Shown here one piece after another: positions 1-64,000 of a stretch of DNA of 64,000 nucleotides. Source of the stretch: a virus (taxonomy: Duplodnaviria; Caudoviricetes); the IMG/VR virus record IMGVR_UViG_3300026116_000040, positions 1,149 through 65,148 of that record. The stretch is one strand, 5' to 3'. The notes below the pieces were generated by a model. That model had not been told where the DNA came from and ran no database searches. It worked only from the letters and a program-made list of their open reading frames with translations. How positions within the stretch are numbered: position 1 is the first letter of the stretch; each line of letters starts with the position of its first letter. A program made the translations under genes and the position numbers.

Positions 1-171
1 GTCCGTTATCATTTAACTTTTTATAATGTGAGCATTCTCTAAATCCAAAGAGAATTACAATAGCTATTATAGCCGCGATCAATAATTTTTGTAGTGTCAT
101 ATGTCAAATATACAAAAAGTTTATTACAGAATCGAAGTCGGTGGCACCCAAGTATAACATTATTATTGATT

Positions 172-558
172 TCATAGGTATGTAAATTCTAATTGTATTA
201 AATCCCCTGTCGTTAAAGGAGAGCCACTATTAATCCATGTCCAGGTGAAAGCGTCGTTATTTATAGTGTAGTCAACCCCAAAATTTTTACGTATTCCATT
301 TATAAACAAAGAAGGCGATAGAGATGTGTCGACTGTAAAATCAATTAAATCAAAAATAGTTTGCCCGTTAGTAGCTGGAAATTTAAGTACGACTGAATAG
401 TTTATGCTTGTATTTATAACACCTTGATAGTAATACGATCCATTATAATTTATGCCACCGGTAACAACCCAGTTTGGATTATTCGTTAAAAACATATTAA
501 CGTTGGCCGTTAATGTATCACTTGTTGCGCCGTGTAACAGGTGCGTTTTTTGGGCCAT
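172..558 (-). CDS. Hypothetical beta-rich virion protein
   Basis: 128-aa ORF at the distal end of the minus-strand structural operon; LFINGIRKNFGVDYTI-type beta motif. Confidence 0.6.
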   Translation of the reverse strand: MAQKTHLLHGATSDTLTANVNMFLTNNPNWVVTGGINYNGSYYYQGVINTSINYSVVLKFPATNGQTIFDLIDFTVDTSLSPSLFINGIRKNFGVDYTINNDAFTWTWINSGSPLTTGDLIQLEFTYL

Positions 559-1104
559 TTATTTTTTTACCCAATTTACAGGGTTCAACCTTTCCTTTAT
601 CACAATTATAATATCTTTGCTTATCAAACCGAATTCGCTAACATTTTCAATTAAAGACACAAAATAGGTGCCAGAGAATCCGCCATAAACAACGGAAGGA
701 AGGAAATAGTAAACAGCGTTAGACTTAGCCAAGTTCCAGCTAATACTTAAAACGAATAAAGCCAACGGCATGGCTACGAAAATCCGGGGGAACCTAGACG
801 AGGAGAACCTTCTGTTTATAATGCTTTGTAATTTATCCGGCGGAATGGTTGCTTTTTGATATCTTAACAAGCAGGAAGCCTTTACTGCTAAAGTTACCCC
901 TAACACCCAGTCTCCCAACATGAGTATAAGTAAGGTATATATAGCTGCCGACGAGTCCCAAATGTATGATGTAATAAACGAGGTGAATGACAAGAGAAAT
1001 ATTAACCATATATTAATTATTGTGTTTTTTAACCCAAGAAAGGTGGTTAAAAAATCATCAAAACTTATATATCCTAACAATGCCTTTTGTTCGTTTTTCA
1101 ACAT
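559..1104 (-). CDS. Holin-like multi-pass membrane protein
   Basis: 3-4 hydrophobic segments; LxLxDWVLGV...SLIENV pattern resembles phage holin family 4-type proteins. Confidence 0.55.
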   Translation of the reverse strand: MLKNEQKALLGYISFDDFLTTFLGLKNTIINIWLIFLLSFTSFITSYIWDSSAAIYTLLILMLGDWVLGVTLAVKASCLLRYQKATIPPDKLQSIINRRFSSSRFPRIFVAMPLALFVLSISWNLAKSNAVYYFLPSVVYGGFSGTYFVSLIENVSEFGLISKDIIIVIKERLNPVNWVKK

Positions 1105-1116
1105 TGCTACCGTATT

Positions 1117-1356
1117 TTAAATGCCGATTATTGATACCACTCCAGCTGGAAAGCTAATTTCGATAGCGCCAGATAAAATTATAGTGACCGGCACGCCTAC
1201 GGTTAACGAGATAGCAGATGACGGGAAGCCATTTACGTTCATGGTACCTTTTACTGTTGCGCTCCCTGATACTAGATTTAAAGAAACAGCTTTTAACCCT
1301 GAATTTTCATCTAAAGTTAATGTGCTATTTGTTTGTTGGCTTGTAAATACTGACAT
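1117..1356 (-). CDS. Small hypothetical virion protein
   Basis: 79 aa, beta-rich, A-rich translation start, co-oriented with the operon. Confidence 0.6.
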   Translation of the reverse strand: MSVFTSQQTNSTLTLDENSGLKAVSLNLVSGSATVKGTMNVNGFPSSAISLTVGVPVTIILSGAIEISFPAGVVSIIGI

Positions 1357-1371
1357 TTTATTTGGTTTTTA

Positions 1372-2280
1372 TTAGTTTATCATTAAAGTGCAGACTCCGC
1401 CTGAATTTGTGTAATAGAATGTACCTGGTGCGCCTCCTGGTGCGCTTGGTATATTACTACCATAATAGTTATTAGCGTGAAAGGTTTTGTCGGCAACGGT
1501 TGTTATACCGCATCCAGATACCCCTGAATAATCATGTGATACGGTGTTGCTAAAACCACCTACAATAGCAGAATAAATTCCTGTTATTGTGTTAAGTCTA
1601 CCTCCGCCTATGGTTGATAAGAACCCAGTGGATGTTATTGTATTTCTATACCCACCACTTATTGTTCCAGATTGATATATAGTGCCACCGGTAGTTTGAA
1701 TTTGATTTAGATAACCACCTCCAATAACTGAATATGGCCCTGATATAGTATTGGATCTGCCGGCGCCTATAAAACTATTGTTACCTGTTACATGATTTAA
1801 GTACCCACCGCTTATTGTGCTGTACTTAGCACTAGCCGTATTTCTGTTTCCGCCTGAAATTGTTGCACAGGCGCCAGTAGAGGTTATACAGTTTTCTCCT
1901 CCTCCACCAATAAACGAATATACACCGGAAGCGGTATTTTTATATCCACCACTAACGGTAGCATACCCAGCAGTAGTGTTACACTGCCCTCCGCCAATGG
2001 ATGAATAATCTCCAACAGTAGCATTTATATATCCGCCAGTAATAACTGAAGCTGCGCCGGTGGTTGTATTATTTCTTCCCCCACCAATCGTAGAGCACGC
2101 CCCATTGGTCGTATTAATACAACCCCCATTTATCACCGAGTATACTCCCGATGCTGTGTTGGAGCCTAATATAGGCTCTATAGAAGATCCAGCGGAACCA
2201 TAATGATATGGGGAGCACCCAGAACTAGCGGGTGCAGATGAAAAGCCGAAAGCTATTGGTATATTTGTTTCTAAAGGCAT
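1372..2280 (-). CDS. Fibre/adhesin-like protein with xIxGGxxN repeats
   Basis: Many ~14-15 aa S-T-I-G-G-G-x-x-N repeats typical of trimeric adhesin/fibre beta-rolls; paralog of 5040..6050. Confidence 0.75.
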   Translation of the reverse strand: MPLETNIPIAFGFSSAPASSGCSPYHYGSAGSSIEPILGSNTASGVYSVINGGCINTTNGACSTIGGGRNNTTTGAASVITGGYINATVGDYSSIGGGQCNTTAGYATVSGGYKNTASGVYSFIGGGGENCITSTGACATISGGNRNTASAKYSTISGGYLNHVTGNNSFIGAGRSNTISGPYSVIGGGYLNQIQTTGGTIYQSGTISGGYRNTITSTGFLSTIGGGRLNTITGIYSAIVGGFSNTVSHDYSGVSGCGITTVADKTFHANNYYGSNIPSAPGGAPGTFYYTNSGGVCTLMIN

Positions 2281-2327
2281 TTTTTTTGTTTGTTTAGATG
2301 GGAAAAATATTCCTTGTGATAATATCT

Positions 2328-2468
2328 AAGCAAAAATAGTTTACATCTGTGTTATATTTTTTTCTATAATTTGTGCGGTGATTGGACAAACGAGGCTATA
2401 AGTGTTGTTAACAAAGGAAAGTAGTCTGCACAAATTAGTACAAATTGCGAGTTGTAGATATTGGGGGA
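2328..2468 (-). repeat. Copy 1 of a 141-bp duplicated promoter region (copy 2 at 19358..19498)
   Basis: Near-identical AAGCAAAAATAGTTTACATCTGTG...GTAGATATTGGGGGA; contains minus-strand TATTTTTG (-7 element) at 2331-2338. Confidence 0.9.
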
Positions 2469-3059
2469 TTACAGCTTTGTCTTTTCAATAATTAGAGGGA
2501 TAATCTTTTTAAATGATTCTTGTATATCTTCTTTATTTGTGTTTAGTGTGATATCTGGATTAGATGGTGGCTCATAAGGGGAATCTATTCCTGTGAAATT
2601 TTTTAACTGGCCGTTTCTGGTCATATTGTACAATCCTTTTGTGTCCCTTTTTTGGCAGGTATCACTAGGGCAATCTACAAATATTTCCACAAATTTTTGT
2701 TCACCAAATCTAATTTTTAATGCTTCTCTTTGAATTTTAAAAGGAGAGATGAAGGCTGCTATCACAATTATTCCAGCATCCATCATTAGGTTAGCCACTT
2801 CTCCTACTCTTCTAATATTTTCTTGCCTGTCGGAATCTGAAAAGGATAAATCTTTGTTTAACCCTCTCCTTACATTATCAGCATCCAATAGAAAAGCGTT
2901 ATACCCTAAATTAAAAAGATAAGCTTCAAGCATTAAGGCTAATGAGCTTTTACCTGACCCTGACAGGCCGGTAAACCATATTAAACAAGGCTTTTGTTTT
3001 AGCCGACTAGATCTTTTCTCAGTTGAAATACTGGACTGCACAGGAAATAAATTTTCCAC
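2469..3059 (-). CDS. cysC: Adenylyl-sulfate (APS) kinase
   Basis: IWFTGLSGSGKS P-loop, LDADNVRRGLNKDLSFS, RQENIRRVGEVA and FTGIDSPYEPP motifs. Confidence 0.95.
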   Translation of the reverse strand: MENLFPVQSSISTEKRSSRLKQKPCLIWFTGLSGSGKSSLALMLEAYLFNLGYNAFLLDADNVRRGLNKDLSFSDSDRQENIRRVGEVANLMMDAGIIVIAAFISPFKIQREALKIRFGEQKFVEIFVDCPSDTCQKRDTKGLYNMTRNGQLKNFTGIDSPYEPPSNPDITLNTNKEDIQESFKKIIPLIIEKTKL

Positions 3060-3880
3060 TACATTTTGTATTTAAAATAATCGAAATACCATTTATAATT
3101 TTTATAAATCCAATCAGACACGTCGGATCCCAGAATAGTATTGTGGCTAACCTTTACAGGTTCTAATTTAGAACGTATTTTGTGGTCTCCGAAGGCGCCA
3201 TAAACTTCATCATCCTCGATAGTTATTTGTTCTATGTTATTGAAATCGTGTTGAAAATAATCGAGACCCAAATATTCGTAAATCCTTTTTAATTCAAAAT
3301 TAGGATTGTTGCATAAATCTTCAAAACGAACAAATAAAATATTGGCATCTATTTTTTCTCTAATCACTTGATTTAACCTTTCTACCGCCAGTCCTACCGG
3401 CTGAGAATTCATCCATATATCAACACGTTTAGGCGTTGTTGTTCCACTCATTTCAGCGTGATTGACTATGCCATTATGTTGGTGTTGGCTCTTCCTGAAA
3501 TTCTTCTCCATACTGGATACTATTTCACGTAAATCCCTTACCATACATATTATTTTAGGTGATTCATTAGTTATTTCTTTCAACATGTTATAATGTACTC
3601 CCCAACCTCTGCTTTTGTCTATAATAATCGGCCTTTCGGTAATTGAATTATAATAACCCTCTATACCTTGTTTGCAAAAAGAAAGAAAAGCTTTTTTCAT
3701 TACTGCTGCATCTTGGGCCTTAAACTCAGGCGAGGAAGAGTAATTAGCCCTTGCCCCATACACTAATTCTAATACACCTGATGTTGGAGTAACATATACA
3801 TCATGGTTTTGTCCTAGTATATTTTGAATTATTGTGCTACCTGATCGTGGCAGAGAAGAGTTGTAAAATATTTTTTTCAT
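3059..3880 (-). CDS. PAPS-dependent sulfotransferase
   Basis: SLPRSGST PAPS-binding loop, DKSR, KIICMVRD, VRFEDLC...P...LKRIYEYLGL. Confidence 0.85.
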   Translation of the reverse strand: MKKIFYNSSLPRSGSTIIQNILGQNHDVYVTPTSGVLELVYGARANYSSSPEFKAQDAAVMKKAFLSFCKQGIEGYYNSITERPIIIDKSRGWGVHYNMLKEITNESPKIICMVRDLREIVSSMEKNFRKSQHQHNGIVNHAEMSGTTTPKRVDIWMNSQPVGLAVERLNQVIREKIDANILFVRFEDLCNNPNFELKRIYEYLGLDYFQHDFNNIEQITIEDDEVYGAFGDHKIRSKLEPVKVSHNTILGSDVSDWIYKNYKWYFDYFKYKM

Positions 3881-4749
3881 ACCAAAGAATCTAAAATTTT
3901 ATCCACATCTAATATGTTGTTTGTGTCATACGGGTATTCATTTATTGATCCAGTAATATTGAAAGGAGACAGATAACTATATTTAGTTGTTTTGTATCTT
4001 TCTTCTACATCAGATATAATATTATTATGTATGTCATAACCATATACATTTGGAGAGTTTACAATCCAAGTAACAGTAGATGGTAATTCTAATGCTGCTG
4101 CCGCATGTTGACAAAAAGAGTCTATCAATAATCTTTTCCTTGAGAACGTAAGCAAACAAAAGATGTGTCTAATAGGTAATGTGATAGGAGTGGCGCCAAC
4201 TAAAGCTGGTTGATTCTCTCTTTTTATTTGTAAAACAGCATAGTCAAGAGATAGTTTGTCGACTATTTTTTGTGAAACATTAAAAGGAATATCCCTGGCC
4301 CAGCTATACGGTATATCATTATTGTCTCCACCATTTGGTTGAATAATTAATATAGGCTTATTAAATTGGCTAACTAAGGATTTGTTTACGTAATCCAACT
4401 CCCTAGGAGTGAGATATAGTTCCGGTTTTTCACCAGAATAAGGTATGTCGAACAGATTGCACCATGTTTGAATAAGGTGATGTTTATTGTATATGTGTTC
4501 AGTGCAGTGGTAGGGGTTGTGCATCATAACTATGGTATCCCTTCCTTTTACAATATCTTCGTAAAAGTAAGGAGAGTTTCCAAATGTGTAAACACGGAAG
4601 ATGTTTGGATTATTAAACCACACATCTTCCCATGCTGTGACAATTACGATACCTCTTAAGGGATACTTTTTTTTAATAGCTGACACAACCGCTGTGGCAG
4701 CTATATTTTTACCTATACCACCCTCAATGTGAAAAACTATGAAATCCAT
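3877..4749 (-). CDS. GT-B glycosyltransferase (GT9-like)
   Basis: GGIGKNIAAT start and IDSFCQHAAAALELPS, matching the GT9 DSgpmHlAaA motif. Confidence 0.75.
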   Translation of the reverse strand: MDFIVFHIEGGIGKNIAATAVVSAIKKKYPLRGIVIVTAWEDVWFNNPNIFRVYTFGNSPYFYEDIVKGRDTIVMMHNPYHCTEHIYNKHHLIQTWCNLFDIPYSGEKPELYLTPRELDYVNKSLVSQFNKPILIIQPNGGDNNDIPYSWARDIPFNVSQKIVDKLSLDYAVLQIKRENQPALVGATPITLPIRHIFCLLTFSRKRLLIDSFCQHAAAALELPSTVTWIVNSPNVYGYDIHNNIISDVEERYKTTKYSYLSPFNITGSINEYPYDTNNILDVDKILDSLV

Positions 4750-4758
4750 ATATTTATG

Positions 4759-4998
4759 TTACGACACCAACAAAGATAGCAATTTATCTTTAACATCAAC
4801 ATCTGTCCATTGTCCGATTTTATCGTACTCTTCTCCTTCCCATAAAGTGATAGGTTGGCGAAGTTCTTGTATGAAAACCTTCACTTTTTTTTCTGCTGAT
4901 AGATCCACTGTCCTTTCAATAGTTAAAGTAGATAATTTAACCGTTTCTTGAGGAACTACTACTACTTCAATCTCTTTTGGTAATTTTATTGTTTGCAT
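4759..4998 (-). CDS. Hypothetical protein
   Basis: 79-aa ORF with minus-strand TAAATTTG promoter upstream. Confidence 0.6.
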   Translation of the reverse strand: MQTIKLPKEIEVVVVPQETVKLSTLTIERTVDLSAEKKVKVFIQELRQPITLWEGEEYDKIGQWTDVDVKDKLLSLLVS

Positions 4999-5039
4999 GT
5001 GATTTTAATTATTTAATTGATACAAATTTATAAAAAAAA

Positions 5040-6050
5040 TTAAACTATTGTTAATATCCCTAAATTGCTCCAAACTGCACCTGTTGGCAAGCCCGCAGAA
5101 CTTGTTGGCACATTTTGTATAACTAACCTATTAACATGGGCGGCACAAGCTAAAACAGATGTTACGGCGCAACCAAAAGCAGATGAATAATCATGAGTAA
5201 TAACATTGGTTAGGCCCCCTCCTATAAACCCATATAATGCACAAGCACTATTTGATTTTCCGCCGCCTATTGCTGATAAACATCCTGCTGAAGAAACTAG
5301 ATTGGCCCACCCACCACTTATTGTTGCAGATTGACAAACAGTTGTGCCGCTAGTTGCAATATTGTTAACAAATCCTCCACCAATGACCGAGTAAGCTGAT
5401 GATATTGTGTTAGACTTTCCACTACCAATAAAACTGGAGGCTCCGCTAGTATTATTTAAATACCCACCAGAGATAGTGCCATATTTAGCCGACACCGTGT
5501 TTAAATTCCCACCGCCTATGGTTGCGCAAACACCGCCACTCGTAATAGTATTTACTCCACCACCACCTATAAATGAATAATTTGCACTTGCGGTATTGAG
5601 CGCGCCACCTAAAATGGCAGCGTGCCCCCCCGTTGCTAAATTGCAAAAACCTCCCCCTACTGTTGAATAAGTGCCGCAGGCTTGATTTCTTCCGCCGCCT
5701 CCTATAGCCGGAGCTGTTGGGCCATTAGCAATATTAGCAAATCCACCATTAACAGATGCAGCTAGCCCGTTTGCAATATTATTAACCCCTCCAGTTATAG
5801 TCCCATATCCCGCACTGATAGTATTAGTGGCACCCCCACCAATCGTAGAACATGCCCCACTAGCAGTATTGGCGCAACCCCCATTTACCACCGAGTATAC
5901 TCCCGATGCTGTGTTGGAGCCTAAACAGGTTGTTATTGAGGATGCTACACTTCCTGCTTTGTAGGGGGAGCTTCCGCCACCACCGCCACCTGTTGAGGCA
6001 TCTTTTATTCTTAGTGATCCCAATATAGGGTCATATATTACCGTGCCCAT
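5040..6050 (-). CDS. Fibre/adhesin-like protein with xIxGGxxN repeats
   Basis: Same repeat as 1372..2280; C-terminal PTSSAGLPTGAVW fibre-tip motif. Confidence 0.75.
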   Translation of the reverse strand: MGTVIYDPILGSLRIKDASTGGGGGGSSPYKAGSVASSITTCLGSNTASGVYSVVNGGCANTASGACSTIGGGATNTISAGYGTITGGVNNIANGLAASVNGGFANIANGPTAPAIGGGGRNQACGTYSTVGGGFCNLATGGHAAILGGALNTASANYSFIGGGGVNTITSGGVCATIGGGNLNTVSAKYGTISGGYLNNTSGASSFIGSGKSNTISSAYSVIGGGFVNNIATSGTTVCQSATISGGWANLVSSAGCLSAIGGGKSNSACALYGFIGGGLTNVITHDYSSAFGCAVTSVLACAAHVNRLVIQNVPTSSAGLPTGAVWSNLGILTIV

Positions 6051-6053
6051 TTT

Positions 6054-6293
6054 TTAAGAAGTATATGTTAGTCCTGTTCTATTGTCCCATACTGCATTAA
6101 ACACACCTGGCTCTCCGGCCCAAGCGTAAGTTGTGACACCTACGGGTGATGTCCCCGATGTTTGAGTTATTTTTAAAATACACCACAATGCAGCACTTGT
6201 TAGCGTAAAATTGGCTTGTGCAAAACCGAAATAAGTGACGGTGGTAGAGTTTTCGTCTGATATCACTTGTGCATATTGAAAATTTGGGTACAT
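6054..6293 (-). CDS. Small conserved phage structural protein
   Basis: TYFGFA...ALWCILKI...FNAVWDNRTGLTY pattern, adjacent to the fibre gene. Confidence 0.6.
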   Translation of the reverse strand: MYPNFQYAQVISDENSTTVTYFGFAQANFTLTSAALWCILKITQTSGTSPVGVTTYAWAGEPGVFNAVWDNRTGLTYTS

Positions 6294-6307
6294 CTTTTAG
6301 TTTTTAT

Positions 6308-6820
6308 TTATTTACAAATTACACTTGTTGAACTTTTATCGGACGGGGCCAATATCTCTTTTATTGTCGTAGTATACACATAAGGTATATTTACTGTAAA
6401 CATCCATAATTTTACTTTCATCTTTACATCAACTTTTATCGCTGTATTTCCCAATTGCAATGCTGCACTTATTAAATTTTTTCCGCTTTGAGTTGGATTA
6501 AACTTAATATTAACCTTGATCACGTTCATACTGTTAGGCATAATTACCTGCTTGCTTTGATTGGACGCAGTTGTCATTAGCTTTTCGTTTACATACACGT
6601 CGTAGGATTGCCCCAATATTTCAAATTTTAAATCGCTTTGGTTTTTAAAATTTAGAAACAAGTCAATGTCTGCAACAGTTGGTGTTAAAGTGCGGGGGGC
6701 GACTTTATTTATTCCAATGCAATAATTCATTAACCTCTTATATTGTAAATATAATAAAGCCCCTGTTATAGTAATGATGCCTATTCCTCCTGCAATCAAG
6801 TATTTCTTTTCTATTTTCAT
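6308..6820 (-). CDS. Membrane-anchored LEA_2-like protein
   Basis: N-terminal TM, then L-x-F-K-N-x-S...YDVYVN pattern of the LEA type 2 fold. Confidence 0.6.
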   Translation of the reverse strand: MKIEKKYLIAGGIGIITITGALLYLQYKRLMNYCIGINKVAPRTLTPTVADIDLFLNFKNQSDLKFEILGQSYDVYVNEKLMTTASNQSKQVIMPNSMNVIKVNIKFNPTQSGKNLISAALQLGNTAIKVDVKMKVKLWMFTVNIPYVYTTTIKEILAPSDKSSTSVICK

Positions 6821-6954
6821 TTTTTAATCTTTTTACTGATATCACTCAATGTTGCAATTCCAAAAAAGAAAAAAACTAATATTGCCAATGTTTGTAGGCG
6901 GTTTTCAAACTTTAACTCCAGCATATCTCTTTTATATTGCTCGTCGCTGATCAT
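6817..6954 (-). CDS. Small membrane protein (45 aa, not in ORF track)
   Basis: MISDEQYKRDMLELKFENRLQTLAILVFFFFGIATLSDISKKIKK; ATGA overlaps at both ends. Confidence 0.7.
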   Translation of the reverse strand: MISDEQYKRDMLELKFENRLQTLAILVFFFFGIATLSDISKKIKK

Positions 6955-7158
6955 TTCTTTTTCTTTTTAACAACGACATAAATAATGATTCCCACCACAG
7001 CGGCAATACCGACAGCGATACCAACCTTCATGCCCGTGCTCATGGGTGTTTTTGCCGGTGGTGGCGGTGGTAATGGTTGTGTCATTGGTGCTCCCCCTTG
7101 TGGATTCAACGCTGCCAATATTCCCGATACTTTGCCGCTACCCACTAAACCCTTGGCT
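6951..7158 (-). repeat. ~208-bp duplicated segment (partner 13652..13859)
   Basis: Direct nucleotide alignment with mostly synonymous differences. Confidence 0.9.
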
Positions 7159-7409
7159 TTTGTGCCGATTGAGGGGCCTTTCTGAGAAACCTTAGTTCTG
7201 TATTTGTCAACCAACGTGGGACCGCTTTTTGCGTTAACCTTCTTTACCCTTTTTGTTCCTCCCGCATACGATTGAATCTCCATACTATTAGGTTCAGTCC
7301 CGTCCGCGAATGAATATTGCATCAACTCACCCGATCCGGTTAACATTTCTAATTCTTGTACTTCTGACCCTTTTCCGTTTGCTGGATCTAAAATTGTAGC
7401 TATCGTCAT
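6951..7409 (-). CDS. Membrane protein with C-terminal TM and poly-Lys tail
   Basis: YSFADG motif; C-terminal ~68 aa nearly identical to 13652..13993. Confidence 0.75.
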   Translation of the reverse strand: MTIATILDPANGKGSEVQELEMLTGSGELMQYSFADGTEPNSMEIQSYAGGTKRVKKVNAKSGPTLVDKYRTKVSQKGPSIGTKAKGLVGSGKVSGILAALNPQGGAPMTQPLPPPPPAKTPMSTGMKVGIAVGIAAVVGIIIYVVVKKKKK

Positions 7410-8148
7410 CTTTTAAGTTGTTTATATATTATCACTATTGCTGCTATCATCCCTATTGTTATTACCGCTGTCAAGAGGGGTTTTTTTTTACTTCAGCAAC
7501 CGTTGCGATTGCGCCTGACTGAATCATGTTGTATAAAGAATCGACGACGCCGTGTGCTTTATTATAACCCTCTTGGACAACACCATTATTGAAATTCGTT
7601 CCCCTTCCTGCATTTATTTGAACAGCTACTTTAGTTGCTGTGGTTGTGTCTTTTATAGAATTTATATCAGATACTCCAAATTTTTTAAACGAACCAGCTT
7701 TCAAGCCTGCATTTAATTCAGTTGCAAAAAAAGCCGCCGCTGCATCTGCCGCTACATGAGGATCGTTTAATGAATCAGGATTGTTTACTAAATCTCTCCC
7801 TATCAGCTTCCCGAATTTATCATATTCGGACTTGAATGTTATTTGATTAAACCCTCGTCCCCTATATTTGTAGCCCTCATTGCTTGCGTTACCCCCCTTT
7901 CCTCCATATTTGAAGTCTCCCAAAGCAATAGGATTGCTTGCCAACCTTGCACTGTCTGCATCCGACGTTTGCGGCCATACCCTTTTAATGTTGGCAACGG
8001 AATAATTCAAATTTTCCGATTGCGGAACAAAATTCGATTCTTTCGAGATGGTAGCCAATATTCCTGCCTGAACAGCCTTATTAGTCACACCAAACTTGTT
8101 TAACGAGTCTGTTATTAATTGTATATTTTTTAATTGCTCTGAGGTCAT
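7406..8148 (-). CDS. GH19-type lysozyme; 0-frame stop at 7471, -1 frame adds a TM anchor ending at 7406
   Basis: ENLNYS and YKYRGRGFNQIT GH19 motifs; A9 run at 7481-7489; -1 frame reads PLLTAVITIGMIAAIVIIYKQLKR and ends in an ATGA overlap with the next gene. Confidence 0.8.
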
Positions 8149-8149
8149 C

Positions 8150-8347
8150 TTATGTTTTTATTTTTTCTCTAACTCCATACCCTAATGCCGATCCGATTAT
8201 TAGCCCAACAACAGTAAAACTAACTACGCTCACCGTTTTTTCATATCCCAACTTTTTTGCTATCAAGTAGCCAACTATAGCTCCGGCTAACGCCCCCAAA
8301 GGAGCATTAGACACGGACGCTCGTAGTTTTTCCGCTTCTCCCGCCAT
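8150..8347 (-). CDS. Small two-TM membrane protein
   Basis: PLGALAGAIVG glycine-zipper helices; paralog of 8350..8568. Confidence 0.7.
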   Translation of the reverse strand: MAGEAEKLRASVSNAPLGALAGAIVGYLIAKKLGYEKTVSVVSFTVVGLIIGSALGYGVREKIKT

Positions 8348-8349
8348 TC

Positions 8350-8568
8350 TTATTTAGCAGTTGAAATGGCAGGTTTGATAGTAGCTTTTGATTTCATTTT
8401 AGATTGAACCATTGCTCCTGCAATAAGTCCGACTAATGTAAAACCAGCCAAAGCATACTTGTTTTCAACCTTCATGAATTTCTTAGGAAGATAAAAACCG
8501 GCAGCTGCACCGATAATCGCTCCTAATGGATTCATTTTAACCGAACTTGTTACTGTTGTTACTGTCAT
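8350..8568 (-). CDS. Small two-TM membrane protein
   Basis: PLGAIIGAAAG...FTLVGLIAG; paralog of 8150..8347. Confidence 0.7.
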   Translation of the reverse strand: MTVTTVTSSVKMNPLGAIIGAAAGFYLPKKFMKVENKYALAGFTLVGLIAGAMVQSKMKSKATIKPAISTAK

Positions 8569-8621
8569 TTTTTTTGTTGTTTATTGTTTTGTACCTCTTA
8601 CGCCTTTAGTACGATTGGCTT

Positions 8622-9104
8622 TTAAAATCTTTGAGTTATCCCTTTCTTGGCCAACACACCATTTATTGCGTTAACCTGCGTTGTCTCTAATTCATCAATA
8701 AAGGCTTGGCTGAGTGTTCCTTTGAAATTCGGAGCAGGGTTCCCAGCTCCAGAGCTTAATTCCCTTATTCCGTAAACCTTTTTTACAGCCAACACATCGG
8801 CATTATTCTTTAGTTTTGCTATTTCCCTGTAAATAGCAGGGACATCTGTTCCATATCCATCCATTGCTACAAATAGCGCATTAGCTAGTTGACTGATTTG
8901 AGAGTTTGACATAGACGGGGCGCCTGCGTTTTTTAAATCGTTATCAATGTCAGTGCCCTCTTTTTTTGCGCCGGCAAGCCTTTTGTTCTCTTCAATTTTT
9001 TTATAAATTTTGTAACCCACAAAGCCAATTATTACTAATCCTCCTACCGATAAAACTCCTATTGCCCAAGGTGGCAGTTTTTTTACTATTTCTCCGTTTG
9101 CCAT
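8622..9104 (-). CDS. Membrane-anchored annexin-repeat-like protein
   Basis: N-terminal TM; ANALFVAMDGYGTDVPAI...VKKVYG...LSQAFIDEL resembles the annexin GxGTD repeat. Confidence 0.6.
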   Translation of the reverse strand: MANGEIVKKLPPWAIGVLSVGGLVIIGFVGYKIYKKIEENKRLAGAKKEGTDIDNDLKNAGAPSMSNSQISQLANALFVAMDGYGTDVPAIYREIAKLKNNADVLAVKKVYGIRELSSGAGNPAPNFKGTLSQAFIDELETTQVNAINGVLAKKGITQRF

Positions 9105-9105
9105 T

Positions 9106-9564
9106 TTATTTGTTATAATAGTTTGTTTGTGATTTTAATATTAATGATGGTTTATTACCATTTCCTTTATCTCCGAATACTAAGTAGTCCTGCCCTCCTA
9201 TAGAAACGTATCTTACAAAGTATCCAATGTTTTCATTTTGAGTCTTTACTATACGAGATAAGCGGCCCACCCTAGATTCTTTCCCTATATAGGTAATGCT
9301 GTATATGTTTGCATTTTTAGAGGCTTTAACCGGCATTATTATTTTCGGCTTTTCCACTACATCTTTTATAGTAGAATTAACAGTTGGAACTGGGGGGAGG
9401 ACTACAACTGGTGGCGGAGCTTGAGTTGTAGGCAGAGCGTCTACGGACGGCGACTCATCCTCTTTCTTTTTTCTTCCGTAGATATTGTATAAATAAATAC
9501 CTCCACCTATCAAAGCCGCGGCTCCGATTCCTATTATTAACCATTTTTTTGTTTTCGTGTTCAT
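9106..9564 (-). CDS. Membrane-anchored protein with Pro-rich linker
   Basis: N-terminal TM, PPPVVVLPP linker, small C-terminal domain. Confidence 0.65.
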   Translation of the reverse strand: MNTKTKKWLIIGIGAAALIGGGIYLYNIYGRKKKEDESPSVDALPTTQAPPPVVVLPPVPTVNSTIKDVVEKPKIIMPVKASKNANIYSITYIGKESRVGRLSRIVKTQNENIGYFVRYVSIGGQDYLVFGDKGNGNKPSLILKSQTNYYNK

Positions 9565-9566
9565 CT

Positions 9567-11381
9567 TTATATTACATTTACATCTACCAATAAACTAGAT
9601 ACCAATTGTGTTGTGTTTACATCTACAGCCTTATCAGCTCTTCCTGAATACACATAAACATCATTTGCCGAAGGGCAGGTGATACTATTTGTCGTGAGCG
9701 CTGTTCCTATTAAAGTAGCGTCATCTAATATCATTATACCCGTATTCTTTTTAATCACAGAAACATCAAAGGCCCCCGAAGCAACAGCCCTTCCTTTAAA
9801 ATAAAACCGCGATGCAGCGTTTGCGTTTTCCTGCCTTATAACATTATTTGTCGCAGCAATGGCATTCATTTTTGCCTCTTTGCAGTCAACAGTCAGTGTT
9901 GCGGTTGCCGACAAAATTAAAGATCCTGACGCCCCAAAATTTATACATGTAGCAAAATTGTTTATTGTTGGCGAACAAATAATATTATTACATACCACAT
10001 ATCCCACTCCCCCTCCTGCGCCTTGTCCAACACACCATCCTCTAGTTGAGCTGGTAGATGTGGGGGCACAGGTTATATTATTACACAACAAATCCAGATA
10101 TCCGTCCGATTGTATTGCAACAGACCAAACGCCATTAACAGAGTCCCCTCCTTCGCTATGTATATTGTTTGCTTTCATATACAATTTAGAGCCTAATCCC
10201 GCACTGTTCACAGCAAGAAGGACCCCATTTACATTTTTACCTGTTATATTGTTTACGTAAGCATATATTGAGGATAGACTTGGCTGAATACATATAACTA
10301 AACCCGATCCTGTGTTTTCGCAATAAATATCGTTACAATACAAATACAGGTTTCCTGTCGATTGAACACCAACAAGAGTTCCTGTCGTGCCATTCATCGT
10401 TATGTTATTAATGTACACGAAAACATTACTGCTTGCGTGTGTTATATTTATAGAATAAGCTGTACCTGCACCGGTAAACGATGTAGTTAAATTAGCTTTT
10501 CCGTAAACAATAGAATTAGCAGCAACACCACTATCTGTGATCAACGTTCCCGCCGAGCCTTGACTTATAACCCCATCCGAAAGATCGTAATCGATATAAT
10601 TAACTAAAATAATTTGCTCTGCATAATTTCCAGAATAAACCTTTATCAATATCCTATTTATTGCCGAAGGGGTGAAAGCCGCAACAGCTGCCGCCCTAGC
10701 CGCCGCTATAGTCAAAAATGGCTTATCAAATCTTTCCACTAGCCCCGTAGAGTCGTTTCCGTTTTTCATTACAAAAACAGTGTTAGCAACCGTTACTGCT
10801 GTCCCGTTAATTGTTACTGTAGTTTGCCCTGATCCGTTTGCGGCCACAACACCGGTGCCTGTAAAATTCAATATCGGCTGCTGAGCAAGATTAACACCTT
10901 GGTTAGCAATCACGTGTCCGGCTATTCCTCCCCCAGGTATCGTCACAATTGTTCTTCCTGATCCATTTGTTGCCGTCACACCCGCCCCTTGAAAATCTAG
11001 TATAGGTTGTTGCGTCAAGTTAACCCCCTCGTCCGCTATTATGTGCCCAGGTACCGTGCTGTAGTCTGCTATATATTTTGTGTCTGCCGCTATACTTACT
11101 TTAATAGCAACATTGTTCGCGCTTATAACATAAGCTGACATGGTGTTTATAGTATATCCAGAAGGAGCGTTTACTGTAATGTTATTTACCGCCGCGTTGC
11201 CTGAATAATCAACAACATAAAGTGTGTATTGAGTGCTCCAATAATTAGCAGTAAACGTATCTAAATTCACAACAACAGGTGCAGACGATGTATCACAAAG
11301 CAGTATAGTATCTTGGGCTCCCACATTGTGTGTCCCCGTAATAACTAACTGCTGATTTGGATATTTCGTACTAGCTAACAT
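9567..11381 (-). CDS. Spike/receptor-binding protein with beta-helix-like C-terminus
   Basis: Tandem ~43-aa repeat (GHIIADEGVNLTQQPILDFQG / GHVIANQGVNLAQQPILNFTG), then GNDSTG...PFLTIAAA...GNYAE start typical of pectin-lyase-like helices. Confidence 0.7.
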   Translation of the reverse strand: MLASTKYPNQQLVITGTHNVGAQDTILLCDTSSAPVVVNLDTFTANYWSTQYTLYVVDYSGNAAVNNITVNAPSGYTINTMSAYVISANNVAIKVSIAADTKYIADYSTVPGHIIADEGVNLTQQPILDFQGAGVTATNGSGRTIVTIPGGGIAGHVIANQGVNLAQQPILNFTGTGVVAANGSGQTTVTINGTAVTVANTVFVMKNGNDSTGLVERFDKPFLTIAAARAAAVAAFTPSAINRILIKVYSGNYAEQIILVNYIDYDLSDGVISQGSAGTLITDSGVAANSIVYGKANLTTSFTGAGTAYSINITHASSNVFVYINNITMNGTTGTLVGVQSTGNLYLYCNDIYCENTGSGLVICIQPSLSSIYAYVNNITGKNVNGVLLAVNSAGLGSKLYMKANNIHSEGGDSVNGVWSVAIQSDGYLDLLCNNITCAPTSTSSTRGWCVGQGAGGGVGYVVCNNIICSPTINNFATCINFGASGSLILSATATLTVDCKEAKMNAIAATNNVIRQENANAASRFYFKGRAVASGAFDVSVIKKNTGIMILDDATLIGTALTTNSITCPSANDVYVYSGRADKAVDVNTTQLVSSLLVDVNVI

Positions 11382-12356
11382 TTATATAACCTTCTTTTCG
11401 TTGCCCATAACTAATTTTTTCACGCGTGCTTCAGGATAAAAAAACTTCTTTAATGATTTTTGCTTGTAATAAAAACAAAAGGTTACCGTGTTTCCAGCCA
11501 ACACTTTGTATTGTATCACATCCATTCCGTCCGGAATAAATACCCTGTTTAATTGGCTTGTTATGTCGAATAATATAATATCGTTTTGTTGTTGGTATAA
11601 ATCAAAATTTAAATTCAATTGTAGTGGGGCGATTGTAACCTCGCCATCAATACCTTTATTCACAAAAGTCAACCTCTGTGTTTTTTGCTGTGACACATTC
11701 GGTCCCGTTGACGTAAATCTGGCATTTGCAATTAATGTCGGATTTGCTAGTAAATTATAAACCAAATCTGTATAACTTACATTAGTTTGTCCAGCCACAA
11801 CGATCCTGTTATTCAAATTATCGTTTGTGTTAAACAGATAATCTAAAGGCATACTTGGATTAAATAATTCCAAATCAAAATCAACGCCCGACGTATTACT
11901 AATCGACAAGACCAACTCTTTTAGTTTTTTTCCTTTGTAATAACCAATATTTTTTGTTTGGTCGTGATCGTTACTTAAAATAAAATCATCAACTCCTTGT
12001 ATTGAAACATCTCTCCCTTCAGGTATAACTATCTTGCTTATTTGCTTTCTTCCTCCGGCAATAGTCGCCCGACCTTTATCCTTCACCTCGAAATTCTTTG
12101 TTAAAGGCTTTTTTGTTCGCGGTCTTCGTCCTATTTTATGCTTTACCTTATGGAGAGCATGTTTAAACTTCCCCTTAAACTCGCTGTAATCAATGTCCAA
12201 TACAGCTTTATCGAAATCATCTTCGCTATCCAGCTCCAGAGAATTTTGTCTTACCGGCTCCATTAAATCTTTAGACTCAATAGTCGGAGTTTCGTTGTTC
12301 CAGCTATTTTCATCCTCCTCAAAAAAGTTGTCTAATCCGCTTCCGTCGTTCATCAT
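11382..12356 (-). CDS. Putative second/minor capsid protein (paralog of 18328..19080)
   Basis: ARFTSTGPNVSQQKTQRLTF...FDLYQQQNDII aligns with WRFTASGSNITSQLTQTLTL...KDLFQFSTDAI; acidic N-terminus ending at YSEFKG. Confidence 0.55.
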   Translation of the reverse strand: MMNDGSGLDNFFEEDENSWNNETPTIESKDLMEPVRQNSLELDSEDDFDKAVLDIDYSEFKGKFKHALHKVKHKIGRRPRTKKPLTKNFEVKDKGRATIAGGRKQISKIVIPEGRDVSIQGVDDFILSNDHDQTKNIGYYKGKKLKELVLSISNTSGVDFDLELFNPSMPLDYLFNTNDNLNNRIVVAGQTNVSYTDLVYNLLANPTLIANARFTSTGPNVSQQKTQRLTFVNKGIDGEVTIAPLQLNLNFDLYQQQNDIILFDITSQLNRVFIPDGMDVIQYKVLAGNTVTFCFYYKQKSLKKFFYPEARVKKLVMGNEKKVI

Positions 12357-12361
12357 ATCTG

Positions 12362-13153
12362 TTAAGCTAATTGTGCGAACTGTTGGTTCTCAAATTTTTG
12401 TATGTAATCAACAATAGCCCTCATCCTTTTTTTATTCCCCTCTGTTTGTGCTTTTAAAAATACATTAGCAAAAACATTGATAGCGTCTATTTTACTAAAT
12501 CCTAACCCTAAATAAATATACAGTGCATTTATGTCGGCCCCTGTTTCATTACTTATGTCTAACCCCATCTTTGGGTTTTTATATTTATGAGAGAACTCGT
12601 GTAATAATATCACCACTCGTTCAGCAAACGTATATCTGTCAAACTTTGCTTTTGCCACATCAATATTCCCTGTGTTGTGTCCAATTCTAGCTGGAGTGTT
12701 CAACACTTTGCCCGACATGTAATCTACAATTACAGGATAGTATCTAATATTAAACTTGCTATCCGCTGTTTGGTAAAGCGTTCCTTTTGGCGAAGCTGCA
12801 CTGAAACCACAAACCTGGCTAAAGTAAAAGTCTAATGTTAAAAAGTCCTTTGTGTCACTGTCCAACCATATATTATACTTTCTTAACGGCTTCTCCTCGA
12901 ACGTTACCTTAAAGTTATTATCGTTTCTGTCGGCTATATTGTAAATGCCTATCGTCATTTCTTTCGGAGTGAGAGGGAATGAAAAAAATATCGTTCTTTC
13001 CCCTTCTACCTCCATCTCTCTTTTAGCATAATCGCTATTAGGCTTTCCGCTATCTTTTGCCACCAAAAAAAACCTTTTCTTTGTAGGGGTTTTAATGGTT
13101 ACATACAATAATGCTTCTCTGTTGTCGCTTTCCCAAATACTTACTTGCCCCAT
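12362..13153 (-). CDS. Zinc metalloprotease (HExxH), candidate maturation protease
   Basis: VILLHEFSH followed by NETGAD (gluzincin-type third ligand). Confidence 0.75.
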   Translation of the reverse strand: MGQVSIWESDNREALLYVTIKTPTKKRFFLVAKDSGKPNSDYAKREMEVEGERTIFFSFPLTPKEMTIGIYNIADRNDNNFKVTFEEKPLRKYNIWLDSDTKDFLTLDFYFSQVCGFSAASPKGTLYQTADSKFNIRYYPVIVDYMSGKVLNTPARIGHNTGNIDVAKAKFDRYTFAERVVILLHEFSHKYKNPKMGLDISNETGADINALYIYLGLGFSKIDAINVFANVFLKAQTEGNKKRMRAIVDYIQKFENQQFAQLA

Positions 13154-13154
13154 A

Positions 13155-13655
13155 TTATTTTTTGCCTTTTTTAGGTATTATAACCCATATTATACCTGTA
13201 AACAAAACAACACTCCCTAATACTATACCTACTTTTGCCGGAGTCGATAACGCTTTAAATTTATCAGCCAACGATGTTTTAGTGGGTGCCGATGCAGCAG
13301 GAATCCCTGACCCTGTTAATGTTTCTGTTGGTACAGGCGATGCGCTTTTAGGCTTATCCACCTTTGCGGGTTGCTGAATCTTCTCCCATTCGGCACCCCA
13401 TTTAGCGTAAGCGGCACTTGTTAGCGGACCATATTTTCCATCAGCAGAAAGTCTAGCTTGGTGATTAATGTTAGCCCAAACCTGAAACGTCCTAATAGCT
13501 TCCGATCCGCTCGATCCATCCAATGAAGAGTAACCTAAACCGTTCGGTGCAGCATAATCTTTGCTGCCATAACTTGTGTCCAGGTTTCCTTGCTGAGAAT
13601 GCGTGGAAAAATCTTTTGTCTGTATTTCTACTGGGTACGTGGTAAGTACTTTCAT
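13155..13655 (-). CDS. Peptidoglycan-binding membrane protein
   Basis: AIRTFQ...LSADGKYGPLTSAA PG-binding motif; C-terminal TM. Confidence 0.7.
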   Translation of the reverse strand: MKVLTTYPVEIQTKDFSTHSQQGNLDTSYGSKDYAAPNGLGYSSLDGSSGSEAIRTFQVWANINHQARLSADGKYGPLTSAAYAKWGAEWEKIQQPAKVDKPKSASPVPTETLTGSGIPAASAPTKTSLADKFKALSTPAKVGIVLGSVVLFTGIIWVIIPKKGKK

Positions 13656-13993
13656 TTCTTTTTCTTTTTAACAACGACATAAATAATGATTCCCACAACG
13701 GCAGCGATACCGACAGCGATACCTACCTTCATGCCCGTGCTCATAGGTGTTGATGCCGGTGGTGGCGGTGGTAATGGTTGTGTCGTTGGTGCCCCTCCTT
13801 GTGGATTTAACGCTGCCAATATTCCCGATACTTTGCCGCTTCCCACTAAACCCTTGGCTCCTTGTGCACCCTTTTTTACGGCCTTTTTTAATCCACCGGC
13901 TTCCGAGTAATCTCCTTCGGCAGAAGAGTACACTCCTTTTAAAGGCATACCTTCTTTTATTACGACGATAGGGTTTTCTGTTAGTATTTTCAT
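13652..13993 (-). CDS. Membrane protein with C-terminal TM and poly-Lys tail
   Basis: YSSAEG/YSEAGG motifs; shares its C-terminus with 6951..7409. Confidence 0.75.
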   Translation of the reverse strand: MKILTENPIVVIKEGMPLKGVYSSAEGDYSEAGGLKKAVKKGAQGAKGLVGSGKVSGILAALNPQGGAPTTQPLPPPPPASTPMSTGMKVGIAVGIAAVVGIIIYVVVKKKKK

Positions 13994-14187
13994 TTTGATT
14001 TTTTAAGAAATGTTACAAGTAGAATTGTGTTGCCAATAAGAACCATCCCTAGAAAAACTTTTCTTTGGGTATCTGGTTCCATTCCAAATATTTTATCGCT
14101 TCTTTTATTCATCCGGTCAGCAATTAAGCCAACTACTCCTAATACGGCCAACCCTACAGCGAGTTTTTGTGTTTTTTCTGTTGTCAT
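13990..14187 (-). CDS. Small two-TM membrane protein
   Basis: Two hydrophobic helices; ATGA overlaps with neighbours. Confidence 0.7.
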   Translation of the reverse strand: MTTEKTQKLAVGLAVLGVVGLIADRMNKRSDKIFGMEPDTQRKVFLGMVLIGNTILLVTFLKKSK

Positions 14188-14675
14188 TTTTTTGCAACTG
14201 GTTTATTATTAATTTGACGATATACTAAATACAGCCCCAGCACAGCCCCTATACCTGCCCCGTAAGCATAGTTTTTATTGTCTGGAATCTTTATGATCCA
14301 CAGGTTTTTTTGCATTAAATAAACAACCCCCACTCCTAACAATCCGCCCAATATAGCTGCGTCAGCATATTTTACTTTAGGCGTTACCGCCGGCGTTATT
14401 GGATTAGATGCAGCGGGAGGCGTGCTTTTGTCTCCATCAGCCGAACTTATAATTTCTTTTGTCACCACAGCTTTTATGGCACCCAAAGGAATAACAGCAG
14501 CCCCTTCATATAATACAAAAGCTGGCTTCCCGTTAGGTTTTTGTAGTTCCCCTGCTATCAGCTGACCCTTTTTAAAAGCCAACCAGTCAATCTTTGTCGG
14601 GTTGCGCGGATCATTAGAATTCCTTACTAATGGCGTCTTAAAATCCTGCGTTACTACGTATGTTGCTTTTGCCAT
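14184..14675 (-). CDS. Membrane protein
   Basis: ISSADG motif followed by two glycine-zipper TMs. Confidence 0.7.
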   Translation of the reverse strand: MAKATYVVTQDFKTPLVRNSNDPRNPTKIDWLAFKKGQLIAGELQKPNGKPAFVLYEGAAVIPLGAIKAVVTKEIISSADGDKSTPPAASNPITPAVTPKVKYADAAILGGLLGVGVVYLMQKNLWIIKIPDNKNYAYGAGIGAVLGLYLVYRQINNKPVAKK

Positions 14676-15304
14676 TATTTACCTCTTTTTATAAGTATTA
14701 CAACCCCTAATATCACCAATGCTGCACCGCCTATAATTAGTCCAGTTTTCATGTTTTCGCTCAAGCCTTTGTCATCGACATCTTTATCGGGAGCGTCAGC
14801 ATCAACTGTATCATCTGCCTTATAAACCTGCACACTTCCGTCTGGTGCCGTCGCCTGAACAACCTCTCCTGCGCTATACTTTGCAATAGCTGTTGGTGTC
14901 CCATTTACGTTTTCAACAGCAAGTGTTTTTCCGTTAGCATCGTGCACATCATATAATACAGGAGGCTGTCCTATTAATGAAGGCCACTGAGCTATATCAC
15001 TGGGAGGAACAGGCGTTGTTGAACCATCGGGCAAAGTCTTTGTTGCCGACCCGTCAGCGTTCTTTTTTAAATGTGGTAAATGATCGTGAAACCACTGTCC
15101 TGTTTTAGTCAAAGGGCGAGCATTTCTTTTTGCTTTACGTGCCGCCCTAGCTACAACTCTTTTGTCATGACCAGCCACTATTTTATCTTTCTCTTTTTGC
15201 AGAAAGGCTTTAAGTTTACCAGGAGATTTTGTGCTATCTAATGGCGCTTTTATCGCATCAGCGGAAGACTGGACCTCTATTGGTGCCCTTGTTATGATTT
15301 TCAT
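14675..15304 (-). CDS. Membrane protein with C-terminal TM
   Basis: QSSADA motif, basic segment, C-terminal TM. Confidence 0.7.
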   Translation of the reverse strand: MKIITRAPIEVQSSADAIKAPLDSTKSPGKLKAFLQKEKDKIVAGHDKRVVARAARKAKRNARPLTKTGQWFHDHLPHLKKNADGSATKTLPDGSTTPVPPSDIAQWPSLIGQPPVLYDVHDANGKTLAVENVNGTPTAIAKYSAGEVVQATAPDGSVQVYKADDTVDADAPDKDVDDKGLSENMKTGLIIGGAALVILGVVILIKRGK

Positions 15305-15951
15305 TTTTTCAATTTATAAATTAATAATCCTATAATAGCTAGCACTACAACCCCGCCTCCTACTGCAAGCCCAATCATTAAATTTCTATCTTTCTTCGCT
15401 TGAGCTATGTCAGCTTGCATCTTCCTTTGTGCTGCTACGCTCTGCATCACATTAGCCTTAGCTGCACCCGTGTTTTGATTAGCTTTAACATTTTTCAACA
15501 ATTTCGCCCCTTTTATACCGGCTTTTATAATATTGCTTCCTAAAATATTTGAGTGTTGCCAATCATATCTATGTGCTGCAATTTCCTGCGGTGTTATTGG
15601 ACCTACTTGACCCGAAAAGCAACTGCTCATCACTTTGTAAGCCGCTTTTACCCCAACATCATTTATCTCGCTTTCCCCATCTGCCCCTTCTGTCTTGTTA
15701 TGGATATTTACAAGTAAAGCGGTGCCTATAATCAAATCTTTTTTATGGATATTTTCAAAGTACATATTCACTAATTCCCTGTCAGCTAATTCAGCAAAAG
15801 CTGGCGCATCAGAATTAACCAAAAGATCAACAAAGTCCTGCCTATGGTTAACAACAATATTTCCAAGTTCCCCCATAATCACACGGTTAGCTCCGAGAAC
15901 ATTATTCTCTCTAATATTTACAGCTAACTCCTGGTGAAAGGGTGTGTTCAT
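15301..15951 (-). CDS. Membrane protein with C-terminal TM
   Basis: EGADG and HSNILG motifs; C-terminal TM plus basic tail. Confidence 0.7.
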   Translation of the reverse strand: MNTPFHQELAVNIRENNVLGANRVIMGELGNIVVNHRQDFVDLLVNSDAPAFAELADRELVNMYFENIHKKDLIIGTALLVNIHNKTEGADGESEINDVGVKAAYKVMSSCFSGQVGPITPQEIAAHRYDWQHSNILGSNIIKAGIKGAKLLKNVKANQNTGAAKANVMQSVAAQRKMQADIAQAKKDRNLMIGLAVGGGVVVLAIIGLLIYKLKK

Positions 15952-15954
15952 TGA

Positions 15955-16122
15955 TTACTTGTTTTTTAAGTGTAAGGCGTAACCGATAATGCCTAGGCTA
16001 AGTAGCCCCATTGTTATCTTCGCCGTTTTATCAAGAGGTCCATTTATTATACTAAACAAAACTACGGCTCCAGCCCCTACCCCATAACCCAATGTTAAAT
16101 TTGCTTTTTCTTGTGTTGTCAT
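15955..16122 (-). CDS. Small two-TM membrane protein (55 aa, not in ORF track)
   Basis: MTTQEKANLTLGYGVGAGAVVLFSII...MGLLSLGIIGYALHLKNK. Confidence 0.65.
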   Translation of the reverse strand: MTTQEKANLTLGYGVGAGAVVLFSIINGPLDKTAKITMGLLSLGIIGYALHLKNK

Positions 16123-16139
16123 CGTATCTTACTTTTTAG

Positions 16140-16214
16140 TAGCGGAAGCTGGATTTGAACCAGCGATCTACGGATTATGAAACCGTCGGGATAGACCAAC
16201 TTCCCCATTCCGCA
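16140..16214 (-). tRNA. trnM: tRNA-Met(CAT), initiator-like
   Basis: Cloverleaf with TTCATAA loop, GGTTCAAATCC T-arm and unpaired 1:72. Confidence 0.85.
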
Positions 16215-16219
16215 ATAAT

Positions 16220-17323
16220 TTACCTTTTCTCTGGTGACGTGGCCCAAACAAGTAGCGCCGCCGCTGCCAATAACCCTATCGCTCCTATAAATGTTCCTTT
16301 TGGTATGGCTATGCGTTGATCCCCGTCCGCGTTAGACTGTACCTCTATTTCATTTAAAGCCGGATAAGCCGGTATATCAATCCTGTTTTCTCCAAACTGA
16401 GGATCTAACCCTTTTGACACAATAGTATCTTTTATCTTGGCACTATCATCAGATGTCGATTTCACCTCTTTCGCCTTTTGAAGCTCTGTCTCTGCCTTAT
16501 GAAAACCTCTTCCAACATGCGGATGGTCGCCGTAAGTTTTTAATTGACGGTTTAGCTCATCAATACGGTCATCGTGCTTTCCGATTGTCATATCTAAATC
16601 AGCCATTTGAGAAGTGATATGGCTAAGGGCTCTTCCGTTATTTTTATTGGCAGCCCTTTGCTTATCTAAATCGTATTTTTGTTTCTGAACCCGTCTTTTA
16701 GCCTCTTGGTTCCACACTATCTTTTTAGTGATGTCAGCGATGGCTGGATCTACAGATACAGATGTTCCGTCGGCATCATGTGTGAAAGCATTACTGTCAG
16801 CGTCTCCATCAAAAGAATCGGAAGAATCATCTTGCTCGTCCTCTCCATTGTCCGGTGCGAACTGGTCCATCACCGCCGCCTCATCACTTGAATACTCTCC
16901 TTGCCCAGAATCGCTTTGTGGTTGATCAGCGGAATCTTGCGTTGCAACATCTTGTGTTTCCTCTTCTGTTGTAACCTCTTCCTCTGGAGGAGATTCCGGT
17001 TTTTGCCTAGATTCCTGACGTAACGATTTTCTGTCCATACGACGTGTCACCCTAGTATCCTTTCTAGTTTGACGAGCCTCTTGTTGTTGGGCTCTGCGAT
17101 CCTGTTTAGCGGCTTTCTTAGCAGTTTTTACACCTTGTCGGGCCACCTTCCTGTCTGTTTTTTTAGCGATACGGTCCATTTTACGAGACTGACGCCTATC
17201 TCTTCCTCTGCCGTGAAGTTCCGAGTGTTCTCCAAAAGCTTCTTCAAAAGAAACTACAGAAATCTGATTATCCCCGCCAGTTGAAGGGGACAGCCTTACT
17301 ATGGTTGCGTTTTGCGGTTCCAT
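16220..17323 (-). CDS. Virion protein with Arg/Lys-rich, acidic and coiled-coil segments and C-terminal TM
   Basis: Likely start MEPQ at 17323; HSELHG, DSFDG, HDADG and QSNADG motifs separate the segments. Confidence 0.7.
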   Translation of the reverse strand: MEPQNATIVRLSPSTGGDNQISVVSFEEAFGEHSELHGRGRDRRQSRKMDRIAKKTDRKVARQGVKTAKKAAKQDRRAQQQEARQTRKDTRVTRRMDRKSLRQESRQKPESPPEEEVTTEEETQDVATQDSADQPQSDSGQGEYSSDEAAVMDQFAPDNGEDEQDDSSDSFDGDADSNAFTHDADGTSVSVDPAIADITKKIVWNQEAKRRVQKQKYDLDKQRAANKNNGRALSHITSQMADLDMTIGKHDDRIDELNRQLKTYGDHPHVGRGFHKAETELQKAKEVKSTSDDSAKIKDTIVSKGLDPQFGENRIDIPAYPALNEIEVQSNADGDQRIAIPKGTFIGAIGLLAAAALLVWATSPEKR

Positions 17324-17342
17324 TTTTATGGTTTTATAGTTT

Positions 17343-17804
17343 TTATTTACTTGGCTTGATAGTAGCGCGGTGTTCAATTACTTTGCCGATTACATAACCG
17401 GTTACGGCACCTACCAATACAAAAACCCCGATTTTTTTCATATCATGTTTTTTCCATTTAGCATACCCAAACAATACAACGGCACCTCCTACGGCCCCTA
17501 ATATTGAAGGTCTTGCTAATGTATTTTGTTTTAAATTTACTGTTGTTGGGCTCACCGTTGAGTCAGCGCCTAACTTTACTTCTGTTGCATCCATCGTTCT
17601 TAGATTTGTTAAATAGATTAATTTATTGTCGTTAGTTAAAAATAATTTATATTGAAAAGGTTCTCCTCGCCTCAACCCCTCAACCAACTTTGGCTGGCCT
17701 TCGATTATTGTCCCTGCTTGTATTACTTCTCTACCTTCAGTGAAATTCTGATGGCTCTTATTAGGTATCAACACCTTCGTGTCTGCTACTACTTTTACTT
17801 CCAT
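17343..17804 (-). CDS. Membrane protein
   Basis: LGADS motif followed by two TMs. Confidence 0.7.
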   Translation of the reverse strand: MEVKVVADTKVLIPNKSHQNFTEGREVIQAGTIIEGQPKLVEGLRRGEPFQYKLFLTNDNKLIYLTNLRTMDATEVKLGADSTVSPTTVNLKQNTLARPSILGAVGGAVVLFGYAKWKKHDMKKIGVFVLVGAVTGYVIGKVIEHRATIKPSK

Positions 17805-18245
17805 TTATCGTTTGCTGTAAATTACTAATGCTACAATCCCAACTATCGCTACCGATGCTATCAAAAACTCGTGTCTTTTAACAGCTGTTATCGTATCTTC
17901 TACTACCCCTTCCGCACTTGACATCTTTCCTGGGCACCCTTCACATCCTTTACTGTTTTCTCCTGAACATGCTGAAACTGGCTCTGGCAATATCACTTTG
18001 GTTGTCGGAGACAAATACTTTAAAATAAAATCTTTATGGGGGTGTATGTTTGCAAACTCTTTTTCTATAGCTACTTTGTCTTTTGCCTTTTTGTATATAT
18101 CCGATAACTTCGCTTCCAAGTCATCATAGCTGATAGCTTCCGGTTCTCCATATTTTTCCAACAACGCCTTGCTTGAAACGGAAGCGTTGTGAGCTAAAAG
18201 CTCCAACAGTCTAATCGCTTGTGGGTTGGTTTGTTTTTTTGACAT
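17805..18245 (-). CDS. Membrane protein with C-terminal TM
   Basis: HPHKDFIL, SACSG and MSSAEG motifs; C-terminal TM. Confidence 0.7.
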   Translation of the reverse strand: MSKKQTNPQAIRLLELLAHNASVSSKALLEKYGEPEAISYDDLEAKLSDIYKKAKDKVAIEKEFANIHPHKDFILKYLSPTTKVILPEPVSACSGENSKGCEGCPGKMSSAEGVVEDTITAVKRHEFLIASVAIVGIVALVIYSKR

Positions 18246-18270
18246 TAATTTAAAGGAAAGGTTTAATTAT

Positions 18271-18301
18271 AAAAAAGGGTGGGCGATAACCCACCCTTTT
18301 T
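18271..18301. terminator. Intrinsic terminator after the putative major capsid gene
   Basis: AAAAAAGGGTGG-GCGATAA-CCCACCCTTTTT hairpin flanked by A and T tracts. Confidence 0.85.
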
Positions 18302-18327
18302 GTTTGGTATAAAAACGCTGAAAACCG

Positions 18328-19080
18328 TTACCCTTTGGTGATTCCGCGAACGTCTTGTGAAGTTTGTATGATCACGGGCGCTACGTTTTTACCAGATAAT
18401 CTTGGAGCGATTGCTTTGTTTACATTGCTTCCGCCGTTTAGAACAGCTTTACCAGAAAGTACAATAACTGGGTAAGCAGCAATAACAAGTGTACAAGATG
18501 CTTTCAAAGTGAAAGTGATGTATGTGTTACCATCGAAAGTCACACGTTTAGTTACATCAATTGCATCAGTTGAAAATTGGAATAAATCTTTCAACACTGA
18601 CATGTTGATTGGTTTTTGGTAGTTTTGACCGTTGGCATCAACATGGTTCAATGTTAATGTTTGAGTTAACTGAGAAGTGATGTTAGAACCACTTGCAGTG
18701 AAACGCCATTTACCAACAACGAAGTTTTTGTTGTTTGATTGGTTGATCAAACGTCCGTATGTTCCACCTTGTAAGTTGCTTAGTACAACTGCTGTTGGGT
18801 TACCATAATTGGTAGCGCTAGAGTAGTCGTTGAAGCCCATAAATATGGCGGTAACGTCGTTTGCAGTTGTGTTTTGGTATTGGATCACATAAGGATCAGA
18901 GATGCCTTCTGCTTGTCCTGCGCCTTCTGCATAAGACATGCTATCGCCGTCAGCTAATGAAAACCCTGCGTCACCGTCGAAAGAGTTCATATCACCTTCT
19001 GCTGAATCGTAGCTATCAAAGCCACTCATTTGTTCTGTAGCGTTAATATAGCTACGTAATTCTTTTTCTGTTGAGTTCAT
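18328..19080 (-). CDS. Putative major capsid protein (jelly-roll-like) with N-terminal acidic propeptide
   Basis: Likely start MNSTEK at 19080; first large gene of the operon with its own terminator; beta-rich core after tandem SGFDS/DSAEG/NSFDG/SLADG/SYAEG motifs. Confidence 0.55.
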   Translation of the reverse strand: MNSTEKELRSYINATEQMSGFDSYDSAEGDMNSFDGDAGFSLADGDSMSYAEGAGQAEGISDPYVIQYQNTTANDVTAIFMGFNDYSSATNYGNPTAVVLSNLQGGTYGRLINQSNNKNFVVGKWRFTASGSNITSQLTQTLTLNHVDANGQNYQKPINMSVLKDLFQFSTDAIDVTKRVTFDGNTYITFTLKASCTLVIAAYPVIVLSGKAVLNGGSNVNKAIAPRLSGKNVAPVIIQTSQDVRGITKG

Positions 19081-19206
19081 TTTTAGTTTTAGTTTTAAAA
19101 AGTTGTTTGTTTGTTTTGCAGTTTCGGTATCATCCACTTTTAGCTTACTTATATATAACACATCCCACACTTATGGGCAGTTAATGTTCAGCAAACAATA
19201 GATATA

Positions 19207-19326
19207 CTATGCTTTAGCTTTGTGAGGAGCCAACATAGGAGCAACGAATTTTTGATGTGCAGCTAAAGCAACCATTACGACTACAAGCATAAATGCACCT
19301 TTTTTTAGATTTTCGGTTGTGAACAT
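19207..19326 (-). CDS. Small membrane protein (39 aa) heading the structural operon
   Basis: MFTTENLKKGAFMLVVVMVALAAHQKFVAPMLAPHKAKA, A-rich translation start. Confidence 0.65.
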   Translation of the reverse strand: MFTTENLKKGAFMLVVVMVALAAHQKFVAPMLAPHKAKA

Positions 19327-19357
19327 TGTTTTTTGTTTATTTTTGGATTAATACTAG

Positions 19358-19511
19358 AAGCAAAAATAGTTTACATCTGTGTTATATTTTTTTCTATAAT
19401 TTGTGCGGTGCTTGGACAAACGGGGCTACGAGTGTTGCTAACAAAGAAAAGACCTCTGCACAAATTAGTACAAATTGCGAGTTGTAGATATTGGGGGAAT
19501 TTGTATATTTG
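19358..19511. promoter_or_regulatory. Divergent Bacteroidota-type promoter region (includes copy 2 of the 141-bp repeat)
   Basis: Minus-strand TATTTTTG at 19361-19368; plus-strand TATATTTG ending 19511, 4 nt before ATG 19516. Confidence 0.75.
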
Positions 19512-19515
19512 CCGT

Positions 19516-19830
19516 ATGGAAGACTTAACAACACCTCAAATAGGAACTACCTGCCCTGCGTTAACGAACGAAAATTACGAGTATCGCCTTTCGGGTGATT
19601 GTAAACCATTTTGCATCTGTTCATTAAACGATCAACCCTGCACAGGCAGAAGCATAGAAGACCCTGAAGACAGAAGTAGTAATTTTTTTAGTAGAGGAAA
19701 ATGTATGATAAGCCAACGCGGATTAAAAAGGTGCCCTGTTTTTGGCGCTTCAAATGAAACATTCGCGCAAATCATAAAAGATAAAATGCAAAAAGAGTTA
19801 GATGAAAAATTAAAACACATAGGTAAATAA
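19516..19830 (+). CDS. Cys-rich putative metal-binding protein
   Basis: Leaderless ATG at 19516; multiple Cys (CP...C..FCIC...C...C...CP). Confidence 0.65.
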   Translation: MEDLTTPQIGTTCPALTNENYEYRLSGDCKPFCICSLNDQPCTGRSIEDPEDRSSNFFSRGKCMISQRGLKRCPVFGASNETFAQIIKDKMQKELDEKLKHIGK

Positions 19831-19831
19831 A

Positions 19832-20149
19832 ATGAATATAGAAAAACTCATAGATGATAGAGCAAAGTGTAGAAGCGAAAAAAAGTGGGATCTTTGCGAT
19901 GAGATTAGAGATGTGCTAGACAGTCATAATGTTTTTGTTTTTGATACCAAGGCGGATCCAGATATTTATTATTTACCTTCATGGTTTTTTAAGTTCAAAG
20001 ATAAAATGGCAGAAACGGCAGCTATGAGTAAAAGGCGCTTTGTATAATATATTAGGTAACGATATATTATACAAAGCGATATACGGGCAGAAAAGAATTT
20101 TGACGCTTGGCTTGTATCTGTAAGGAATTCAAATAAAAACAAACAATGA
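19832..20149 (+). pseudogene. CysRS C-terminal-domain-like gene interrupted by two in-frame TAA codons
   Basis: LIDDRAKCRSEKKWDLCDEIRDVL resembles the CysRS anticodon-binding C-terminus; frame continues past 20045 and 20057 to an ATGA overlap at 20146-20149. Confidence 0.5.
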
Positions 20150-20886
20150 CCACATTTCCCCGCGTATTAATCGGTTCGCCAACGGCTAAAAATAAATCCT
20201 ATTGCGATTTTGAGTGGATTGATAATACGTTAAAAACGAATTACCCAAATTTTAAAGTTGTTCTTTTCGATAATTCCGATGACAACGGAGAGTATTGCGC
20301 TAGGCTAAACGATTATTATAAACAGAAATACAACGGGAACCAGTTTGAAGCAATAAAGTCTGACACTAGCTTTTGTTCTGGACTTATAGCGAAAGTTTGC
20401 CAGGGACATAACGACATAAGAAGGTATGCTTTGGATAATGGGTTTGATTATTTATATCATTTAGAGAGCGATGTAATGACCCAACCCCACACCTTACAAG
20501 AACTTCTCCTCCACAACAAACAAATTGCTGGCGCCTTATATTATAGAGATTTAGGCCGGTTTAGAAAACTGATGTTGCAAACTAGAGTATATAGATCCCC
20601 TCATAGTGTTTTTCATTATAATGCTGATCAAACAGATGATGCATGGTTCATTGACGGCATATTAAAAGAAGCAAGTCATATCGGACTAGGTGCTATTTTA
20701 ATAAGAAGGGATGTTTTAGAAAAGATACCATTTAGGTATGTAGAAGGGGTACATGTATATCCTGATTCATACTTTCAGGAAGATTGTTTTAGAGCAAAAA
20801 TAAAAATTTTCGCAGATACGCTGCTGATTTGTTCGCATAAAAACCAAGACTGGAATGATGTTTATGAAAAAAGTAGTAAATTCTAA
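20146..20886 (+). CDS. GT-A (GT2-like) glycosyltransferase
   Basis: VVLFDNSD, YLYHLESDV, GLGAILIRRDVLEKIPFR, D.YF motifs. Confidence 0.8.
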   Translation: MTTFPRVLIGSPTAKNKSYCDFEWIDNTLKTNYPNFKVVLFDNSDDNGEYCARLNDYYKQKYNGNQFEAIKSDTSFCSGLIAKVCQGHNDIRRYALDNGFDYLYHLESDVMTQPHTLQELLLHNKQIAGALYYRDLGRFRKLMLQTRVYRSPHSVFHYNADQTDDAWFIDGILKEASHIGLGAILIRRDVLEKIPFRYVEGVHVYPDSYFQEDCFRAKIKIFADTLLICSHKNQDWNDVYEKSSKF

Positions 20887-21635
20887 TGGCGAGAGAGGTT
20901 GTTTGCGGTATTTATAAAATTACTAGTCCGTCGGGGAAAATTTATATAGGCCAAAGTAAAGATGTATTGTTGAGGTTTACTTATTACAGAAGGTTAGCGT
21001 GTAAGAAACAGTTTAAACTATACAATTCTTTTAATAAGCATGGTGTCGAAAATCATATCTTTGAAATTATTGAAACTTGCAATATAGAGGAGTTGAATAA
21101 GCGAGAGGTATATTATATGACTTTATTTAACACCTTCAATACTACACACGGGCTAAACTGTAGAATTGGAGGCGAAGGAAAGATAATTCTCTCTGATGAC
21201 ACAAGGGAAAGGATCAGTTTAGCTCAAAGAGGAGAAAAAAGTGCTTGGTGGGGGAAGAGACATTCCGAAGAAACAATAAAAAAAATGAGAGAAGCATCAT
21301 TAAGAAGGAGTCCTCCAACTAAAGAGACGCGCGAAAAAATGAGTAAATCTAGGATAGGGATAGTTGTTAGTGAAATAACGCGAGAAAAGAGAAGGTTAAA
21401 TCAATTAGGAAAATGGAACATATATTGTGCTAAAGGTATTGTTCAATACGATATATGGCTAAATGAAATAAAAATATGGGAATCGGCAAGATGTGTGCAG
21501 CGTTCATTAGGGATAAATCAATCTTTAATAGGGAAATGTTGTAGGTTTTATTTAAATAAAGGTCAGGTAAAGTCCCAATATAAAATTAAAAGTGCTGGAG
21601 GTTTTGTTTGGAAATTTTTAAACGATAATAACTAA
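20886..21635 (+). CDS. GIY-YIG homing endonuclease with NUMOD3/NUMOD1 repeats
   Basis: [18 protein letters not shown]; [12 protein letters not shown]; SAGGFVWKF. Confidence 0.9.
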   Translation: MAREVVCGIYKITSPSGKIYIGQSKDVLLRFTYYRRLACKKQFKLYNSFNKHGVENHIFEIIETCNIEELNKREVYYMTLFNTFNTTHGLNCRIGGEGKIILSDDTRERISLAQRGEKSAWWGKRHSEETIKKMREASLRRSPPTKETREKMSKSRIGIVVSEITREKRRLNQLGKWNIYCAKGIVQYDIWLNEIKIWESARCVQRSLGINQSLIGKCCRFYLNKGQVKSQYKIKSAGGFVWKFLNDNN

Positions 21636-21967
21636 TATCATGCCAGCAAGCGAACAATACCTTTACCGGTGCATCGAAACCATGAAAGCTGATCCGGCTT
21701 TGTCGGATGAAACTAAAATATTAATGTTTATTGAATACGCTAGGTTGGTGGTAGAGGAGAAGAAATACACTACACAGGCTGGAGCAAATAGATACTAGCC
21801 CTCGCTTTGCCACTTCCTATTAAAATCATCTTCTGCTCTGCACTCTTGCACATAATCCTCCAGCAACTTCACCACATCAACATTCCTCATGGTCTCATCA
21901 ATATAGCTGATAAGCACCGTAGATTCAATGTTTATTCCTTGTTGTTTTAGAAATTCTTTTGCGTTCA

Positions 21968-22225
21968 TCACTCTTCCTCCTGTTCGCCAAGTATTTCTTT
22001 TAAGGTGATCTCACGAACTTTAACCGGTAAATTATTGTCACCCCATTTACAAACAAAGTACTTGTGATCGAAATTATCGTTCACCGGCACAATCATAAAG
22101 AACAAGTCCTTATACGATACGCCTAACTCTTCAGCAACATCTTTTAACGATGATTGCACTATTTCTTTTGTGGCGGCTTCTTTATCAAAAAGATTGCCTA
22201 ATCCTAATCCTGCTAATAGACTCAT
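21968..22225 (-). CDS. Hypothetical protein
   Basis: 85-aa ORF in the minus-strand operon. Confidence 0.6.
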   Translation of the reverse strand: MSLLAGLGLGNLFDKEAATKEIVQSSLKDVAEELGVSYKDLFFMIVPVNDNFDHKYFVCKWGDNNLPVKVREITLKEILGEQEEE

Positions 22226-22668
22226 AGTTGTGATGTTAAAGTTTGTGTATAATATTTTAAACGTTCCATATTCATTTGCGTGTCACCCTTATTCTGACTT
22301 ACAGCTTCAGTAACCCCGACTAATATATCTCTTTTAGATCGGCCAGTAGTTACATAATATTCTAAAACTAATTTGTCGGTGTTTTCATATTGCCCAAACA
22401 TATTACTATGACAATTCAGCCAAAGTACCATGTAAAATATATAGTTTTCAGAAAACGAGTTTAATTTATCCTTTGAGAAAAACATTTTATGTTCTTTATT
22501 TCCTACTGCAAAATTTCTAGGCTCAATAGGAGGGTCTATCTCTCGCAACAAAATTATATATTTTCCGCTAAGGCTTTGGTATTCTCCTTCGGATAATTGA
22601 TTATGCGTTTTGGCGAAGCTATCCGCAAACAATAATATCTCTTCGTCTGGTGTATAACGCACGTCCAT
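22222..22668 (-). CDS. Catalytically degenerate paralog of the HExxH protease
   Basis: Aligns by eye with the C-terminal half of 12362..13153; LHEFSH is replaced by LWLNCH. Confidence 0.5.
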   Translation of the reverse strand: MDVRYTPDEEILLFADSFAKTHNQLSEGEYQSLSGKYIILLREIDPPIEPRNFAVGNKEHKMFFSKDKLNSFSENYIFYMVLWLNCHSNMFGQYENTDKLVLEYYVTTGRSKRDILVGVTEAVSQNKGDTQMNMERLKYYTQTLTSQL

Positions 22669-22983
22669 TTAATTTTTATAATAGATTCCTAATTCAATTA
22701 ACTTCTCTGCACTCCATCCATTTTTTACCGCATTATAACGCAATAATAAAAAATTATCTTCAATAACGCTATCCTTTGTTATAAAAACATATCTTTCAGA
22801 TACCGTCTGACTCAAGAGCCAATCTTTCATTTCTTCCACTGTGTTGCCTTCGCTGTCTATAAAAAAGACTACTTCCACATCATCTTTATCGATGGCGTTG
22901 AGTTGTTTTTGTAATTTATCCATTACAGGATTTAATAATGGTTTTTCAGATTCGGTACCATAAAGTAGGATGGCTAGCTTCAT
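22669..22983 (-). CDS. GT2-like fragment / hypothetical protein
   Basis: MKLAILL...VEVVFFID...ERYVFI resembles a GT-A N-terminus. Confidence 0.45.
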   Translation of the reverse strand: MKLAILLYGTESEKPLLNPVMDKLQKQLNAIDKDDVEVVFFIDSEGNTVEEMKDWLLSQTVSERYVFITKDSVIEDNFLLLRYNAVKNGWSAEKLIELGIYYKN

Positions 22984-22990
22984 AAAATTG

Positions 22991-24250
22991 TAGCAGGAAA
23001 CACACTCATCGCCTTTTGGCGTGGGTGTGAGGAATGCGACCTGCTAATCGCTTTTAAGTTTGTAAATATAATAATTATTTTCTGATATGTGAAATTATTT
23101 TGTATCTTTGTGTTATGAAGTTGACATTGAAAATAAAACTTTTGCCTACTGATGAACAGGCTAACTTGCTTCTCGATACGATGAAGGAAGCTAACGCTGT
23201 TTGTAATGCCATATCCGATGTGGCTTGGGAGAAGCGTATTTTCAATAATTTTAAACTCCATCACGAAGTTTACCATAGCTACAAAGCAACTTTTAAACTT
23301 AGCAGTCAAATATTGGTAAGATGTATTGCAAAAGTTGCTGATGCCTACAAACTTGACAAGAAAACTAAAAGAGAATTTAGACCACTTGGGAGCATTGGTT
23401 ATGATAGCAGGATTATGACCTACAAGCCTAATGATATTGTTTCTCTTTGGGCTATTGGTGGTAGGATTAAAATACCTTTTGTATGCCATAACCGAAACTA
23501 CCTTCCTTACATAAAAGGCGAAGCCGACTTGGTTTACAAGAAAGGTAAGTTTTACCTGTTTCAGACCGTTGATGTACCCGAAGAAGATGTTGTAGATGTG
23601 GAGGAGTTTATCGGAGTTGATATGGGGCTGTTGGAAATAGCAGCACTTAGTAATGGCAAATCTTTTAATTCTAAAAAACTTAACGATTATAGAGAAAAAC
23701 GACAAAAAGTAAGGAGTTCGCTTCAAAGCAAAGGTACGAAAGGCTGTAAAAAAGTCCTGAAACGATTGTCTGGCAAAGAACGAACTACGAGTACAATTAT
23801 CAATCACACAATAAGCAAACAAATTGTTCAGCTTGCAAAATCCGAAGGTAAAGGAATTGCAATTGAGAACTTGAAAGGTATTAGATTTTCTGCTAATAAG
23901 AAAGGCAAAAAATTTAGAAGCAGAGTAGGAAAATGGAACTTCAATCAACTTAGAAGTTTTCTTACTTACAAGTGTTTGCTTAATGGCGTTAAATTGGTAG
24001 ATGTGCCACCTGCTTATACGAGTAAGACTTGCCATAATTGTCTGCATATAGGCAATAGACAAGGCAAAAAATTTACTTGTAACAACTGCAATTCTGTGTT
24101 TGATGCTGATGAAAATGCAGCAAAGAACATAGCATTGTTGGGGATGAATGTAAACCATCCTGAAAAGCCGAGTATGTTGTACTGTCAAGTGCATTCGTTC
24201 TTAGGTTTAAAGCCTATCCCATCGCTTTTTAGCGTGGGTGGGTAGTTTAC
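22991..24250 (+). mobile_element. IS200/IS605-family non-autonomous element (TnpB only)
   Basis: Related subterminal hairpins (CTCATCGCCTTTTGGCGTGGG at left, CCCATCGCTTTTTAGCGTGGG at right), GGGTAGTTTAC right end; inserted antisense in an operon; ends approximate. Confidence 0.8.
23115..24245 (+). CDS. tnpB: TnpB RNA-guided endonuclease
   Basis: RuvC motifs IGVDMG, IAIENL, DADENAAKNI; zinc finger TSKTCHNC...CNNC. Confidence 0.92.
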   Translation: MKLTLKIKLLPTDEQANLLLDTMKEANAVCNAISDVAWEKRIFNNFKLHHEVYHSYKATFKLSSQILVRCIAKVADAYKLDKKTKREFRPLGSIGYDSRIMTYKPNDIVSLWAIGGRIKIPFVCHNRNYLPYIKGEADLVYKKGKFYLFQTVDVPEEDVVDVEEFIGVDMGLLEIAALSNGKSFNSKKLNDYREKRQKVRSSLQSKGTKGCKKVLKRLSGKERTTSTIINHTISKQIVQLAKSEGKGIAIENLKGIRFSANKKGKKFRSRVGKWNFNQLRSFLTYKCLLNGVKLVDVPPAYTSKTCHNCLHIGNRQGKKFTCNNCNSVFDADENAAKNIALLGMNVNHPEKPSMLYCQVHSFLGLKPIPSLFSVGG

Positions 24251-24981
24251 TACAATTCAATTTTATAATTACTGTTTTTTAACTCCTTCAGCCTCTCCGA
24301 ATATATCACTCCCGCTTTCTGCAACGCTAATTCCTTGTTACGCTTATATTCCGAAACATCATTCACCTCGCGGCCTAAATGTACGGAATACTGATCGGGT
24401 ATGTAATAGTTGTTGAAGCCCAATAAATTTAACCTAGTTGCGTACTGCTCGCGTTCGCGCCCGTATGTACCCAATTGCGAATCAAATCCGCCAACGGCAT
24501 CCAGCGCGAGCCGGTTTATCATACTTACACCGGATACCACACTGGGCTTCCATACATGAGTAAATCCGTCATCCTTATTTAGGAAGGCGGTATATTTACC
24601 TTTTTCACCTTCGCAATGGATAGATGTGAAACCTGATTTATCTACTTCCTGATTAAAATGAAGTAAGTCCATCAGCCAGTTGTCTCCTAAAAGAATGTCA
24701 TTGGATAGGAAACAGATATATTCACCCTTTGCTTTTCTTAACAGCTTATTAAATCCGGCCGCTATACCGATATTGGTTTCCAACAGTTCAATTGATCCAG
24801 ACGGCACCAATGGGAACGCTTCTTCATTTGAAAGGGTTGTTGTTCGTTTATCTTGGCTTCCATTATCTAAAATAAGTAGCTCAAAATCGGTTACGCCAGG
24901 TTTGCTTAGTAATCTTTCCAGTACATACTTGGTCATCAAGTACCGGTCATGGGTAAGGAGGAGAAGGGATATTTTTGGCAT
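24250..24981 (-). CDS. GT2 glycosyltransferase
   Basis: LILDNGSQD, NIGIAAGFN, GEYICFLSND, VGGFD. Confidence 0.85.
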   Translation of the reverse strand: MPKISLLLLTHDRYLMTKYVLERLLSKPGVTDFELLILDNGSQDKRTTTLSNEEAFPLVPSGSIELLETNIGIAAGFNKLLRKAKGEYICFLSNDILLGDNWLMDLLHFNQEVDKSGFTSIHCEGEKGKYTAFLNKDDGFTHVWKPSVVSGVSMINRLALDAVGGFDSQLGTYGREREQYATRLNLLGFNNYYIPDQYSVHLGREVNDVSEYKRNKELALQKAGVIYSERLKELKNSNYKIEL

Positions 24982-24982
24982 A

Positions 24983-25261
24983 TTATACTGTTCTTGGTTT
25001 AATTCTTAGTTTTTTTCTTATGCCGTATACTTGAAAAAATGTAGCATATTCTCTGTGTTTTTCACAAACCCTGTTGAAATCCATATCAGTGAACAGCTTT
25101 TTATCAGTATAGGTTAACTCTTTATCACAGATAGCGCAAACGTGCTGACTTACATATATAAAGTATTCGTTGGCAATAGATTTTATCCTATTTGTAAGTT
25201 CGGGAGGGATTCTAATGTCCTCCTTCTGCAAGAACGATTCAAAGCTTTTTAATTTTGCCAC
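24983..25261 (-). CDS. Small zinc-finger-like protein
   Basis: CAIC...CEKH. Confidence 0.55.
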   Translation of the reverse strand: MAKLKSFESFLQKEDIRIPPELTNRIKSIANEYFIYVSQHVCAICDKELTYTDKKLFTDMDFNRVCEKHREYATFFQVYGIRKKLRIKPRTV

Positions 25262-25381
25262 TATCTATACAATTTAAACAATAATGAAGTGTTCTTTTTT
25301 TTCCTTTGACTGTCTTATACTCTCCTTTTTGTAGTATAGTGGTACAGCAGTCGCAAACAATGTTTAGGGATATGCCTTTTA

Positions 25382-25837
25382 TCATTTTAGTAATCTTTTT
25401 ACCGCTTTGTAATTCATTATTTTTAATTCGATATTCGTGGATCCTACTACGTTAAAAGTGAGCCGCGATAACGCATCCTTAATTTCCGGTTCTTGGCGGT
25501 TTTTTGCCTTATTCACAACATCTGAATAGTTTTCTTCCATATCCTCAATATCTTTCAAAAATACGTTATTGAAATAATTGATTGCATAAGCCTCCCTTTC
25601 GGCCACAGCGCGACCCAATGCTTTTATTTCACCTTGTGTTTTTATCTTTTCCAAGGTAACCTCATTGCGCTCGTAATCCGTTTTACCTTCTGGCATTAAC
25701 GCTATCCTCTTTTGCAAGCACTCTAGTTTTAACTTGTGCATCTGCAATGGTGCCTCAATGTACTCTCGCAGGTACGGATGATTTAGTTGTTCTTTTGCCA
25801 TAATATAATAAAGTTTCGTTTTTTTGATCCGTACCAA
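25382..25837 (-). CDS. Hypothetical helical protein
   Basis: ORF; true start is probably MAKEQ. Confidence 0.6.
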   Translation of the reverse strand: MVRIKKTKLYYIMAKEQLNHPYLREYIEAPLQMHKLKLECLQKRIALMPEGKTDYERNEVTLEKIKTQGEIKALGRAVAEREAYAINYFNNVFLKDIEDMEENYSDVVNKAKNRQEPEIKDALSRLTFNVVGSTNIELKIMNYKAVKRLLK

Positions 25838-26083
25838 AGTATTAATAACTTACTGTTGTCTCCTTTGGCCCAGGCTAAACGGGGTTGAATAGCCTTCTCC
25901 ACAAATAAAATAATAAGCAATAAAATTATTGTCTTTATCATAAAAATATTAATTCTTCTTTTTTATAAATCGTTTTCATGTCATCATAATTAACGTAATC
26001 GCCGGTTGATCGTAATAAATAAACTTCTACTATTTTATCCGTTAACTTCACTTTTGCTTTTAATAGGGGGTTGATCATAATTG

Positions 26084-26563
26084 CTATAGTTTTAATCCGT
26101 CTGCTGTTGGTTCAATAGTGGCCCCTGTATTCGGGTCTTTACTTGAAGGATAAGGATTCGGCTCATTCATCTCTTTTAAAATCATACCCATCCACATAAC
26201 ACCTTCTTGCAGCTTAGTTACAACAAGGCTTTGTTCCCGTGATTTTGGCAGAGATTTAACTCGTTGTATAATTTCATCCGTATCTTTACGAAGCTGTTTA
26301 ATTTTTACTACGCCTCTTTCAAAATCTTCAAGTGAATGAACAGTATTCGTGGCTTCGTAATTTTTTAATGTAAATTCTTTTATAAATTCATCAGCCGTTT
26401 TACCTAACTCATCGCATTTTATAGGACGTTGTTCAATCGCGCCACTTTGAAACTCTGCCGTCAAATAGACTATGCTTTCCGATTCCTTTCTTACTCTTAC
26501 TATAAATCCTTTGGGCTGCATTGGTATTGTTTTCCCAAATATATTGAGATCCATTCTTTCCAT
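26084..26563 (-). CDS. Acb2/Tad1-like domain protein (candidate anti-defence nucleotide sponge)
   Basis: C-terminal SREQSLVVTKLQEGVMWMG helical hairpin motif. Confidence 0.6.
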   Translation of the reverse strand: MERMDLNIFGKTIPMQPKGFIVRVRKESESIVYLTAEFQSGAIEQRPIKCDELGKTADEFIKEFTLKNYEATNTVHSLEDFERGVVKIKQLRKDTDEIIQRVKSLPKSREQSLVVTKLQEGVMWMGMILKEMNEPNPYPSSKDPNTGATIEPTADGLKL

Positions 26564-26571
26564 TTTGTTAT

Positions 26572-27450
26572 TTATTTAGTTATTTGTGTTTGTGCGTCCT
26601 TATTACCATAATACAACATAGTGTACCTATCAACCAATTTCTTTCTGCTCTCCTCTTCACTACTTTTGTTTATCAATGCGTGTTCACGGACCTCCTTTTT
26701 ATTAATTAAAAAATACTTATCACAAGCATCTTCCCACTCAGCTTTGGTGAACGCCCCCTCTAATTTCCTTCCTCCGATTCCCATTATAAAAACAAAAAAC
26801 CTTATATCCCCCTTTTCAAAACGCTGAGTAACTATAATTTGAGCTATTTTATATAATGGGAAATTGGGGATCTTTGACTTCGACTCGTCTACATTGTCTC
26901 CTATAAAGTGCATTCGCACCCACCGACTATTCTGGTAAATCCTGGGCTCCGCGGCGCGCGCGCTCTGATAAGAAATGAGTACATCCACCCCATAGTGCCT
27001 TAGTGAAACTAGCTTACCGATAACCGCCTCCATGTGAGACATCTGCAAAACGTATGTGTTAACATCCTCAATCACCAACAAGCAGTCGATCACATTAGAG
27101 GCTAAATATTCTAACACTGTTTTTTTTTCAGAAATACCTAATGCTTTTGCATCTATCCTTCTACACTCAATCGTTTTTGGGTCTCTACACCATGCTCGTA
27201 CATCTTTTACCGCTATACGTCTTGCATTAAAATTTGGTATACCATTTTTAGCAAACTCTTCTGGCGTGTACTCTCCGTTAGTATCATAAATCAAACACCT
27301 TCTTGCACGTACTTTTGCTTCTATATTATCTTTAACATAGTCTACGATAATATACATATTTTGGTAGGTCTTTCCACCTCCCTGTATCGCGAGAGCTGTT
27401 TGCATCCCACACTCCCTTCCGCCTGTATTTTGTTTAGGTGCTGTCTCCAT
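26572..27450 (-). CDS. FtsK-HerA superfamily ATPase, A32/P9-like genome-packaging candidate
   Basis: Walker A IQGGGKT, IYDTNGEY, Walker B LLVIED, arginine finger LRH, hhhhYQ sensor, PRIYQN. Confidence 0.7.
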   Translation of the reverse strand: METAPKQNTGGRECGMQTALAIQGGGKTYQNMYIIVDYVKDNIEAKVRARRCLIYDTNGEYTPEEFAKNGIPNFNARRIAVKDVRAWCRDPKTIECRRIDAKALGISEKKTVLEYLASNVIDCLLVIEDVNTYVLQMSHMEAVIGKLVSLRHYGVDVLISYQSARAAEPRIYQNSRWVRMHFIGDNVDESKSKIPNFPLYKIAQIIVTQRFEKGDIRFFVFIMGIGGRKLEGAFTKAEWEDACDKYFLINKKEVREHALINKSSEEESRKKLVDRYTMLYYGNKDAQTQITK

Positions 27451-28514
27451 TATGCGGCTATCTCAGTTGGTTCTTCTTTAGCGGGCTCTTCTACCGGTTG
27501 CTCTTCATTAGCAGGTGCCGCTGGCGGAGGAACATTTTGCACCCTTTGGTCAATACCGGCAGCGTGTATTTGTTTTAGCTGTACAAGTACAGAGTTTGTT
27601 TCCGCTTTGTTCTGCATTGCTTTAAGTGCACGCTCAAACATCATACCTAAAAACACTACCCCTAATTGTATCGTAGGGTTTATTTTTATGTTTTTAAACT
27701 CCATAAAATCTTCCAACGCTTCCGACAAATCCTCTTTTTCTTCTATCGTGAAGCTGGCTAAATCCTGCGCTTTAACAATGGCTAACTCGAAAAACTGTTT
27801 AACGGTACCTTGTGTGTTAGTGTCCAAGTAAACAAGCATATTTAAACTTGCTTCACTAAGCTCATCATTAACGACAAGTTTTTGTATTTCATCATTGTTG
27901 ATATCTTTTGTGGCCCACCAAACGATACCTCTTCCAGCTAGTGCACAGGCCGCATCAACAGCATACTTAGTGAATTTCTTTTTACTTCTTCTTTTTAATT
28001 TAGCATCAGGGTCAGGCGTGGCATTTTGTTTCGCGCGAGGATTTGCGTTTAACGGCTGTTGTTGTTTCCCGTCTCCCTGTATTGTATCGTCCGGTATTTC
28101 AAAGCTATCTCTGAAATTAGTTGGTTCGCTGTAATTTGATTGTGGCTGTTTCTCTCCCGTATTTTGTTGGAACCCATCTTCTTTCACATAATCCCTGATA
28201 ATTGGCTCATCCCTGTTCAATGGATTGACCACTTTTTCCGGTTCCGGTTCAGGCGCCATACTGTCCCTGAATGACTCATGGCTTTCTACTGTAGGTTCGT
28301 TTTTTGTTTCAGAAACAATCTCTGCTGTTTCAATGCAGTAATGATCATGAAGAGATTTTAACTCCTCCATCGTATCTGCCGGACGGAAGTCGTTTACCTT
28401 ATCGGGATTTGCTGAGAAAAACTCCTGCAATTGCTTTTCTAAAGCCTTTTCTTTAAAGTTTCTTCCGCCGCGTTTATTATAAATCGTTAGCGGCATGTTA
28501 GTAGGTTTTGCCAT
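27450..28514 (-). CDS. Membrane-associated protein upstream of the ATPase
   Basis: Acidic/Pro-rich N-half and hydrophobic IQLGVVFLGMMF segment; translationally coupled to the ATPase. Confidence 0.65.
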   Translation of the reverse strand: MAKPTNMPLTIYNKRGGRNFKEKALEKQLQEFFSANPDKVNDFRPADTMEELKSLHDHYCIETAEIVSETKNEPTVESHESFRDSMAPEPEPEKVVNPLNRDEPIIRDYVKEDGFQQNTGEKQPQSNYSEPTNFRDSFEIPDDTIQGDGKQQQPLNANPRAKQNATPDPDAKLKRRSKKKFTKYAVDAACALAGRGIVWWATKDINNDEIQKLVVNDELSEASLNMLVYLDTNTQGTVKQFFELAIVKAQDLASFTIEEKEDLSEALEDFMEFKNIKINPTIQLGVVFLGMMFERALKAMQNKAETNSVLVQLKQIHAAGIDQRVQNVPPPAAPANEEQPVEEPAKEEPTEIAA

Positions 28515-28515
28515 G

Positions 28516-28935
28516 TTATTGGTTATTTAACTTAGTTTCTAATTTTTTATACATTTCCAAAAAATCTCGTTCTTGTTTTATTTTAGGGTCACACTTATTA
28601 TAATAGCTAATGGCTCTGTTAACACTGTTGTGCCAATTATGAAATATGGTGCGGGCGATGACCCTAATCGATATACCTAAATAAATATGAAGTAGGGAAT
28701 AAACCATAAATTTGGCTTCCCTTGTTTTTGAACTTGACGAACTAGACATAATAGATCTCACCGAAACGGAATATTCATCAGCTACTAACTGGATGACTTT
28801 ATCGACCTCTTCCCTGTTGGGCAACTTATTTTTTTGGAAGTTATTTATGGCCCCGCTAATTTCTATTGGCGAGCTAGTCTTTAATGCTTTTCCTATTGTG
28901 GTGAATAACGTATCGAGGTTGTCGTTGCCAGACAT
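28516..28935 (-). CDS. DnaA C-terminal HTH-like protein
   Basis: VIQLVADEYSVS...AKFMVYSL...IAR...HNSV pattern of DnaA domain IV. Confidence 0.65.
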   Translation of the reverse strand: MSGNDNLDTLFTTIGKALKTSSPIEISGAINNFQKNKLPNREEVDKVIQLVADEYSVSVRSIMSSSSSSKTREAKFMVYSLLHIYLGISIRVIARTIFHNWHNSVNRAISYYNKCDPKIKQERDFLEMYKKLETKLNNQ

Positions 28936-29071
28936 GTAAATAAATTAATGGTTACTCAACATCATGTTGTTTGGCAAATTTCGTTGTGCAATATTAAATA
29001 TAATTGTTGAACAAAAAAAATATTTTTTGATATTAATTTTTTTCTATATTTGCTCCGAACGAAAACTAATT

Positions 29072-29335
29072 ATGACGGATAGCATTATCAACAGAATAAA
29101 AGGAGTGATAACCGAGATGAACGAAAATGGCGACTTCTGCAATGTGACCATGACGTGTGGAAAAGATGCTACCAGACCGGTGAATTTAGTGATGAGAAAG
29201 TTCCAATTTGATGAAGTGGTATCTAAAAACAAAATAGGGGATCATGTAATGTGCCAGTTTTACCTAGTGAGCAACTTTAAAAACAACAGGTGGTACACAT
29301 CGGCAATTATGTTGAATATGAATAATGTTTTATGA
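29072..29335 (+). CDS. OB-fold/SSB-like small protein
   Basis: IKGVI...KIGDHV..F.L.S...NNRWYT resembles DUF3127-type proteins; TATATTTG upstream. Confidence 0.55.
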   Translation: MTDSIINRIKGVITEMNENGDFCNVTMTCGKDATRPVNLVMRKFQFDEVVSKNKIGDHVMCQFYLVSNFKNNRWYTSAIMLNMNNVL

Positions 29336-29650
29336 TTGACATTGCTAAAATATTAGAGAGGTTTTATCACAGCCAACATTTATTAAGAGTAAAGCCGCTA
29401 TTTATTGACATGGGAGTGCGTGGAGGGGTAGCATACCGGATGATCGAAGTTATAAAAATGAAAAAAGCAAAAGTGGAGGTTAGCTTACAATGAACGGAAA
29501 AAGTTTTGAAGATAAAATTAAGGAGGAGGCGAAAAAAAGGTATCCGTATCGAGGGTCAGAATCGGAAAGAGATGCCTTTGTTTCCGGAGTAAAATGGGTA
29601 CAAAATGAAATTGCACAGGTGTTGTTAGATTTCCCTATAATAGTAAAAAA

Positions 29651-30490
29651 ATGAACTACATAACACAAACAAACATAGGGAACGGGGGGCGTTTAGGAAA
29701 CCAACTATTCGGCATTGCGGCAACAGTCGGTATCGGCAAAAAATATAATCTTGCGCCAGTCTTTCCTGAGTGGGAATACAGTAAGTATTTTAAACACCCA
29801 CTAAATGTAGCTAATATACCCGTTACGGACGTTTACCATGAACCATATTTTCACTATACAGACGTTCAAGGTTTCAATGATAGCATTCAGATATTCACTG
29901 GCAGGGATAAGTGTTATGATATTAAAGGCTATTTCCAATCTGCCCGTTATTGGGAACATTGCGAGAATGAAATTAAAAGAATGTTTGAGCCTAGTGAGGA
30001 GTTGGAAAAACAAAAGATTCGCATGAAAAAACAATTAGGAGCGCTATTATGTTCTGTTCATGTTAGAAGAGGTGATTATCTGGGCAACAATTTTTATGCC
30101 CAAATAGGAATAGATTATTACATTTCCGCCATTGAGTATATCATTGAAAACACATCGTGTAAAACCTTTCTCGTTTTTTCAGACGATATGGTTTCTTGTA
30201 AAAAAATGTTTGATGAAATATTTGAAAAATTGTTTAAAGAAGAAGGTAGACGTATTTATCAGCGCGGAAATATTATTTTCGTTTCCGAAACCAACTATGG
30301 CGATATCGGAGAGATGTTTTATCAAAGTTTTTGCGACCATAACATTATCGCAAATAGTTCATACAGTTGGTGGGCAGCTTACTTAAACAAAAATCCAGAT
30401 AAGGTCGTCGTCGCTCCGTCTCATTGGTTTGGAGCCGATTCGGTACTTGACACTAAAGATTTATACACACCTAATATGATAAAGTTATGA
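29651..30490 (+). CDS. GT11 alpha-1,2-fucosyltransferase
   Basis: GRLGNQLF, GYFQS, HVRRGDY, FSDD, IIANSSYSWWAAYL. Confidence 0.92.
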   Translation: MNYITQTNIGNGGRLGNQLFGIAATVGIGKKYNLAPVFPEWEYSKYFKHPLNVANIPVTDVYHEPYFHYTDVQGFNDSIQIFTGRDKCYDIKGYFQSARYWEHCENEIKRMFEPSEELEKQKIRMKKQLGALLCSVHVRRGDYLGNNFYAQIGIDYYISAIEYIIENTSCKTFLVFSDDMVSCKKMFDEIFEKLFKEEGRRIYQRGNIIFVSETNYGDIGEMFYQSFCDHNIIANSSYSWWAAYLNKNPDKVVVAPSHWFGADSVLDTKDLYTPNMIKL

Positions 30491-30810
30491 ACATAAAAGA
30501 TGACAACAAAACAATTACCCTGCCATTAGCAGAATATAATAAGATGCTTGGGGTCGTTAACGAAAAAAAAGATATAAGGGTTCTCTTTTCTGTTCATTTA
30601 GATAATCAACACATCTGCACTATAGAGAGAATATATGAGCTTAATACGGAGAAATTAAACGAAAAAATATTAATTCAGATGAGCGAAACAATATCCCAAA
30701 TAATATCTTGGCAAAAAGGGGAATCGGATAAATACAAAGGGTTACTAAAAAGTGTGTCTAATGAACTATTGGACATCAAAAAGAAATGGTGGTATAAATT
30801 GTTTAATTAA
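30487..30810 (+). CDS. Hypothetical protein
   Basis: 107 aa ending KKWWYKLF. Confidence 0.6.
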   Translation: MNIKDDNKTITLPLAEYNKMLGVVNEKKDIRVLFSVHLDNQHICTIERIYELNTEKLNEKILIQMSETISQIISWQKGESDKYKGLLKSVSNELLDIKKKWWYKLFN

Positions 30811-30820
30811 TTCTAAAGCT

Positions 30821-31414
30821 ATGACAAACACACAATCACACGCAAAAAGAGAATTAGAAATTCTTGTAGCAAATGCAACAGATCCGGATAACAGGCCGAT
30901 TATTGAGGAATTTATACCCGAAATTTTAGCACTATGCGAAAAGTTTGGTAATAGTGGGCAAAGTGGCGGCTCTGCACCTTATACAGCACAAGCGTTATCA
31001 CAGGCAATCAAAAAGCTTTGTTTACAAGAAACGATTGCGCCACTTACAGGAGAAGAGAGCGAATGGACTCATATATCGGAATTGTCAGGTGAGGTACTCT
31101 ATCAAAATAACCGAGAAGGCGGGGTGTTTAAAGATGGGAAGGATGGTAAAGCATATTACATCGATGCTATTGTTATGGAAACAGAGGGAGGAAGCCGATG
31201 GAGTGGAAAGTTTTGGATGAGCAAACAAGATTATCTGGCTGGCAACAGAGATTTAATGGTTTCTGGAAAAGGGTACATTAAATCGTTCCCATTTAAACCT
31301 AAAACTTTTTATATCGATGTAATAGAAGAAGAAGTTGCAAAGGATGATTGGGAGATGTATTTGAAAGACCCAAAACAGCTTCAAGAGGCTTATGAATACT
31401 ACGATAAAAATTAA
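30821..31414 (+). CDS. Conserved phage hypothetical protein
   Basis: HAKRELE...GQSGGSA...PLTGEESEW...YQNNR...VFKD motifs. Confidence 0.7.
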   Translation: MTNTQSHAKRELEILVANATDPDNRPIIEEFIPEILALCEKFGNSGQSGGSAPYTAQALSQAIKKLCLQETIAPLTGEESEWTHISELSGEVLYQNNREGGVFKDGKDGKAYYIDAIVMETEGGSRWSGKFWMSKQDYLAGNRDLMVSGKGYIKSFPFKPKTFYIDVIEEEVAKDDWEMYLKDPKQLQEAYEYYDKN

Positions 31415-31416
31415 TT

Positions 31417-31926
31417 GTGAAAGAAAAAATAACCAACATCCCCGACTGTATCAGCAAAATCAACAACATCAAAAGTTGGATGAAAAACTATGTCATGCCG
31501 GACCATCCTATTATCAAAGATGCGGAAGATATTGTTAAGTTTTTGAGCAGCAACCCCAAACTACCCAATTTAACCGTAATAAGCTTAAACCACAGGATAA
31601 CTTCAGAGTTTAAAAACATTGAACTGGAACAACAAAAATTATCCGATAATGTATTGTCTGCTGTTTCTCATGTTGTTCGCCTGCCAGTAAATGATATTTT
31701 AAAAAAGAGTAGGTATGATGATATTGTTGAAGCCCGATTCATCTACTTTTGGATTGTTAGAAAAAAATATATGTTTAGTTTTCATTTAATAGGGAGATTT
31801 GTAAATAAAGATCACGCAACTGTATTGTACGGCGTGAATAAAGCTGAAGAATGGATGGTGACAAGAAAAGGTTTTAAAGAAAGGGTAGCGAAATGTATTA
31901 ACAAATTAGAAAATGAGCTTCAGTAA
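31417..31926 (+). CDS. DnaA C-terminal HTH-like protein
   Basis: KSRYDDIVEARFI...IGRFVNKDHATVLYG. Confidence 0.75.
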   Translation: MKEKITNIPDCISKINNIKSWMKNYVMPDHPIIKDAEDIVKFLSSNPKLPNLTVISLNHRITSEFKNIELEQQKLSDNVLSAVSHVVRLPVNDILKKSRYDDIVEARFIYFWIVRKKYMFSFHLIGRFVNKDHATVLYGVNKAEEWMVTRKGFKERVAKCINKLENELQ

Positions 31927-32013
31927 AAAACAAGAAAAAACAATATTAATAGTGATCGGTTCGGTGTTTGTTATCATTGCCGTTGCTGTTGCGTATAAAT
32001 TAAGTGAGTTGTT

Positions 32014-32214
32014 ATGACACCAAAAGTTAAAGCGGAAGAGTTGGCAAACAGAATGAAACGATCTATGATGCCTCACCTAATGGACGGTATTGATGCTAAA
32101 AATTGTGCCTTAATATGCGTAGATGCAATACTAGAAACATCCAATGACGTTTATTTTAGTGATTCACAAATTAAATATTGGGAAGATGTTAAACGTGAAA
32201 TAAATTTATTATGA
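32014..32214 (+). CDS. Small phage protein
   Basis: MTPKVKAEEL...AKNCALICVDAIL...YWEDVKREI pattern. Confidence 0.65.
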   Translation: MTPKVKAEELANRMKRSMMPHLMDGIDAKNCALICVDAILETSNDVYFSDSQIKYWEDVKREINLL

Positions 32215-32423
32215 CCCTAAACGAAAAATGGATTAGAAAAGAGCTGGGTATTACTGGCGACAAAGCCGTTGGCAATATAACATTACCAATAGGTGTATTA
32301 GCAATACTGCTGGACAGCTTCTATAAACACAAACAAATGGAAGACACTTGCCCTAATTGTGGACATTGGCCCATGATGAAAATAAATAATGAATATAAAT
32401 GTGATATGTGCCAAGTAAAATGA
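32211..32423 (+). CDS. Small zinc-ribbon protein
   Basis: CPNCG...CDMC. Confidence 0.6.
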   Translation: MTLNEKWIRKELGITGDKAVGNITLPIGVLAILLDSFYKHKQMEDTCPNCGHWPMMKINNEYKCDMCQVK

Positions 32424-32465
32424 AGACAATATTATTGATTGCCGTAACACTTTTTTTATTATTTT

Positions 32466-32762
32466 GTGCCCTGTGCGGAGAAATGCAATACGCACTATAA
32501 AATTATAATGATGGAACCAATGATCATCTTAGTTTCTACTAATAGCGACATACTTGATGCGGTATGTGCTCACTATTCCTGCAACGGGTTTAAGTTTAAA
32601 AGCAAAACCGTTAAAAGGAAGTACAAAATATTTGGAGAGAAGACATACACTATCACAATGGTAGCTGGAAAAGGATATTATCAAACAGCATTAAAAAACG
32701 CTGTTGCCCTAGAAGACTACGAAATGGCGGCTGTTATAAAGAAAAAATTGGAAAACTTATAG
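32466..32762 (+). CDS. UVR (UvrB/C) motif protein
   Basis: LKNAVALEDYEMAAVIKKKL; start probably at MMEP. Confidence 0.6.
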   Translation: MPCAEKCNTHYKIIMMEPMIILVSTNSDILDAVCAHYSCNGFKFKSKTVKRKYKIFGEKTYTITMVAGKGYYQTALKNAVALEDYEMAAVIKKKLENL

Positions 32763-32780
32763 CTATATAAAAATAGATTT

Positions 32781-32978
32781 ATGACCTACTACGAAGACGA
32801 AAAAACGCGTAAAACAATCGATACCCTGCTTCAACAAAACGCTTCTTTACATGCGACGATAGGTATTGATTCAACGAAGGAGGAGAAGAAGGAAATTAGG
32901 GCAAAGCAAAAAGTGTTGATGGATGAAATAAAGACATTAGATATTGAGTTTTATAAAAATGTAACGGCTGATAAATGA
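32781..32978 (+). CDS. Hypothetical protein
   Basis: 65-aa helical ORF. Confidence 0.55.
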   Translation: MTYYEDEKTRKTIDTLLQQNASLHATIGIDSTKEEKKEIRAKQKVLMDEIKTLDIEFYKNVTADK

Positions 32979-32979
32979 T

Positions 32980-33192
32980 ATGCAAAAAGAACTAATTATT
33001 AACGGGAAAAAATATGCTGACTATCAAGTAGAAGGCGAAATCTTGTTTTTAAAAGTACACCCTCCTTCCACCCACAAAAATATAGATTTTCAGTTAAATC
33101 AAAATATTGGCGCAATGGAGGATTGCTTGACTGAAATAATAATAGTTATTGAAGATGTTAAAATAACAGCTAAAGGCTATTTAAACGTATGA
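32980..33192 (+). CDS. Hypothetical protein
   Basis: 70-aa ORF coupled to the next gene. Confidence 0.5.
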   Translation: MQKELIINGKKYADYQVEGEILFLKVHPPSTHKNIDFQLNQNIGAMEDCLTEIIIVIEDVKITAKGYLNV

Positions 33193-34130
33193 TATCAACA
33201 ACAGGAGTAGTTACAGGATTAACTGACAGTAATGGCACAGTAATAAAATCTGGGGACGCAATTCGTTATGAATATGAAATAGGTTTTTCTATTGGTCAAA
33301 ATGGCGAAAAGACATATTCTTTTCCGTTTTCTCAAACAGAAAAAAGATTTCATCAAACAATTATGGCGTATCAAATAAAAAATTCTCAAGCAGGATATTT
33401 TCTTGATCTTCCAGCCAATCTAAACCTTATTCCTGACACACTCCGTTATTATGTTGTATCCATACCTATCCCAACTAAAAAGCCCACATTTGTAAAAAAC
33501 GTTAAGGCCGCAGTGATAATTTTCCATAAAAACATAAAAAATTATCCGCCGACATGGATAACTGAATGTGTGGACTCAATTAAAAATCAAAAATATAAAA
33601 AATTCGATGTCTTTGAAATTGATTATGGCGGCACCGGCACCAAAATTTATGAAGGCAGTGAATTTGACAGCATATTAATGGACAATCACGCATTGGCACA
33701 TAATTATCTACTGGATAAAGTCTTTTCTCTCGGATATGATTGTGCTTTCAATGTAAATGTTGACGACAGATATACTCTTGACAGGTTTGAAAAACAAATC
33801 GTTTTTATAGAAGATGGATATGATGTTGTGTCTTCAAATTATTTTAATATAGACGAGAATGGCAATATTATAAAAGACATGCAAATGAGTGGATTAAACC
33901 CCGACCTTGAGGCAAATAAGGGGCACAACATAATAGCTCACCCTGCCGTGTGTTATTCAAGAAATTTTTGGGAGACTTGCGAAAAACTTAATCCGGCAGA
34001 AATACCTGTTGACGACTTTAATATGTGGAAAAGAAGTTATCAAAGCGGCGCTCATAAATTTGTGATTTTACCAGATTACTTGTTGTATTATAGAATCCAT
34101 GACAAAAAAACATCAAAATCCCAAGAATGA
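33189..34130 (+). CDS. GT2-like glycosyltransferase with YopX-like N-terminal segment
   Basis: TGLTDSNGTVIKSGD start; ECVDSIKNQ, NVDD...RFEKQ, IAHPAV, DDFNMW, LLYYRIH. Confidence 0.75.
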   Translation: MISTTGVVTGLTDSNGTVIKSGDAIRYEYEIGFSIGQNGEKTYSFPFSQTEKRFHQTIMAYQIKNSQAGYFLDLPANLNLIPDTLRYYVVSIPIPTKKPTFVKNVKAAVIIFHKNIKNYPPTWITECVDSIKNQKYKKFDVFEIDYGGTGTKIYEGSEFDSILMDNHALAHNYLLDKVFSLGYDCAFNVNVDDRYTLDRFEKQIVFIEDGYDVVSSNYFNIDENGNIIKDMQMSGLNPDLEANKGHNIIAHPAVCYSRNFWETCEKLNPAEIPVDDFNMWKRSYQSGAHKFVILPDYLLYYRIHDKKTSKSQE

Positions 34131-34858
34131 AAATAAATTTATTGATAATAGCGACAAATAAGTACACCTGTTTTTTAAAGGGTTTGTTAGATTCTGCAAA
34201 TGATTATTTTTTAAAAGGCGAAGAAGTAACATACAATATTTTTACAGACAAAATAGAAGAGTCTAAAAAAATATTATCAAATACGACATATTTTGATAAG
34301 GTAAAGTTTTTTGAAGTAGAGCACAATGTGTTTCCATACACAACTTTACATAGATACCATTTCTTCCAAAGGTTTCGCAAGCAGCTGTCTAATGCCGATT
34401 ATCATTTTTATATTGACGTTGACACCTTAATTAAAAAGCCTATCGATGCTGGAGATATAATAAGTGATATAACTGCTGTCCAGCATTGTGGGTTTGTTGG
34501 TGAGCGGGGGAGTTACGAAACCAATCCTAACTCTACATCTTGCGTTGGGCCGAATGAAGGAACCGTGTACTATGGTGGCGGTTTCTGGGGGCTTTCAAAT
34601 AAAGAATTTTGGAAATTTATAGATACTGCGGTTAAAATGATTAACACGGATAAGCTTAATGATGTTTCAATTTTGTGGCACGATGAATCAGTTTTAAATC
34701 GCTACTTGATAGATAACCAGCCAGCTAAAATACTAACACCGTCATATCATTATCCAGAGGGGTGCGAACATATTAAGCAAAAATGGGAAGATAAGAACCT
34801 AAATTATGAATGTGTAATATTGCTGTTAGATAAAAATCACCAGGAACTAAGAAGTTAA
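34127..34858 (+). CDS. GT6 (ABO-type) alpha-1,3-Gal/GalNAc transferase
   Basis: IATNKY..FL, IFTD, DVD, YYGGGFWG, WHDESVLNRY. Confidence 0.9.
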   Translation: MKINLLIIATNKYTCFLKGLLDSANDYFLKGEEVTYNIFTDKIEESKKILSNTTYFDKVKFFEVEHNVFPYTTLHRYHFFQRFRKQLSNADYHFYIDVDTLIKKPIDAGDIISDITAVQHCGFVGERGSYETNPNSTSCVGPNEGTVYYGGGFWGLSNKEFWKFIDTAVKMINTDKLNDVSILWHDESVLNRYLIDNQPAKILTPSYHYPEGCEHIKQKWEDKNLNYECVILLLDKNHQELRS

Positions 34859-34869
34859 AATAAAAATAT

Positions 34870-35760
34870 ATGAAATATAAAAAAATAATTATTTGGGGTC
34901 ATCCGCTGCACAGCCATACGCATTCGTATATCCATCAAGCCTTCTTCAGAGCATTTAAGAGCCTAGGTTACGATACGTGTTGGTTTGATGATTCTACCGA
35001 TGTGTCCAGTTTTGATTTTTCTGATGCGCTGTTTTTAACCGAAGGGCAGGCGTGTAGTAAAATGCCTATCATTAAAGGTTGTTCGTACATTTTACATAAT
35101 TGCTATGATGAGCAGATGTGGAGCAAAATTAACGCTGAAGATGTAAACTACTTGAAATTGCAGGTGTATACGGATGATGTGTTGAACTATGAAGATGCAA
35201 AGTTAATCGAACCTTGTATTTATTACGATAAACCAGGAAAAATACTGTATATGCCTTGGTCCACGGATCTGCTTCCCCACGAGATTAATCCCGATATATA
35301 CCAAGAACGGGTTAATAAATCATATTGGGTTGGCAGCATGGGCGACGGGATTTTTGGTAATAATCCAGAGCTATCCGGCTTTATTCGTGCCTGCAATGAA
35401 AACGGAATAGAGTTTAAACACGCAAACAACTTGTCAATAGAGGATAATCGAAGAGTTGTTGCTGAGTCTTACCTATCGCCAGCGATAGTAGGTTCATGGC
35501 AAAAACGCCATGGATATATACCTTGCAGGATTTTCAAAAACATTTCATATAACCAATTCGGAATAACGAACAGCGCAAGGGTTAACGAACTATTTGAAGG
35601 AAAACTTGTATATTCCGAAAACGAATATGACCTTTTTGGATTAATGCAGGAAAAGATGAAATCGCCTACGTATGAACAAGAACTTGTAGATTTGATTACT
35701 TTTGTGAAAGAGAAACATACGTATTTAAATAGAATAAATACTTTGCTTTCTTGCTTATGA
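34870..35760 (+). CDS. GT-B glycosyltransferase-like protein
   Basis: HTHSYIH start; YIPCRIFKNISY...EKHTYLNRI CgeB-like C-terminus. Confidence 0.65.
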   Translation: MKYKKIIIWGHPLHSHTHSYIHQAFFRAFKSLGYDTCWFDDSTDVSSFDFSDALFLTEGQACSKMPIIKGCSYILHNCYDEQMWSKINAEDVNYLKLQVYTDDVLNYEDAKLIEPCIYYDKPGKILYMPWSTDLLPHEINPDIYQERVNKSYWVGSMGDGIFGNNPELSGFIRACNENGIEFKHANNLSIEDNRRVVAESYLSPAIVGSWQKRHGYIPCRIFKNISYNQFGITNSARVNELFEGKLVYSENEYDLFGLMQEKMKSPTYEQELVDLITFVKEKHTYLNRINTLLSCL

Positions 35761-36503
35761 TAAATATCTACACCTTCGCGTTTAACAGCGCTCAATTTTT
35801 GGAGTGGCAATATATTACGTTCAAGAAGTTCTTGAAAGAAGAACATCAAATTCACTGTATCAACAACTCTTTCGATAAGCTAAACGAAAAGGAGGCTATA
35901 CAGGCTAAAGCAGAACAATTAGGAATACCGCATTATTTTCCTGAAGGAGTAAATCATAATGCCGGTGCAGGTCGAAGTCACCAGACTGCAATAAATTGGG
36001 CGTGGAGAAACATAATTGACCACAATAACATTGTTATTATCTTGGACCATGACATGTTTTTGATACGGGAAATGAAATTATACCCTGAATACGATGTGAT
36101 TTCGGTTATGCAGGGACGCGGACCTAGCATAAAATATTTCCATCCAGGCATAATGATAATACATCCTACGTTAAAAGATAGGGATCAGGTGGATTTTATA
36201 GGAACGAAAATAGATAATTATGATTGCGATAGCGGTGGAAATTGGCACCACTATATCCAAAACCATCCTGACCTGAAAATTAAAGGTCTTTCGATGGTAA
36301 ATGTGTGCGAAGAGCACGAAAACATGGCGGTGCTGCCCGTTGAAGCGCGGGATAGGTATTACGAAGGAGACTGTATGCAGATTTGCGAAGATTTTCTGCT
36401 TCACGGGCGGGGCGGGTCGAATTGGCAGCAAACACCGGCAGAGTTGTTTAATCGCAAAAACCAGCAAATTGAGCAAACTCTAAATCATTATTTGAGCTTA
36501 TGA
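35757..36503 (+). CDS. GT-A glycosyltransferase-like protein
   Basis: IILDHDMFL DxD motif; located in the glycosylation cluster. Confidence 0.6.
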
Positions 36504-37405
36504 AAAAAGAGAAGATATGCGGTATCTACAAAATAACTTCTCCAACGGGGAAAATTTATGTTGGGCAAAGCGTAGATATACATAATAAAAGATTCAGATA
36601 TTATAGGACTCTTCATTGTAAAGGTCAAACAAAATTATATAACTCGTTTTTAAAACACGGCGTTGAAAACCATAAATTTGAAATCATACACACTATACCT
36701 GTTTATAATATCGAAGAGTTAAACAAACTAGAAAAACACTATGTGGATTTGTTTCAGACATTTAATACTGAGCATGGATTAAATTTGAGGGATGGGGGTG
36801 GTAATAAGGGTAAAGCCTCCGAGGAAACAATAAAGAAAATGTCGGAGGTAAATAAAGGAGATAAAAACTATGGATTTGGTAAGCCGCGTTCTGAAGAGGT
36901 AAAGAAAAAGATTTCTGAGTCAAACATGGGCAAAAAACATTCAGAAGAATCGAAACGAAAAATGTCTTTATCCCAAAAAGGCAAAAAACACACAGAAGAA
37001 ACAAAGCTAAAGCTATCAGAAGCGCTAAAAGGAGAAAAAAGCCCTCTGTTTGGAAAACCTCGTTCAGAAGAAACAAAAAGAAAATTATCCAAAGCGAACA
37101 AAGGCAAGCGCCTTTCCGAAGAAACTAAACGGAAAATGTCGGAATCAACCAAAGGTGAAAAAAGTTACATGTTTGGCAAGTCCCTTTCAGAAGAAACAAA
37201 AAGAAAATTGTCGGAATCTAAAAAAGGAGAGAAACACCCTTTTTTTGGAAAAAGACATTCCGATGAAACAAAACAAAAAATGTTAGAAGCGCATAAAGGA
37301 GAAAAAAACCCGTTCTTTGGTAAAAAACATTCCGATGAAGCACGAAGAAGAATGTCGGAAACTCGTGCCAGAATCCGCCAAGAAAAATTAACAATGATAT
37401 TTTAA
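36500..37405 (+). CDS. GIY-YIG homing endonuclease with NUMOD3 repeats
   Basis: [18 protein letters not shown]; repeated GKxxSEETKxKxS. Confidence 0.92.
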
Positions 37406-37417
37406 AAAATAAACTAT

Positions 37418-38197
37418 ATGAAAATATTTATAATGACCTGGAATATTTTGGAGCATACTCGCAACATGGCAGAGTTTTTTGTTTCGTGTGGTCACGAACC
37501 GATAATCGTTGACAATTGCTCCACGTACCCTCCATTGCTTTCTTGGTACAATGAGTGTCCTTATAGGGTGGTTTCTACTGAAGGCGCGAAACTTTCAACA
37601 TATAATAGATTTTGTTGGGAAATGGGATTGCCAGAAAAGTACGCCCCAGGAGAAAATTATTACGCCGTAACTGATTGTGATTTGGTTTTTGAGGGTGTTC
37701 CAAGAGATTTTTGCGAAGTATTAATTGCAGATATTGAGCGCAGTGAGGGTATAATTAAATCAGGGTTATCCATACGGATTTCTGATCTTCCCGATAATGA
37801 ATACGCTCGTCGCTATCGTGAAGCAGAGGGTAATAATTGGGGCCACCAAAATCATCACGGTTTCTATGATATACCCGTAGACACAACATTTGCTGTGTAT
37901 TCCAAGGATCGTTGTAATAATTTAGATAGAATGTGGCGCGCTTCAGGGAGCGAGGTTCCGGAGACCTTTCTTGATAATTCATTTTTTTACAGGAGTCACC
38001 GTTCGCCCGAACCTTATACCGTGAAGCATATTCAGTGGTATGCAGACATAAATAATCTTAATGAAGAGCAAATATACAATCTGCTCGTTACTAGACATGG
38101 ATCGGTGCTCTACTTCAAACAGGTTTACGCAGCGGAATTATTAGAAAAATACAACATCGGTCCGGAGTGGCAGGATCCTAAAAATATAAAACTATAA
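37418..38197 (+). CDS. GT2-like glycosyltransferase
   Basis: IIVDNCSTYPPLL, YAVTDCDL, PVDTTFA. Confidence 0.7.
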   Translation: MKIFIMTWNILEHTRNMAEFFVSCGHEPIIVDNCSTYPPLLSWYNECPYRVVSTEGAKLSTYNRFCWEMGLPEKYAPGENYYAVTDCDLVFEGVPRDFCEVLIADIERSEGIIKSGLSIRISDLPDNEYARRYREAEGNNWGHQNHHGFYDIPVDTTFAVYSKDRCNNLDRMWRASGSEVPETFLDNSFFYRSHRSPEPYTVKHIQWYADINNLNEEQIYNLLVTRHGSVLYFKQVYAAELLEKYNIGPEWQDPKNIKL

Positions 38198-38199
38198 AT

Positions 38200-38802
38200 A
38201 TGAATCTACCGTATCAAAGCCAAGCGTGCCAAGACAAATTTGTCGCTAAGTTATTAAATTTTAAAAGAGATGGATATTATCTCGATATAGGGTCTTGTGA
38301 CGCTGTTTCTACAAATAATACTTATGCTTTTGAAAGTTTAGGATGGCGCGGGATATGTATCGAAATGGATCCGCAGCATAACGATAGCTACAAAGTAAGA
38401 AGTTGCAAACATCTTAATGATGATGCTACCAAAATTGATTATTTGAGATTGTTGGAAGAAAGTAATGCTCCGAAAGCGATTGATTACCTTTCTTTAGATA
38501 TTGATGCGTTAAGTACTTCCGTATTAAAATTGATTCCCTTTGATAAATACATATTCGGAATTATTACAATTGAGCATGATCACTATATCCATAGTGGACA
38601 ATACAGGGATGAGCAACGTAGAATACTAACAGACGCAGGGTATGTGCTTTTGTGTGCGGATGTGTTGGTTCCACTACAAAATGACACGTCTGCTGACAGC
38701 TCGTTTGAGGACTGGTGGGTACATCAATCTATTGCACCTACGATTGAAATCCCTGTGAATAAAAGAATGTATCCAAAAGATATTATAGAAGCACTAGGAT
38801 GA
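38200..38802 (+). CDS. FkbM-family methyltransferase
   Basis: SQACQD, YLDIGS...NNTY...GWRGICIE, IDYLSLDID, ITIEHD. Confidence 0.85.
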   Translation: MNLPYQSQACQDKFVAKLLNFKRDGYYLDIGSCDAVSTNNTYAFESLGWRGICIEMDPQHNDSYKVRSCKHLNDDATKIDYLRLLEESNAPKAIDYLSLDIDALSTSVLKLIPFDKYIFGIITIEHDHYIHSGQYRDEQRRILTDAGYVLLCADVLVPLQNDTSADSSFEDWWVHQSIAPTIEIPVNKRMYPKDIIEALG

Positions 38803-39500
38803 GACATGCAATTTTTCTTCACGTATTTTACCGACACCTCTGGCGCGAAATAGTTGAAAGGCTAGAATCTGTACCGTTTGAATATAATCTGTACGTGAAT
38901 CTTGTGGATGGGTTTACATCTGATATAAACGTACACGAGCATTTCCCTGAAGCTGTGGTGAGAATATCTCCTAATCAGGGAATGGATATAGGTGGCCAAC
39001 TCAGGATGTTTGATTACTGGTGTAAGTACGGACAAGATGAACAACTAATCGTATTTCTTCACAGCAAGGGAAAGCCGCTAACGGAAAAACCAGAAAAAGT
39101 TGCGGAAACAGCGGAATTACGAAACCTTTTATGGAGCATCGTAACTCCTGAAAAATATCCTTTAGTGGAGCAATCGTTTTTAGATGAAACAGTGGGGATG
39201 GTAGGTGTCGAAGAATGGCATAGATTCCCTGGCCGCGATCACGGGGATCCAATTCCGGAATGCAAAAAATATGTTGATTTGCTAAATTTAAACAATTATG
39301 AAACAAACTCCTTCGGTTTCATTGGCGGCACCTGTTTTTTTGTTAGATCAGAAATATTTAAAAAAGTTTTTGAATCAGTAGATATCCTTAAATTAGTGGA
39401 AGAATTACCGGCAAGTAGTAATGGTGGAAATATTCACGCGCTTGAAAGGATTTTTGGGTATATTGTGCTCAGTGAAAATTTTAAAATAAAAGGAGTGTGA
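38799..39500 (+). CDS. RgpF/rhamnan-synthesis-like protein
   Basis: HVFY, NQGMDIG, LHSKG, GGTCFF.R, HALERIFG. Confidence 0.75.
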   Translation: MRHAIFLHVFYRHLWREIVERLESVPFEYNLYVNLVDGFTSDINVHEHFPEAVVRISPNQGMDIGGQLRMFDYWCKYGQDEQLIVFLHSKGKPLTEKPEKVAETAELRNLLWSIVTPEKYPLVEQSFLDETVGMVGVEEWHRFPGRDHGDPIPECKKYVDLLNLNNYETNSFGFIGGTCFFVRSEIFKKVFESVDILKLVEELPASSNGGNIHALERIFGYIVLSENFKIKGV

Positions 39501-39709
39501 AAGAACAAATTAAAAGAGAATACGAAGCTGACCTAAAAGCTATTGAAATATACTTAAAAATGGGCTACTCAAAGACGGACGCTATATCCGTGTTTGAAAT
39601 AGCATTCGCTAATTGTAAAAATTACAATTGCAGGTATGAATTAATAAAAAAACACATTGAAGGTTTTGCCGCAGCTGGTAATAAATTATCAACTAATAAT
39701 AAAACATGA
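39497..39709 (+). CDS. Hypothetical protein
   Basis: 70-aa ORF with overlapping start and stop. Confidence 0.45.
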   Translation: MKEQIKREYEADLKAIEIYLKMGYSKTDAISVFEIAFANCKNYNCRYELIKKHIEGFAAAGNKLSTNNKT

Positions 39710-40599
39710 AAATAGCATTATTAATGACCGGCCAGTGCCGACAGTTATGGCTAACAGCACCGAGCTTATACAAAAACGTAATAGAGCCTAATTCCGCGGA
39801 CGTGTTTCTATATCTGAACAAAAACTCTATGGAGCCGGATTGCGGAAATGAAACTGAAGAAATTGTCAATGCTGCATTCCCTAAAAACGTGAAGAGCCTT
39901 ATATTTACGGATGACAACTACAATAAGGAGGTTGAGGAACTTTATAAAAGCAATTACGATAAAATTGATGGTCAGTACAAGAAGTTAGGCAGGGATAAGT
40001 GGGACAAAAATCTCAACTTACACAATAGCGACCAATATTTTAAGCTAAAAAAATGCGCCGAAGCAGCTGTAGAGTACGCGAATAAAAATAATTTTACGTA
40101 CGATATTATGCTGAGGTGCCGTCCCGACATCGGATGGTTGAACGTTTGTGATTTGCAGCGGCCCGCTTCGCCTAACACCCTTTACGTAAACCATTCCAAA
40201 CATATTATAACAGGGGAAGTTTTCGACTGGGTGGAAGACACGTGCTTTTTCGGCGATCAGGATTCGATGTTAAAATTCTGTTCGGACTTCTCCGATAGTA
40301 TGGTGGACCAACTGGATATATGCGACGAAAGCTATGATTTAACCTGCGCAACGGAAAAGCTGTTGGCTAAAGTTTTAATAAATACAGGCATCCCCTATAC
40401 AGGAATAAATGATTACTTCGGATATACCGGTGAAGGGTGGGTCAGAAAAAAACTGGACAAATATTTCACCGATTGGCCGGCATCAAAAAACTACCATTTA
40501 ATCGAAAAACATGCTAAAGGTGCTACAGGAGGATTGGCCGTGTATTTTGATCGCATCGGAGATGAAAATTTAGTTTATGATCCAGCAATAATACTTTAA
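39706..40599 (+). CDS. Putative glycosyltransferase
   Basis: MKIALLMTGQCR...DVFLY...YDIMLRCRPD pattern. Confidence 0.65.
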   Translation: MKIALLMTGQCRQLWLTAPSLYKNVIEPNSADVFLYLNKNSMEPDCGNETEEIVNAAFPKNVKSLIFTDDNYNKEVEELYKSNYDKIDGQYKKLGRDKWDKNLNLHNSDQYFKLKKCAEAAVEYANKNNFTYDIMLRCRPDIGWLNVCDLQRPASPNTLYVNHSKHIITGEVFDWVEDTCFFGDQDSMLKFCSDFSDSMVDQLDICDESYDLTCATEKLLAKVLINTGIPYTGINDYFGYTGEGWVRKKLDKYFTDWPASKNYHLIEKHAKGATGGLAVYFDRIGDENLVYDPAIIL

Positions 40600-40602
40600 A
40601 AA

Positions 40603-41163
40603 ATGGAATGGTCAGAAGAATTAAGATACGATTACCTCTTAACTAAGGACTCTGTTGTTTTTGATGTAGGGGGTTTTGATGGCACATGGGCGTATAATAT
40701 ACATTCAAAATATGGCTGTAAAATATATGTATTTGAACCGGTAAAAGAATTTTACGATAACATAAAAGATAAATTTAATGACCAAAGCAATGTATCTGTA
40801 TTCAATTTCGGACTCGGTACAGAAAATAAAACATTGAGCATAGGTGTGATAGGAATGTCCACTTCTGTTTTAAATAAAGGAGAGAATAAGGTTGTAATAA
40901 TAGACACATTAGATGTGATCGCTGAATTTAAAAAGATAAACCTTTTAAAAATGAATATAGAAGGTGCCGAATATGATTTACTGGATTACATTATAGAACA
41001 TGGGTTGCAAACCAAATTGGAAAATATTCAAATACAATTCCACTCTAACGTTGAAGATTATGAAAACAGGCGAAATAAAATAAGAGAAGAATTATCTAAA
41101 ACTCATCACCTGACTTACGATTTCCCAGTTGGGCTACATGAAAATTGGGAGATAAATAAATAA
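40603..41163 (+). CDS. FkbM-family methyltransferase
   Basis: VFDVGGFDG, YVFEPV, LLKMNIEGAEY, QIQFH. Confidence 0.88.
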   Translation: MEWSEELRYDYLLTKDSVVFDVGGFDGTWAYNIHSKYGCKIYVFEPVKEFYDNIKDKFNDQSNVSVFNFGLGTENKTLSIGVIGMSTSVLNKGENKVVIIDTLDVIAEFKKINLLKMNIEGAEYDLLDYIIEHGLQTKLENIQIQFHSNVEDYENRRNKIREELSKTHHLTYDFPVGLHENWEINK

Positions 41164-41169
41164 AACAAA

Positions 41170-41910
41170 ATGGTAACAGCAGACTTTATAGGCCGCCTCG
41201 GCAATAATTTATTCCAGTTAGCTACTTCCGTTGGGTACTCAGCAAAATATAACGTGGATTACGAAATACCGTCATGGGAATATTCTGGTTGTTTTAATAT
41301 TAAGGAGAAACCGTGTGTTGGAGACGTTAAAGTAAACTATGGTGAAAAAGGGTGGCACTACGAAGAATTGCCCTTCATCGAAGACGTTAAGCTGTTCGGC
41401 TTTTTTCAGTCATATAAATATTTTGAACACTGTGAGGGGAAGATAAGAGACTTGTTTCAGTTTAGTGATGAGATAAAAAACAGGATAAACGAAAGATACA
41501 AATTGCCGGAAAACAGCTGTTCTGTACATGTTAGGAGAGGGGATTATATCGGGAACCATTTTCATGAAGTTTGTCATTTAGAATATTACAATGATGCGAT
41601 TGAGGAAATGAAAAGAAGGACGACAATTGATAAGATTGTTGTGTTTTCGGATGATATTGAGTGGTGCCGCGATAATTTAAAGGGGGAGCATTTTTTATTT
41701 ATAGAGGGCAACTCGAATATTGAAGATTTGTTTTTGATGACGCAGTGCACGCACAATATAATAGCAAATTCGAGCTTCTCGTGGTGGGGGGCGTGGTTAA
41801 ATGCTAATACTGATAAGATCGTCGTTGCACCTGGGACATGGTTTGGGGATGCCAGCAAAACCACAAGAGATTTATTACCCGAGGAATGGATACAAATAAA
41901 AATTAAATAA
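41170..41910 (+). CDS. GT11 alpha-1,2-fucosyltransferase (second copy)
   Basis: GRLGNNLFQ, GFFQS, HVRRGDY, FSDDIEWC, IIANSSFSWWGAWL. Confidence 0.92.
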   Translation: MVTADFIGRLGNNLFQLATSVGYSAKYNVDYEIPSWEYSGCFNIKEKPCVGDVKVNYGEKGWHYEELPFIEDVKLFGFFQSYKYFEHCEGKIRDLFQFSDEIKNRINERYKLPENSCSVHVRRGDYIGNHFHEVCHLEYYNDAIEEMKRRTTIDKIVVFSDDIEWCRDNLKGEHFLFIEGNSNIEDLFLMTQCTHNIIANSSFSWWGAWLNANTDKIVVAPGTWFGDASKTTRDLLPEEWIQIKIK

Positions 41911-41938
41911 GTATATTTGTAGCGCTTTAACTTTACTC

Positions 41939-43300
41939 ATGAAAATATTAAATAACACTGCCACTGAAAACAATGATATTCTCTCCTATGGAGTAGGGTT
42001 AAAGCACGTTGTCGTAGGTGGCGACTTATTTAATATCAGGAAAAAAACAAAAATCTGTGGCATCTACAAAATAACGTCTCCGACTGGTAAAATTTATATA
42101 GGACAATCTAGAGATTTCAGAGTTAGAAAGATGTACTATGAAAGACTTGCTTGTGAAGGGCAAACCAAGTTATATCACTCTTTGAAAAAACACGGGGTCG
42201 ATAAACATAAAATTGAAATCATTCATATTTGCAACCCTGAAGAGTTAGATAAACTTGAAATTGATTACATAAACACTTTTCAAACATTTAATTCTAAAAA
42301 TGGCTTAAATTTACGTGGCGGAGGTTCTAACGGAATAGCTTCGGAAGAAACTCGAAAAAAAATAAGTAATGCAAAAAAGAATCAATCTGAAGAAACGCGT
42401 AAAAAAATTAGTGAATCAAAGAAAGGAACAAAAAATTACTGGCATCGTGATAATAACAGATTTTCTGAGAGCCACTTAAAAAAAATGAGTGAGGCTCAGA
42501 AAGGTCGAATATTTTCAGAAGAAAGCAAAAAGAAAATGTCTGAAAGTAGAAAAGGGATTGTTTTTTCAGAACAACACAAAGAAAATTTAAGGCTATCTCA
42601 TTTGGGGCATAAGCCAACTGAAGAAACAAGAAAAAAACTATCGGAGACGCACAAAGGAGAAAAAAACCATTGGTTTGGGAAAGGCCTTCCGGAAGAAGCA
42701 TTAAAAAAATTGCGTGGAAGAAAACGCAGTGAAGAACAAAGAAAAAAAATGTCGGAAGCGCAAAAAAGTAGACCAATCATAACAGAAGAAACGAGGCGAA
42801 AAATTTCGGAATCTCAAAAGGGAAGAATATTTTCTGAAGAACATAAGAAGCATTTGTCAGAATCGCTAAAAGGGGATAAAAGTCCAAATTTTGGAAAAAA
42901 ACTTCCAGAGGAGACAAGAAGAAAAATGTCCGAATATAGAAAGTTAAATCCTGCATGGAATAAAGGAAAAGTCCTTTCAGAAGAACATAAAAGAAAGTTG
43001 TCTGAAGCGCATAAAGGAGAAAAGAATCATAATTTTAGGAAAAAACAATCTAATGAAACAATCGCAAAAAGAGTAGCAACTAGAGCCGCGACAGAATTAC
43101 GTAGAAACATCACCCCAAAAAAGTCCAAGCCGCCTAGGAAAAAGACTATAGTGCAAAAAGATAAAAATGGGGTTGTAGTAAATATATTTAAAAGCGTTTC
43201 GGAAGCCTCCATGCAAACGGGTATAATACGTACGGGAATTTCTATGGCGCTACTTAAATGCAATAAAACATCAGGCGGATATATATGGGATTATCTTTAA
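41939..43300 (+). CDS. GIY-YIG homing endonuclease with expanded NUMOD3 repeats
   Basis: [18 protein letters not shown]; many SEE(T/H)xxKxSE repeats; NUMOD1-like end. Confidence 0.9.
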   Translation: MKILNNTATENNDILSYGVGLKHVVVGGDLFNIRKKTKICGIYKITSPTGKIYIGQSRDFRVRKMYYERLACEGQTKLYHSLKKHGVDKHKIEIIHICNPEELDKLEIDYINTFQTFNSKNGLNLRGGGSNGIASEETRKKISNAKKNQSEETRKKISESKKGTKNYWHRDNNRFSESHLKKMSEAQKGRIFSEESKKKMSESRKGIVFSEQHKENLRLSHLGHKPTEETRKKLSETHKGEKNHWFGKGLPEEALKKLRGRKRSEEQRKKMSEAQKSRPIITEETRRKISESQKGRIFSEEHKKHLSESLKGDKSPNFGKKLPEETRRKMSEYRKLNPAWNKGKVLSEEHKRKLSEAHKGEKNHNFRKKQSNETIAKRVATRAATELRRNITPKKSKPPRKKTIVQKDKNGVVVNIFKSVSEASMQTGIIRTGISMALLKCNKTSGGYIWDYL

Positions 43301-43316
43301 ATTTAAAATAAAAAAC

Positions 43317-43835
43317 ATGGACATTAAAGAATTATTTTTGAGCAAGGGGTACTCGTATTATCCTACGGACAAGCAAACGCACCACAATTTTTTGCAAACT
43401 TATAGCGAAATGTTTTCTAAATGGAAAAACGAACCAATATCTGTGCTCGAAGTGGGCTGCTACAAGAACGGTTCCCTAAAATTATTTGAGGAATATTTTG
43501 TGAATGCAAACATCGTAGGCTACGACGTACAAACCTACGAAGGCGCGGTAGAATTAAATCGTGCCAAAGTAATTATATCTGATTTTTATACAGGCCCCGT
43601 TGATCTTCCTCAATTACATATCGCCATCGACGATGGACCGCATGATGTAAATTCTCAACTCGAATTTGTACGCAGAGTTTGGCCTTATATGGTGCCTGGA
43701 GGAATATTAGTAGTAGAAGACATTATGCCAGGGTTTAAGCCGCATTTCGACTCGTTAGGCATTCCATATACTGCAATAGCGTTTTACCCGCCCACCGATC
43801 AGGAGGATGACCGGATTCTGGTTTTTAGGAAGTAA
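43317..43835 (+). CDS. Class I SAM-dependent (sugar O-)methyltransferase
   Basis: TDK...H, VLEVG...GSL, IDDGPH, PGGILVVED. Confidence 0.85.
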   Translation: MDIKELFLSKGYSYYPTDKQTHHNFLQTYSEMFSKWKNEPISVLEVGCYKNGSLKLFEEYFVNANIVGYDVQTYEGAVELNRAKVIISDFYTGPVDLPQLHIAIDDGPHDVNSQLEFVRRVWPYMVPGGILVVEDIMPGFKPHFDSLGIPYTAIAFYPPTDQEDDRILVFRK

Positions 43836-43855
43836 GGCTGCACCCATTGCAATGA

Positions 43856-44086
43856 CTACTTATCGCCGGTTGTTGATTGGGGATGGCTTGAATAAATTAG
43901 CGTAAAAGTTATTGTCTGTTTCCCATTCACAATAGGCTGTTCTCTATATGATTTAGCCACTTTGCTTAATATTATCCTATTTAAATCGTGCGGCTTTCTG
44001 TCGCTTTTCTCGGCCATCTCTTCATTTGTCTTCTTTGTTTCCTCATCAACCCTGAATTGAGATATAACGTGTGTTAATTTCTGCAT
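43856..44086 (-). CDS. Ribbon-helix-helix-like regulator
   Basis: ISQFRVDEETKK..EEMAEKSDRK...LNRIIL; divergent from 44282. Confidence 0.55.
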   Translation of the reverse strand: MQKLTHVISQFRVDEETKKTNEEMAEKSDRKPHDLNRIILSKVAKSYREQPIVNGKQTITFTLIYSSHPQSTTGDK

Positions 44087-44281
44087 CTATCTATTTAATA
44101 GGTGATTGTAGAACAAAATTAGAAAATAAAAATTGATTTGCGCTGCAAATACAAAAATTACAAGAAATACGATACATTACTATAGTTACATCCAATGACG
44201 ATAGTTATATTATATACCTAGTTTTGTAATTACCTCCATTTTACATTTGTTCCATATTAACCAATAAAAACATAAAAAAAT

Positions 44282-44983
44282 ATGGAAACAGTAAATTCAT
44301 CAACAGGTTACGTTGGGGCCTATTCCTCAAGTAATGATGCCTTAACAGGCGTAGCAGCGTATGGTATTTGTGATCTTCGCAGAGATATTGCTAAAGCAGA
44401 ATCTGATCTTAGAGAAACAATACACAACCAAAGTCTTGTGCAAGGCACAGAATTTTGTGCAGTAAACAAAAGCATCCACGAAGCGGAATGTAATGTTATT
44501 AAAAATGATAATGACATTGCTCACCGAAACACTATTCACCTAAATTCTGTGGAGCGTGACTTGCAAAATCGCATTCTTGAAAATCGTCAAGTGTTAACAT
44601 CTATCATCGGAGACAAAACTGACAGAGTTCTTGACCGTATTGATCGTGAAGCTATTGACCTAAAAAATCAGTTGCGTGCGTTTGAAATGTCTAATGCAGA
44701 AAAATTCTGTGAACTTAAAACTGAAGGATTTAAAAACACTCAAAAGATCCTTGATGAATTAGCTAAAAATAAATATGATGCTATTAAAGATGAGTTGGAT
44801 GAAACTCGTTTATCTAAGTATCATGATAAAAGCGGCTATCAATTTGCTTTGCAAAACCAAGAGATTGCTTCCTTGAAACAAATGATCAACTCAGTAGAGC
44901 AAAATCAAAAATTCAGCTCAAAGACTGTACAATTTGGAACCGGAAATTTAGCCGGTACAGCACAAACTGCTAATCAAGGTTAA
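44282..44983 (+). CDS. Coiled-coil protein
   Basis: Long heptad-like helix; TACATTTG promoter upstream and A-rich translation start. Confidence 0.75.
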   Translation: METVNSSTGYVGAYSSSNDALTGVAAYGICDLRRDIAKAESDLRETIHNQSLVQGTEFCAVNKSIHEAECNVIKNDNDIAHRNTIHLNSVERDLQNRILENRQVLTSIIGDKTDRVLDRIDREAIDLKNQLRAFEMSNAEKFCELKTEGFKNTQKILDELAKNKYDAIKDELDETRLSKYHDKSGYQFALQNQEIASLKQMINSVEQNQKFSSKTVQFGTGNLAGTAQTANQG

Positions 44984-44993
44984 CTAACTAGCA

Positions 44994-45161
44994 ATGGCAA
45001 AAAGACCTGTTAAACAAGAAATTTACAATGAATACAGAAAAGAAACTTGTGACGAAAAAGGATTTCATAAGCCTAATCATTGTAATGCCGCGATCCTTTC
45101 CAAGTTAGACGAGATACTTGAAAAGTTGGAAAAATGGGAATCGCAAAACAAAAAGAAATAA
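44994..45161 (+). CDS. Small protein (55 aa, not in ORF track)
   Basis: MAKRPVKQEIY...ILSKLDEILEKLEKW. Confidence 0.55.
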   Translation: MAKRPVKQEIYNEYRKETCDEKGFHKPNHCNAAILSKLDEILEKLEKWESQNKKK

Positions 45162-45211
45162 TATTTACATATCGTTCGGTTCCGACATGTGCAGTGATAC
45201 GTAAGTATTTT

Positions 45212-45246
45212 AAACCCTGGAGAGCAATCTTCGGGGTTTTTTATTT
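45212..45246 (+). terminator. Intrinsic terminator insulating the tRNA array
   Basis: AAACCCTGGAGA-GCAA-TCTTCGGGGTTTTTT. Confidence 0.85.
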
Positions 45247-45283
45247 TATAAAAAAATAAATTTGTAATTAATAAAATTAGGTG

Positions 45284-45291
45284 TATATTTG
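45284..45291 (+). promoter_or_regulatory. Bacteroidota -7 promoter element, tRNA operon 1
   Basis: TATATTTG 4 nt before the leader ATG. Confidence 0.8.
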
Positions 45292-45295
45292 CATC

Positions 45296-45370
45296 ATGAA
45301 AACAATAACTCTACATCAACAACCGCAGCAACGTCGCCCGAAAAGCGATAAATGGGGTTATTGTGTTTAG
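45296..45370 (+). CDS. Attenuator leader peptide 1 (His/Gln/Pro/Arg)
   Basis: MKTITLHQQPQQRRPKSDKWGYCV, upstream of tRNA-Pro, Gln, His and Arg(ACG). Confidence 0.85.
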   Translation: MKTITLHQQPQQRRPKSDKWGYCV

Positions 45371-45393
45371 GGTATTTAAACATATAAGTAAGG

Positions 45394-45435
45394 AAACTAA
45401 CCCCGACATTGATTTGTTCGGGGTTTTTAGTTTTT
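45394..45435 (+). terminator. Attenuator terminator 1
   Basis: AACCCCGA...TCGGGGTT plus T-tract; GGGGTTA at 45354-45360 is an alternative partner of TAACCCC. Confidence 0.85.
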
Positions 45436-45439
45436 ATAT

Positions 45440-45515
45440 CTTGCGGTATAGGAGTCTGGTTTATCTAACCTCACTTGGAATGAGGAGTACGTGGGTTCAA
45501 ATCCCACTCGCAAGA
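45440..45515 (+). tRNA. trnP: tRNA-Pro(TGG)
   Basis: CCTCA-CTTGGAA-TGAGG anticodon arm, GGTTCAAATCC. Confidence 0.88.
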
Positions 45516-45596
45516 CGAGAGAGGAGACATTGGTTCGAGTCCAATCTGCGGGGCCAAGCCCTGCGGTAGTAACATATAGGAAATACGCCTCTCGTG
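45516..45596 (+). ncRNA. Circularly permuted tRNA-like RNA (YrlA/Y RNA-like architecture)
   Basis: Order: GAGAGG, T-arm ATTGG-TTCGAGT-CCAAT, CTGCGGG-G-CCA, linker, CCTGCGG, D-arm, CCTCTC. Confidence 0.65.
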
Positions 45597-45602
45597 TTTT
45601 AC

Positions 45603-45675
45603 TTTCGGGTCGTCTAGCGGCAGGATTTTGTGCTTTGAACACAAAGACGGTTTGGTTCGAATCCACCCCCGAAAA
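45603..45675 (+). tRNA. trnQ: tRNA-Gln(TTG)
   Basis: TTGTG-CTTTGAA-CACAA; acceptor TTTCGGG/CCCGAAA. Confidence 0.85.
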
Positions 45676-45677
45676 CT

Positions 45678-45747
45678 GTGTTATTAGCATATTGGTAATG
45701 TATTCGCCTGTGAAGCGAGTGAACAGGGTTCGATTCCCGATAACGTG
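45678..45747 (+). tRNA. trnH: tRNA-His(GTG), 3' acceptor strand interrupted by an insertion
   Basis: TTCGC-CTGTGAA-GCGAG; the perfect 3' strand ATAAC|ACC is split, with the remainder at 46219-46221. Confidence 0.75.
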
Positions 45748-46218
45748 GTGCAGCTACCAGAAGGGCGGGATTTTAATCACATAATAAACTTAGAAAGATG
45801 AATAACCAATTAACGCTACAACTGTCAGAAGAGGTACAAAGCCCCGCCTTTTTGGTAGGTGCTGTTACCACCAGTGCTTCTGTCTATGATGAATTCGAGT
45901 GGATAAACAATAATAACTTTGCAAAGGATGCACACAAGCATACTTCATGTGATTGGCAATTATCAAAGAATGAAATTTGGCTTGGCAATACGAGCGGAAA
46001 CAAGCCCTGGGAAAAGGGAGTAGATATTCCAAAAGACTATGATCATTTTAAGACTATTCGATTGGGCCATCAGGCATATTGCATTAAAGGTAAGCCGTTG
46101 AGTAGAGATTACTGTCTGCCTTTGATAATTGACAAATCAGAAGAGCAAGAGTATGATAGAATTTATATGAAGAAAATGTCCGCCTATGCAAGGTAGCGTC
46201 CTTAGCATTGGTGGTAAC
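45745..46218 (-). mobile_element. attC-like gene cassette inserted in tRNA-His
   Basis: GTTACCACCAGTGCT (45864-45878) is inversely repeated at 46204-46218 (14/15); long imperfect palindrome 45741-45866; TAAC at both junctions. Confidence 0.65.
45798..46196 (+). CDS. Cassette-borne hypothetical protein
   Basis: 132-aa ORF starting inside the palindrome loop. Confidence 0.6.
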   Translation: MNNQLTLQLSEEVQSPAFLVGAVTTSASVYDEFEWINNNNFAKDAHKHTSCDWQLSKNEIWLGNTSGNKPWEKGVDIPKDYDHFKTIRLGHQAYCIKGKPLSRDYCLPLIIDKSEEQEYDRIYMKKMSAYAR

Positions 46219-46226
46219 ACCCTTAT

Positions 46227-46298
46227 GTTTCATTAGGCTAAGGGACAAACCATTTGGCTACGAACCAAATATTACACGTTCGAATCGTGTATGAAACA
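46227..46298 (+). tRNA. trnR: tRNA-Arg(ACG)
   Basis: TTTGG-CTACGAA-CCAAA; acceptor GTTTCAT/ATGAAAC. Confidence 0.88.
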
Positions 46299-46309
46299 CT
46301 TAATATTTG

Positions 46310-46382
46310 TGCGAAAGAGTGGTACCGAGCCACTATCTTCGGATTTTCAGTCCGCTGCATAGACCATCTTTGCTACTTCCGC
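46310..46382 (-). tRNA. trnF: tRNA-Phe(GAA)
   Basis: CGGA-CTGAAAA-TCCG; atypical T-loop CTCGGTA. Confidence 0.8.
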
Positions 46383-46387
46383 TTTTG

Positions 46388-46458
46388 CGTTCTCGAATGG
46401 AATCGAACCATTATTAGCTGATTAACAGTCAGTCGTACTACCGTTGTACTACAAGAAC
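46388..46458 (-). tRNA. trnN: tRNA-Asn(GTT)
   Basis: CTGA-CTGTTAA-TCAG; GGTTCGATTCC. Confidence 0.88.
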
Positions 46459-46907
46459 TTTTTTATATACTCTTTATAGTACCCTAATTGGATAACAGTT
46501 TTAATTGCATGGCAATTAGCGCATAAAATTTCACATTTTCTTATTTCTGTTTTTACTGATTCAATAGAATTTCTATCTGCAATTAATGCTGCTACACTTG
46601 ATATTTTACCACTATTATCCTTGTGGTCGAATTGTAAAACAAATGGATTTTTATTTCCGCACTCTTTACAGCCACATAGTCTTTTATATCTTAAAGAAAG
46701 TTCTATTAAATATAGTCTATGATTTTTATCACATTCCTTTTTCTTGTTAACCCTTTTAAATGCCCTAGCATTACTTTTATCTTTTTGTCCTGTCCCACAA
46801 TGAAAGGCTACAGTTCCTTTGGAACATTTTAATTTCCCCGAAATTTTGTTATAAGAAAGTCCCCCCTTTCTTAATTTCAATATTTTTGCTCCAAGTCCTT
46901 TATTCAT
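46449..46907 (-). CDS. HNH endonuclease with N-terminal HTH
   Basis: CKECG...LQFDH...KCEILCANCH; own TATATTTG promoter at 46912-46919. Confidence 0.85.
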   Translation of the reverse strand: MNKGLGAKILKLRKGGLSYNKISGKLKCSKGTVAFHCGTGQKDKSNARAFKRVNKKKECDKNHRLYLIELSLRYKRLCGCKECGNKNPFVLQFDHKDNSGKISSVAALIADRNSIESVKTEIRKCEILCANCHAIKTVIQLGYYKEYIKKFL

Positions 46908-46972
46908 ACTGCAAATATATAAATAAAGGTTCAAATAAAAAAATGTTTTTTAAATCAATTGAACTATATTTG

Positions 46973-47046
46973 CGGGGTTAACGGAAATCGAATCCGTAAT
47001 CTCTTCCGTGACAGGGAAGCGTCATGCGCCAATATGCTGTAACCCC
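46973..47046 (-). tRNA. trnD: tRNA-Asp(GTC)
   Basis: CTTCC-CTGTCAC-GGAAG; acceptor GGGGTTA/TAACCCC. Confidence 0.85.
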
Positions 47047-47048
47047 GT

Positions 47049-47086
47049 AAAACAAAAAACCCTCAAGCTTTTAGCTCAAGGGTTTT
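47049..47086 (-). terminator. Attenuator terminator 2
   Basis: Minus strand AAACCCTTGAGC-TAAAA-GCTTGAGGGTTTTTT; CAAGG/GCTCA just after the leader stop can pair with the 5' arm. Confidence 0.85.
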
Positions 47087-47110
47087 GACAATATCATTCC
47101 ATGAGCCTTG

Positions 47111-47155
47111 TTAGGTTCTATTATCAAAATCGAAATTAAAATTTATTGTTTTCAT
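47111..47155 (-). CDS. Attenuator leader peptide 2 (Asn/Phe/Asp)
   Basis: MKTINFNFDFDNRT; TATATTTG-CACC-ATG leaderless start; upstream of tRNA-Asp, Asn and Phe. Confidence 0.85.
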   Translation of the reverse strand: MKTINFNFDFDNRT

Positions 47156-47179
47156 GGTGCAAATATAACTATTTTTTTG

Positions 47180-47251
47180 TCTCTGTGAAAAGAATCGAAC
47201 TTTTATTTATTGTTTAGAAGACAACTGTACTATCCATTGTACGACACAGAG
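47180..47251 (-). tRNA. trnR: tRNA-Arg(TCT)
   Basis: GTTGT-CTTCTAA-ACAAT; acceptor CTCTGTG/CACAGAG. Confidence 0.85.
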
Positions 47252-47259
47252 TTTATTTG

Positions 47260-47330
47260 TGTCCCTGAACAGAATCGAACTGTTGTCTTCCGGTTAAAAG
47301 CCGGAAGCTCTACCATTGAGCTACAAGGAC
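47260..47330 (-). tRNA. trnK: tRNA-Lys(TTT)
   Basis: TCCGG-CTTTTAA-CCGGA. Confidence 0.9.
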
Positions 47331-47400
47331 AAAACTTTATCTTCTCTTTCTCTTATGAGAAAAAGCAGGTTTTCGTTTTATTTTCCTTGTAGCATTCATG

Positions 47401-47471
47401 TTTCGCAAGATGGAATCGAACCACCGTAAACTGGATGTAAACCAATCACTCTACCATTGAGATATTGCGAA
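47401..47471 (-). tRNA. trnV: tRNA-Val(TAC)
   Basis: ATTGG-TTTACAT-CCAGT. Confidence 0.85.
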
Positions 47472-47477
47472 ATAAAG

Positions 47478-47547
47478 TGGACAGCGTGGGAATCGAACCC
47501 ATACAATCTGATTGCAAATCAGTTGGACTGCCGTTGTCATCGCGCCC
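47478..47547 (-). tRNA. trnA: tRNA-Ala(TGC)
   Basis: CTGA-TTTGCAA-TCAG; G3:U70; irregular acceptor/D region. Confidence 0.75.
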
Positions 47548-47553
47548 ATAATG

Positions 47554-47626
47554 TGTACCCTAAAGGGGTCGAACCTTTATCCCCTTTCTTATGAGGAAAG
47601 TGCTTTACCAATTAAGCTAAAGGAAC
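47554..47626 (-). tRNA. tRNA(CAT), probably Ile2 (lysidine), otherwise Met
   Basis: CTTTC-CTCATAA-GAAAG; third CAT tRNA of the window. Confidence 0.8.
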
Positions 47627-47630
47627 ATAG

Positions 47631-47701
47631 AGTACACAGAAAGAATCGAACTTTCTACTTTTGTTTTGCAGACAAATCTCAATCCATTTGAGTTTATGTA
47701 C
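47631..47701 (-). tRNA. trnC: tRNA-Cys(GCA)
   Basis: TTTGT-CTGCAAA-ACAAA; U73. Confidence 0.85.
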
Positions 47702-47706
47702 TTGTG

Positions 47707-47780
47707 AGCAGATAGCGAGAATCGAACTCGCTCTATTCCAGTTTGGAAGACTGGCGCACCACCAACTATGCGTTATCTGC
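47707..47780 (-). tRNA. trnG: tRNA-Gly(TCC)
   Basis: CCAGT-CTTCCAA-ACTGG; U73. Confidence 0.87.
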
Positions 47781-47789
47781 TTATTATCG

Positions 47790-47862
47790 TATTCGGTACG
47801 GGCATCGAACCCGTATCTGCAAAGTGAAAGTTTGCTATCCTGACCATTTAGAAGAACCGAAC
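47790..47862 (-). tRNA. trnE: tRNA-Glu(TTC)
   Basis: GCAAA-CTTTCAC-TTTGC. Confidence 0.87.
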
Positions 47863-47911
47863 ATTTCGTCGGTCTCCTCACTTAATCTGTTTTTCATTTT
47901 CATTTTTTAAG

Positions 47912-47983
47912 TTGGAATAAAAGGACTTGAACCTTTAGCCTTCGACGTATCAGGTCGCTGCTCCACCATTGAGCTATACTCCA
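47912..47983 (-). tRNA. trnI: tRNA-Ile(GAT)
   Basis: CGAC-CTGATAC-GTCG. Confidence 0.87.
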
Positions 47984-47989
47984 ATATTG

Positions 47990-48060
47990 TTGCGGAGAAG
48001 AGAATCGAACTCTTATCTGAGGCTTATGAGGCCCCCGTGCTACCGTTACACCACCACGCA
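47990..48060 (-). tRNA. trnM: tRNA-Met(CAT)
   Basis: GGGGC-CTCATAA-GCCTC. Confidence 0.82.
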
Positions 48061-48066
48061 ATTTTG

Positions 48067-48138
48067 AGCTTAGATTCGGAACTGACCCGAAAATTGATGC
48101 TTACAAGGCAACTGTTTTTCCCGTTAAACTATCCAAGC
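48067..48138 (-). tRNA. trnT: tRNA-Thr(TGT)
   Basis: TGC-CTTGTAA-GCA; atypical T-loop GTCAGTT. Confidence 0.78.
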
Positions 48139-48143
48139 TTAAG

Positions 48144-48215
48144 CACACCCTCTTTGAATCGAACAAAGTCCTTCGGTTTTGGAGACCGATTGGCTACCAT
48201 TAGCCCAAGATGCGT
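48144..48215 (-). tRNA. trnW: tRNA-Trp(CCA)
   Basis: TCGGT-CTCCAAA-ACCGA; G73. Confidence 0.83.
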
Positions 48216-48217
48216 AT

Positions 48218-48250
48218 AAAATAAAAAACCCCGATTTTTGGTCGAGGCTT
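48218..48250 (-). terminator. Attenuator terminator 4
   Basis: Minus strand GCCTCGA-CCAAAAA-TCGGGGT-TTTTT; CGGGGT at the leader end duplicates the 3' arm. Confidence 0.82.
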
Positions 48251-48276
48251 ACAATTTATATTTTTATAAATTTACT

Positions 48277-48369
48277 TCACCCCGTTATTTTAAATTTCTC
48301 AAACATGGCAATCCCAACACACCATTTTGTTGCGTTTGTTCTCGTGCCTATATTTGTAATTAGTTTCAT
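48277..48369 (-). CDS. Attenuator leader peptide 4 (Trp/Thr/Met/Ile/Glu/Gly/Cys/Ala/Val/Lys/Arg)
   Basis: MKLITNIGTRTNATKWCVGIAMFEKFKITG; contains all 11 amino acids of the downstream 12-tRNA operon. Confidence 0.8.
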   Translation of the reverse strand: MKLITNIGTRTNATKWCVGIAMFEKFKITG

Positions 48370-48398
48370 TGAAAATAGTATTGTTTTAAATATTTCGA

Positions 48399-48447
48399 CA
48401 AATATATGAATAATTGTTTTATATATCCAAATTTATTTTTACATTTG
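48399..48447. promoter_or_regulatory. Back-to-back Bacteroidota promoters for tRNA operons 3 and 4
   Basis: CAAATATA at 48399-48406 (minus) and TACATTTG at 48440-48447 (plus). Confidence 0.8.
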
Positions 48448-48451
48448 TACC

Positions 48452-48520
48452 ATGAAAACACAAAAATCATATAGCCTGTCTTTAAGTTATTCGTTGAGTA
48501 AACAAGAGGCATTCTATTGA
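48452..48520 (+). CDS. Attenuator leader peptide 3 (Ser/Tyr/Leu)
   Basis: MKTQKSYSLSLSYSLSKQEAFY, upstream of tRNA-Leu, Tyr, Ser, Ser and Leu. Confidence 0.87.
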   Translation: MKTQKSYSLSLSYSLSKQEAFY

Positions 48521-48538
48521 TTATACTGAAATAGATAC

Positions 48539-48579
48539 AAAAAAGCCTCTCGAATTTAATTGGGAGGCTTTTTTTATTT
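48539..48579 (+). terminator. Attenuator terminator 3
   Basis: AAAAGCCTCTCGA...TTGGGAGGCTTTTTTT; AGAGGC at 48505-48510 is an alternative partner of GCCTCT. Confidence 0.87.
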
Positions 48580-48653
48580 GCAGCAATGGTGAAACTGGTA
48601 AACACACAGGACTTAAAATCCTGACGCTTTGGGTTCGATTCCCAATTGCTGCA
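48580..48653 (+). tRNA. trnL: tRNA-Leu(TAA), short variable loop
   Basis: CAGGA-CTTAAAA-TCCTG; 5-nt variable region. Confidence 0.88.
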
Positions 48654-48659
48654 CTAAAT

Positions 48660-48733
48660 GGGTTGTTCATTGCTAACAGGTAAGCATTCGGTCTGTAACA
48701 CCGCTAATAGAGGTTCGATTCCTTTACACCCCA
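48660..48733 (+). tRNA. trnY: tRNA-Tyr(GTA), short variable loop
   Basis: CGGT-CTGTAAC-ACCG; ~4-nt variable region. Confidence 0.82.
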
Positions 48734-48738
48734 CATAC

Positions 48739-48824
48739 GGAAGATTAAACAGAAAGGCTCTGTAACCGCCTGCTAAGCGAGTTGTCCTGTAAAAAGGGAT
48801 GGATTTCGAATATTCAGTCTTCCG
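48739..48824 (+). tRNA. trnS: tRNA-Ser(GCT)
   Basis: CGC-CTGCTAA-GCG; long variable arm; G73. Confidence 0.8.
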
Positions 48825-48827
48825 TTT

Positions 48828-48921
48828 GGAAAGTAAAGCAGCTACATTGGAGTGGCGACTAGTCTTGAAAACTAGGTATCGGCGTAAAAAACTGATTGGA
48901 GGTCGGGTCTTCTGCTTTCCG
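48828..48921 (+). tRNA. trnS: tRNA-Ser(TGA)
   Basis: CTAGT-CTTGAAA-ACTAG; long variable arm; G73; atypical T-loop. Confidence 0.8.
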
Positions 48922-48926
48922 CAAAT

Positions 48927-49000
48927 GCCCAATTGGCGAAATTGGTAAACGCGCTACTCTTAGAAAGTAGATTTTACAGGTTCGACTCCTGTATTGGGCA
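48927..49000 (+). tRNA. trnL: tRNA-Leu(TAG), short variable loop
   Basis: CTACT-CTTAGAA-AGTAG; 5-nt variable region. Confidence 0.88.
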
Positions 49001-49664
49001 CAATTATAGCGTTCTTGTCCAACCCTTTAAATTTGTCATTTATCGTCTTCCTTTGGACATCAACATACTCTACACCCCATTGGTATGTCTTGTTTATTTT
49101 GCTCAGTCTTTTTTCATACATCTTATGCCGGCTGTAAACATAGTCGGGAGAAATGTACTTATAATGTAGTAATGGAACGGTGAATGGACTGTAAATAATA
49201 TTACCAATAGGATTTGCGGTATGGCAACCTGGCAAATAATTTATTTCTTGGATTTGATTGGGTCTAAAAAAACAAAGTTTGCTATACATTGAGTTAGGAA
49301 CGCCCAAACGCGAAGGTGGCGGACCAATCATATCGTAGCCTTTCGTTTTTACGATGGATGTATTTTTTAAGTCGGCGTTTACCGGCAACTCTAAAAATTC
49401 ATCAATGTCAACTACGCACACCCAGTCCGCTTTGCTTTTCTTCCAACAGCTGTTTTTTATTTTAAGATACAAATCATCCCGTATTTCATCTTGTGAATTA
49501 TAATCGATCAGCGTGCATCCAGCAGCATTTATTATTTCACGGGAATTGTCGATAGACCGGTTATCGAAAATGGTGATGTTGGCCCCCATAGATTGATAAT
49601 GCTTTATGAAGTGGGGCAGTAAGAACGCTTCATTGTAACAGATACTAAATACGTCGATGTTCAT
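48960..49664 (-). CDS. GT2-like glycosyltransferase
   Basis: YNEAFLLPHFIKHY, FDNRSID, DWVCVVDIDEFL; 3' end overlaps tRNA-Leu antisense. Confidence 0.85.
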   Translation of the reverse strand: MNIDVFSICYNEAFLLPHFIKHYQSMGANITIFDNRSIDNSREIINAAGCTLIDYNSQDEIRDDLYLKIKNSCWKKSKADWVCVVDIDEFLELPVNADLKNTSIVKTKGYDMIGPPPSRLGVPNSMYSKLCFFRPNQIQEINYLPGCHTANPIGNIIYSPFTVPLLHYKYISPDYVYSRHKMYEKRLSKINKTYQWGVEYVDVQRKTINDKFKGLDKNAIIVPNTGVEPVKSTF

Positions 49665-49756
49665 GTTGTAGTTATTTAAGACACCAAAGCCGCCTACGTG
49701 AACGTAAGCGGCTTGTTTTACAGATAAACCTTACGGGGTTTGGCTGTCGGTTGGAA

Positions 49757-49915
49757 TTACTTTTTCTCTGCCGCTTTTTTAGCGTCTTGTTCGGGTTTAT
49801 AGACTAAGAAATAATAAAGTCCAGCTGTTGCTACAATTAATGCGGCAACCACTAGACCTGTATTACTTTTTTCTCCTCCAGGTAAAGCGGGAGTATTGAA
49901 TGATGTGATTGACAT
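49757..49915 (-). CDS. Small membrane protein (52 aa, not in ORF track)
   Basis: MSITSFNTPALPGGEKSNTGLVVAALIVATAGLYYFLVYKP...; hairpin at 49688-49714 downstream. Confidence 0.6.
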   Translation of the reverse strand: MSITSFNTPALPGGEKSNTGLVVAALIVATAGLYYFLVYKPEQDAKKAAEKK

Positions 49916-49919
49916 GGTT

Positions 49920-50531
49920 TTATTTTTTAGTTAAAATGAATTTTTGATTAGTTTCTTTTAAAAGGAAATGTGTGGTAGCAATACCATTATCTCCATCCTT
50001 CTCATAGGTTTCAAAGATAACAGAATAAGCAACAGGAGCCAAAGTTTTTAATTCGGCCAGGTCAACTTCGATTTTGCCAGCTCTGAACATAGACAAAAGC
50101 TCTTTATCTATTTCAACTCCTTTCGGGTCGTCCGTTTTCGCAGGCTCATCAACTTTTGCAGGCGGTTCAACTTTTACAGGTGGCGAGGCTGGTTCAACTG
50201 TTTTGGACGGCGCTGCCGGTTCATCTTTTTTTATGTCCGCAATGATAGTAGCGGCGGCGGCCGGAGGTGCTGAAGCGTTACTATTCTTATCCTCCATGTA
50301 ATCTAAAATCTCTCTAACTATCCACCTGTCAAAGGCTTTTATCTTATTTTCAGTAGAAGCAGAAGGGGTGTATTTTTTACCATTCTTCACTGCTTTCTTT
50401 TCTTGAAGGACAATAGCTTTTTCTATTTCTTTAATTTGCTGAATGCCGAGCTGGGCTTCTGGTGTAAGATCGGTGGCGGCAAGGCTATGCTCTACCAGCA
50501 GGTCTTCGTAAGCGTATTTTGATTTTGACAT
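49920..50531 (-). CDS. Hypothetical protein with Pro/Ala-rich linker
   Basis: 203-aa ORF. Confidence 0.65.
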   Translation of the reverse strand: MSKSKYAYEDLLVEHSLAATDLTPEAQLGIQQIKEIEKAIVLQEKKAVKNGKKYTPSASTENKIKAFDRWIVREILDYMEDKNSNASAPPAAAATIIADIKKDEPAAPSKTVEPASPPVKVEPPAKVDEPAKTDDPKGVEIDKELLSMFRAGKIEVDLAELKTLAPVAYSVIFETYEKDGDNGIATTHFLLKETNQKFILTKK

Positions 50532-50538
50532 ATTTTGT

Positions 50539-51867
50539 TTATTTTAGTTTTTTTCTTTTAGCTATTTTCGCCTTCTCCCTTTCGATCAACTCTTTATTTT
50601 CTTTCGATATGCCTGCCGCTAACGCCTTAACGCCTTTGCCTGTTTTTTCTTCTGCGCGTTGTTCCGATAGAGCTATAGCAACGGCTTGTTTTGGGTTTTT
50701 CACTTTTTGTCCAGATGAAGTTTTTAACTCCCCCTTTTTAAATTCCTTCATCACCTTTTTTATTTTATCAGTGCCTTTAGGAGAGGACAGAGTTCCGCCG
50801 GTGGCGAGTTTTTCAATAGTAATAATTCGCGGATTAACAATCTCTGCAAGTTTTTTAAAATTTTCTTTACTTAAAACAATCTCCCCTAATTTCATGTTAC
50901 CAACGCCTATTGCCGATACTGTATACCAACTTAATTTGTTTTTTTGATTGTAAGTGACGTCATCTATTGGCATTCCAGCATAATACGCTTTCTTGCCCTT
51001 TATTTGGATGGAATTGGCCGAATACTTTTCGCCTCTTTCGTCTATAAGACTTTCTTCCTTTGATGTTGCTTTTTTCTCCTTAATCCTCCCCTCCATCAAC
51101 TCAACATACTTTTTCTTCAGGTTTTCCGGCAATAGCGGATTTTTTTTAGCTGCCGCTATTTCTTTTTCCATCTGCTCGATGGTTTGTTCTGATTTTTTGA
51201 TTATTGGCATTACGGTTCCTCCTTGGTTGTATGTTTTTGGTTTGTCAATAAAAAATATGGTATCTATGAAATATAAAGTGTCATCTTTTGTTAGCACATT
51301 TTCATCATGTAGGTCTTCTAATATTATCCCTAATTCAGGATTACGGTAATCATTATTTCTTATGTTTGTAAATCCGTTTTCCAACATAAACGCTTTTACT
51401 TTTGCTATATCTGTTATACTTGTAGCTTTTATTAATGGTTGCTCTACAATAGAATATAATTTGTTTTCTGTTTCTGTGAAGCCTATTAATTCATAAGCGG
51501 TAATGGGGAAGAAAAAATTATGCAACAATAGGCTATAGAGATAGTCTTCCCAAGATAAATAACAAATCGCATCATTTAATTTAATTACAGTGTTTTCATC
51601 TTTCAGGTAAACCTTTTGCTCCATCCCTTGAGCTGCGCTAGGCTTAGATATTATTTCACCTACACTTGGAGAAGCCCACAACTTTTTATCTGTAATATAA
51701 CTTTTTAATAATTCTATTTCTTCTTGTTCGTGTTGCTTGCTTCCTTTAGCCAACGCACTTGTGCCTTGAACTCTTTTAAGGTGACTGGACGCTGCTTCGA
51801 TAGCTGCCCCTTTTGCAACTTTGCTAATTCCTGAAATGACATCTCGTATGGTTTTATTGGTTATCAT
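50539..51867 (-). CDS. Polyvalent-protein-type kinase fused to further modules (C-terminal DUF6496-like)
   Basis: GMEQKVY...VIKLN...LHNFFFP..AYELIGF...DLHDENVL...FID; C-terminal VMKEFKKGELKTSSGQKVKNPKQAVAIALSE. Confidence 0.75.
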   Translation of the reverse strand: MITNKTIRDVISGISKVAKGAAIEAASSHLKRVQGTSALAKGSKQHEQEEIELLKSYITDKKLWASPSVGEIISKPSAAQGMEQKVYLKDENTVIKLNDAICYLSWEDYLYSLLLHNFFFPITAYELIGFTETENKLYSIVEQPLIKATSITDIAKVKAFMLENGFTNIRNNDYRNPELGIILEDLHDENVLTKDDTLYFIDTIFFIDKPKTYNQGGTVMPIIKKSEQTIEQMEKEIAAAKKNPLLPENLKKKYVELMEGRIKEKKATSKEESLIDERGEKYSANSIQIKGKKAYYAGMPIDDVTYNQKNKLSWYTVSAIGVGNMKLGEIVLSKENFKKLAEIVNPRIITIEKLATGGTLSSPKGTDKIKKVMKEFKKGELKTSSGQKVKNPKQAVAIALSEQRAEEKTGKGVKALAAGISKENKELIEREKAKIAKRKKLK

Positions 51868-51882
51868 GCACAAATATAGTAA

Positions 51883-53808
51883 TTATTCCTTCTCCAACTC
51901 CTTAATCTTCTCTTGACACGCTTTCTTTTCTTTGCCTTTTAAAGTTGGCACCAAAGATCTTAAAATAGATATGGTGCTTTGTTTATCTTCTGTTGTTGTA
52001 TCAGCTTCCGTAGGGACATTCCCACCCTCCCCATACTGCCCTTCTTTAATATGTTCATCCAAAGCGTTTTTTATTTCGGACGCCAAAAATTCATACTTTG
52101 CATTGTGGGCCAACGAAAATTGTGATAATTTGTGATCAGATAAGAAATGTTTTCTTTGCTTTTTGTTAAAAGACCCCCAAACTACCTCCGCCGTTTTACC
52201 GGCATAGTTGTTAGGAATGGTGCCGCCTTTTTCATAAGAGTAAAATTTAGGAGCAACAAAATTTTTATCAATTAATTTAGCTTCATTTGTAGCAACTTTT
52301 ATAGCATCATTATATCCAGATGGGAACGATATTATAAATTTTGGATTCTTGGGGTCTTTTAATCCGCCAAATTTCCACGTCTCCATTATTTCATTAAATT
52401 TATCTTTAGCAGATTCAATGGTGCCGCCATCACCAAATTCTTTTTTATCGCTTTTCATTATTTCAACAAACTCTTCAACTTCTTTTTTTGATTTAACACC
52501 TAAATAAGAATCTTTTAAGCGGTCATCAATACTTGTATTTTCGTTAACTATTTCGTTAGCAATTTCCGCTATTTTAATTAAAGAACCCTCACGCATTGAG
52601 CCTGAATGGAATTTTGCTAACTCCCATTTTCCTTCGCTTATAGCCTTTTTTACCATTTCAGAATCATAAACAGCTATATGATAATTTTCTCCTCCTCCAT
52701 CGATGAAAAACGCAAGATAATCATTGCCTCTATTTCGTATTAAAATTACGCGTTTATTGTAATTGCTTTTGTTTATGTAAGGTTTAAATAATCGAGGTGT
52801 GGCCAATACCGTTCCGCCTTCGCCCATTTCTTCTGCGTCCGCTAGCCCCATCAACTCCTCTCTTGCTCTTTTTGTTTCTTCTAGTGCGTCCTCAACGCGT
52901 CGGTTTAAATCCGCTATTTCTTGATCCAATTCTAGTTTTTTAATAGATAATTCAACCAGCATTTTCTCTGCTTCAAAGTTTTCCAAATTAAGCTCTTTAA
53001 TGGAGGGGAGACTAATTATGCGATCATTAAAAAGCACTAAAAAGTTAGCAAAAGGTAATATCAGATTGTCTTTCGGATTAACAAATTTAGGGCTATGAGA
53101 TAAAATAAGTTCCCCGTTTTTAATGTCGTTTATTATCCACGTCTTTTCATCATTTGACGCTTCATTGTTAATTATTGTTGTGCCTACTTTTATTGGTTCC
53201 ATTTTGTTTATTGTTTGTGTATTTATATTACCACCTTCACTCATTTTTTTAGGATTATGACCCCAGATGAGTAAAGCTAAATGTTTCCTGGTTTTGTTTC
53301 CCTTTTCATCATAAAGTGGTCCGTCAACACCTTTCATTCTGCTAATGAATGACACCTGCCTTTTGGCCCACTCCTGCATTTCCGCAGTCCAACCGCTTTT
53401 AGGGGTTGATTTCATTTTGATGGTCCACCTCGCCGATTCTCTTCCTGATTTAATGCCTTGTTCTTTTGCTTCCTCAGAGCTTAATCCAGCCTCTTTACCT
53501 TCTTCCGAATCGTAAAACTTTTGAAGTTCGGAAGCGGACATGTTTACAAGTGAATCCCAATTTGCGGGGATGGTGCCGCCATCATGGAAGGTTTGTTTAT
53601 TTGGATCTAAGATGGGAACGCCGCCCCCATCTTGATTTATTTCGGAAAGTAATTCGTGATGCTTTTCTACGGCCTTTGATGTGATAATAGCTTCTCCAGA
53701 CTCTAGCTCGACAGGCTTTTTGGTATCAACAACGATGGCCGCAATTCCACCTTCGCTGTGCTTTTTACCGTCTAATATTCCGCCTTTTGTTCCGTCGTTA
53801 GTTTCCAT
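51883..53808 (-). CDS. Modular polyprotein-like protein with repeated [FYM]xxGG linkers and a DUF3140-like domain
   Basis: FHDGG, MSEGG, MGEGG, FGDGG, YEKGG, YGEGG; LVNMSASEL...LLIWGHNP. Confidence 0.7.
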   Translation of the reverse strand: METNDGTKGGILDGKKHSEGGIAAIVVDTKKPVELESGEAIITSKAVEKHHELLSEINQDGGGVPILDPNKQTFHDGGTIPANWDSLVNMSASELQKFYDSEEGKEAGLSSEEAKEQGIKSGRESARWTIKMKSTPKSGWTAEMQEWAKRQVSFISRMKGVDGPLYDEKGNKTRKHLALLIWGHNPKKMSEGGNINTQTINKMEPIKVGTTIINNEASNDEKTWIINDIKNGELILSHSPKFVNPKDNLILPFANFLVLFNDRIISLPSIKELNLENFEAEKMLVELSIKKLELDQEIADLNRRVEDALEETKRAREELMGLADAEEMGEGGTVLATPRLFKPYINKSNYNKRVILIRNRGNDYLAFFIDGGGENYHIAVYDSEMVKKAISEGKWELAKFHSGSMREGSLIKIAEIANEIVNENTSIDDRLKDSYLGVKSKKEVEEFVEIMKSDKKEFGDGGTIESAKDKFNEIMETWKFGGLKDPKNPKFIISFPSGYNDAIKVATNEAKLIDKNFVAPKFYSYEKGGTIPNNYAGKTAEVVWGSFNKKQRKHFLSDHKLSQFSLAHNAKYEFLASEIKNALDEHIKEGQYGEGGNVPTEADTTTEDKQSTISILRSLVPTLKGKEKKACQEKIKELEKE

Positions 53809-53854
53809 TACGGCAAATATACTAAAAAAGATTTGTATAAAACAAAATTTTTGT

Positions 53855-54091
53855 TTATGGTAGTAACTTATGCAGCTTTGCCGCATCTTCATATCTTTCC
53901 TCTGCGACAGCTAGTTTAATTCTTTGATGGATGTCAACAGGATACAGCTTTCGTATGTCATTTATATGTTCCCCGTTGATCCTAAAATCTACTTCACAGC
54001 CACCGGCTTCAAGACAAGCTTTAGAAAACAATCCGGCAAGGAAGCCCATGAAGCGCATCGCCTGTTGTTGTTCATTGGTTAGTTCGGTCAT
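53855..54091 (-). CDS. UVR (UvrB/C) motif protein
   Basis: IKLAVAEERYEDAAKL. Confidence 0.6.
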   Translation of the reverse strand: MTELTNEQQQAMRFMGFLAGLFSKACLEAGGCEVDFRINGEHINDIRKLYPVDIHQRIKLAVAEERYEDAAKLHKLLP

Positions 54092-54333
54092 ATTTTGTCT
54101 ATTAATTTATCTATACTAATTATTTGCTGGTAACCCTTAAACATACCGTTAGTGGGTTTTGCGACTAAATGGTGCGTTGTGATATTAAAAGTTTCCGACC
54201 CTTTCCGTTTCCTGCCCTTAGCATATATTCCAGTCTTTATATTATCAGAAGAAATATCTATAAACGCTTGCAATAAAGCGGCATTTATATTTTCCTTCGT
54301 ATCGTTTAAGGTTGCATTCTTACTTTCTCCCAT
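54088..54333 (-). CDS. Hypothetical protein
   Basis: ORF in an overlapping gene string. Confidence 0.5.
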   Translation of the reverse strand: MGESKNATLNDTKENINAALLQAFIDISSDNIKTGIYAKGRKRKGSETFNITTHHLVAKPTNGMFKGYQQIISIDKLIDKI

Positions 54334-54538
54334 CCTGCCACTCTTTATAAGATATTAGCACCGCTTCATCATTTGTGCACAAGATAAACGGCTCATTTAC
54401 AGGCGTCAACTTATCAATCAACACTTGCTCTTTTGTCGGCTCCACAAATGTATCAATTATTTTCTTCCACTTTCTGTATTCCTTTTTGTGGTAGAAGTAC
54501 TTCTGTTTGGCTTCAGCCAATGTGCTCCCGTGTTTCAA
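54320..54538 (-). CDS. Hypothetical protein
   Basis: ORF in an overlapping gene string. Confidence 0.45.
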   Translation of the reverse strand: MKHGSTLAEAKQKYFYHKKEYRKWKKIIDTFVEPTKEQVLIDKLTPVNEPFILCTNDEAVLISYKEWQDGRK

Positions 54539-54969
54539 TTTGCTAATTTAAAAATTATTGACATACAAAAACAAACTCCCAAAACGATGAAAAGTGTAGA
54601 AAAACTTATCATTCCGACTATTCTCAATATCTTACTCCACCATTTTTTAGCGGTGAACAGGAAACATTTTACCGCTAAGATTGCACTCCAAAAGAAAGCG
54701 AATGCAAGGGAGTAGTATTTAAGGACCGCCCAATTATGTTCTTCCCACGAAGGTCTCCAACTGTTATATTTTGCAGACAACAAAGCTATTACAGCTAACA
54801 GAATTACGGACAAGACTTGTACCGCCGGCAAATAATCGTATGGGGTATCTTTGTAAAATTCAGCATGGTCTTGCGGGTCTTCAGTTGATCCATTATAGGT
54901 TGTTGACCGGTCGAAATGGGGCGTGTTTTTCTTTGCCATTTTTGCGTAAAATTCTTGATGGTGGTTCAT
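54535..54969 (-). CDS. Membrane protein (3 TM)
   Basis: Three hydrophobic helices. Confidence 0.6.
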   Translation of the reverse strand: MNHHQEFYAKMAKKNTPHFDRSTTYNGSTEDPQDHAEFYKDTPYDYLPAVQVLSVILLAVIALLSAKYNSWRPSWEEHNWAVLKYYSLAFAFFWSAILAVKCFLFTAKKWWSKILRIVGMISFSTLFIVLGVCFCMSIIFKLAN

Positions 54970-54980
54970 GTTAGTAAAGG

Positions 54981-55361
54981 TTAAATTAATTTTAATGCTT
55001 CTATTATTGCTTTGGTGAGGGCTAAGTAATAATCCGGCAATTCAGACGTGTTAAATGTTTTTAGTTCTTTATTCACCACGTTTACCGTTCCCATAAATTT
55101 AACAACTGGAAAAGATGAATGCTTTACGATTGTTTTGTGATTTACGGAAATAATTATTCTGTGTTTTTCTCTGAACCAATCAATTACTTGTTGGTATAAT
55201 GGGGTAAGCCAAATATCATCTGTCTTTACCTGAAAAGGGCTATTGACAATATTAAATTCTATTTTATTATTTGATTTTTCGTAGGAAGCTAAACACGGCT
55301 CATTAAATCCTTTTTCTTTTAATTGCAAAGCAATCTCGTAAGAAACAAATAGTTTTTCCAT
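54981..55361 (-). CDS. Conserved Bacteroidota-phage protein
   Basis: FVSYEIALQLKEKGFNEPC...PLYQQVIDWFREKH motif. Confidence 0.75.
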   Translation of the reverse strand: MEKLFVSYEIALQLKEKGFNEPCLASYEKSNNKIEFNIVNSPFQVKTDDIWLTPLYQQVIDWFREKHRIIISVNHKTIVKHSSFPVVKFMGTVNVVNKELKTFNTSELPDYYLALTKAIIEALKLI

Positions 55362-55552
55362 GTTAGTTTATTATTATCTACTTATCGTTATTTTAATACA
55401 TTTGTACCCATATTTTTTGCGTAATTTTTCCCATCCGCAGGTATAGTTGTCAATAAAGTATTCGATACAACACTTTCTCTCTTTCCGAATTGTGGAAATC
55501 CTTAACGTTTTCCCGTTTGGCTCCAAAATGCACCATGCTGTTTGTTGTGCGA

Positions 55553-56083
55553 TCATTTCAATAAAAAATAAGTAATTAATGTATCTCCGTTATTAACAGT
55601 GGTCAATATATGATATCTGTTTTTGTGTGTGTAAAAAGTATCCTTTATTATGCAATTAGTTCCGGCCGGCAAATACACTTTTTCTTTTTGCATCAGGAAC
55701 CAATTGAGCCTTTTAGGGTAATGTGCTTTGATCCAAAACGCGTTTAACTCATTTGATCCATCATCTTTAATGGTTCGCATTGTTCCGTCTGGTTTTTCCT
55801 GACAATGATAAGTGTCAAGGGTGCGGCAGGAGCTAAGTAACAAAGCAATTAGTAATATAGGCACATAAGTAGTCGTCCCGCGTCCACCTCTCCCATATTG
55901 TATGATATAGCGAGGTTTTTGTTTGGGCCGCGTAATCCTTTTCTTTAAAACATCCATATAACAATTATCGGGGTTAGTTTCATACTTTTCCTTGGCAGCA
56001 AGCACCCTTTCAAAATGCGCCATATTAAACGATCCTTTTTTGTTCCACCAGTTTTCGATGGATTGAAGTTGTGCGTTGTTCAT
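55553..56083 (-). CDS. Hypothetical protein with internal lipobox-like segment
   Basis: ILLIALLLSSC. Confidence 0.55.
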   Translation of the reverse strand: MNNAQLQSIENWWNKKGSFNMAHFERVLAAKEKYETNPDNCYMDVLKKRITRPKQKPRYIIQYGRGGRGTTTYVPILLIALLLSSCRTLDTYHCQEKPDGTMRTIKDDGSNELNAFWIKAHYPKRLNWFLMQKEKVYLPAGTNCIIKDTFYTHKNRYHILTTVNNGDTLITYFLLK

Positions 56084-56095
56084 GGTTGTTTATTT

Positions 56096-57268
56096 TTAAT
56101 TATTAAAATACTTTTTACTAGTCCCATTATCATAAAAATAAATTAAGATACCTTTATCTGTAGTTTGGGCATCCTGTCCAAACATGTTTATGATTTTAAT
56201 AACTGATGGTTCTTTTGTGTCTAAAATAGCGACACTAACCACGTTGAACGTTTCGTTTTTACCATCATAATCAGTTTGTTTCAATCTATAATAGTAAATT
56301 CCTGGTTTAATATTGTCATCATTGAATGTATAAGCAAGTTTCACTACACTATTTCCATTTACAGCTTTAGAACCAATTTGACTTACTGTATTAAAATCAA
56401 CACCATCAGTTGATCGCTCAATCGTAAAATAGTTGTTGTTTATTTCGGAGGCCGTTGACCAGATTACATTAACACTGCCATTGTTGTGTACTGCATCAAA
56501 ACTTAATAGCTCTATTGGTAATGGCGGCTGTAATACATAGGTTATTTTAACTTGACCGTTTGCTCCACTACCACCACCCCTACATTGTCCACCATTCCAA
56601 TAACCTCCAGCCCCTCCGCCACCTATTACAATTCCACTACCAGCTGACCCAAAAGTGTTACCGTTTCCACCATTGCCTCCCGCACCACCGCCAGTTCCTA
56701 TAATACCGCCAGTACCGCCTCCGGTAGAAAGACCATTCCCTCCATTCCCTCCGCTTCCGGCACCACCACCACCACTACCCGCTCTTGAGGCGGTTGGTGT
56801 AAATCCACTGCCACCATTAAAGAATGTAGTTCCTATATTTGAAGCGGTAGAAGAAACACCTGCTGCTGCAAAGATTGCTGATGTAGAAGAGGTTCCTGCT
56901 TGCCCGCCAGTCGCCATTACTAATGTAGTTGATGGTGATTTGAATAAAGAGGCCCCGCCATTAACTGCTAACGAAGTTGCAACACAAGCAGCTTGCTGCC
57001 CGCCTGTCCCTCCGGCACCTACAACTATAGTATATGTTATTCCGGCTGCTAAGGTAATAACCGACTTGGAGTAAGTCCCACCGCTACCTCCGCCAGCTCC
57101 TCCGCCCGACACTGTTGAGTAGCCGCCACCTCCGCCTGCGCCCCAACATTCTATTGTTGCCGTTGCCGTACCTGATACTGTGAATGTACCTGTCGATGTA
57201 TATGTTACTGTTTGAGCTAAAAGTATATTTGATATAAGAATAGCTATTATGACCGTTATTTTTTTCAT
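56096..57268 (-). CDS. Secreted Gly-rich protein with T9SS-type C-terminal domains
   Basis: Signal peptide ending LLA|Q; ECWGAGGGGG Gly-rich domain; PLPIELLSF...WSTASEINNNYFTIERS...YYRLKQTDYDG; IINMFGQ...GILI...KK tail. Confidence 0.8.
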   Translation of the reverse strand: MKKITVIIAILISNILLAQTVTYTSTGTFTVSGTATATIECWGAGGGGGYSTVSGGGAGGGSGGTYSKSVITLAAGITYTIVVGAGGTGGQQAACVATSLAVNGGASLFKSPSTTLVMATGGQAGTSSTSAIFAAAGVSSTASNIGTTFFNGGSGFTPTASRAGSGGGGAGSGGNGGNGLSTGGGTGGIIGTGGGAGGNGGNGNTFGSAGSGIVIGGGGAGGYWNGGQCRGGGSGANGQVKITYVLQPPLPIELLSFDAVHNNGSVNVIWSTASEINNNYFTIERSTDGVDFNTVSQIGSKAVNGNSVVKLAYTFNDDNIKPGIYYYRLKQTDYDGKNETFNVVSVAILDTKEPSVIKIINMFGQDAQTTDKGILIYFYDNGTSKKYFNN

Positions 57269-57621
57269 GATATTTATTATTTAGTTATCTCTTTGTCATT
57301 CATATCGTAAACCTTATACCCTAAATCTAAGTACTTTTTTATTTTCGTTTTCTTATTAAAGGTCTCCCCTTCTTTTGAAAGAACGGTTATCTTACCCTTG
57401 GTGACACCTTTTTTAGATATTTGAAATTCTTTTTTCATAATTGTGCGGTTTTAAATTGTTTTGCTTATTCTAACGAGACAAACTTACACAAAGTTTCAAT
57501 GTGTAAACTATTTTTTACAAAATCTTTTTCAACAGTCAATTGTTAATAACTTTTATTGTAAATTATTGTTTACGGTAAATAAATAATGCGTAGGTTTGCC
57601 TCAGATAATAATAAAGCGGAT

Positions 57622-58008
57622 ATGGATTACAGTATACTAATAAAAGAAGGACTTAAAAAGAACAAGATAAGCATTGTTAAGGCTTCATCTTGGCTCAATA
57701 TAACAAGGCAAGGATTCTACAAAAAATTAACCTCTGGCAATTTCTTCGTTCACGAGATGGATATTTTAATTGAGAAGGGAGTTTTATCAAAAAGGACTAA
57801 ACAGAAAAAGGGGTTCGCAGTTGGTCAGCAGGTAGAATGCACTTTGAAAGATGCGGTATGGACAGATAATAATAATGTCGCTATCAGCGGTCCGGCATAT
57901 AAAGAAGTGTGTACCATTACAGATGTTGATAAAAACGGCGATATTTTATTGAAAGAGTACCCTATAAACGAAGGTTTTTGGGCTGGAGCATTTAAACTTA
58001 AAAAATAA
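57622..58008 (+). CDS. Cro/CI-like HTH protein
   Basis: ISIVKASSWLNITRQGFYKKL; divergent promoter region upstream. Confidence 0.6.
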   Translation: MDYSILIKEGLKKNKISIVKASSWLNITRQGFYKKLTSGNFFVHEMDILIEKGVLSKRTKQKKGFAVGQQVECTLKDAVWTDNNNVAISGPAYKEVCTITDVDKNGDILLKEYPINEGFWAGAFKLKK

Positions 58009-58010
58009 TT

Positions 58011-58364
58011 ATGGAAAAACAAAATATTGCACCATTTTACATCGGTCAAAAGGTTGTGTATATTACTGGAAACAATATGCCAAAAGGGACAATAGATGTC
58101 GTTGCCGATATAAAACAAGATCTTTGTGGGTGCTGGTTCATATCGCTCAGCAAAAATAAATCAAGCTTAGTTAGAGAGACAAACCCTTTGGCGTCTATTA
58201 TTCAATGTGGCACGTGTCACAAAATGTTCGGTCGTGAAGGGTGGGTGAAGCTTGATTATTACTGGCTAGCTTCCTCCTTCCGCCCCGTTCAAGAACAAAC
58301 CTTTCCATTAATAACCTATGAAAAGGTGATGGAGAAAGAAAAACAATTGATAAGTGCTAACTAA
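58011..58364 (+). CDS. Hypothetical Cys-containing protein
   Basis: PFYIGQKVV...CGC...CGTC. Confidence 0.6.
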   Translation: MEKQNIAPFYIGQKVVYITGNNMPKGTIDVVADIKQDLCGCWFISLSKNKSSLVRETNPLASIIQCGTCHKMFGREGWVKLDYYWLASSFRPVQEQTFPLITYEKVMEKEKQLISAN

Positions 58365-58378
58365 AAAATAATTTATAC

Positions 58379-59218
58379 ATGTCAACAGAAAACACAACAA
58401 TCACTCTTTTAAAGCAGCAGCAGTCAACTTTAGAGGCAATAATCAGGATTAATGTTCCGCAAAAAGATGATGCGGCAGCAATAGCTATTCAGGAGTTAGA
58501 GTTCCTTTCCATGCACATGATAGCAAAGCCTTTCATTGCAGAGTGTATTCAAGAAACGGTTATTCATGCTGTTAAATATTCCTTAAAGAATAATCTTTCT
58601 TTGGACCCGAACGCAGGATTGGTTTACTTGACTCCCGTGTCTGTAAAAACAGGGAAAGATGCCAATGGAAGAGATATTTACAAAACAGCTTTGGAAATAA
58701 AACCTACAGCAGATGGAAAATTAAGTATTGCTTATCAGTGTGGAACTATCTTGGATCACGAACGTCCGGTTGTAAAAAAGGATGGATCAGGAAAAGTTGT
58801 TAGTGTATCGGTTAAGATACTACTACCATCCGTACCGTCACCAAGGTGGGAAATGGTGGAGATAGACCAGTCTGATTTTGACCGGCTGCGTAAATATTCT
58901 CACCTTAAAAATGCTCGCGGGAAAAACGATGCGAATATAGAAAAGTTAAATTATGCTAATCCGCTATACACTAGCTTCAACGGAGGTGTAGATCCTGAAT
59001 TTGCACGTAGCAAGGTGGTTTCTACTGCATTAAAGAAAAGGGGAACCAATATGGCTTCGCGTTTGTCGGAAAGGATTGTGACGGCGCAGACTAAAGAGGT
59101 AATGCCAGACATACAGGAAAATAAAAAACAGGAAACTGAATACGCCGAGGTAATTGAGAGCAAAACGAATGAGCCAACGGCGAATACGGTAGAAATGCCT
59201 AATGTGGAGGATTTGTAA
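58379..59218 (+). CDS. recT: RecT/Redbeta-like single-strand annealing protein
   Basis: LSLDPNAGLVYLTP...DGKLSIA; RecE-like nuclease and SSB in the same operon. Confidence 0.65.
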   Translation: MSTENTTITLLKQQQSTLEAIIRINVPQKDDAAAIAIQELEFLSMHMIAKPFIAECIQETVIHAVKYSLKNNLSLDPNAGLVYLTPVSVKTGKDANGRDIYKTALEIKPTADGKLSIAYQCGTILDHERPVVKKDGSGKVVSVSVKILLPSVPSPRWEMVEIDQSDFDRLRKYSHLKNARGKNDANIEKLNYANPLYTSFNGGVDPEFARSKVVSTALKKRGTNMASRLSERIVTAQTKEVMPDIQENKKQETEYAEVIESKTNEPTANTVEMPNVEDL

Positions 59219-59688
59219 TGGACACAACAAAACTTAGTCAAATCGCAAACGAAATACTGGAGGCTAATCCCGAAGGAATACTTTCTGGCTCTTTAGCTTT
59301 ACACAAACAAGGCTTTAAAATTCGTCGTGAGCCTCAAGATATTGATATTTTTATGCCTTACGGATCTAAATTTATTCCAATAGAAGGGATGGTTAAATAC
59401 AATAGAGGTAACGATGGGGGATATGATGATGAAGATTACGAAAGGGTTACTTATAAGTGGACAGAAAAAGCGCAAGATGTGCCCGCCTTCCTTTTGGATG
59501 AAACACTTATAGATATTTTAACTTCCGTAAATGAAGATTTCCCAACATTAAAAATAAGCGAAAAAGGCAATTATGTTTCTTTTGAAGAGATATTAAAGTT
59601 TAAAATAGCTCATTCGTTTGGAGAAAGGCTAACAGGACAATTAAAGCATAAACACGATATTATACATATGTTAATTAACAATTATTAA
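59218..59688 (+). CDS. Nucleotidyltransferase-like protein
   Basis: LSGSLAL...RREPQDIDI...KHKHD. Confidence 0.65.
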   Translation: MDTTKLSQIANEILEANPEGILSGSLALHKQGFKIRREPQDIDIFMPYGSKFIPIEGMVKYNRGNDGGYDDEDYERVTYKWTEKAQDVPAFLLDETLIDILTSVNEDFPTLKISEKGNYVSFEEILKFKIAHSFGERLTGQLKHKHDIIHMLINNY

Positions 59689-59695
59689 AAACAAC

Positions 59696-60187
59696 ATGAC
59701 TAGAATAACAAAAGAAATCGCCCAAGAGGTCGCCACAAGGATGACTGAAAAGAAAAAAATGGAAATAGACGTTTTAGATAAAAAACTGAAAGATTGTGTC
59801 CACAAATACGTCCTGAAACAGATACCAAAGTCTGTTTTGGCATGCTTTAAAAATAATAAAGGCTACTTTAATACGCGTAGTAGTTTTCAGTTTGTGGGGA
59901 ACGGATTTAATTTTGAGTCTTACTATGTTAATAGCGATTTACCGTACAATAAATACCAATTATCGCCAGATGTTGAAACAGCCAAAGCTATATTGCAGAT
60001 AAAACACGAGAAGGATAAAAAGAATGTTGAGCGAAATAGTTTAAGGAGTGAAATCGAAATCGCTCTTTATAATTTAAAAACCTATAATGCCGTTGAAAAA
60101 GAGTTTCCTGAAGCTTTTAAGTTATTACCAAAAAGAATAACGCAAGCCCTCACAATAAATATAAAATCAATTAGAGAAAAACTTTAA
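59696..60187 (+). CDS. Nmad5-like protein
   Basis: RITKEI...LYNLKTY..VEKEFPEA...LP pattern. Confidence 0.55.
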   Translation: MTRITKEIAQEVATRMTEKKKMEIDVLDKKLKDCVHKYVLKQIPKSVLACFKNNKGYFNTRSSFQFVGNGFNFESYYVNSDLPYNKYQLSPDVETAKAILQIKHEKDKKNVERNSLRSEIEIALYNLKTYNAVEKEFPEAFKLLPKRITQALTINIKSIREKL

Positions 60188-60190
60188 TTT

Positions 60191-61294
60191 ATGGAAACAC
60201 AACTAACAACAACCCCCGCCAGCACAAACAATGACGTTGTACAAAAAAAGCGCAAATCTTGGGCTGATTTAGGCGAAGCAACGCACAATCTGGATTTAAA
60301 ATTACAGGCGATGGCGCAGTCGGCTTTAAACGATATTGCCGTATTGCCAACAACCATAACCGACATTCCACTAGCAGAACAAAAGTTGAAGGATGTAAAG
60401 CGAAAGTTTGTGGAAATAAAAACGGAACGAATGACAGTAACCAGCAAATTGGAAATTATCAAAGACCGGTTAATGCTTTCCGAAGAATCCGGCTCTGCTC
60501 CTGTCGCTGCTTACGAAAAAACAATCATTGCTATTAAAAAGGCGGACGAGGAAGTGAAAAAACAGGATAAGTTAAAAGCTGATAATGTTAAAGCATGCAG
60601 GGAATATTTGGCAAAATACAAAGCAGATAAAATAGCAGTGTTTAACAAAAGCATATTAGATGCTGTTGGTGCTAAATACACTTTTGCGCTAGGAGACGGT
60701 AACATAACAACAGAGGGGCTCGAACAATACATTACCCAACAGTTGTCTAAAGCCACTTTAGCTCATTTTACCATACTTGCTCCCATAAGATCGTTCGAGC
60801 ACATTAGTAATATTGAATTTAAAGCACTATGCGATGAGCTGATAACCAACGACCCTACATCTTTTTTAAAAGAATACGAGCGTTTATTGCGCCATAAATT
60901 CTCCGACTACGAAATAGCCCTAAACAATAAAGTGCAGGCTTTGGAAAACGATAGGATAGAAAAAGAGTTGGCGGATAAGAAGGCTGCCGAGGAGAAACAG
61001 AACGCCGAAATTGCTGCCCAATTAGCCTCTGTTGCTGTTACGCCGGTTGTCGATTCGGGTATTAGAAAGTTGAAATCCGAATACAAAATAGACATGGAAG
61101 AAACATTGGAGAATAGTGTTATTGTAATGACCGCTTTTGTTGCTAATATTGCGGCGATAAGACCAATGTTGAAAGTTAACAAATTCGATTCCTTTAATAT
61201 CGGCCAAATGAAAACTTATCTGTGCAAGATCAAAACAATGGACGAAGAGTTTAGCTATACCGGTATTGTATTTAAAACAATTGATAAATTATAA
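60191..61294 (+). CDS. Coiled-coil phage protein
   Basis: Long helical ORF in the recombination operon. Confidence 0.7.
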   Translation: METQLTTTPASTNNDVVQKKRKSWADLGEATHNLDLKLQAMAQSALNDIAVLPTTITDIPLAEQKLKDVKRKFVEIKTERMTVTSKLEIIKDRLMLSEESGSAPVAAYEKTIIAIKKADEEVKKQDKLKADNVKACREYLAKYKADKIAVFNKSILDAVGAKYTFALGDGNITTEGLEQYITQQLSKATLAHFTILAPIRSFEHISNIEFKALCDELITNDPTSFLKEYERLLRHKFSDYEIALNNKVQALENDRIEKELADKKAAEEKQNAEIAAQLASVAVTPVVDSGIRKLKSEYKIDMEETLENSVIVMTAFVANIAAIRPMLKVNKFDSFNIGQMKTYLCKIKTMDEEFSYTGIVFKTIDKL

Positions 61295-61310
61295 AATAAA
61301 TAAAAACAAC

Positions 61311-61805
61311 ATGAAAAAGAGACAGCCAATTACAAGCCAAACGCTAAGAAAACGAGCGCAAAAAAAGAAAACACCAAAAACGTCTTACGAAAAGTTAAAG
61401 GCAGAAATAGAAAAGTTGATTAAGGAGAAGTCTTTAACAGCCACAAAAATTGATAACTTAAAGGCTGAAAACACTGCCCTGAAAAAAGACTGTAATCATT
61501 TGGTAGATGAAAGCGTTGAGTTGAAATCAGCTTTGGACATCTCTCTGGAGGAAGCTGACAAATTAAAATATCAACTATCGGTTTATGAAGAGCGTGAAAA
61601 AGCGCAGGCAGAAGAGTTGATGGTAAAAGAAGAAGAGTCTTTTGGTATAGCTGACGCCAAATCCTTAAAAGGTAAGCTAACCAAGCTGCAACAAGAAAAA
61701 GAATCCGCTATCCGTAAATTTGATGACGAAATAGAGGTTGCCAACTTGCAGATTAAAGAATACATCGTAAATTTGGACAATGAAAAAAATATCTTAACTA
61801 ATTAA
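61311..61805 (+). CDS. Coiled-coil protein
   Basis: Likely start MKKRQ at 61311. Confidence 0.65.
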   Translation: MKKRQPITSQTLRKRAQKKKTPKTSYEKLKAEIEKLIKEKSLTATKIDNLKAENTALKKDCNHLVDESVELKSALDISLEEADKLKYQLSVYEEREKAQAEELMVKEEESFGIADAKSLKGKLTKLQQEKESAIRKFDDEIEVANLQIKEYIVNLDNEKNILTN

Positions 61806-61812
61806 TAAAAAA

Positions 61813-62166
61813 ATGTCAGACGTACAAGGAACAATAAAGGTAATCGGAGAAACACAGGTTGTTTCCGAGAAGTTTTCAAAAAGAGAATTTGTGTTAACAA
61901 CCGGAGAGCAATATCCACAACATTTGCCAATGCAATTAACTCAGGCGAAGTGTGATTTATTGGATGGGTTTAAAATTGGAGACGAAATAAAGGTTTACTA
62001 TAACCTTCGTGGTAGAGAGTGGACAAATAAAGAAGGAAAGGTTCAGTATTTTGGGACTACAGAGGTTTGGAAAATTGAAAAGATTGGATCGCATACGGAA
62101 ACGAATGTGAGTGATGGAGCGCAAGCTCCCACAACAGGAGTAGAGGAAGATTCGCTCCCATTTTAA
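61813..62166 (+). CDS. DUF3127 family SSB-like protein
   Basis: FSKREFVL...YPQ...NLRGREW...WKIE; acidic DSLPF tail. Confidence 0.85.
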   Translation: MSDVQGTIKVIGETQVVSEKFSKREFVLTTGEQYPQHLPMQLTQAKCDLLDGFKIGDEIKVYYNLRGREWTNKEGKVQYFGTTEVWKIEKIGSHTETNVSDGAQAPTTGVEEDSLPF

Positions 62167-62294
62167 CCTATAAAACCGCCAAAGTTGTGGTAGTGAGGCG
62201 GACTGATAAATATACCAACGAAAGGAGGGAGATGTTGATTCAGTTATGGCATAAGGGGCACAACATAGTCGACTATCCTTTATGCTTACTTTAC

Positions 62295-62851
62295 AAAAAC
62301 AGTTCTTTGAAATAACATACCAAGGCTCATAACACTTTAAGGTGGTAACTCTGGAGTAAAAAATTAGATTTGAAATACTAGTTAAAGTCAAATTTTAAAA
62401 GTATTACGAGATAGAGAAAAATAAACTTTACAACTTTGAGCCGAGGTGCCATATTACAGGCTAAACATTGATCCTGATGTAAAAGAAATAGGTATTGCGT
62501 CTATGCAAGTTAGTAGGAGATTCCAGTAAAGGGTGGAATAGAATTGAGCACAGTATCAACCTATAATACGGAATTTACATAAAGATACTAATCCTGAATT
62601 TATGGGGTGTTAAGTAACGTCCGCCCTTACAGGCATAAATGTAAGACTTAACGGAGAAATCCTAGATGTGTTGTTCCCTTGAGAAAGGAATGAATAATAA
62701 GAGGATATTATTTCCTACAACACAAATGAGTTCTCAGCAAGTGGTTAAGTTTGAAAGTAAAACCTGAAATAGCAGGTTACTTCTTAATCATGTGACCCTA
62801 CAAGTTAACCATAAGCAAATCAAAGTTAAAGATTTGGCTGATAAGGGTGCT
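62295..62851 (+). ncRNA. Candidate large structured non-coding RNA
   Basis: ORF-free; boxA-like GTTCTTTGAA at the 5' end; many nested stems and a possible pseudoknot. Confidence 0.55.
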
Positions 62852-62868
62852 AAAAAAATAAATTAGAA

Positions 62869-63132
62869 ATGAAAATAACTTACATTGTAATTCTACTTGC
62901 GTTTATATCGTGCAGAGACTCGCAAGAGAACGAAAAAACTATAAAAATAGGCGACACGTATTTGCACTCATACCAATGGGATGTAGAGAACCCTTTTGAT
63001 CGCCTAGAGATAGACACGGTTGAGGTTATTGATATAAAGGGCAAATATGTTCAGTTTAAGTTAAATTCTGGACAGGTAGTATCCCGTAAATTATGTTATT
63101 TCAAAGAAGATATTAGACCTTTTAATAATTAA
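62869..63132 (+). CDS. Putative lipoprotein
   Basis: MKITYIVILLAFISC lipobox. Confidence 0.65.
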   Translation: MKITYIVILLAFISCRDSQENEKTIKIGDTYLHSYQWDVENPFDRLEIDTVEVIDIKGKYVQFKLNSGQVVSRKLCYFKEDIRPFNN

Positions 63133-63134
63133 GC

Positions 63135-63431
63135 ATGAAAACCCGAATAAAAATTATCGAGAAGAACAATGGCGAAAAGACGTTTGTGGCTCAGGCAAAG
63201 AGTCAGTGGAACGATTTTGACATTGAAATGAAAATGCGCATAATGTTAATTCCCTTTTTTGGTTGGCTCTTAGGCTTAACTGTGCTTTCATATTATGACG
63301 ACTTGAGCACACACAACTCTCTTTTAGATGCCCAAAAAGAAATCGACGATATGTTGCAAGAACAAAAGCGTAATAGAGAGAAAGAGCTCGGCGATAAAAC
63401 AAAATCAACAACATATTTGAAATACCCGTGA
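63135..63431 (+). CDS. Small membrane protein
   Basis: LIPFFGWLLGL TM. Confidence 0.6.
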   Translation: MKTRIKIIEKNNGEKTFVAQAKSQWNDFDIEMKMRIMLIPFFGWLLGLTVLSYYDDLSTHNSLLDAQKEIDDMLQEQKRNREKELGDKTKSTTYLKYP

Positions 63432-64000
63432 ACATCACCTACACCAACATACAACGCTACGACAATCTAGAGTTTGAGGAATATTTAAAATTACCAGGCT
63501 TTAGCCATTCATTTTTAAAGCACGCAAAAAACGGCATTAAATCCGACATTACAGTAACCGACAAAATGCGAGTAGGCAGTATGGTTGACGCTATATTAAC
63601 GGAGCCGCATAAAGCAAATATGGCTAATCCGATTTATCCATACTGTAAAGACATTGCGTTTAATGTAAAAGAAAAGTTCGGTACACTTATACAACATTTT
63701 CAAAAGCAGATCAGCTATACGGCGACGGTTCAATACAATGTCTTTGAAATGCCAACGACCGGCAGATTGGATTTCCTTTTACCTGGTCACGCAGTAATTG
63801 ATTTGAAGATAACCGATAGCAAAGATATTCCGGCGTTGATAGAGTTTATGGGGTATAAAAATCAAGGCTGGCATTATTGTAAATTGGCTGGGGTAAATAA
63901 ATTTTATTTGATGGTTTATTGTATTCCGAAAAAGAAAACGTTTCTTTACGAATTTGATTGTAGCGATGGATACAATACATTTTGGGCCAACAAGGTGATG
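63428..64000 (+). CDS. PD-(D/E)XK exonuclease, RecE/DUF3799-like (runs off the window end)
   Basis: EEYLKLPGFSHSFLK...MRVGSMVDAILTEP...GRLDF...VIDLKIT...YKNQGWHY. Confidence 0.75.
   Translation, partial: MNITYTNIQRYDNLEFEEYLKLPGFSHSFLKHAKNGIKSDITVTDKMRVGSMVDAILTEPHKANMANPIYPYCKDIAFNVKEKFGTLIQHFQKQISYTATVQYNVFEMPTTGRLDFLLPGHAVIDLKITDSKDIPALIEFMGYKNQGWHYCKLAGVNKFYLMVYCIPKKKTFLYEFDCSDGYNTFWANKVM

What the first reader, a model, noticed from the sequence alone, without database searches (positions are those of the whole stretch)
47180..48406. Attenuator 4: one 30-aa leader samples all 11 amino acids of a 12-tRNA operon
Seen: MKLITNIGTRTNATKWCVGIAMFEKFKITG contains W, T, M, I, E, G, C, A, V, K and R. 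25 of 30 residues are in this set, and H, Q, P, S, Y and D are absent. Both ATT and ATA Ile codons and an AGA Arg codon occur, matching the GAT, CAT and TCT tRNAs. CGGGGT at the stop duplicates the terminator 3' arm. Inference: a multi-input OR-gate sensor.
Basis: partly seen in the sequence, partly recalled or inferred. Interest (0 to 1): 0.8.

Follow-up and report, generated by a model that had tools for sequence, protein, structure and literature searches.

The report
Leader-peptide switch gating phage tRNA genes
A 30-codon test gene, written in the amino acids of the twelve tRNA genes behind it and wired to a switchable transcription stop, probably lets this phage make those tRNAs only when ribosomes decode slowly.

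Summary
A 30-codon ORF (48369-48277, minus strand) lies between a Bacteroidota-type promoter box and an intrinsic terminator, 11 nt ahead of an array of 12 tRNA genes (11 solid, tRNA-Ala marginal). It contains all 11 amino acids of the array; chance gives coverage plus enrichment in about 2 of 10,000 random peptides.

It is one of four such units in this phage's tRNA island, and each leader matches its own tRNA set. The same design occurs in 17 further units from 11 other phage sources, including cultured Cellulophaga phages Calle_2 and phi4:1 and Maribacter phage Panino. Their tRNAs are partitioned differently, and the leaders follow the partition. In 154 of 157 cases an amino acid with a tRNA in the array appears in the leader.

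Best reading: a multivalent leader-peptide transcription attenuator, in which a ribosome stalled for want of a cognate tRNA lets transcription run into the array.

Nothing here is experimental. For this unit alone the anti-terminator pairing is weak.

Ten literature searches found no paper describing this control for tRNA genes. This scan's own earlier notes report the same class on other phage DNA.

The parts
48428..48431 (-). TTTG, candidate -33 element, 21 nt upstream of the -7 box
   Evidence: Located. The consensus -33/-7 pair is quoted in PMC6847099 (passages). Inference only.
48399..48406 (-). -7 box matching the Bacteroidota sigma-A consensus TAnnTTTG. The predicted start of transcription is near 48394, leaving a 5' UTR of about 25 nt.
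   Evidence: for position. The box lies at -12 to -5 and the TSS 4-5 nt after it in Flavobacterium (PMC6847099 and PMC9723704 passages). The TSS was not measured here.
48277..48369 (-). Leader ORF of 30 codons plus TGA. It contains all 11 amino acids of the array behind it.
48301..48356 (-). Predicted hairpin inside the ORF (codons 5-23), which a translating ribosome would melt
   Evidence: Minimum-free-energy folds. Prediction only.
48279..48284 (-). Anti-terminator 5' strand, overlapping the last two sense codons and the first base of the stop codon
   Evidence: A ribosome at the stop codon would cover it (inference).
48253..48272 (-). Small A/T hairpin enclosed by the anti-terminator pairing
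   Evidence: Folds of the truncated transcript and the forced anti-terminator state.
48226..48250 (-). Intrinsic terminator hairpin. Its 5' arm (48248-48243) is the anti-terminator's partner.
   Evidence: 9 pairs, loop 7. Hairpin -9.3 to -9.8 kcal/mol.
48215..48225 (-). T-run of the terminator, ending just before tRNA-Trp
48143..48213 (-). tRNA-Trp (cca)
   Evidence: Rfam 34.5 bits.
48066..48138 (-). tRNA-Thr (tgt)
47989..48060 (-). tRNA with anticodon cat (Met or Ile2, not determined)
47911..47983 (-). tRNA-Ile (gat)
47789..47862 (-). tRNA-Glu (ttc)
47706..47780 (-). tRNA-Gly (tcc)
47630..47701 (-). tRNA-Cys (gca)
   Evidence: Rfam 53.3 bits. ARAGORN at the lower threshold.
47553..47626 (-). 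Second tRNA with anticodon cat
47479..47547 (-). Marginal tRNA-Ala (tgc)
   Evidence: ARAGORN only at the lower threshold. Rfam 25.4 bits, below the gathering score of 29.
47400..47471 (-). tRNA-Val (tac)
47259..47330 (-). tRNA-Lys (ttt)
47179..47251 (-). tRNA-Arg (tct), last gene of the array
47056..47167 (-). The next unit: -7 box 47167-47160, leaderless 14-codon ORF 47155-47111, terminator 47086-47056. It starts 11 nt after tRNA-Arg, and its terminator is the first one a transcript of the 12-tRNA array would meet.

Best explanation
The stretch is a ribosome-mediated (leader-peptide) transcription attenuator in front of a 12-tRNA operon. It is one of four that divide this phage's tRNA island.

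Proposed mechanism (each step is inferred, not shown):
1. Host RNA polymerase starts at the TAnnTTTG promoter.
2. A ribosome translates the 30-codon leader, which holds at least one codon for every amino acid whose tRNA lies downstream.
3. If decoding is smooth, the ribosome reaches the stop codon and covers the segment at 48284-48279. The terminator hairpin (48250-48226) then forms and transcription ends before tRNA-Trp.
4. If the ribosome stalls earlier for want of any cognate charged tRNA, that segment stays free and pairs with the terminator's 5' arm. The terminator cannot form, and the polymerase runs into the array.

The phage would thus supply a block of tRNAs on demand and shut it off once supply is restored.

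Shown here: the anatomy, the composition match, its recurrence in the sister units, and its co-variation with tRNA content across unrelated phages.

Inferred: translation of the leader, coupling to transcription, the direction of the switch, and the physiological trigger.
For: 1. Composition of this unit. 24 of 29 residues after Met1 are cognate against 16.4 expected (P 0.0027), and all 11 set amino acids are present. The joint chance is 0.0002.

2. Sister units. Cognate counts are 9 of 23 (Pro/Gln/His/Arg), 12 of 21 (Leu/Tyr/Ser) and 8 of 13 (Asp/Asn/Phe), with P 1e-3 to 9e-5. Every off-diagonal enrichment is at or below 0.92-fold. Of the 24 possible leader-to-array pairings the true one scores 27.7 and the next 12.3.

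3. Other phages. 17 further units from 11 sources show the same design: IMG/VR contigs L167, L204, L207, L228, L244, L265, L020, L024, and cultured Cellulophaga phages Calle_2 and phi4:1 and Maribacter phage Panino.

4. Counts over all 21 units, with peptides and tRNA sets read automatically from stored loci:
- 154 of 157 (tRNA amino acid, unit) pairs have that amino acid in the leader.
- 124 of 263 pairs without a tRNA have it (odds ratio 57, Fisher P 1.5e-32).
- The 17 non-window units alone give 134 of 137 against 99 of 203.
- Cognate residues are 365 of 554 against 220.5 expected.
- 0 of 100,000 shuffles of the set labels reach the observed excess.

5. Co-variation.
- The seven units whose array holds tRNA-Glu and which I read by eye have Glu in the leader. 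The two Pro/Gln/His/Arg-type units without tRNA-Glu (window unit 1, L265) have none.
- L167 unit B carries Asn, Asp and His tRNAs, and its leader has all three. The window unit lacks those tRNAs, and its leader lacks Asp and His.
- L020 and L024 have 42-codon leaders ahead of 23 and 22 tRNAs. Arrays and leaders both lack Ala and Asp.

6. Uniform anatomy.
- Stop to terminator is 18-28 nt in 19 of 20 units.
- Terminator to first tRNA is 7-24 nt in 19 of 20.
- The best partner of the terminator's 5' arm lies in the last 45 nt of the ORF, or within 13 nt after the stop, in 19 of 20.
- That pairing is matched by at most 4% of 200 mononucleotide shuffles in 15 of 20.

7. This unit's two states are nearly isoenergetic: -29.7 against -29.4 kcal/mol.

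8. Promoter geometry. In at least 12 of 21 units the ATG lies exactly 4 nt after the -7 box. By the published geometry that places it at the transcription start, so ribosome loading would be tied to initiation.

9. Plausibility in the host group. Passages of PMC9723704 report clues for leader-peptide attenuation upstream of amino-acid operons in Flavobacterium.

10. A natural variant of this leader in run X2 keeps the frame open. It carries two silent and three replacement changes, two of which exchange one cognate residue for another.
Against: - No expression data. No RNA run holds the stretch.
- For this unit alone the anti-terminator is short: 6 pairs, two of them G-U. 12% of shuffles pair as well. 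Its terminator is the weakest of the 20 scored (-9.8 kcal/mol).
- Five of 30 codons are non-cognate, so shortage of Leu, Asn or Phe tRNAs would also act on it.
- Third-position codon choice does not follow the anticodons overall. 62 of 111 cognate four-box codons end in A or G, against 52% in the background (P 0.23). The window's own leaders give 13 of 17 (P 0.035).
- The codon-family match for Arg, Leu and Ser (37 of 39 against 36 of 87) is not independent of the amino-acid match. My own tally of the rows, for units with only one Arg family in the array, gives 12 matched and 7 mismatched Arg codons.
- One of the 12 tRNAs is below Rfam's threshold.
- The background composition used for all phages is the window's own, which is an approximation.
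- Units of one type in related marine phages are not independent. The reduced set of 12 units, one per partition type, still gives 86 of 87 against 72 of 153.
- Tight coupling of transcription and translation in Bacteroidota was not verified here.
Confidence: 0.7

Rival explanations
1. The ORF and hairpins are a real translation-coupled switch, but it reports general translation capacity (any ribosome slow-down, host shut-off, ribosome-targeting antibiotics). Alternatively it works with the opposite sign, so that efficient translation promotes read-through.
For: The largest leaders sample 11 to 17 amino acids, which approaches a generic test track. Third-position codon choice is not matched to anticodons. 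Five non-cognate codons sit in this leader. The one published case found of a tRNA array induced by translational stress responds to general stress (PMC8421152 passages, PMC10272220 abstract).
Against: A generic sensor needs no matching of composition to the array behind it. Yet small units use only 3-6 amino acids and follow the partition in each phage. The stop codon lies 18-28 nt before the terminator in 19 of 20 units, and the pairing partner sits at the ORF's end. That is the geometry of stall-induced read-through, not of a ribosome physically blocking the terminator.
Confidence: 0.17
2. The ORF is a chance frame. The hairpin with its T-run is an ordinary terminator, insulator or RNA-processing signal, and the tRNAs are made by constitutive leak-through.
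For: Short ORFs abound in A+T-rich DNA. This unit's pairing score alone is not significant (0.12). There are no expression data.
Against: Joint chance is 0.0002 for this unit. Four of four units in the island match their own sets. 154 of 157 pairs are covered across 21 units, and 0 of 100,000 label shuffles reach the observed excess. In the 366-nt divergent spacer the only room for promoters lies upstream of both terminators.
Confidence: 0.06
3. An RNA-only sensor, in the manner of a T-box, binds uncharged tRNA directly. The ORF is incidental.
For: T-boxes also pair a terminator and anti-terminator with tRNA sensing (established knowledge, recalled).
Against: No T-box or other riboswitch match appears in the window at gathering or at E up to 1. 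Leaders of 45-130 nt are too short for a T-box fold. One RNA could not specify 11 tRNAs. The signal lies in the reading frame, as amino-acid composition, and not in conserved RNA sequence: the L167 and window leaders share only the promoter and start region.
Confidence: 0.03
4. The small ORFs encode functional micro-proteins unrelated to regulation.
For: Some are annotated as hypothetical proteins in public records (Panino CDS0063; phi4:1 gp075, gp076; phi38:1 gp066).
Against: Across phages the composition relative to the neighbouring tRNAs is conserved, not the peptide sequence. Lengths run from 14 to 42 residues. Every one ends 18-49 nt before a terminator.
Confidence: 0.02

Closest known systems
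Multivalent leader-peptide attenuators of enterobacterial amino-acid operons (thr leader sensing Thr and Ile; ilvGMEDA and ilvBN leaders sensing Ile, Val and Leu), and the single-amino-acid trp, his, leu and pheA leaders. Recalled from established knowledge; not re-read here.
   Same: A promoter-proximal short ORF rich in regulatory codons, an intrinsic terminator before the regulated genes, and an alternative pairing that a ribosome at the ORF's end would mask. More than one amino acid is sensed by one leader.
   Different: The regulated genes are tRNAs, not biosynthetic enzymes. Valency is 3 to 17 amino acids instead of 1 to 3. Regulatory codons mostly occur once or a few times each, not in long single-residue runs. 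Most units appear leaderless. The host is a phage of Bacteroidota. There is no sequence membership: the Rfam Trp_leader model scores 21.4 bits here against a gathering score of 41, and Phe_leader scores 28 against 55 on the sister unit.
pheST (phenylalanyl-tRNA synthetase) attenuator of E. coli (recalled)
   Same: Leader-peptide attenuation applied to a component of the translation apparatus for the amino acid sensed.
   Different: It controls a synthetase, senses one amino acid, and belongs to a cellular genome.
T-box riboswitches (recalled)
   Same: They gate transcription by terminator/anti-terminator choice according to the state of a specific tRNA.
   Different: They sense uncharged tRNA by direct RNA-RNA contact, without a ribosome. 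They handle one tRNA per element and regulate synthetase, transporter and biosynthesis genes. No T-box match is present here.
The silent trn operon (26 tRNA genes) of Anabaena PCC 7120, induced under translational stress through the repressor TrcR (PMC8421152, passages; PMC10272220, abstract)
   Same: An accessory tRNA array is kept off and switched on when translation is impaired. It is the nearest published logic for regulated accessory tRNA arrays.
   Different: Control is by a DNA-binding ribbon-helix-helix repressor at the promoter. In PMC8421152 the terms leader peptide, attenuation and terminator have zero occurrences. The array is cellular and plasmid-borne, and is not matched codon by codon.
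Drug-sensing leader peptides such as ermC and other ribosome-stalling attenuators (recalled; listings)
   Same: A stalled ribosome on a short ORF remodels downstream RNA structure.
   Different: The stall there is caused by a drug and the nascent peptide, not by supply of cognate tRNA. There is no compositional tie to the regulated gene.

Membership tests
Leader-peptide (ribosome-mediated) transcription attenuator | A short ORF lies between the promoter and the regulated genes on one transcript. | tested here: met
   ORF 48369-48277. The -7 box at 48406-48399 and the terminator and tRNAs downstream are on the same strand. The transcript itself was not observed.
Leader-peptide (ribosome-mediated) transcription attenuator | The ORF is enriched in codons tied to the regulated genes. 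| tested here: met
   24 of 29 residues cognate, 11 of 11 amino acids covered, joint chance 0.0002. Across 21 units, 154 of 157 pairs are covered.
Leader-peptide (ribosome-mediated) transcription attenuator | An intrinsic terminator lies between the ORF and the regulated genes. | tested here: met
   48250-48226 plus a T-run, 11 nt before tRNA-Trp. 20 of 21 units have one by rule. The 21st (Calle unit 3) shows a hairpin and T-run by eye in the spacer printed.
Leader-peptide (ribosome-mediated) transcription attenuator | A mutually exclusive anti-terminator exists whose upstream strand a terminating ribosome would cover. | tested here: inconclusive
   For this unit the pairing 48284-48279 with 48248-48243 gives a state at -29.4 against -29.7 kcal/mol, but 12% of shuffles pair as well. 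Across units, 15 of 20 are matched by at most 4% of shuffles.
Leader-peptide (ribosome-mediated) transcription attenuator | The leader is translated, and read-through rises when cognate charged tRNA is short. | not testable with these tools
   No RNA run holds the stretch. No ribosome profiling is available.
Rfam leader families (Trp_leader RF00513, Phe_leader RF01859) | Covariance-model score at or above the gathering threshold. | tested here: not met
   Trp_leader scores 21.4 against 41 at 48221-48307. Phe_leader scores 28 against 55 at 48459-48577 on the sister unit. It works like these families but is not a member of them.
T-box riboswitch | A match to the T-box model (specifier loop, T-box sequence). 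| tested here: not met
   No T-box match at gathering or at E up to 1 over 45200-49100.
This scan's own class 'leader-peptide attenuators gating phage tRNA operons' (unpublished notes) | Each tRNA block is preceded by a short ORF spelled in the block's amino acids, followed by a terminator. | tested here: met
   Four of four blocks in the window. The earlier notes concern other genomes and were not re-tested here.

The most novel reading that the evidence does not exclude
Phages of Bacteroidota carry a demand-driven tRNA supply circuit. Every block of phage tRNA genes sits behind a leader that the ribosome reads as a test of exactly those tRNAs. A block would then be switched on when host tRNAs of that group run short, for example after cleavage by anticodon-nuclease defences, host shut-off, or the codon demand of late phage genes. 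It would be switched off again once phage tRNAs restore decoding. This would be the first case of tRNA genes under ribosome-mediated attenuation, with up to 17 inputs on one leader. It is present in cultured, testable phage-host pairs (Cellulophaga phi38:1/Calle, phi4:1; Maribacter Panino).
Probability: 0.4. Interest if true: 0.9.

Novelty: new variant of a known kind. Interest (0 to 1): 0.82.

Why it matters
Why phages carry tRNA genes has been debated for decades. The proposals include codon compensation, replacement of degraded host tRNAs, and escape from tRNA-cutting defences (PMC10264068 and PMC11464382, seen in search listings only). How the genes are regulated is almost unexplored.

If these leaders work as read, the phage itself measures which tRNAs are limiting, block by block, and answers with the matching genes. 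That turns an evolutionary argument into a testable circuit.

It would also:
- extend leader-peptide attenuation, a textbook mechanism known for amino-acid operons, to tRNA genes and to far higher valency;
- show leaderless mRNAs used to lock translation to the start of transcription;
- give a compact natural part for sensing the supply of individual tRNAs.

Because the design is present in cultured Cellulophaga and Maribacter phages, one of which already has infection transcriptomes, it can be tested now.

Tried and rejected
**Routes to relatives that gave nothing**
- The 233-aa protein left of the island has no relative in viral contigs.
- The 234-aa protein right of the island has only three hits at 33% identity.
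- The 132-aa ORF inside the island has 53 homologues. Similarity stops at the ORF's borders, and none of the loci fetched with it holds a tRNA island. It is a mobile cassette, useless for synteny.
None of its listed matches outside the window's own record led into a tRNA array. Two loci from that scan (L020, L024) later proved to hold units elsewhere in the locus.

**Expression**
- No RNA holder is listed.
- The four runs laid are DNA contigs. They gave only one short variant over the leader.

**Tests that were negative or weak**
- Third-position matching of leader codons to anticodons is not significant overall.
- Arg codon-family matching is mixed.
- Rfam leader models are below threshold.

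**Controls**
- The gap, terminator and ORF listing for coliphage T5 (L299) and crAss-like phage cr112_1 (L297) showed no unit of this design by eye. No statistics were run on them.
- A possible unit in the 642-kb record LR756502 (an Ile/Gly/Ala-rich ORF ahead of Ile, Gly and Ala tRNAs) was not counted.

**Rows left out of the 21-unit count**
- Duplicates: L183 and L189 (phi38:1, near-identical to Calle_2), L206 (same as L204), L229, L284 and L286 (same as L228), and L001-L003 (the window's own record).
- L234: a motif and ORF, but the pipeline defined no unit.

**Caveats on the 21-unit count**
- tRNA sets came from ARAGORN at one lowered threshold and include a few doubtful calls: Val-aac in L244, Asp-atc in Panino, and Gln for the undetermined tRNA of Calle_2.
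- At that threshold the window's tRNA-Ala and one tRNA-Ser were missed, which works against the hypothesis.
- The shuffles are mononucleotide shuffles, not dinucleotide-preserving ones.

**Literature**
Ten searches found no paper describing a leader peptide or attenuator in front of tRNA genes.
- Passages read: PMC2965389, PMC8776804, PMC5335546, PMC8421152, PMC9723704, PMC6847099.
- Abstract and outline only: PMC10272220.
- Supplementary files were not opened. The supplementary transcriptome tables of PMC5335546 may bear on expression of the phi38:1 leaders.
- The library lacks most subscription journals, including the older T5 and T4 tRNA-region papers.
Full report
**What is there**

The window is nearly all of a 65,148-base IMG/VR virus record that CheckV rates about one third complete. 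Between 45,440 and 49,001 it holds a tRNA island.

The finding covers the largest block. On the minus strand, from upstream to downstream:
- a TAnnTTTG box at 48406-48399;
- a 30-codon ORF at 48369-48277;
- a hairpin with a T-run at 48250-48226;
- 11 nt later, tRNA-Trp and eleven more tRNA genes down to 47179.

Eleven of the tRNAs are solid. The twelfth, Ala at 47479-47547, scores 25.4 bits against Rfam's threshold of 29.

- 25 of 30 residues belong to the 11-amino-acid set.
- Asp, His, Pro, Gln, Ser and Tyr are absent.
- Both ATT and ATA occur, and the one Arg codon is AGA.
- The hexamer at the stop codon recurs in the terminator's 3' arm, and its complement lies in the 5' arm.

**Is it more than chance?**

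Random peptides of this phage's composition contain all ten non-Met set amino acids in 1.4% of cases. They reach 24 cognate residues in 0.27%, and do both in 0.02%. Of 212 ATG-ORFs of 25-35 residues in the six frames of the window, only the leader covers all ten.

**The surroundings make the case**

The island consists of four units of one anatomy.

| Unit | Strand | Leader ORF | tRNAs behind it |
|---|---|---|---|
| 1 | + | starts 45296 | Pro, Gln, His, Arg-acg |
| 2 | + | 48452-48520 | Leu, Tyr, Ser, Ser, Leu |
| 3 | - | 47155-47111 | Asp, Asn, Phe |
| 4 | - | 48369-48277 (the finding) | the other eleven amino acids, plus Arg-tct |

Each leader is rich in its own set: 9 of 23, 12 of 21, 8 of 13 and 24 of 29 residues. 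None is enriched in another unit's set; every off-diagonal value is at or below 0.92-fold. Among the 24 ways of pairing leaders with arrays, the true one scores 27.7 excess cognate residues and the runner-up 12.3.

In units 1 to 3 the ATG lies exactly 4 nt after the box. Published Flavobacterium data place the box at -12 to -5 and the start of transcription 4-5 nt after it (PMC6847099 and PMC9723704, passages). Those three mRNAs would therefore begin with their start codon. Unit 4 would have a 5' UTR of about 25 nt.

Units 2 and 4 diverge from one 366-nt spacer. Both terminators in that spacer lie between the only possible promoters and the tRNAs. Transcripts that reach the tRNAs must pass them.

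**Related sequences**

Protein neighbours gave no syntenic relatives. A search for the promoter-plus-start motif did.

*L167, an unrelated 13-kb IMG/VR contig.*
- It has two units. One leader stands ahead of Pro, Glu, Tyr, Gln, Ser, Leu, Arg-cct, Phe and Ser. The other stands ahead of fourteen tRNAs that include Asn, Asp and His.
- Its capsid protein is closest, at 30% identity, to those of Flavobacterium phages.
- It shares only 56 nt of promoter and start region with the window.

*Cultured phages reached through tRNA similarity.*
- Cellulophaga phage Calle_2 (with phi38:1 and phi40:1 at 96% identity), Cellulophaga phage phi4:1 and Maribacter phage Panino.
- They divide their tRNAs into three blocks: Pro/Glu/Gln/His/Leu/Arg, Tyr/Ser/Asn/Trp/Phe/Cys, and Ala/Lys/Ile/Gly/Met/Asp/Thr/Val/Arg.
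- Each block follows a short ORF and a terminator. The ORF cores are runs of 9 to 16 consecutive cognate residues.
- Some of these ORFs are annotated as hypothetical proteins; others are not annotated at all.

*A second motif scan.*
- It added L204, L207, L228, L244 and L265.
- The pipeline also picked up L020 and L024. There 42-codon leaders precede 23 and 22 tRNAs, and arrays and leaders both lack Ala and Asp.

**Counts over 21 non-redundant units**

Peptides and tRNA sets were read from stored loci by coordinates.
- 154 of 157 (tRNA amino acid, unit) pairs have the amino acid in the leader. The three misses are Met twice and Trp once.
- 124 of 263 pairs without a tRNA have it (odds ratio 57, P 1.5e-32).
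- Without the window the figures are 134 of 137 against 99 of 203.
- With one unit per partition type they are 86 of 87 against 72 of 153.
- No shuffle of set labels among units reaches the observed excess (0 of 100,000).

The leaders follow the partition. Glu is in the leader where tRNA-Glu is in the block, and is absent from the two Pro/Gln/His/Arg-type leaders whose blocks lack it.

**Anatomy and mechanism**

The layout is uniform:
- The stop codon lies 18-28 nt before the terminator in 19 of 20 units.
- The terminator ends 7-24 nt before the first tRNA in 19 of 20.
- The best partner of the terminator's 5' arm lies at the 3' end of the ORF in 19 of 20.
- That pairing is stronger than in all but 4% or fewer of shuffles in 15 of 20.

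In this unit the partner overlaps the last two codons and the stop. The terminator state and the forced anti-terminator state differ by only 0.3 kcal/mol. Taken alone, though, the pairing is not significant (0.12).

Units 1 and 2 add an upstream hairpin that pairs the regulatory codons with the anti-terminator strand. That is the classical four-segment layout.

The reading that fits is stall-induced read-through. A ribosome that reaches the stop masks the anti-terminator, and the terminator forms. A ribosome held at an earlier hungry codon leaves the anti-terminator free.

All eleven amino acids first occur at codons 2-24. By my own estimate of the footprint, Glu at codon 24 is borderline.

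**Against, and open**
- There is no RNA evidence.
- Third-position codon choice does not follow the anticodons overall, and Arg family choice is mixed. Sensing would be at the level of the tRNA family at best.
- The same listing on coliphage T5 and on crAss-like phage cr112_1 showed no such unit.
- Direction of the switch and the trigger are inferred.

**Comparison with what is known**

It works like the multivalent leader-peptide attenuators of the thr and ilv operons (recalled). It is not a member of any Rfam leader family and is not a T-box.

The nearest published biology found is the Anabaena trn operon. That is a silent tRNA array induced by translational stress, but through the repressor TrcR.

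Ten literature searches found no description of leader peptides in front of tRNA genes. The papers on Calle and on phi38:1 mention the tRNAs only in passing.

**Earlier notes of this scan**

I consulted these after I had formed my reading.
- They flag the three sister units in this window.
- They report the same class in several other phage genomes.
- One of them was checked later and priced at 93 in 100 for the observation and 30 in 100 for the bold reading.
- I did not test those other genomes.

**Verdict**

The attenuator reading is the best supported, at about 0.7. It is a new variant of a known kind of control, and it can be tested in cultured phage-host pairs.

Noticed in passing
window 45798-46196 (+): A 132-aa ORF lies between tRNA-His and tRNA-Arg. 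It has 53 homologues at up to 99% identity in many metagenomes. In five closer relatives similarity stops at the ORF's borders, and none of their contigs has tRNAs. It looks like a mobile cassette that landed in the array.
   Followed up: partly
window 46449-46934 (-): A 161-aa ORF with an HNH-like Cys/His motif sits inside the Asp/Asn/Phe block, between tRNA-Asp and tRNA-Asn. The identification is by eye and no family search was run. Homing endonucleases beside tRNA arrays are noted in PMC8421152 (passage).
   Followed up: no
window 45517-45602 (+): An 86-nt gap between tRNA-Pro and tRNA-Gln gets no tRNA call at normal thresholds. The only call is a weak ARAGORN hit that overlaps tRNA-Gln. 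A first-reader note calls it a permuted tRNA-like element. Not examined.
   Followed up: no
L020 (reverse strand, 7589-7717) and L024 (reverse strand, 661-789): 42-codon leaders precede arrays of 23 and 22 tRNAs. The leaders hold 16 of 17 and 17 of 17 of the arrays' amino acids. Leaders and arrays both lack Ala and Asp. These are the most multivalent units seen.
   Followed up: partly
L180 3654-3800, L183 448-594, L181 5269-5418: A conserved 48-49-aa ORF, hydrophobic at its N-terminal end, lies just upstream of the leader of the Ala/Lys/Ile/Gly-type block in Calle_2, phi38:1 and Panino. Its function is unknown.
   Followed up: no
L180 3997-4084: An 88-nt element lies between the first Calle_2 leader and tRNA-Lys. 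ARAGORN flags it as tRNA-like with an odd anticodon loop. It makes this the one unit with 111 nt between terminator and first tRNA.
   Followed up: no
L298 7685-7768 (record LR756502, 642 kb): A 27-codon ORF with an Ile/Gly/Ala/Val-rich core and a strong terminator precedes tRNAs Ile, Gly, Gly, Gly, Ala, Ala in an uncultured huge phage. It is a possible further unit and was not counted.
   Followed up: no
window 48297-48408, run X2: A variant contig differs from the window at nine places over the leader and its 5' UTR. In the ORF there are two silent and three replacement changes, and the frame stays open.
   Followed up: partly
window 48221-48307 (-) and 48459-48577 (+): There are sub-threshold Rfam matches to Trp_leader (21.4 bits, E 0.5) and Phe_leader (28 bits, E 0.1) exactly on two of the four units. 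They are far below the gathering scores and are only a resemblance in shape.
   Followed up: yes
window 16139-16214 (-): A lone tRNA with anticodon cat lies far from the island, directly after a 385-aa ORF, with no leader or terminator of its own.
   Followed up: no

What the first reader, a model, noticed from the sequence alone, without database searches (positions are those of the whole stretch)
48440..49000. Attenuator 3: SYSLSLSYSLS leader uses synonymous codons covering every downstream isoacceptor
Seen: 11 consecutive codons TCA TAT AGC CTG TCT TTA AGT TAT TCG TTG AGT. They cover TCN (Ser-TGA), AGY (Ser-GCT), TTR (Leu-TAA), CTN (Leu-TAG) and Tyr. AGAGGC complements GCCTCT of the terminator. 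Inference: spreading over synonymous codons suggests sensing of individual tRNA species rather than amino acids.
Basis: partly seen in the sequence, partly recalled or inferred. Interest (0 to 1): 0.85.

Follow-up and report, generated by a model that had tools for sequence, protein, structure and literature searches.

The report
Leader-peptide attenuator gating phage tRNA genes
A tiny 22-codon gene written in serine, tyrosine and leucine codons sits with a switchable stop signal just in front of a phage's five Ser/Tyr/Leu tRNA genes, so the phage probably makes these tRNAs only when ribosomes read those codons slowly.

Summary
In detail: 48467-48499 holds eleven consecutive Ser/Tyr/Leu codons inside a 22-codon, apparently leaderless ORF (48452-48520) lying between a Bacteroidota-type promoter and an intrinsic terminator, 4 nt before five packed tRNA genes (Leu-UAA, Tyr-GUA, Ser-GCU, Ser-UGA, Leu-UAG). 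Such a run has a chance of about 1e-7. Folding gives a trp-like three-way switch: the codons pair with AGAGGC, AGAGGC pairs with the terminator's GCCUCU, and in a nascent-transcript model a ribosome at codons 6-14 frees the antiterminator while one further on masks it. Three sister units in the window and relatives in other phages (L258, L529) repeat the design. Best reading: a leader-peptide attenuator that turns phage tRNA genes on when their codons are read slowly. But where isoacceptors are split between units, leader codons follow them (Arg here, Leu in L529; in-run 10 of 13 against 5.3 expected), so isoacceptor-level sensing is moderately supported. Earlier follow-ups of this scan reported the same design on other DNA; eight literature searches found no published account.

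The parts
48440..48447 (+). -7 promoter element TACATTTG (Bacteroidota TAnnTTTG type); its G lies 5 nt before the A of the ATG, which puts the predicted transcription start on the start codon
   Evidence: Pattern TANNTTTGNNNNATGAAA: 4 matches in the window against 0.07 expected, three of them before tRNA leaders. In Flavobacterium johnsoniae the element spans T-12 to G-5, with 4-5 nt to the start site (passages of PMC6847099). The start site here is inferred, not measured.
48452..48520 (+). Leader ORF, 22 codons, MKTQKSYSLSLSYSLSKQEAFY, stop TGA 48518-48520
48467..48499 (+). Regulatory run: 11 consecutive codons read by the five tRNAs downstream (Ser-UGA: TCA, TCT, TCG; Ser-GCU: AGC, AGT, AGT; Tyr: TAT, TAT; Leu-UAG: CTG; Leu-UAA: TTA, TTG)
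   Evidence: decoding assumes U34 reads all four codons of a family box
48477..48483 (+). Region 1: TGTCTTT inside the run, pairs with region 2 in the ribosome-free fold
   Evidence: MFE fold, -37.1 kcal/mol, z -5.2; same pairing (GTCTCTC with GGAGAGC) in relative L258
48505..48511 (+). Region 2: AGAGGC(A), 5' arm of the antiterminator, 7-14 nt before the stop codon
   Evidence: duplex -10.9 kcal/mol, better than all but 0.65% of 2000 shuffles; P 0.02 with another definition of the segment
48545..48575 (+). Intrinsic terminator: stem GCCTCTCGA / TTGGGAGGC (48545-48553, 48560-48568), loop 48554-48559, seven T 48569-48575; the 5' arm is region 3, the 3' arm region 4; A-run 48539-48544 makes it two-way
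   Evidence: the consensus scan did not list it (it lists those of units B and D)
48580..48654 (+). tRNA-Leu (anticodon TAA), 75 nt, 5-nt variable loop
   Evidence: (69.1 bits)
48660..48734 (+). tRNA-Tyr (GTA), 75 nt, short variable loop, one acceptor mismatch
   Evidence: Rfam partial 29.7 bits
48739..48824 (+). tRNA-Ser (GCT), long variable arm
48833..48922 (+). tRNA-Ser (TGA), long variable arm
   Evidence: sub-threshold tRNA-Sec hit
48927..49001 (+). tRNA-Leu (TAG), 75 nt, 5-nt variable loop
   Evidence: (68.9 bits)
45296..45370 (+). Sister unit A leader MKTITLHQQPQQRRPKSDKWGYCV before Pro-TGG, Gln-TTG, His-GTG, Arg-ACG
   Evidence: run of 9, P about 2e-8
47111..47155 (-). Sister unit B leader MKTINFNFDFDNRT before Asp-GTC, Asn-GTT, Phe-GAA
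   Evidence: (run of 8, P about 3e-6)
48277..48369 (-). Sister unit D leader MKLITNIGTRTNATKWCVGIAMFEKFKITG, divergent from unit C, before 12 tRNAs (Trp to Arg-TCT)
   Evidence: (24 of 29 codons matched, P 0.0017)

Best explanation
Unit C (48440-49001) is a ribosome-mediated (leader-peptide) transcription attenuator that gates a five-gene phage tRNA operon. Transcription starts at or next to the AUG; a ribosome translates the 22-codon leader while RNA polymerase moves on. If charged tRNAs for the run are plentiful, the ribosome reaches the end of the ORF, covers AGAGGC (region 2), the terminator hairpin forms and transcription stops 4 nt before tRNA-Leu. If any of the codons 6-14 is read slowly, the stalled ribosome holds region 1 and leaves region 2 free to pair with GCCUCU, the terminator cannot form, and polymerase runs into the tRNA genes; RNase P would then cut off the leader. 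The products, once charged by host synthetases, end the stall, which makes a negative feedback loop. Because a codon is read by particular tRNAs, the sensor works at the level of codon families and so of isoacceptors. Shown: the sequence features, their statistics, the alternative pairings, recurrence and covariation in other phages. Inferred: that the leader is translated, that stalling causes read-through, and the use to the phage (topping up tRNAs that run short, for example after tRNA cleavage by host defences or host tRNA decay).
For: Run of 11 cognate codons, P about 1e-7; 12 of 21 leader codons match unit C's own tRNAs against 2, 1 and 6 of 21 for the sets of units A, B and D. All four tRNA units of the window have the same anatomy and all 24 tRNAs have a cognate codon in their own leader. 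Ribosome-free fold: 1:2 hairpin plus terminator, z -5.2. Antiterminator AGAGGC:GCCUCU, -10.5 to -10.9 kcal/mol, P 0.0065 or 0.02; in 9 of 11 phage units the segment near the stop codon complements the terminator's 5' arm at P 0.02 or less. Nascent-transcript model: probability that the terminator's 5' arm is paired upstream is 0.21 without ribosome, 0.84-0.87 with the A site at codons 6-14, 0.02-0.13 at codons 15-21; codons 6-14 sample all five tRNAs. Relative L258 (metagenome): MKTQNLYCLSFSLSYS... before Leu-TAG, Leu-TAA, Cys, Ser-TGA, Ser-GCT, Tyr, with Cys codon and Cys tRNA gained together and antiterminator CAGGAG:CTCCTG changed on both sides. L529: MKKFSFCLSYWLSFY... before Tyr, Leu-TAA, Ser-TGA, Ser-GCT, Trp, Phe, Cys: 12 of 12 run codons, 7 of 7 tRNAs. 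A sample chosen without regard to leaders (76 loci holding the Ser-GCT anticodon arm) has 81 tRNAs with a terminator just upstream, 68 with a short ORF, many matched to the tRNAs. The same promoter-plus-MKT chassis heads Trp leaders (MKTITNNTWWWNNLRQ) before trpE in Flavobacterium genomes. Codon level.
Against: No expression data. Equilibrium folds of the whole leader keep the terminator whatever the ribosome position, so the switch rests on the usual kinetic assumption. In the model the last two run codons (TTG, AGT) do not give antitermination, and at the stop codon itself the value is 0.5 through a weak -2.7 kcal/mol pairing. Nine of 21 leader codons (K, T, Q, K, K, Q, E, A, F) are not cognate to the unit's tRNAs. 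Leaderless mRNAs are a minority in flavobacteria (5.5%, passage of PMC9723704). Three of the five tRNAs fall below ARAGORN's default threshold. The synonymous spread is not beyond chance. Relatives show imperfect matching: L013-type leader has Ser and His codons without such tRNAs; L644-1703 has 3 of 5 in-run Leu codons TTR with only Leu-TAG; L572-6450 has 4 of 6 TTA with Leu-TAG; L631 uses only AGT in the early part though both Ser tRNAs follow. Unit A's switch was inconclusive by the automated measure.
Confidence: 0.75

Rival explanations
1. The attenuator is real but senses amino-acid supply (Ser, Tyr, Leu starvation), as classical leaders do, not the supply of particular tRNA species; codon choice within each amino acid is free.
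For: For unit C alone the codon spread is what chance gives (65%). Leader Leu codons are mostly CTN even in units without any Leu tRNA (5 of 6), so the Leu box does not discriminate in that set. A stalled ribosome cannot tell an uncharged from a missing tRNA.
Against: The regulated genes are tRNAs, which do not relieve amino-acid starvation. Arg codon family follows the Arg isoacceptor (6 of 6 CGN in units with Arg-ACG, 0 of 6 elsewhere, P 0.017; in-run Arg CGC or CGT in 8 of 8 distinct Ser/Arg-type leaders). Leu split in L529. In-run 10 of 13 against 5.3 expected, out-of-run 3 of 7 against 2.8. In family boxes served by a U34 tRNA, 32 of 45 leader codons end in A or G against 23.5 expected (P 0.008).
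Confidence: 0.1
2. The leader is translated and coupled to the terminator, but it reports general translation capacity (whether ribosomes load and run at all) rather than specific codons; the Ser/Tyr/Leu content is a by-product of the RNA pairings it must encode.
For: Region 1 (TGTCTTT) lies inside the run, so part of the codon choice is fixed by structure. Without a ribosome the model of unit C terminates (0.21), which is a translation-dependence of its own.
Against: Structure fixes about 7 of 33 bases. The amino-acid content changes with the tRNA set in each of four units here and in relatives, which general capacity sensing does not predict.
Confidence: 0.07
3. No switch: an ordinary promoter, a chance or peptide-coding small ORF, and a leaky or two-way terminator that merely sets tRNA level or stops antisense transcription from the convergent gene 48960-49664.
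For: The hairpin has an A-run before and a T-run after it, so it could terminate both ways. No RNA data. Rfam leader models match only below threshold (Phe_leader 28 bits against 55).
Against: P about 1e-7 for the run, four units with own-set matching, antiterminator complementarity at the stop codon in 9 of 11 units, covariation in L258 and L529.
Confidence: 0.05
4. Direct tRNA binding to the leader RNA without a ribosome (T-box-like), the codons serving as specifiers.
For: The sensed molecules would be tRNAs, as in T-boxes.
Against: No T-box hit at E up to 1 among 33 Rfam matches in 44800-49400. The codons are in frame within an ORF that begins 5 nt after the promoter element's G and whose stop sits by the antiterminator in all four units; eleven specifiers in a row have no precedent.
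Confidence: 0.03

Closest known systems
Leader-peptide transcription attenuators of amino-acid biosynthetic operons (trpL, hisL, leuL, pheL; the multivalent thrL and ilvL), named from established knowledge
   Same: Short translated leader with a run of regulatory codons; regions 1 to 4 with 1:2, 2:3 and 3:4 pairings; intrinsic terminator; a ribosome at the stop masks region 2; several amino acids sensed by one leader, as in thr and ilv.
   Different: The genes behind the terminator are tRNA genes, so the product is the sensed molecule itself; the leader is a list of the codons of up to 12 different tRNAs; the element is in a phage; the mRNA is apparently leaderless.
Trp operon leader of Flavobacterium and relatives, MKTITNNTWWWNNLRQ before trpE (found here; leader-peptide attenuation before amino-acid operons is mentioned for F. 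psychrophilum in a passage of PMC9723704)
   Same: Same chassis: TAnnTTTG element, 4 nt, ATG AAA ACA (MKT, often MKTI as in units A and B), short ORF, terminator. 9 of the 71 pattern sites in bacterial genomes are such Trp-rich leaders, nearly all hits are Bacteroidota.
   Different: Regulates trpE, senses one amino acid; 0 of the 25 short ORFs at those 71 sites is followed by a tRNA gene within 1.5 kb.
pheST (pheM leader) attenuator of E. coli, from established knowledge
   Same: Leader-peptide attenuation applied to a gene of the translation apparatus and responding to charged tRNA.
   Different: Regulates a synthetase, one amino acid, bacterial chromosome.
T-box riboswitches
   Same: Read-through control that responds to the state of a specific tRNA.
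   Different: Ribosome-free binding of one tRNA to one specifier codon; conserved T-box sequence, absent here.
L-array (trn operon) of Anabaena sp. PCC 7120, PMC8421152
   Same: A horizontally spread tRNA gene array that is silent until translation is impaired.
   Different: Controlled at the promoter by direct repeats, a putative repressor site; the words attenuat-, leader and terminator do not occur in the main text (passages read).

Membership tests
Leader-peptide (ribosome-mediated) transcription attenuator | Short ORF with a start codon in the 5' part of the transcript, ahead of the regulated genes | tested here: met
   22-codon ORF 48452-48520, ATG 5 nt after the G of TACATTTG
Leader-peptide (ribosome-mediated) transcription attenuator | Run of regulatory codons cognate to what the operon supplies | tested here: met
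   11 consecutive codons read by the 5 downstream tRNAs, P about 1e-7
Leader-peptide (ribosome-mediated) transcription attenuator | Intrinsic terminator between leader ORF and regulated genes | tested here: met
   9-bp GC-rich stem, 6-nt loop, seven U, ending 4 nt before tRNA-Leu
Leader-peptide (ribosome-mediated) transcription attenuator | Antiterminator pairing exclusive with the terminator, its 5' arm placed so that a ribosome at the end of the ORF masks it and one stalled in the run does not | tested here: met
   AGAGGC 7-14 nt before the stop pairs with GCCUCU; model values 0.84-0.87 against 0.02-0.13. In silico only, with an assumed footprint of -15 to +12 around the A site.
Leader-peptide (ribosome-mediated) transcription attenuator | Leader is translated and stalling raises read-through | not testable with these tools
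   No RNA holder among 9 runs listed
Leader-peptide (ribosome-mediated) transcription attenuator | Regulated genes encode amino-acid biosynthesis enzymes or a synthetase (all described members, as far as I know) | tested here: not met
   Five tRNA genes follow; this is the point of novelty, hence a new variant rather than a plain member
Rfam leader families (Phe_leader RF01859, Trp_leader RF00513) | Score at or above the family's gathering threshold | tested here: not met
   Phe_leader 28 bits against 55 at 48459-48577; Trp_leader 21.4 against 41 at 48221-48307 (-)
T-box riboswitch | Specifier loop and conserved T-box sequence | tested here: not met
   No T-box match at E up to 1 in 44800-49400

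The most novel reading that the evidence does not exclude
Phage tRNA arrays are wired as codon-resolved homeostats: each block of tRNA genes carries a leader that lists the codons of exactly its own isoacceptors and switches the block on only when one of them is decoded slowly, for instance after host anticodon nucleases or phage-induced decay remove host tRNAs. The device was built on the host phylum's own amino-acid attenuator chassis (Flavobacterium trpL) and is widespread among large phages, which would make tRNA genes the first case of leader-peptide attenuation in which the sensed molecule is the operon's direct product.
Probability: 0.4. Interest if true: 0.9.

Novelty: new variant of a known kind. 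Interest (0 to 1): 0.8.

Why it matters
Why phages carry tRNA genes, and when they use them, is an open question (codon-usage matching, replacement of degraded host tRNAs, escape from tRNA-cutting defences). A built-in sensor that lists the codons of the tRNAs behind it would say that the phage expresses each tRNA group on demand, and would give a direct handle for experiments: the leader can be recoded, single isoacceptors can be depleted, and read-through measured. It would also extend a textbook mechanism, known for amino-acid and synthetase genes, to RNA genes whose product is the sensed molecule, and would offer a natural, compact reporter of the decoding speed of chosen codons. The leaders also annotate tRNA genes: they predicted three class-II tRNAs that the default tRNA search missed here.

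Tried and rejected
Close relatives of the phage: blastn of 45200-49050 against 50,697 phage records gave only tRNA-sized matches (82 records, none covering 80%). Neighbouring proteins gave 3 distant loci without tRNAs and none. The record is a 65-kb virus contig, estimated 32% complete.

Expression: no RNA holder listed among 9 runs. Laying contigs of 4 DNA runs gave short low-depth pieces, nothing informative over 48452-48579.

Pattern scans that led nowhere: TTTGNNNCATGAAAACACAAAA, 1 unrelated locus without tRNA; the 14-mer from leader A's tail, 118 mostly chance loci, of which only L370 was useful.

Equilibrium folds with a blocked ribosome footprint always kept the terminator: no test of a kinetic switch; replaced by the nascent-transcript model. 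That measure was inconclusive for unit A (0.43-0.67 throughout), and units B, D and L258 show no 1:2 state (read-through without ribosome).

The Leu box test on the first 11 units did not discriminate. The both-boxes-covered count (7 of 7) has a chance of 0.064. The 5-mer family linkage merged the Ser/Arg-type leaders with another family, so its tally leaves them out; I read them. The L409 row failed (wrong hairpin picked). One search used wrong coordinates for L173. The block Leu-TAA, Ser-TGA, Arg-TCT, Met of L573 has no leader, so no reciprocal test.

Dropped rows: two relaxed ARAGORN calls that overlap stronger tRNAs on the other strand (Arg-TCG 46242-46310, His-GTG 48943-49034); L205 (44-aa ORF before one tRNA). 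Some anticodons are my own reading of the anticodon loop where ARAGORN's relaxed call looked wrong (L008 Leu-TAG and Cys; L144 Ser-TGA; L258 Cys, Ser-GCT, Tyr).

Literature: eight searches found no account of leader-peptide attenuation of tRNA genes. Supplements were not seen; subscription journals are not covered.
Full report
What is there. The window is part of a 65-kb virus contig with no close relative among 50,697 phage records. Between 45284 and 49001 lies a cluster of 24 tRNA genes covering all 20 amino acids: 19 found by ARAGORN at default, five more at relaxed thresholds (Tyr, two Ser, Ala, Cys). Two further relaxed calls overlap stronger tRNAs on the other strand and were dropped. 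The cluster falls into four transcription units. Each has a TAnnTTTG promoter element, a short ORF starting MK(T/L), an intrinsic terminator and then tRNA genes. The finding is unit C.

The observation. The ORF 48452-48520 reads MKTQKSYSLSLSYSLSKQEAFY. The five tRNAs are Leu-TAA, Tyr-GTA, Ser-GCT, Ser-TGA and Leu-TAG, with spacers of 4-8 nt. Three are below ARAGORN's default threshold; alignments with copies from other phages fold as cloverleaves with compensatory changes in 18 of 27 pairs (Ser-GCT) and 8 of 14 (Tyr). With the window's own codon usage, a run of 11 Leu/Ser/Tyr codons in a 21-codon ORF has P about 1e-7. The runs of units A (HQQPQQRRP before Pro, Gln, His, Arg-ACG) and B (NFNFDFDN before Asp, Asn, Phe) have P about 2e-8 and 3e-6; leader D matches 24 of 29 codons to its 12 tRNAs (P 0.0017). 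Each leader fits its own tRNA set best, except A, whose 9 of 23 compares with 10 of 23 for D's large set.

The switch. The ribosome-free leader folds into two hairpins (-37.1 kcal/mol, z -5.2): TGTCTTT inside the run pairs with AGAGGCA, and the terminator forms. AGAGGC can instead pair with GCCUCU (-10.5 kcal/mol), better than all but 0.65% of shuffles (2% with another definition). I folded the transcript as it exists before the terminator's 3' arm is made, and blocked a footprint of -15 to +12 around the A site. The terminator's 5' arm is then held by the antiterminator with probability 0.21 without ribosome, 0.84-0.87 with the A site at codons 6-14, and 0.02-0.13 at codons 15-21. That is the three-state logic of the trp attenuator. 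Codons 6-14 include at least one codon for each of the five tRNAs. Equilibrium folds of the full leader always keep the terminator, so the switch is kinetic, as in known attenuators. In units B and D and in relative L258 the antiterminator is also lost when the ribosome nears the stop (0.79 to 0.18, 0.85-0.96 to 0.05, 0.90-0.95 to 0.40), but they lack the 1:2 state; unit A was inconclusive. In 9 of 11 phage units the segment near the stop codon complements the terminator's 5' arm at P 0.02 or less.

Start of the mRNA. In units A, B and C the ATG follows TAnnTTTG after exactly 4 nt (4 such sites in the window against 0.07 expected). In Flavobacterium johnsoniae the element ends with G at -5 (passages of PMC6847099), which puts +1 on the A of the ATG. 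The same pattern in bacterial genomes hits almost only Bacteroidota (71 sites). Nine of those sites head Trp-rich leaders such as MKTITNNTWWWNNLRQ, and in L409 this leader and a terminator precede trpE (Pfam Anth_synt_I_N, E 2.4e-31). None of the 25 short ORFs at those sites precedes a tRNA. So the phage units use the chassis of the host phylum's amino-acid attenuators, which supports both translation of such leaders and a Bacteroidota host.

Relatives. L258 (metagenome) is a homologue of unit C: MKTQNLYCLSFSLSYS... before Leu-TAG, Leu-TAA, Cys, Ser-TGA, Ser-GCT, an HNH ORF and Tyr. A Cys codon and a Cys tRNA appear together, the 1:2 pairing is kept, and the antiterminator is CAGGAG:CTCCTG instead of AGAGGC:GCCTCT. 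L529 has MKKFSFCLSYWLSFY... before Tyr, Leu-TAA, Ser-TGA, Ser-GCT, Trp, Phe and Cys: 12 of 12 run codons and 7 of 7 tRNAs match. Homologues of unit A (L173, L370, L231, L499, L514, L529) vary their leaders with their tRNA sets, for example Glu and Leu codons with Glu and Leu-TAG tRNAs. A sample chosen without regard to leaders, 76 loci holding the Ser-GCT anticodon arm, has 81 tRNAs with a terminator just upstream, 68 of them with a short ORF. It includes families such as ..SSSSSRSS.. before Arg-ACG and three Ser tRNAs, and MKQHSIYNLQMNIWFAPVKED before about 20 tRNAs.

Amino acid or tRNA species? Given the peptide, random synonymous codons cover all four boxes in 65% of draws and give 9 or more distinct codons in 24%. 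The question can be tested where the two isoacceptor families of Arg, Leu or Ser are split. In the window, CGT and CGC precede Arg-ACG, and AGA precedes Arg-TCT. Over the first units, all 6 CGN codons lie in units with Arg-ACG, and none of 6 Arg codons elsewhere is CGN (P 0.017). In 8 of 8 distinct Ser/Arg-type leaders the in-run Arg is CGC or CGT, with only CGN-reading Arg tRNAs behind. L529 uses CTA and CTT before Leu-TAG, and TTA and TTA before Leu-TAA. L639, with only Ser-GCT, has AGT in its run, whereas its relative with both Ser tRNAs has TCT, TCG, AGT and TCA. The MKQHS family, with only Ser-GCT, Leu-TAG and Arg-ACG, has AGT, CTT and CGY in the run. An objective pipeline (30 units, 10 families) gives 10 of 13 in-run codons in the right box against 5.3 expected (P 0.0085), and 3 of 7 out-of-run codons against 2.8. 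In family boxes served by U34 tRNAs, 32 of 45 leader codons end in A or G against 23.5 expected (P 0.008). Against this: L644-1703, L572-6450, L631 and L013 are counter-examples; Leu codons are CTN-rich even without a Leu tRNA; many leaders are homologous; and background usage was taken from the window for all phages. I rate isoacceptor-level design as moderately supported.

Known or new. The mechanism is classical leader-peptide attenuation; the regulated genes are not. Eight full-text searches found no description of such control of tRNA genes. The nearest case, the Anabaena tRNA array induced by translational stress, is controlled by promoter repeats (passages of PMC8421152). Notes of this scan show that earlier follow-ups reached the same reading on other phage genomes; I formed mine before reading them (note) and tested it independently. 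Verdict: real feature, a new variant of a known kind, high interest; the isoacceptor claim is partly supported.

Noticed in passing
48580-48654, 48927-49001, 48660-48734; also L258:5297-5450, L008:1793-1867 and 1547-1616, L013:4225-4294: The Leu (TAA, TAG) and Tyr tRNAs are 70-76 nt with a 5-nt variable loop, a class-I shape, whereas bacterial Leu and Tyr tRNAs have long variable arms; both Ser tRNAs keep the long arm. Both Leu and the Tyr have discriminator A. A listed abstract says that the Septu defence cuts the variable loop of tRNA-Tyr (PMC13096335, listing), so a short loop might evade such nucleases; this is speculation.
   Followed up: partly
L409:850-1030 (-) and L404, L436, L440, L441, L449, L450, L457, L460: Flavobacterium and related genomes carry a leaderless-looking Trp leader (MKTITNNTWWWNNLRQ) plus terminator before trpE, on the same promoter and MKT chassis as the phage tRNA leaders.
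   Followed up: yes
46449-46934 (-); L258:5770-6290: HNH endonuclease ORFs (PHROG HNH families, best E 1e-19) sit inside tRNA units, between Asp and Asn in unit B and between Ser-GCT and Tyr in L258; a 132-aa ORF without family lies between His and Arg-ACG in unit A.
   Followed up: partly
45516-45602: An 87-nt element between tRNA-Pro and tRNA-Gln is not called as a tRNA. It holds a T-arm-like stretch and the hairpin CTGCGGGG-CCAA-GCCCTGCGG; a similar hairpin follows tRNA-Pro in L370 and L231.
   Followed up: partly
47156-47178: Unit D ends at Arg-TCT (47179) without a terminator of its own and runs straight into unit B's promoter and leader, so B's attenuator terminator (47086-47056) would also end D's transcripts, and read-through from D would feed B.
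   Followed up: no
48960-49664 (-): A 234-aa ORF with a weak glycosyltransferase match (PHROG 13126, E 1.5e-5) converges on unit C and overlaps the 3' end of tRNA-Leu(TAG) by 42 nt.
   Followed up: no
L013:4377-4465 and 4616-4712: Two AT-rich gaps of 89 and 97 nt lie inside a tRNA unit whose leader has Ser (TCA, AGC) and His codons but no Ser or His tRNA. The gaps have the size of Ser tRNAs but no anticodon stem-loop: possibly decayed tRNA genes, with a leader that has not yet followed.
   Followed up: partly
48328-48377: One contig of a second rhizosphere run differs from the window at 9 places in the 5' part of leader D and its promoter region: a strain variant of the neighbouring attenuator.
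   Followed up: no
L586, L641, L624, L645, L572, L579 and others: A widespread unit in large phages: leader ..SSSSSRSS.. with Ser codons alternating TCG, TCA, AGT and Arg as CGC, before Arg-ACG plus Ser-TGA, Ser-GCT and often Ser-GGA.
   Followed up: partly
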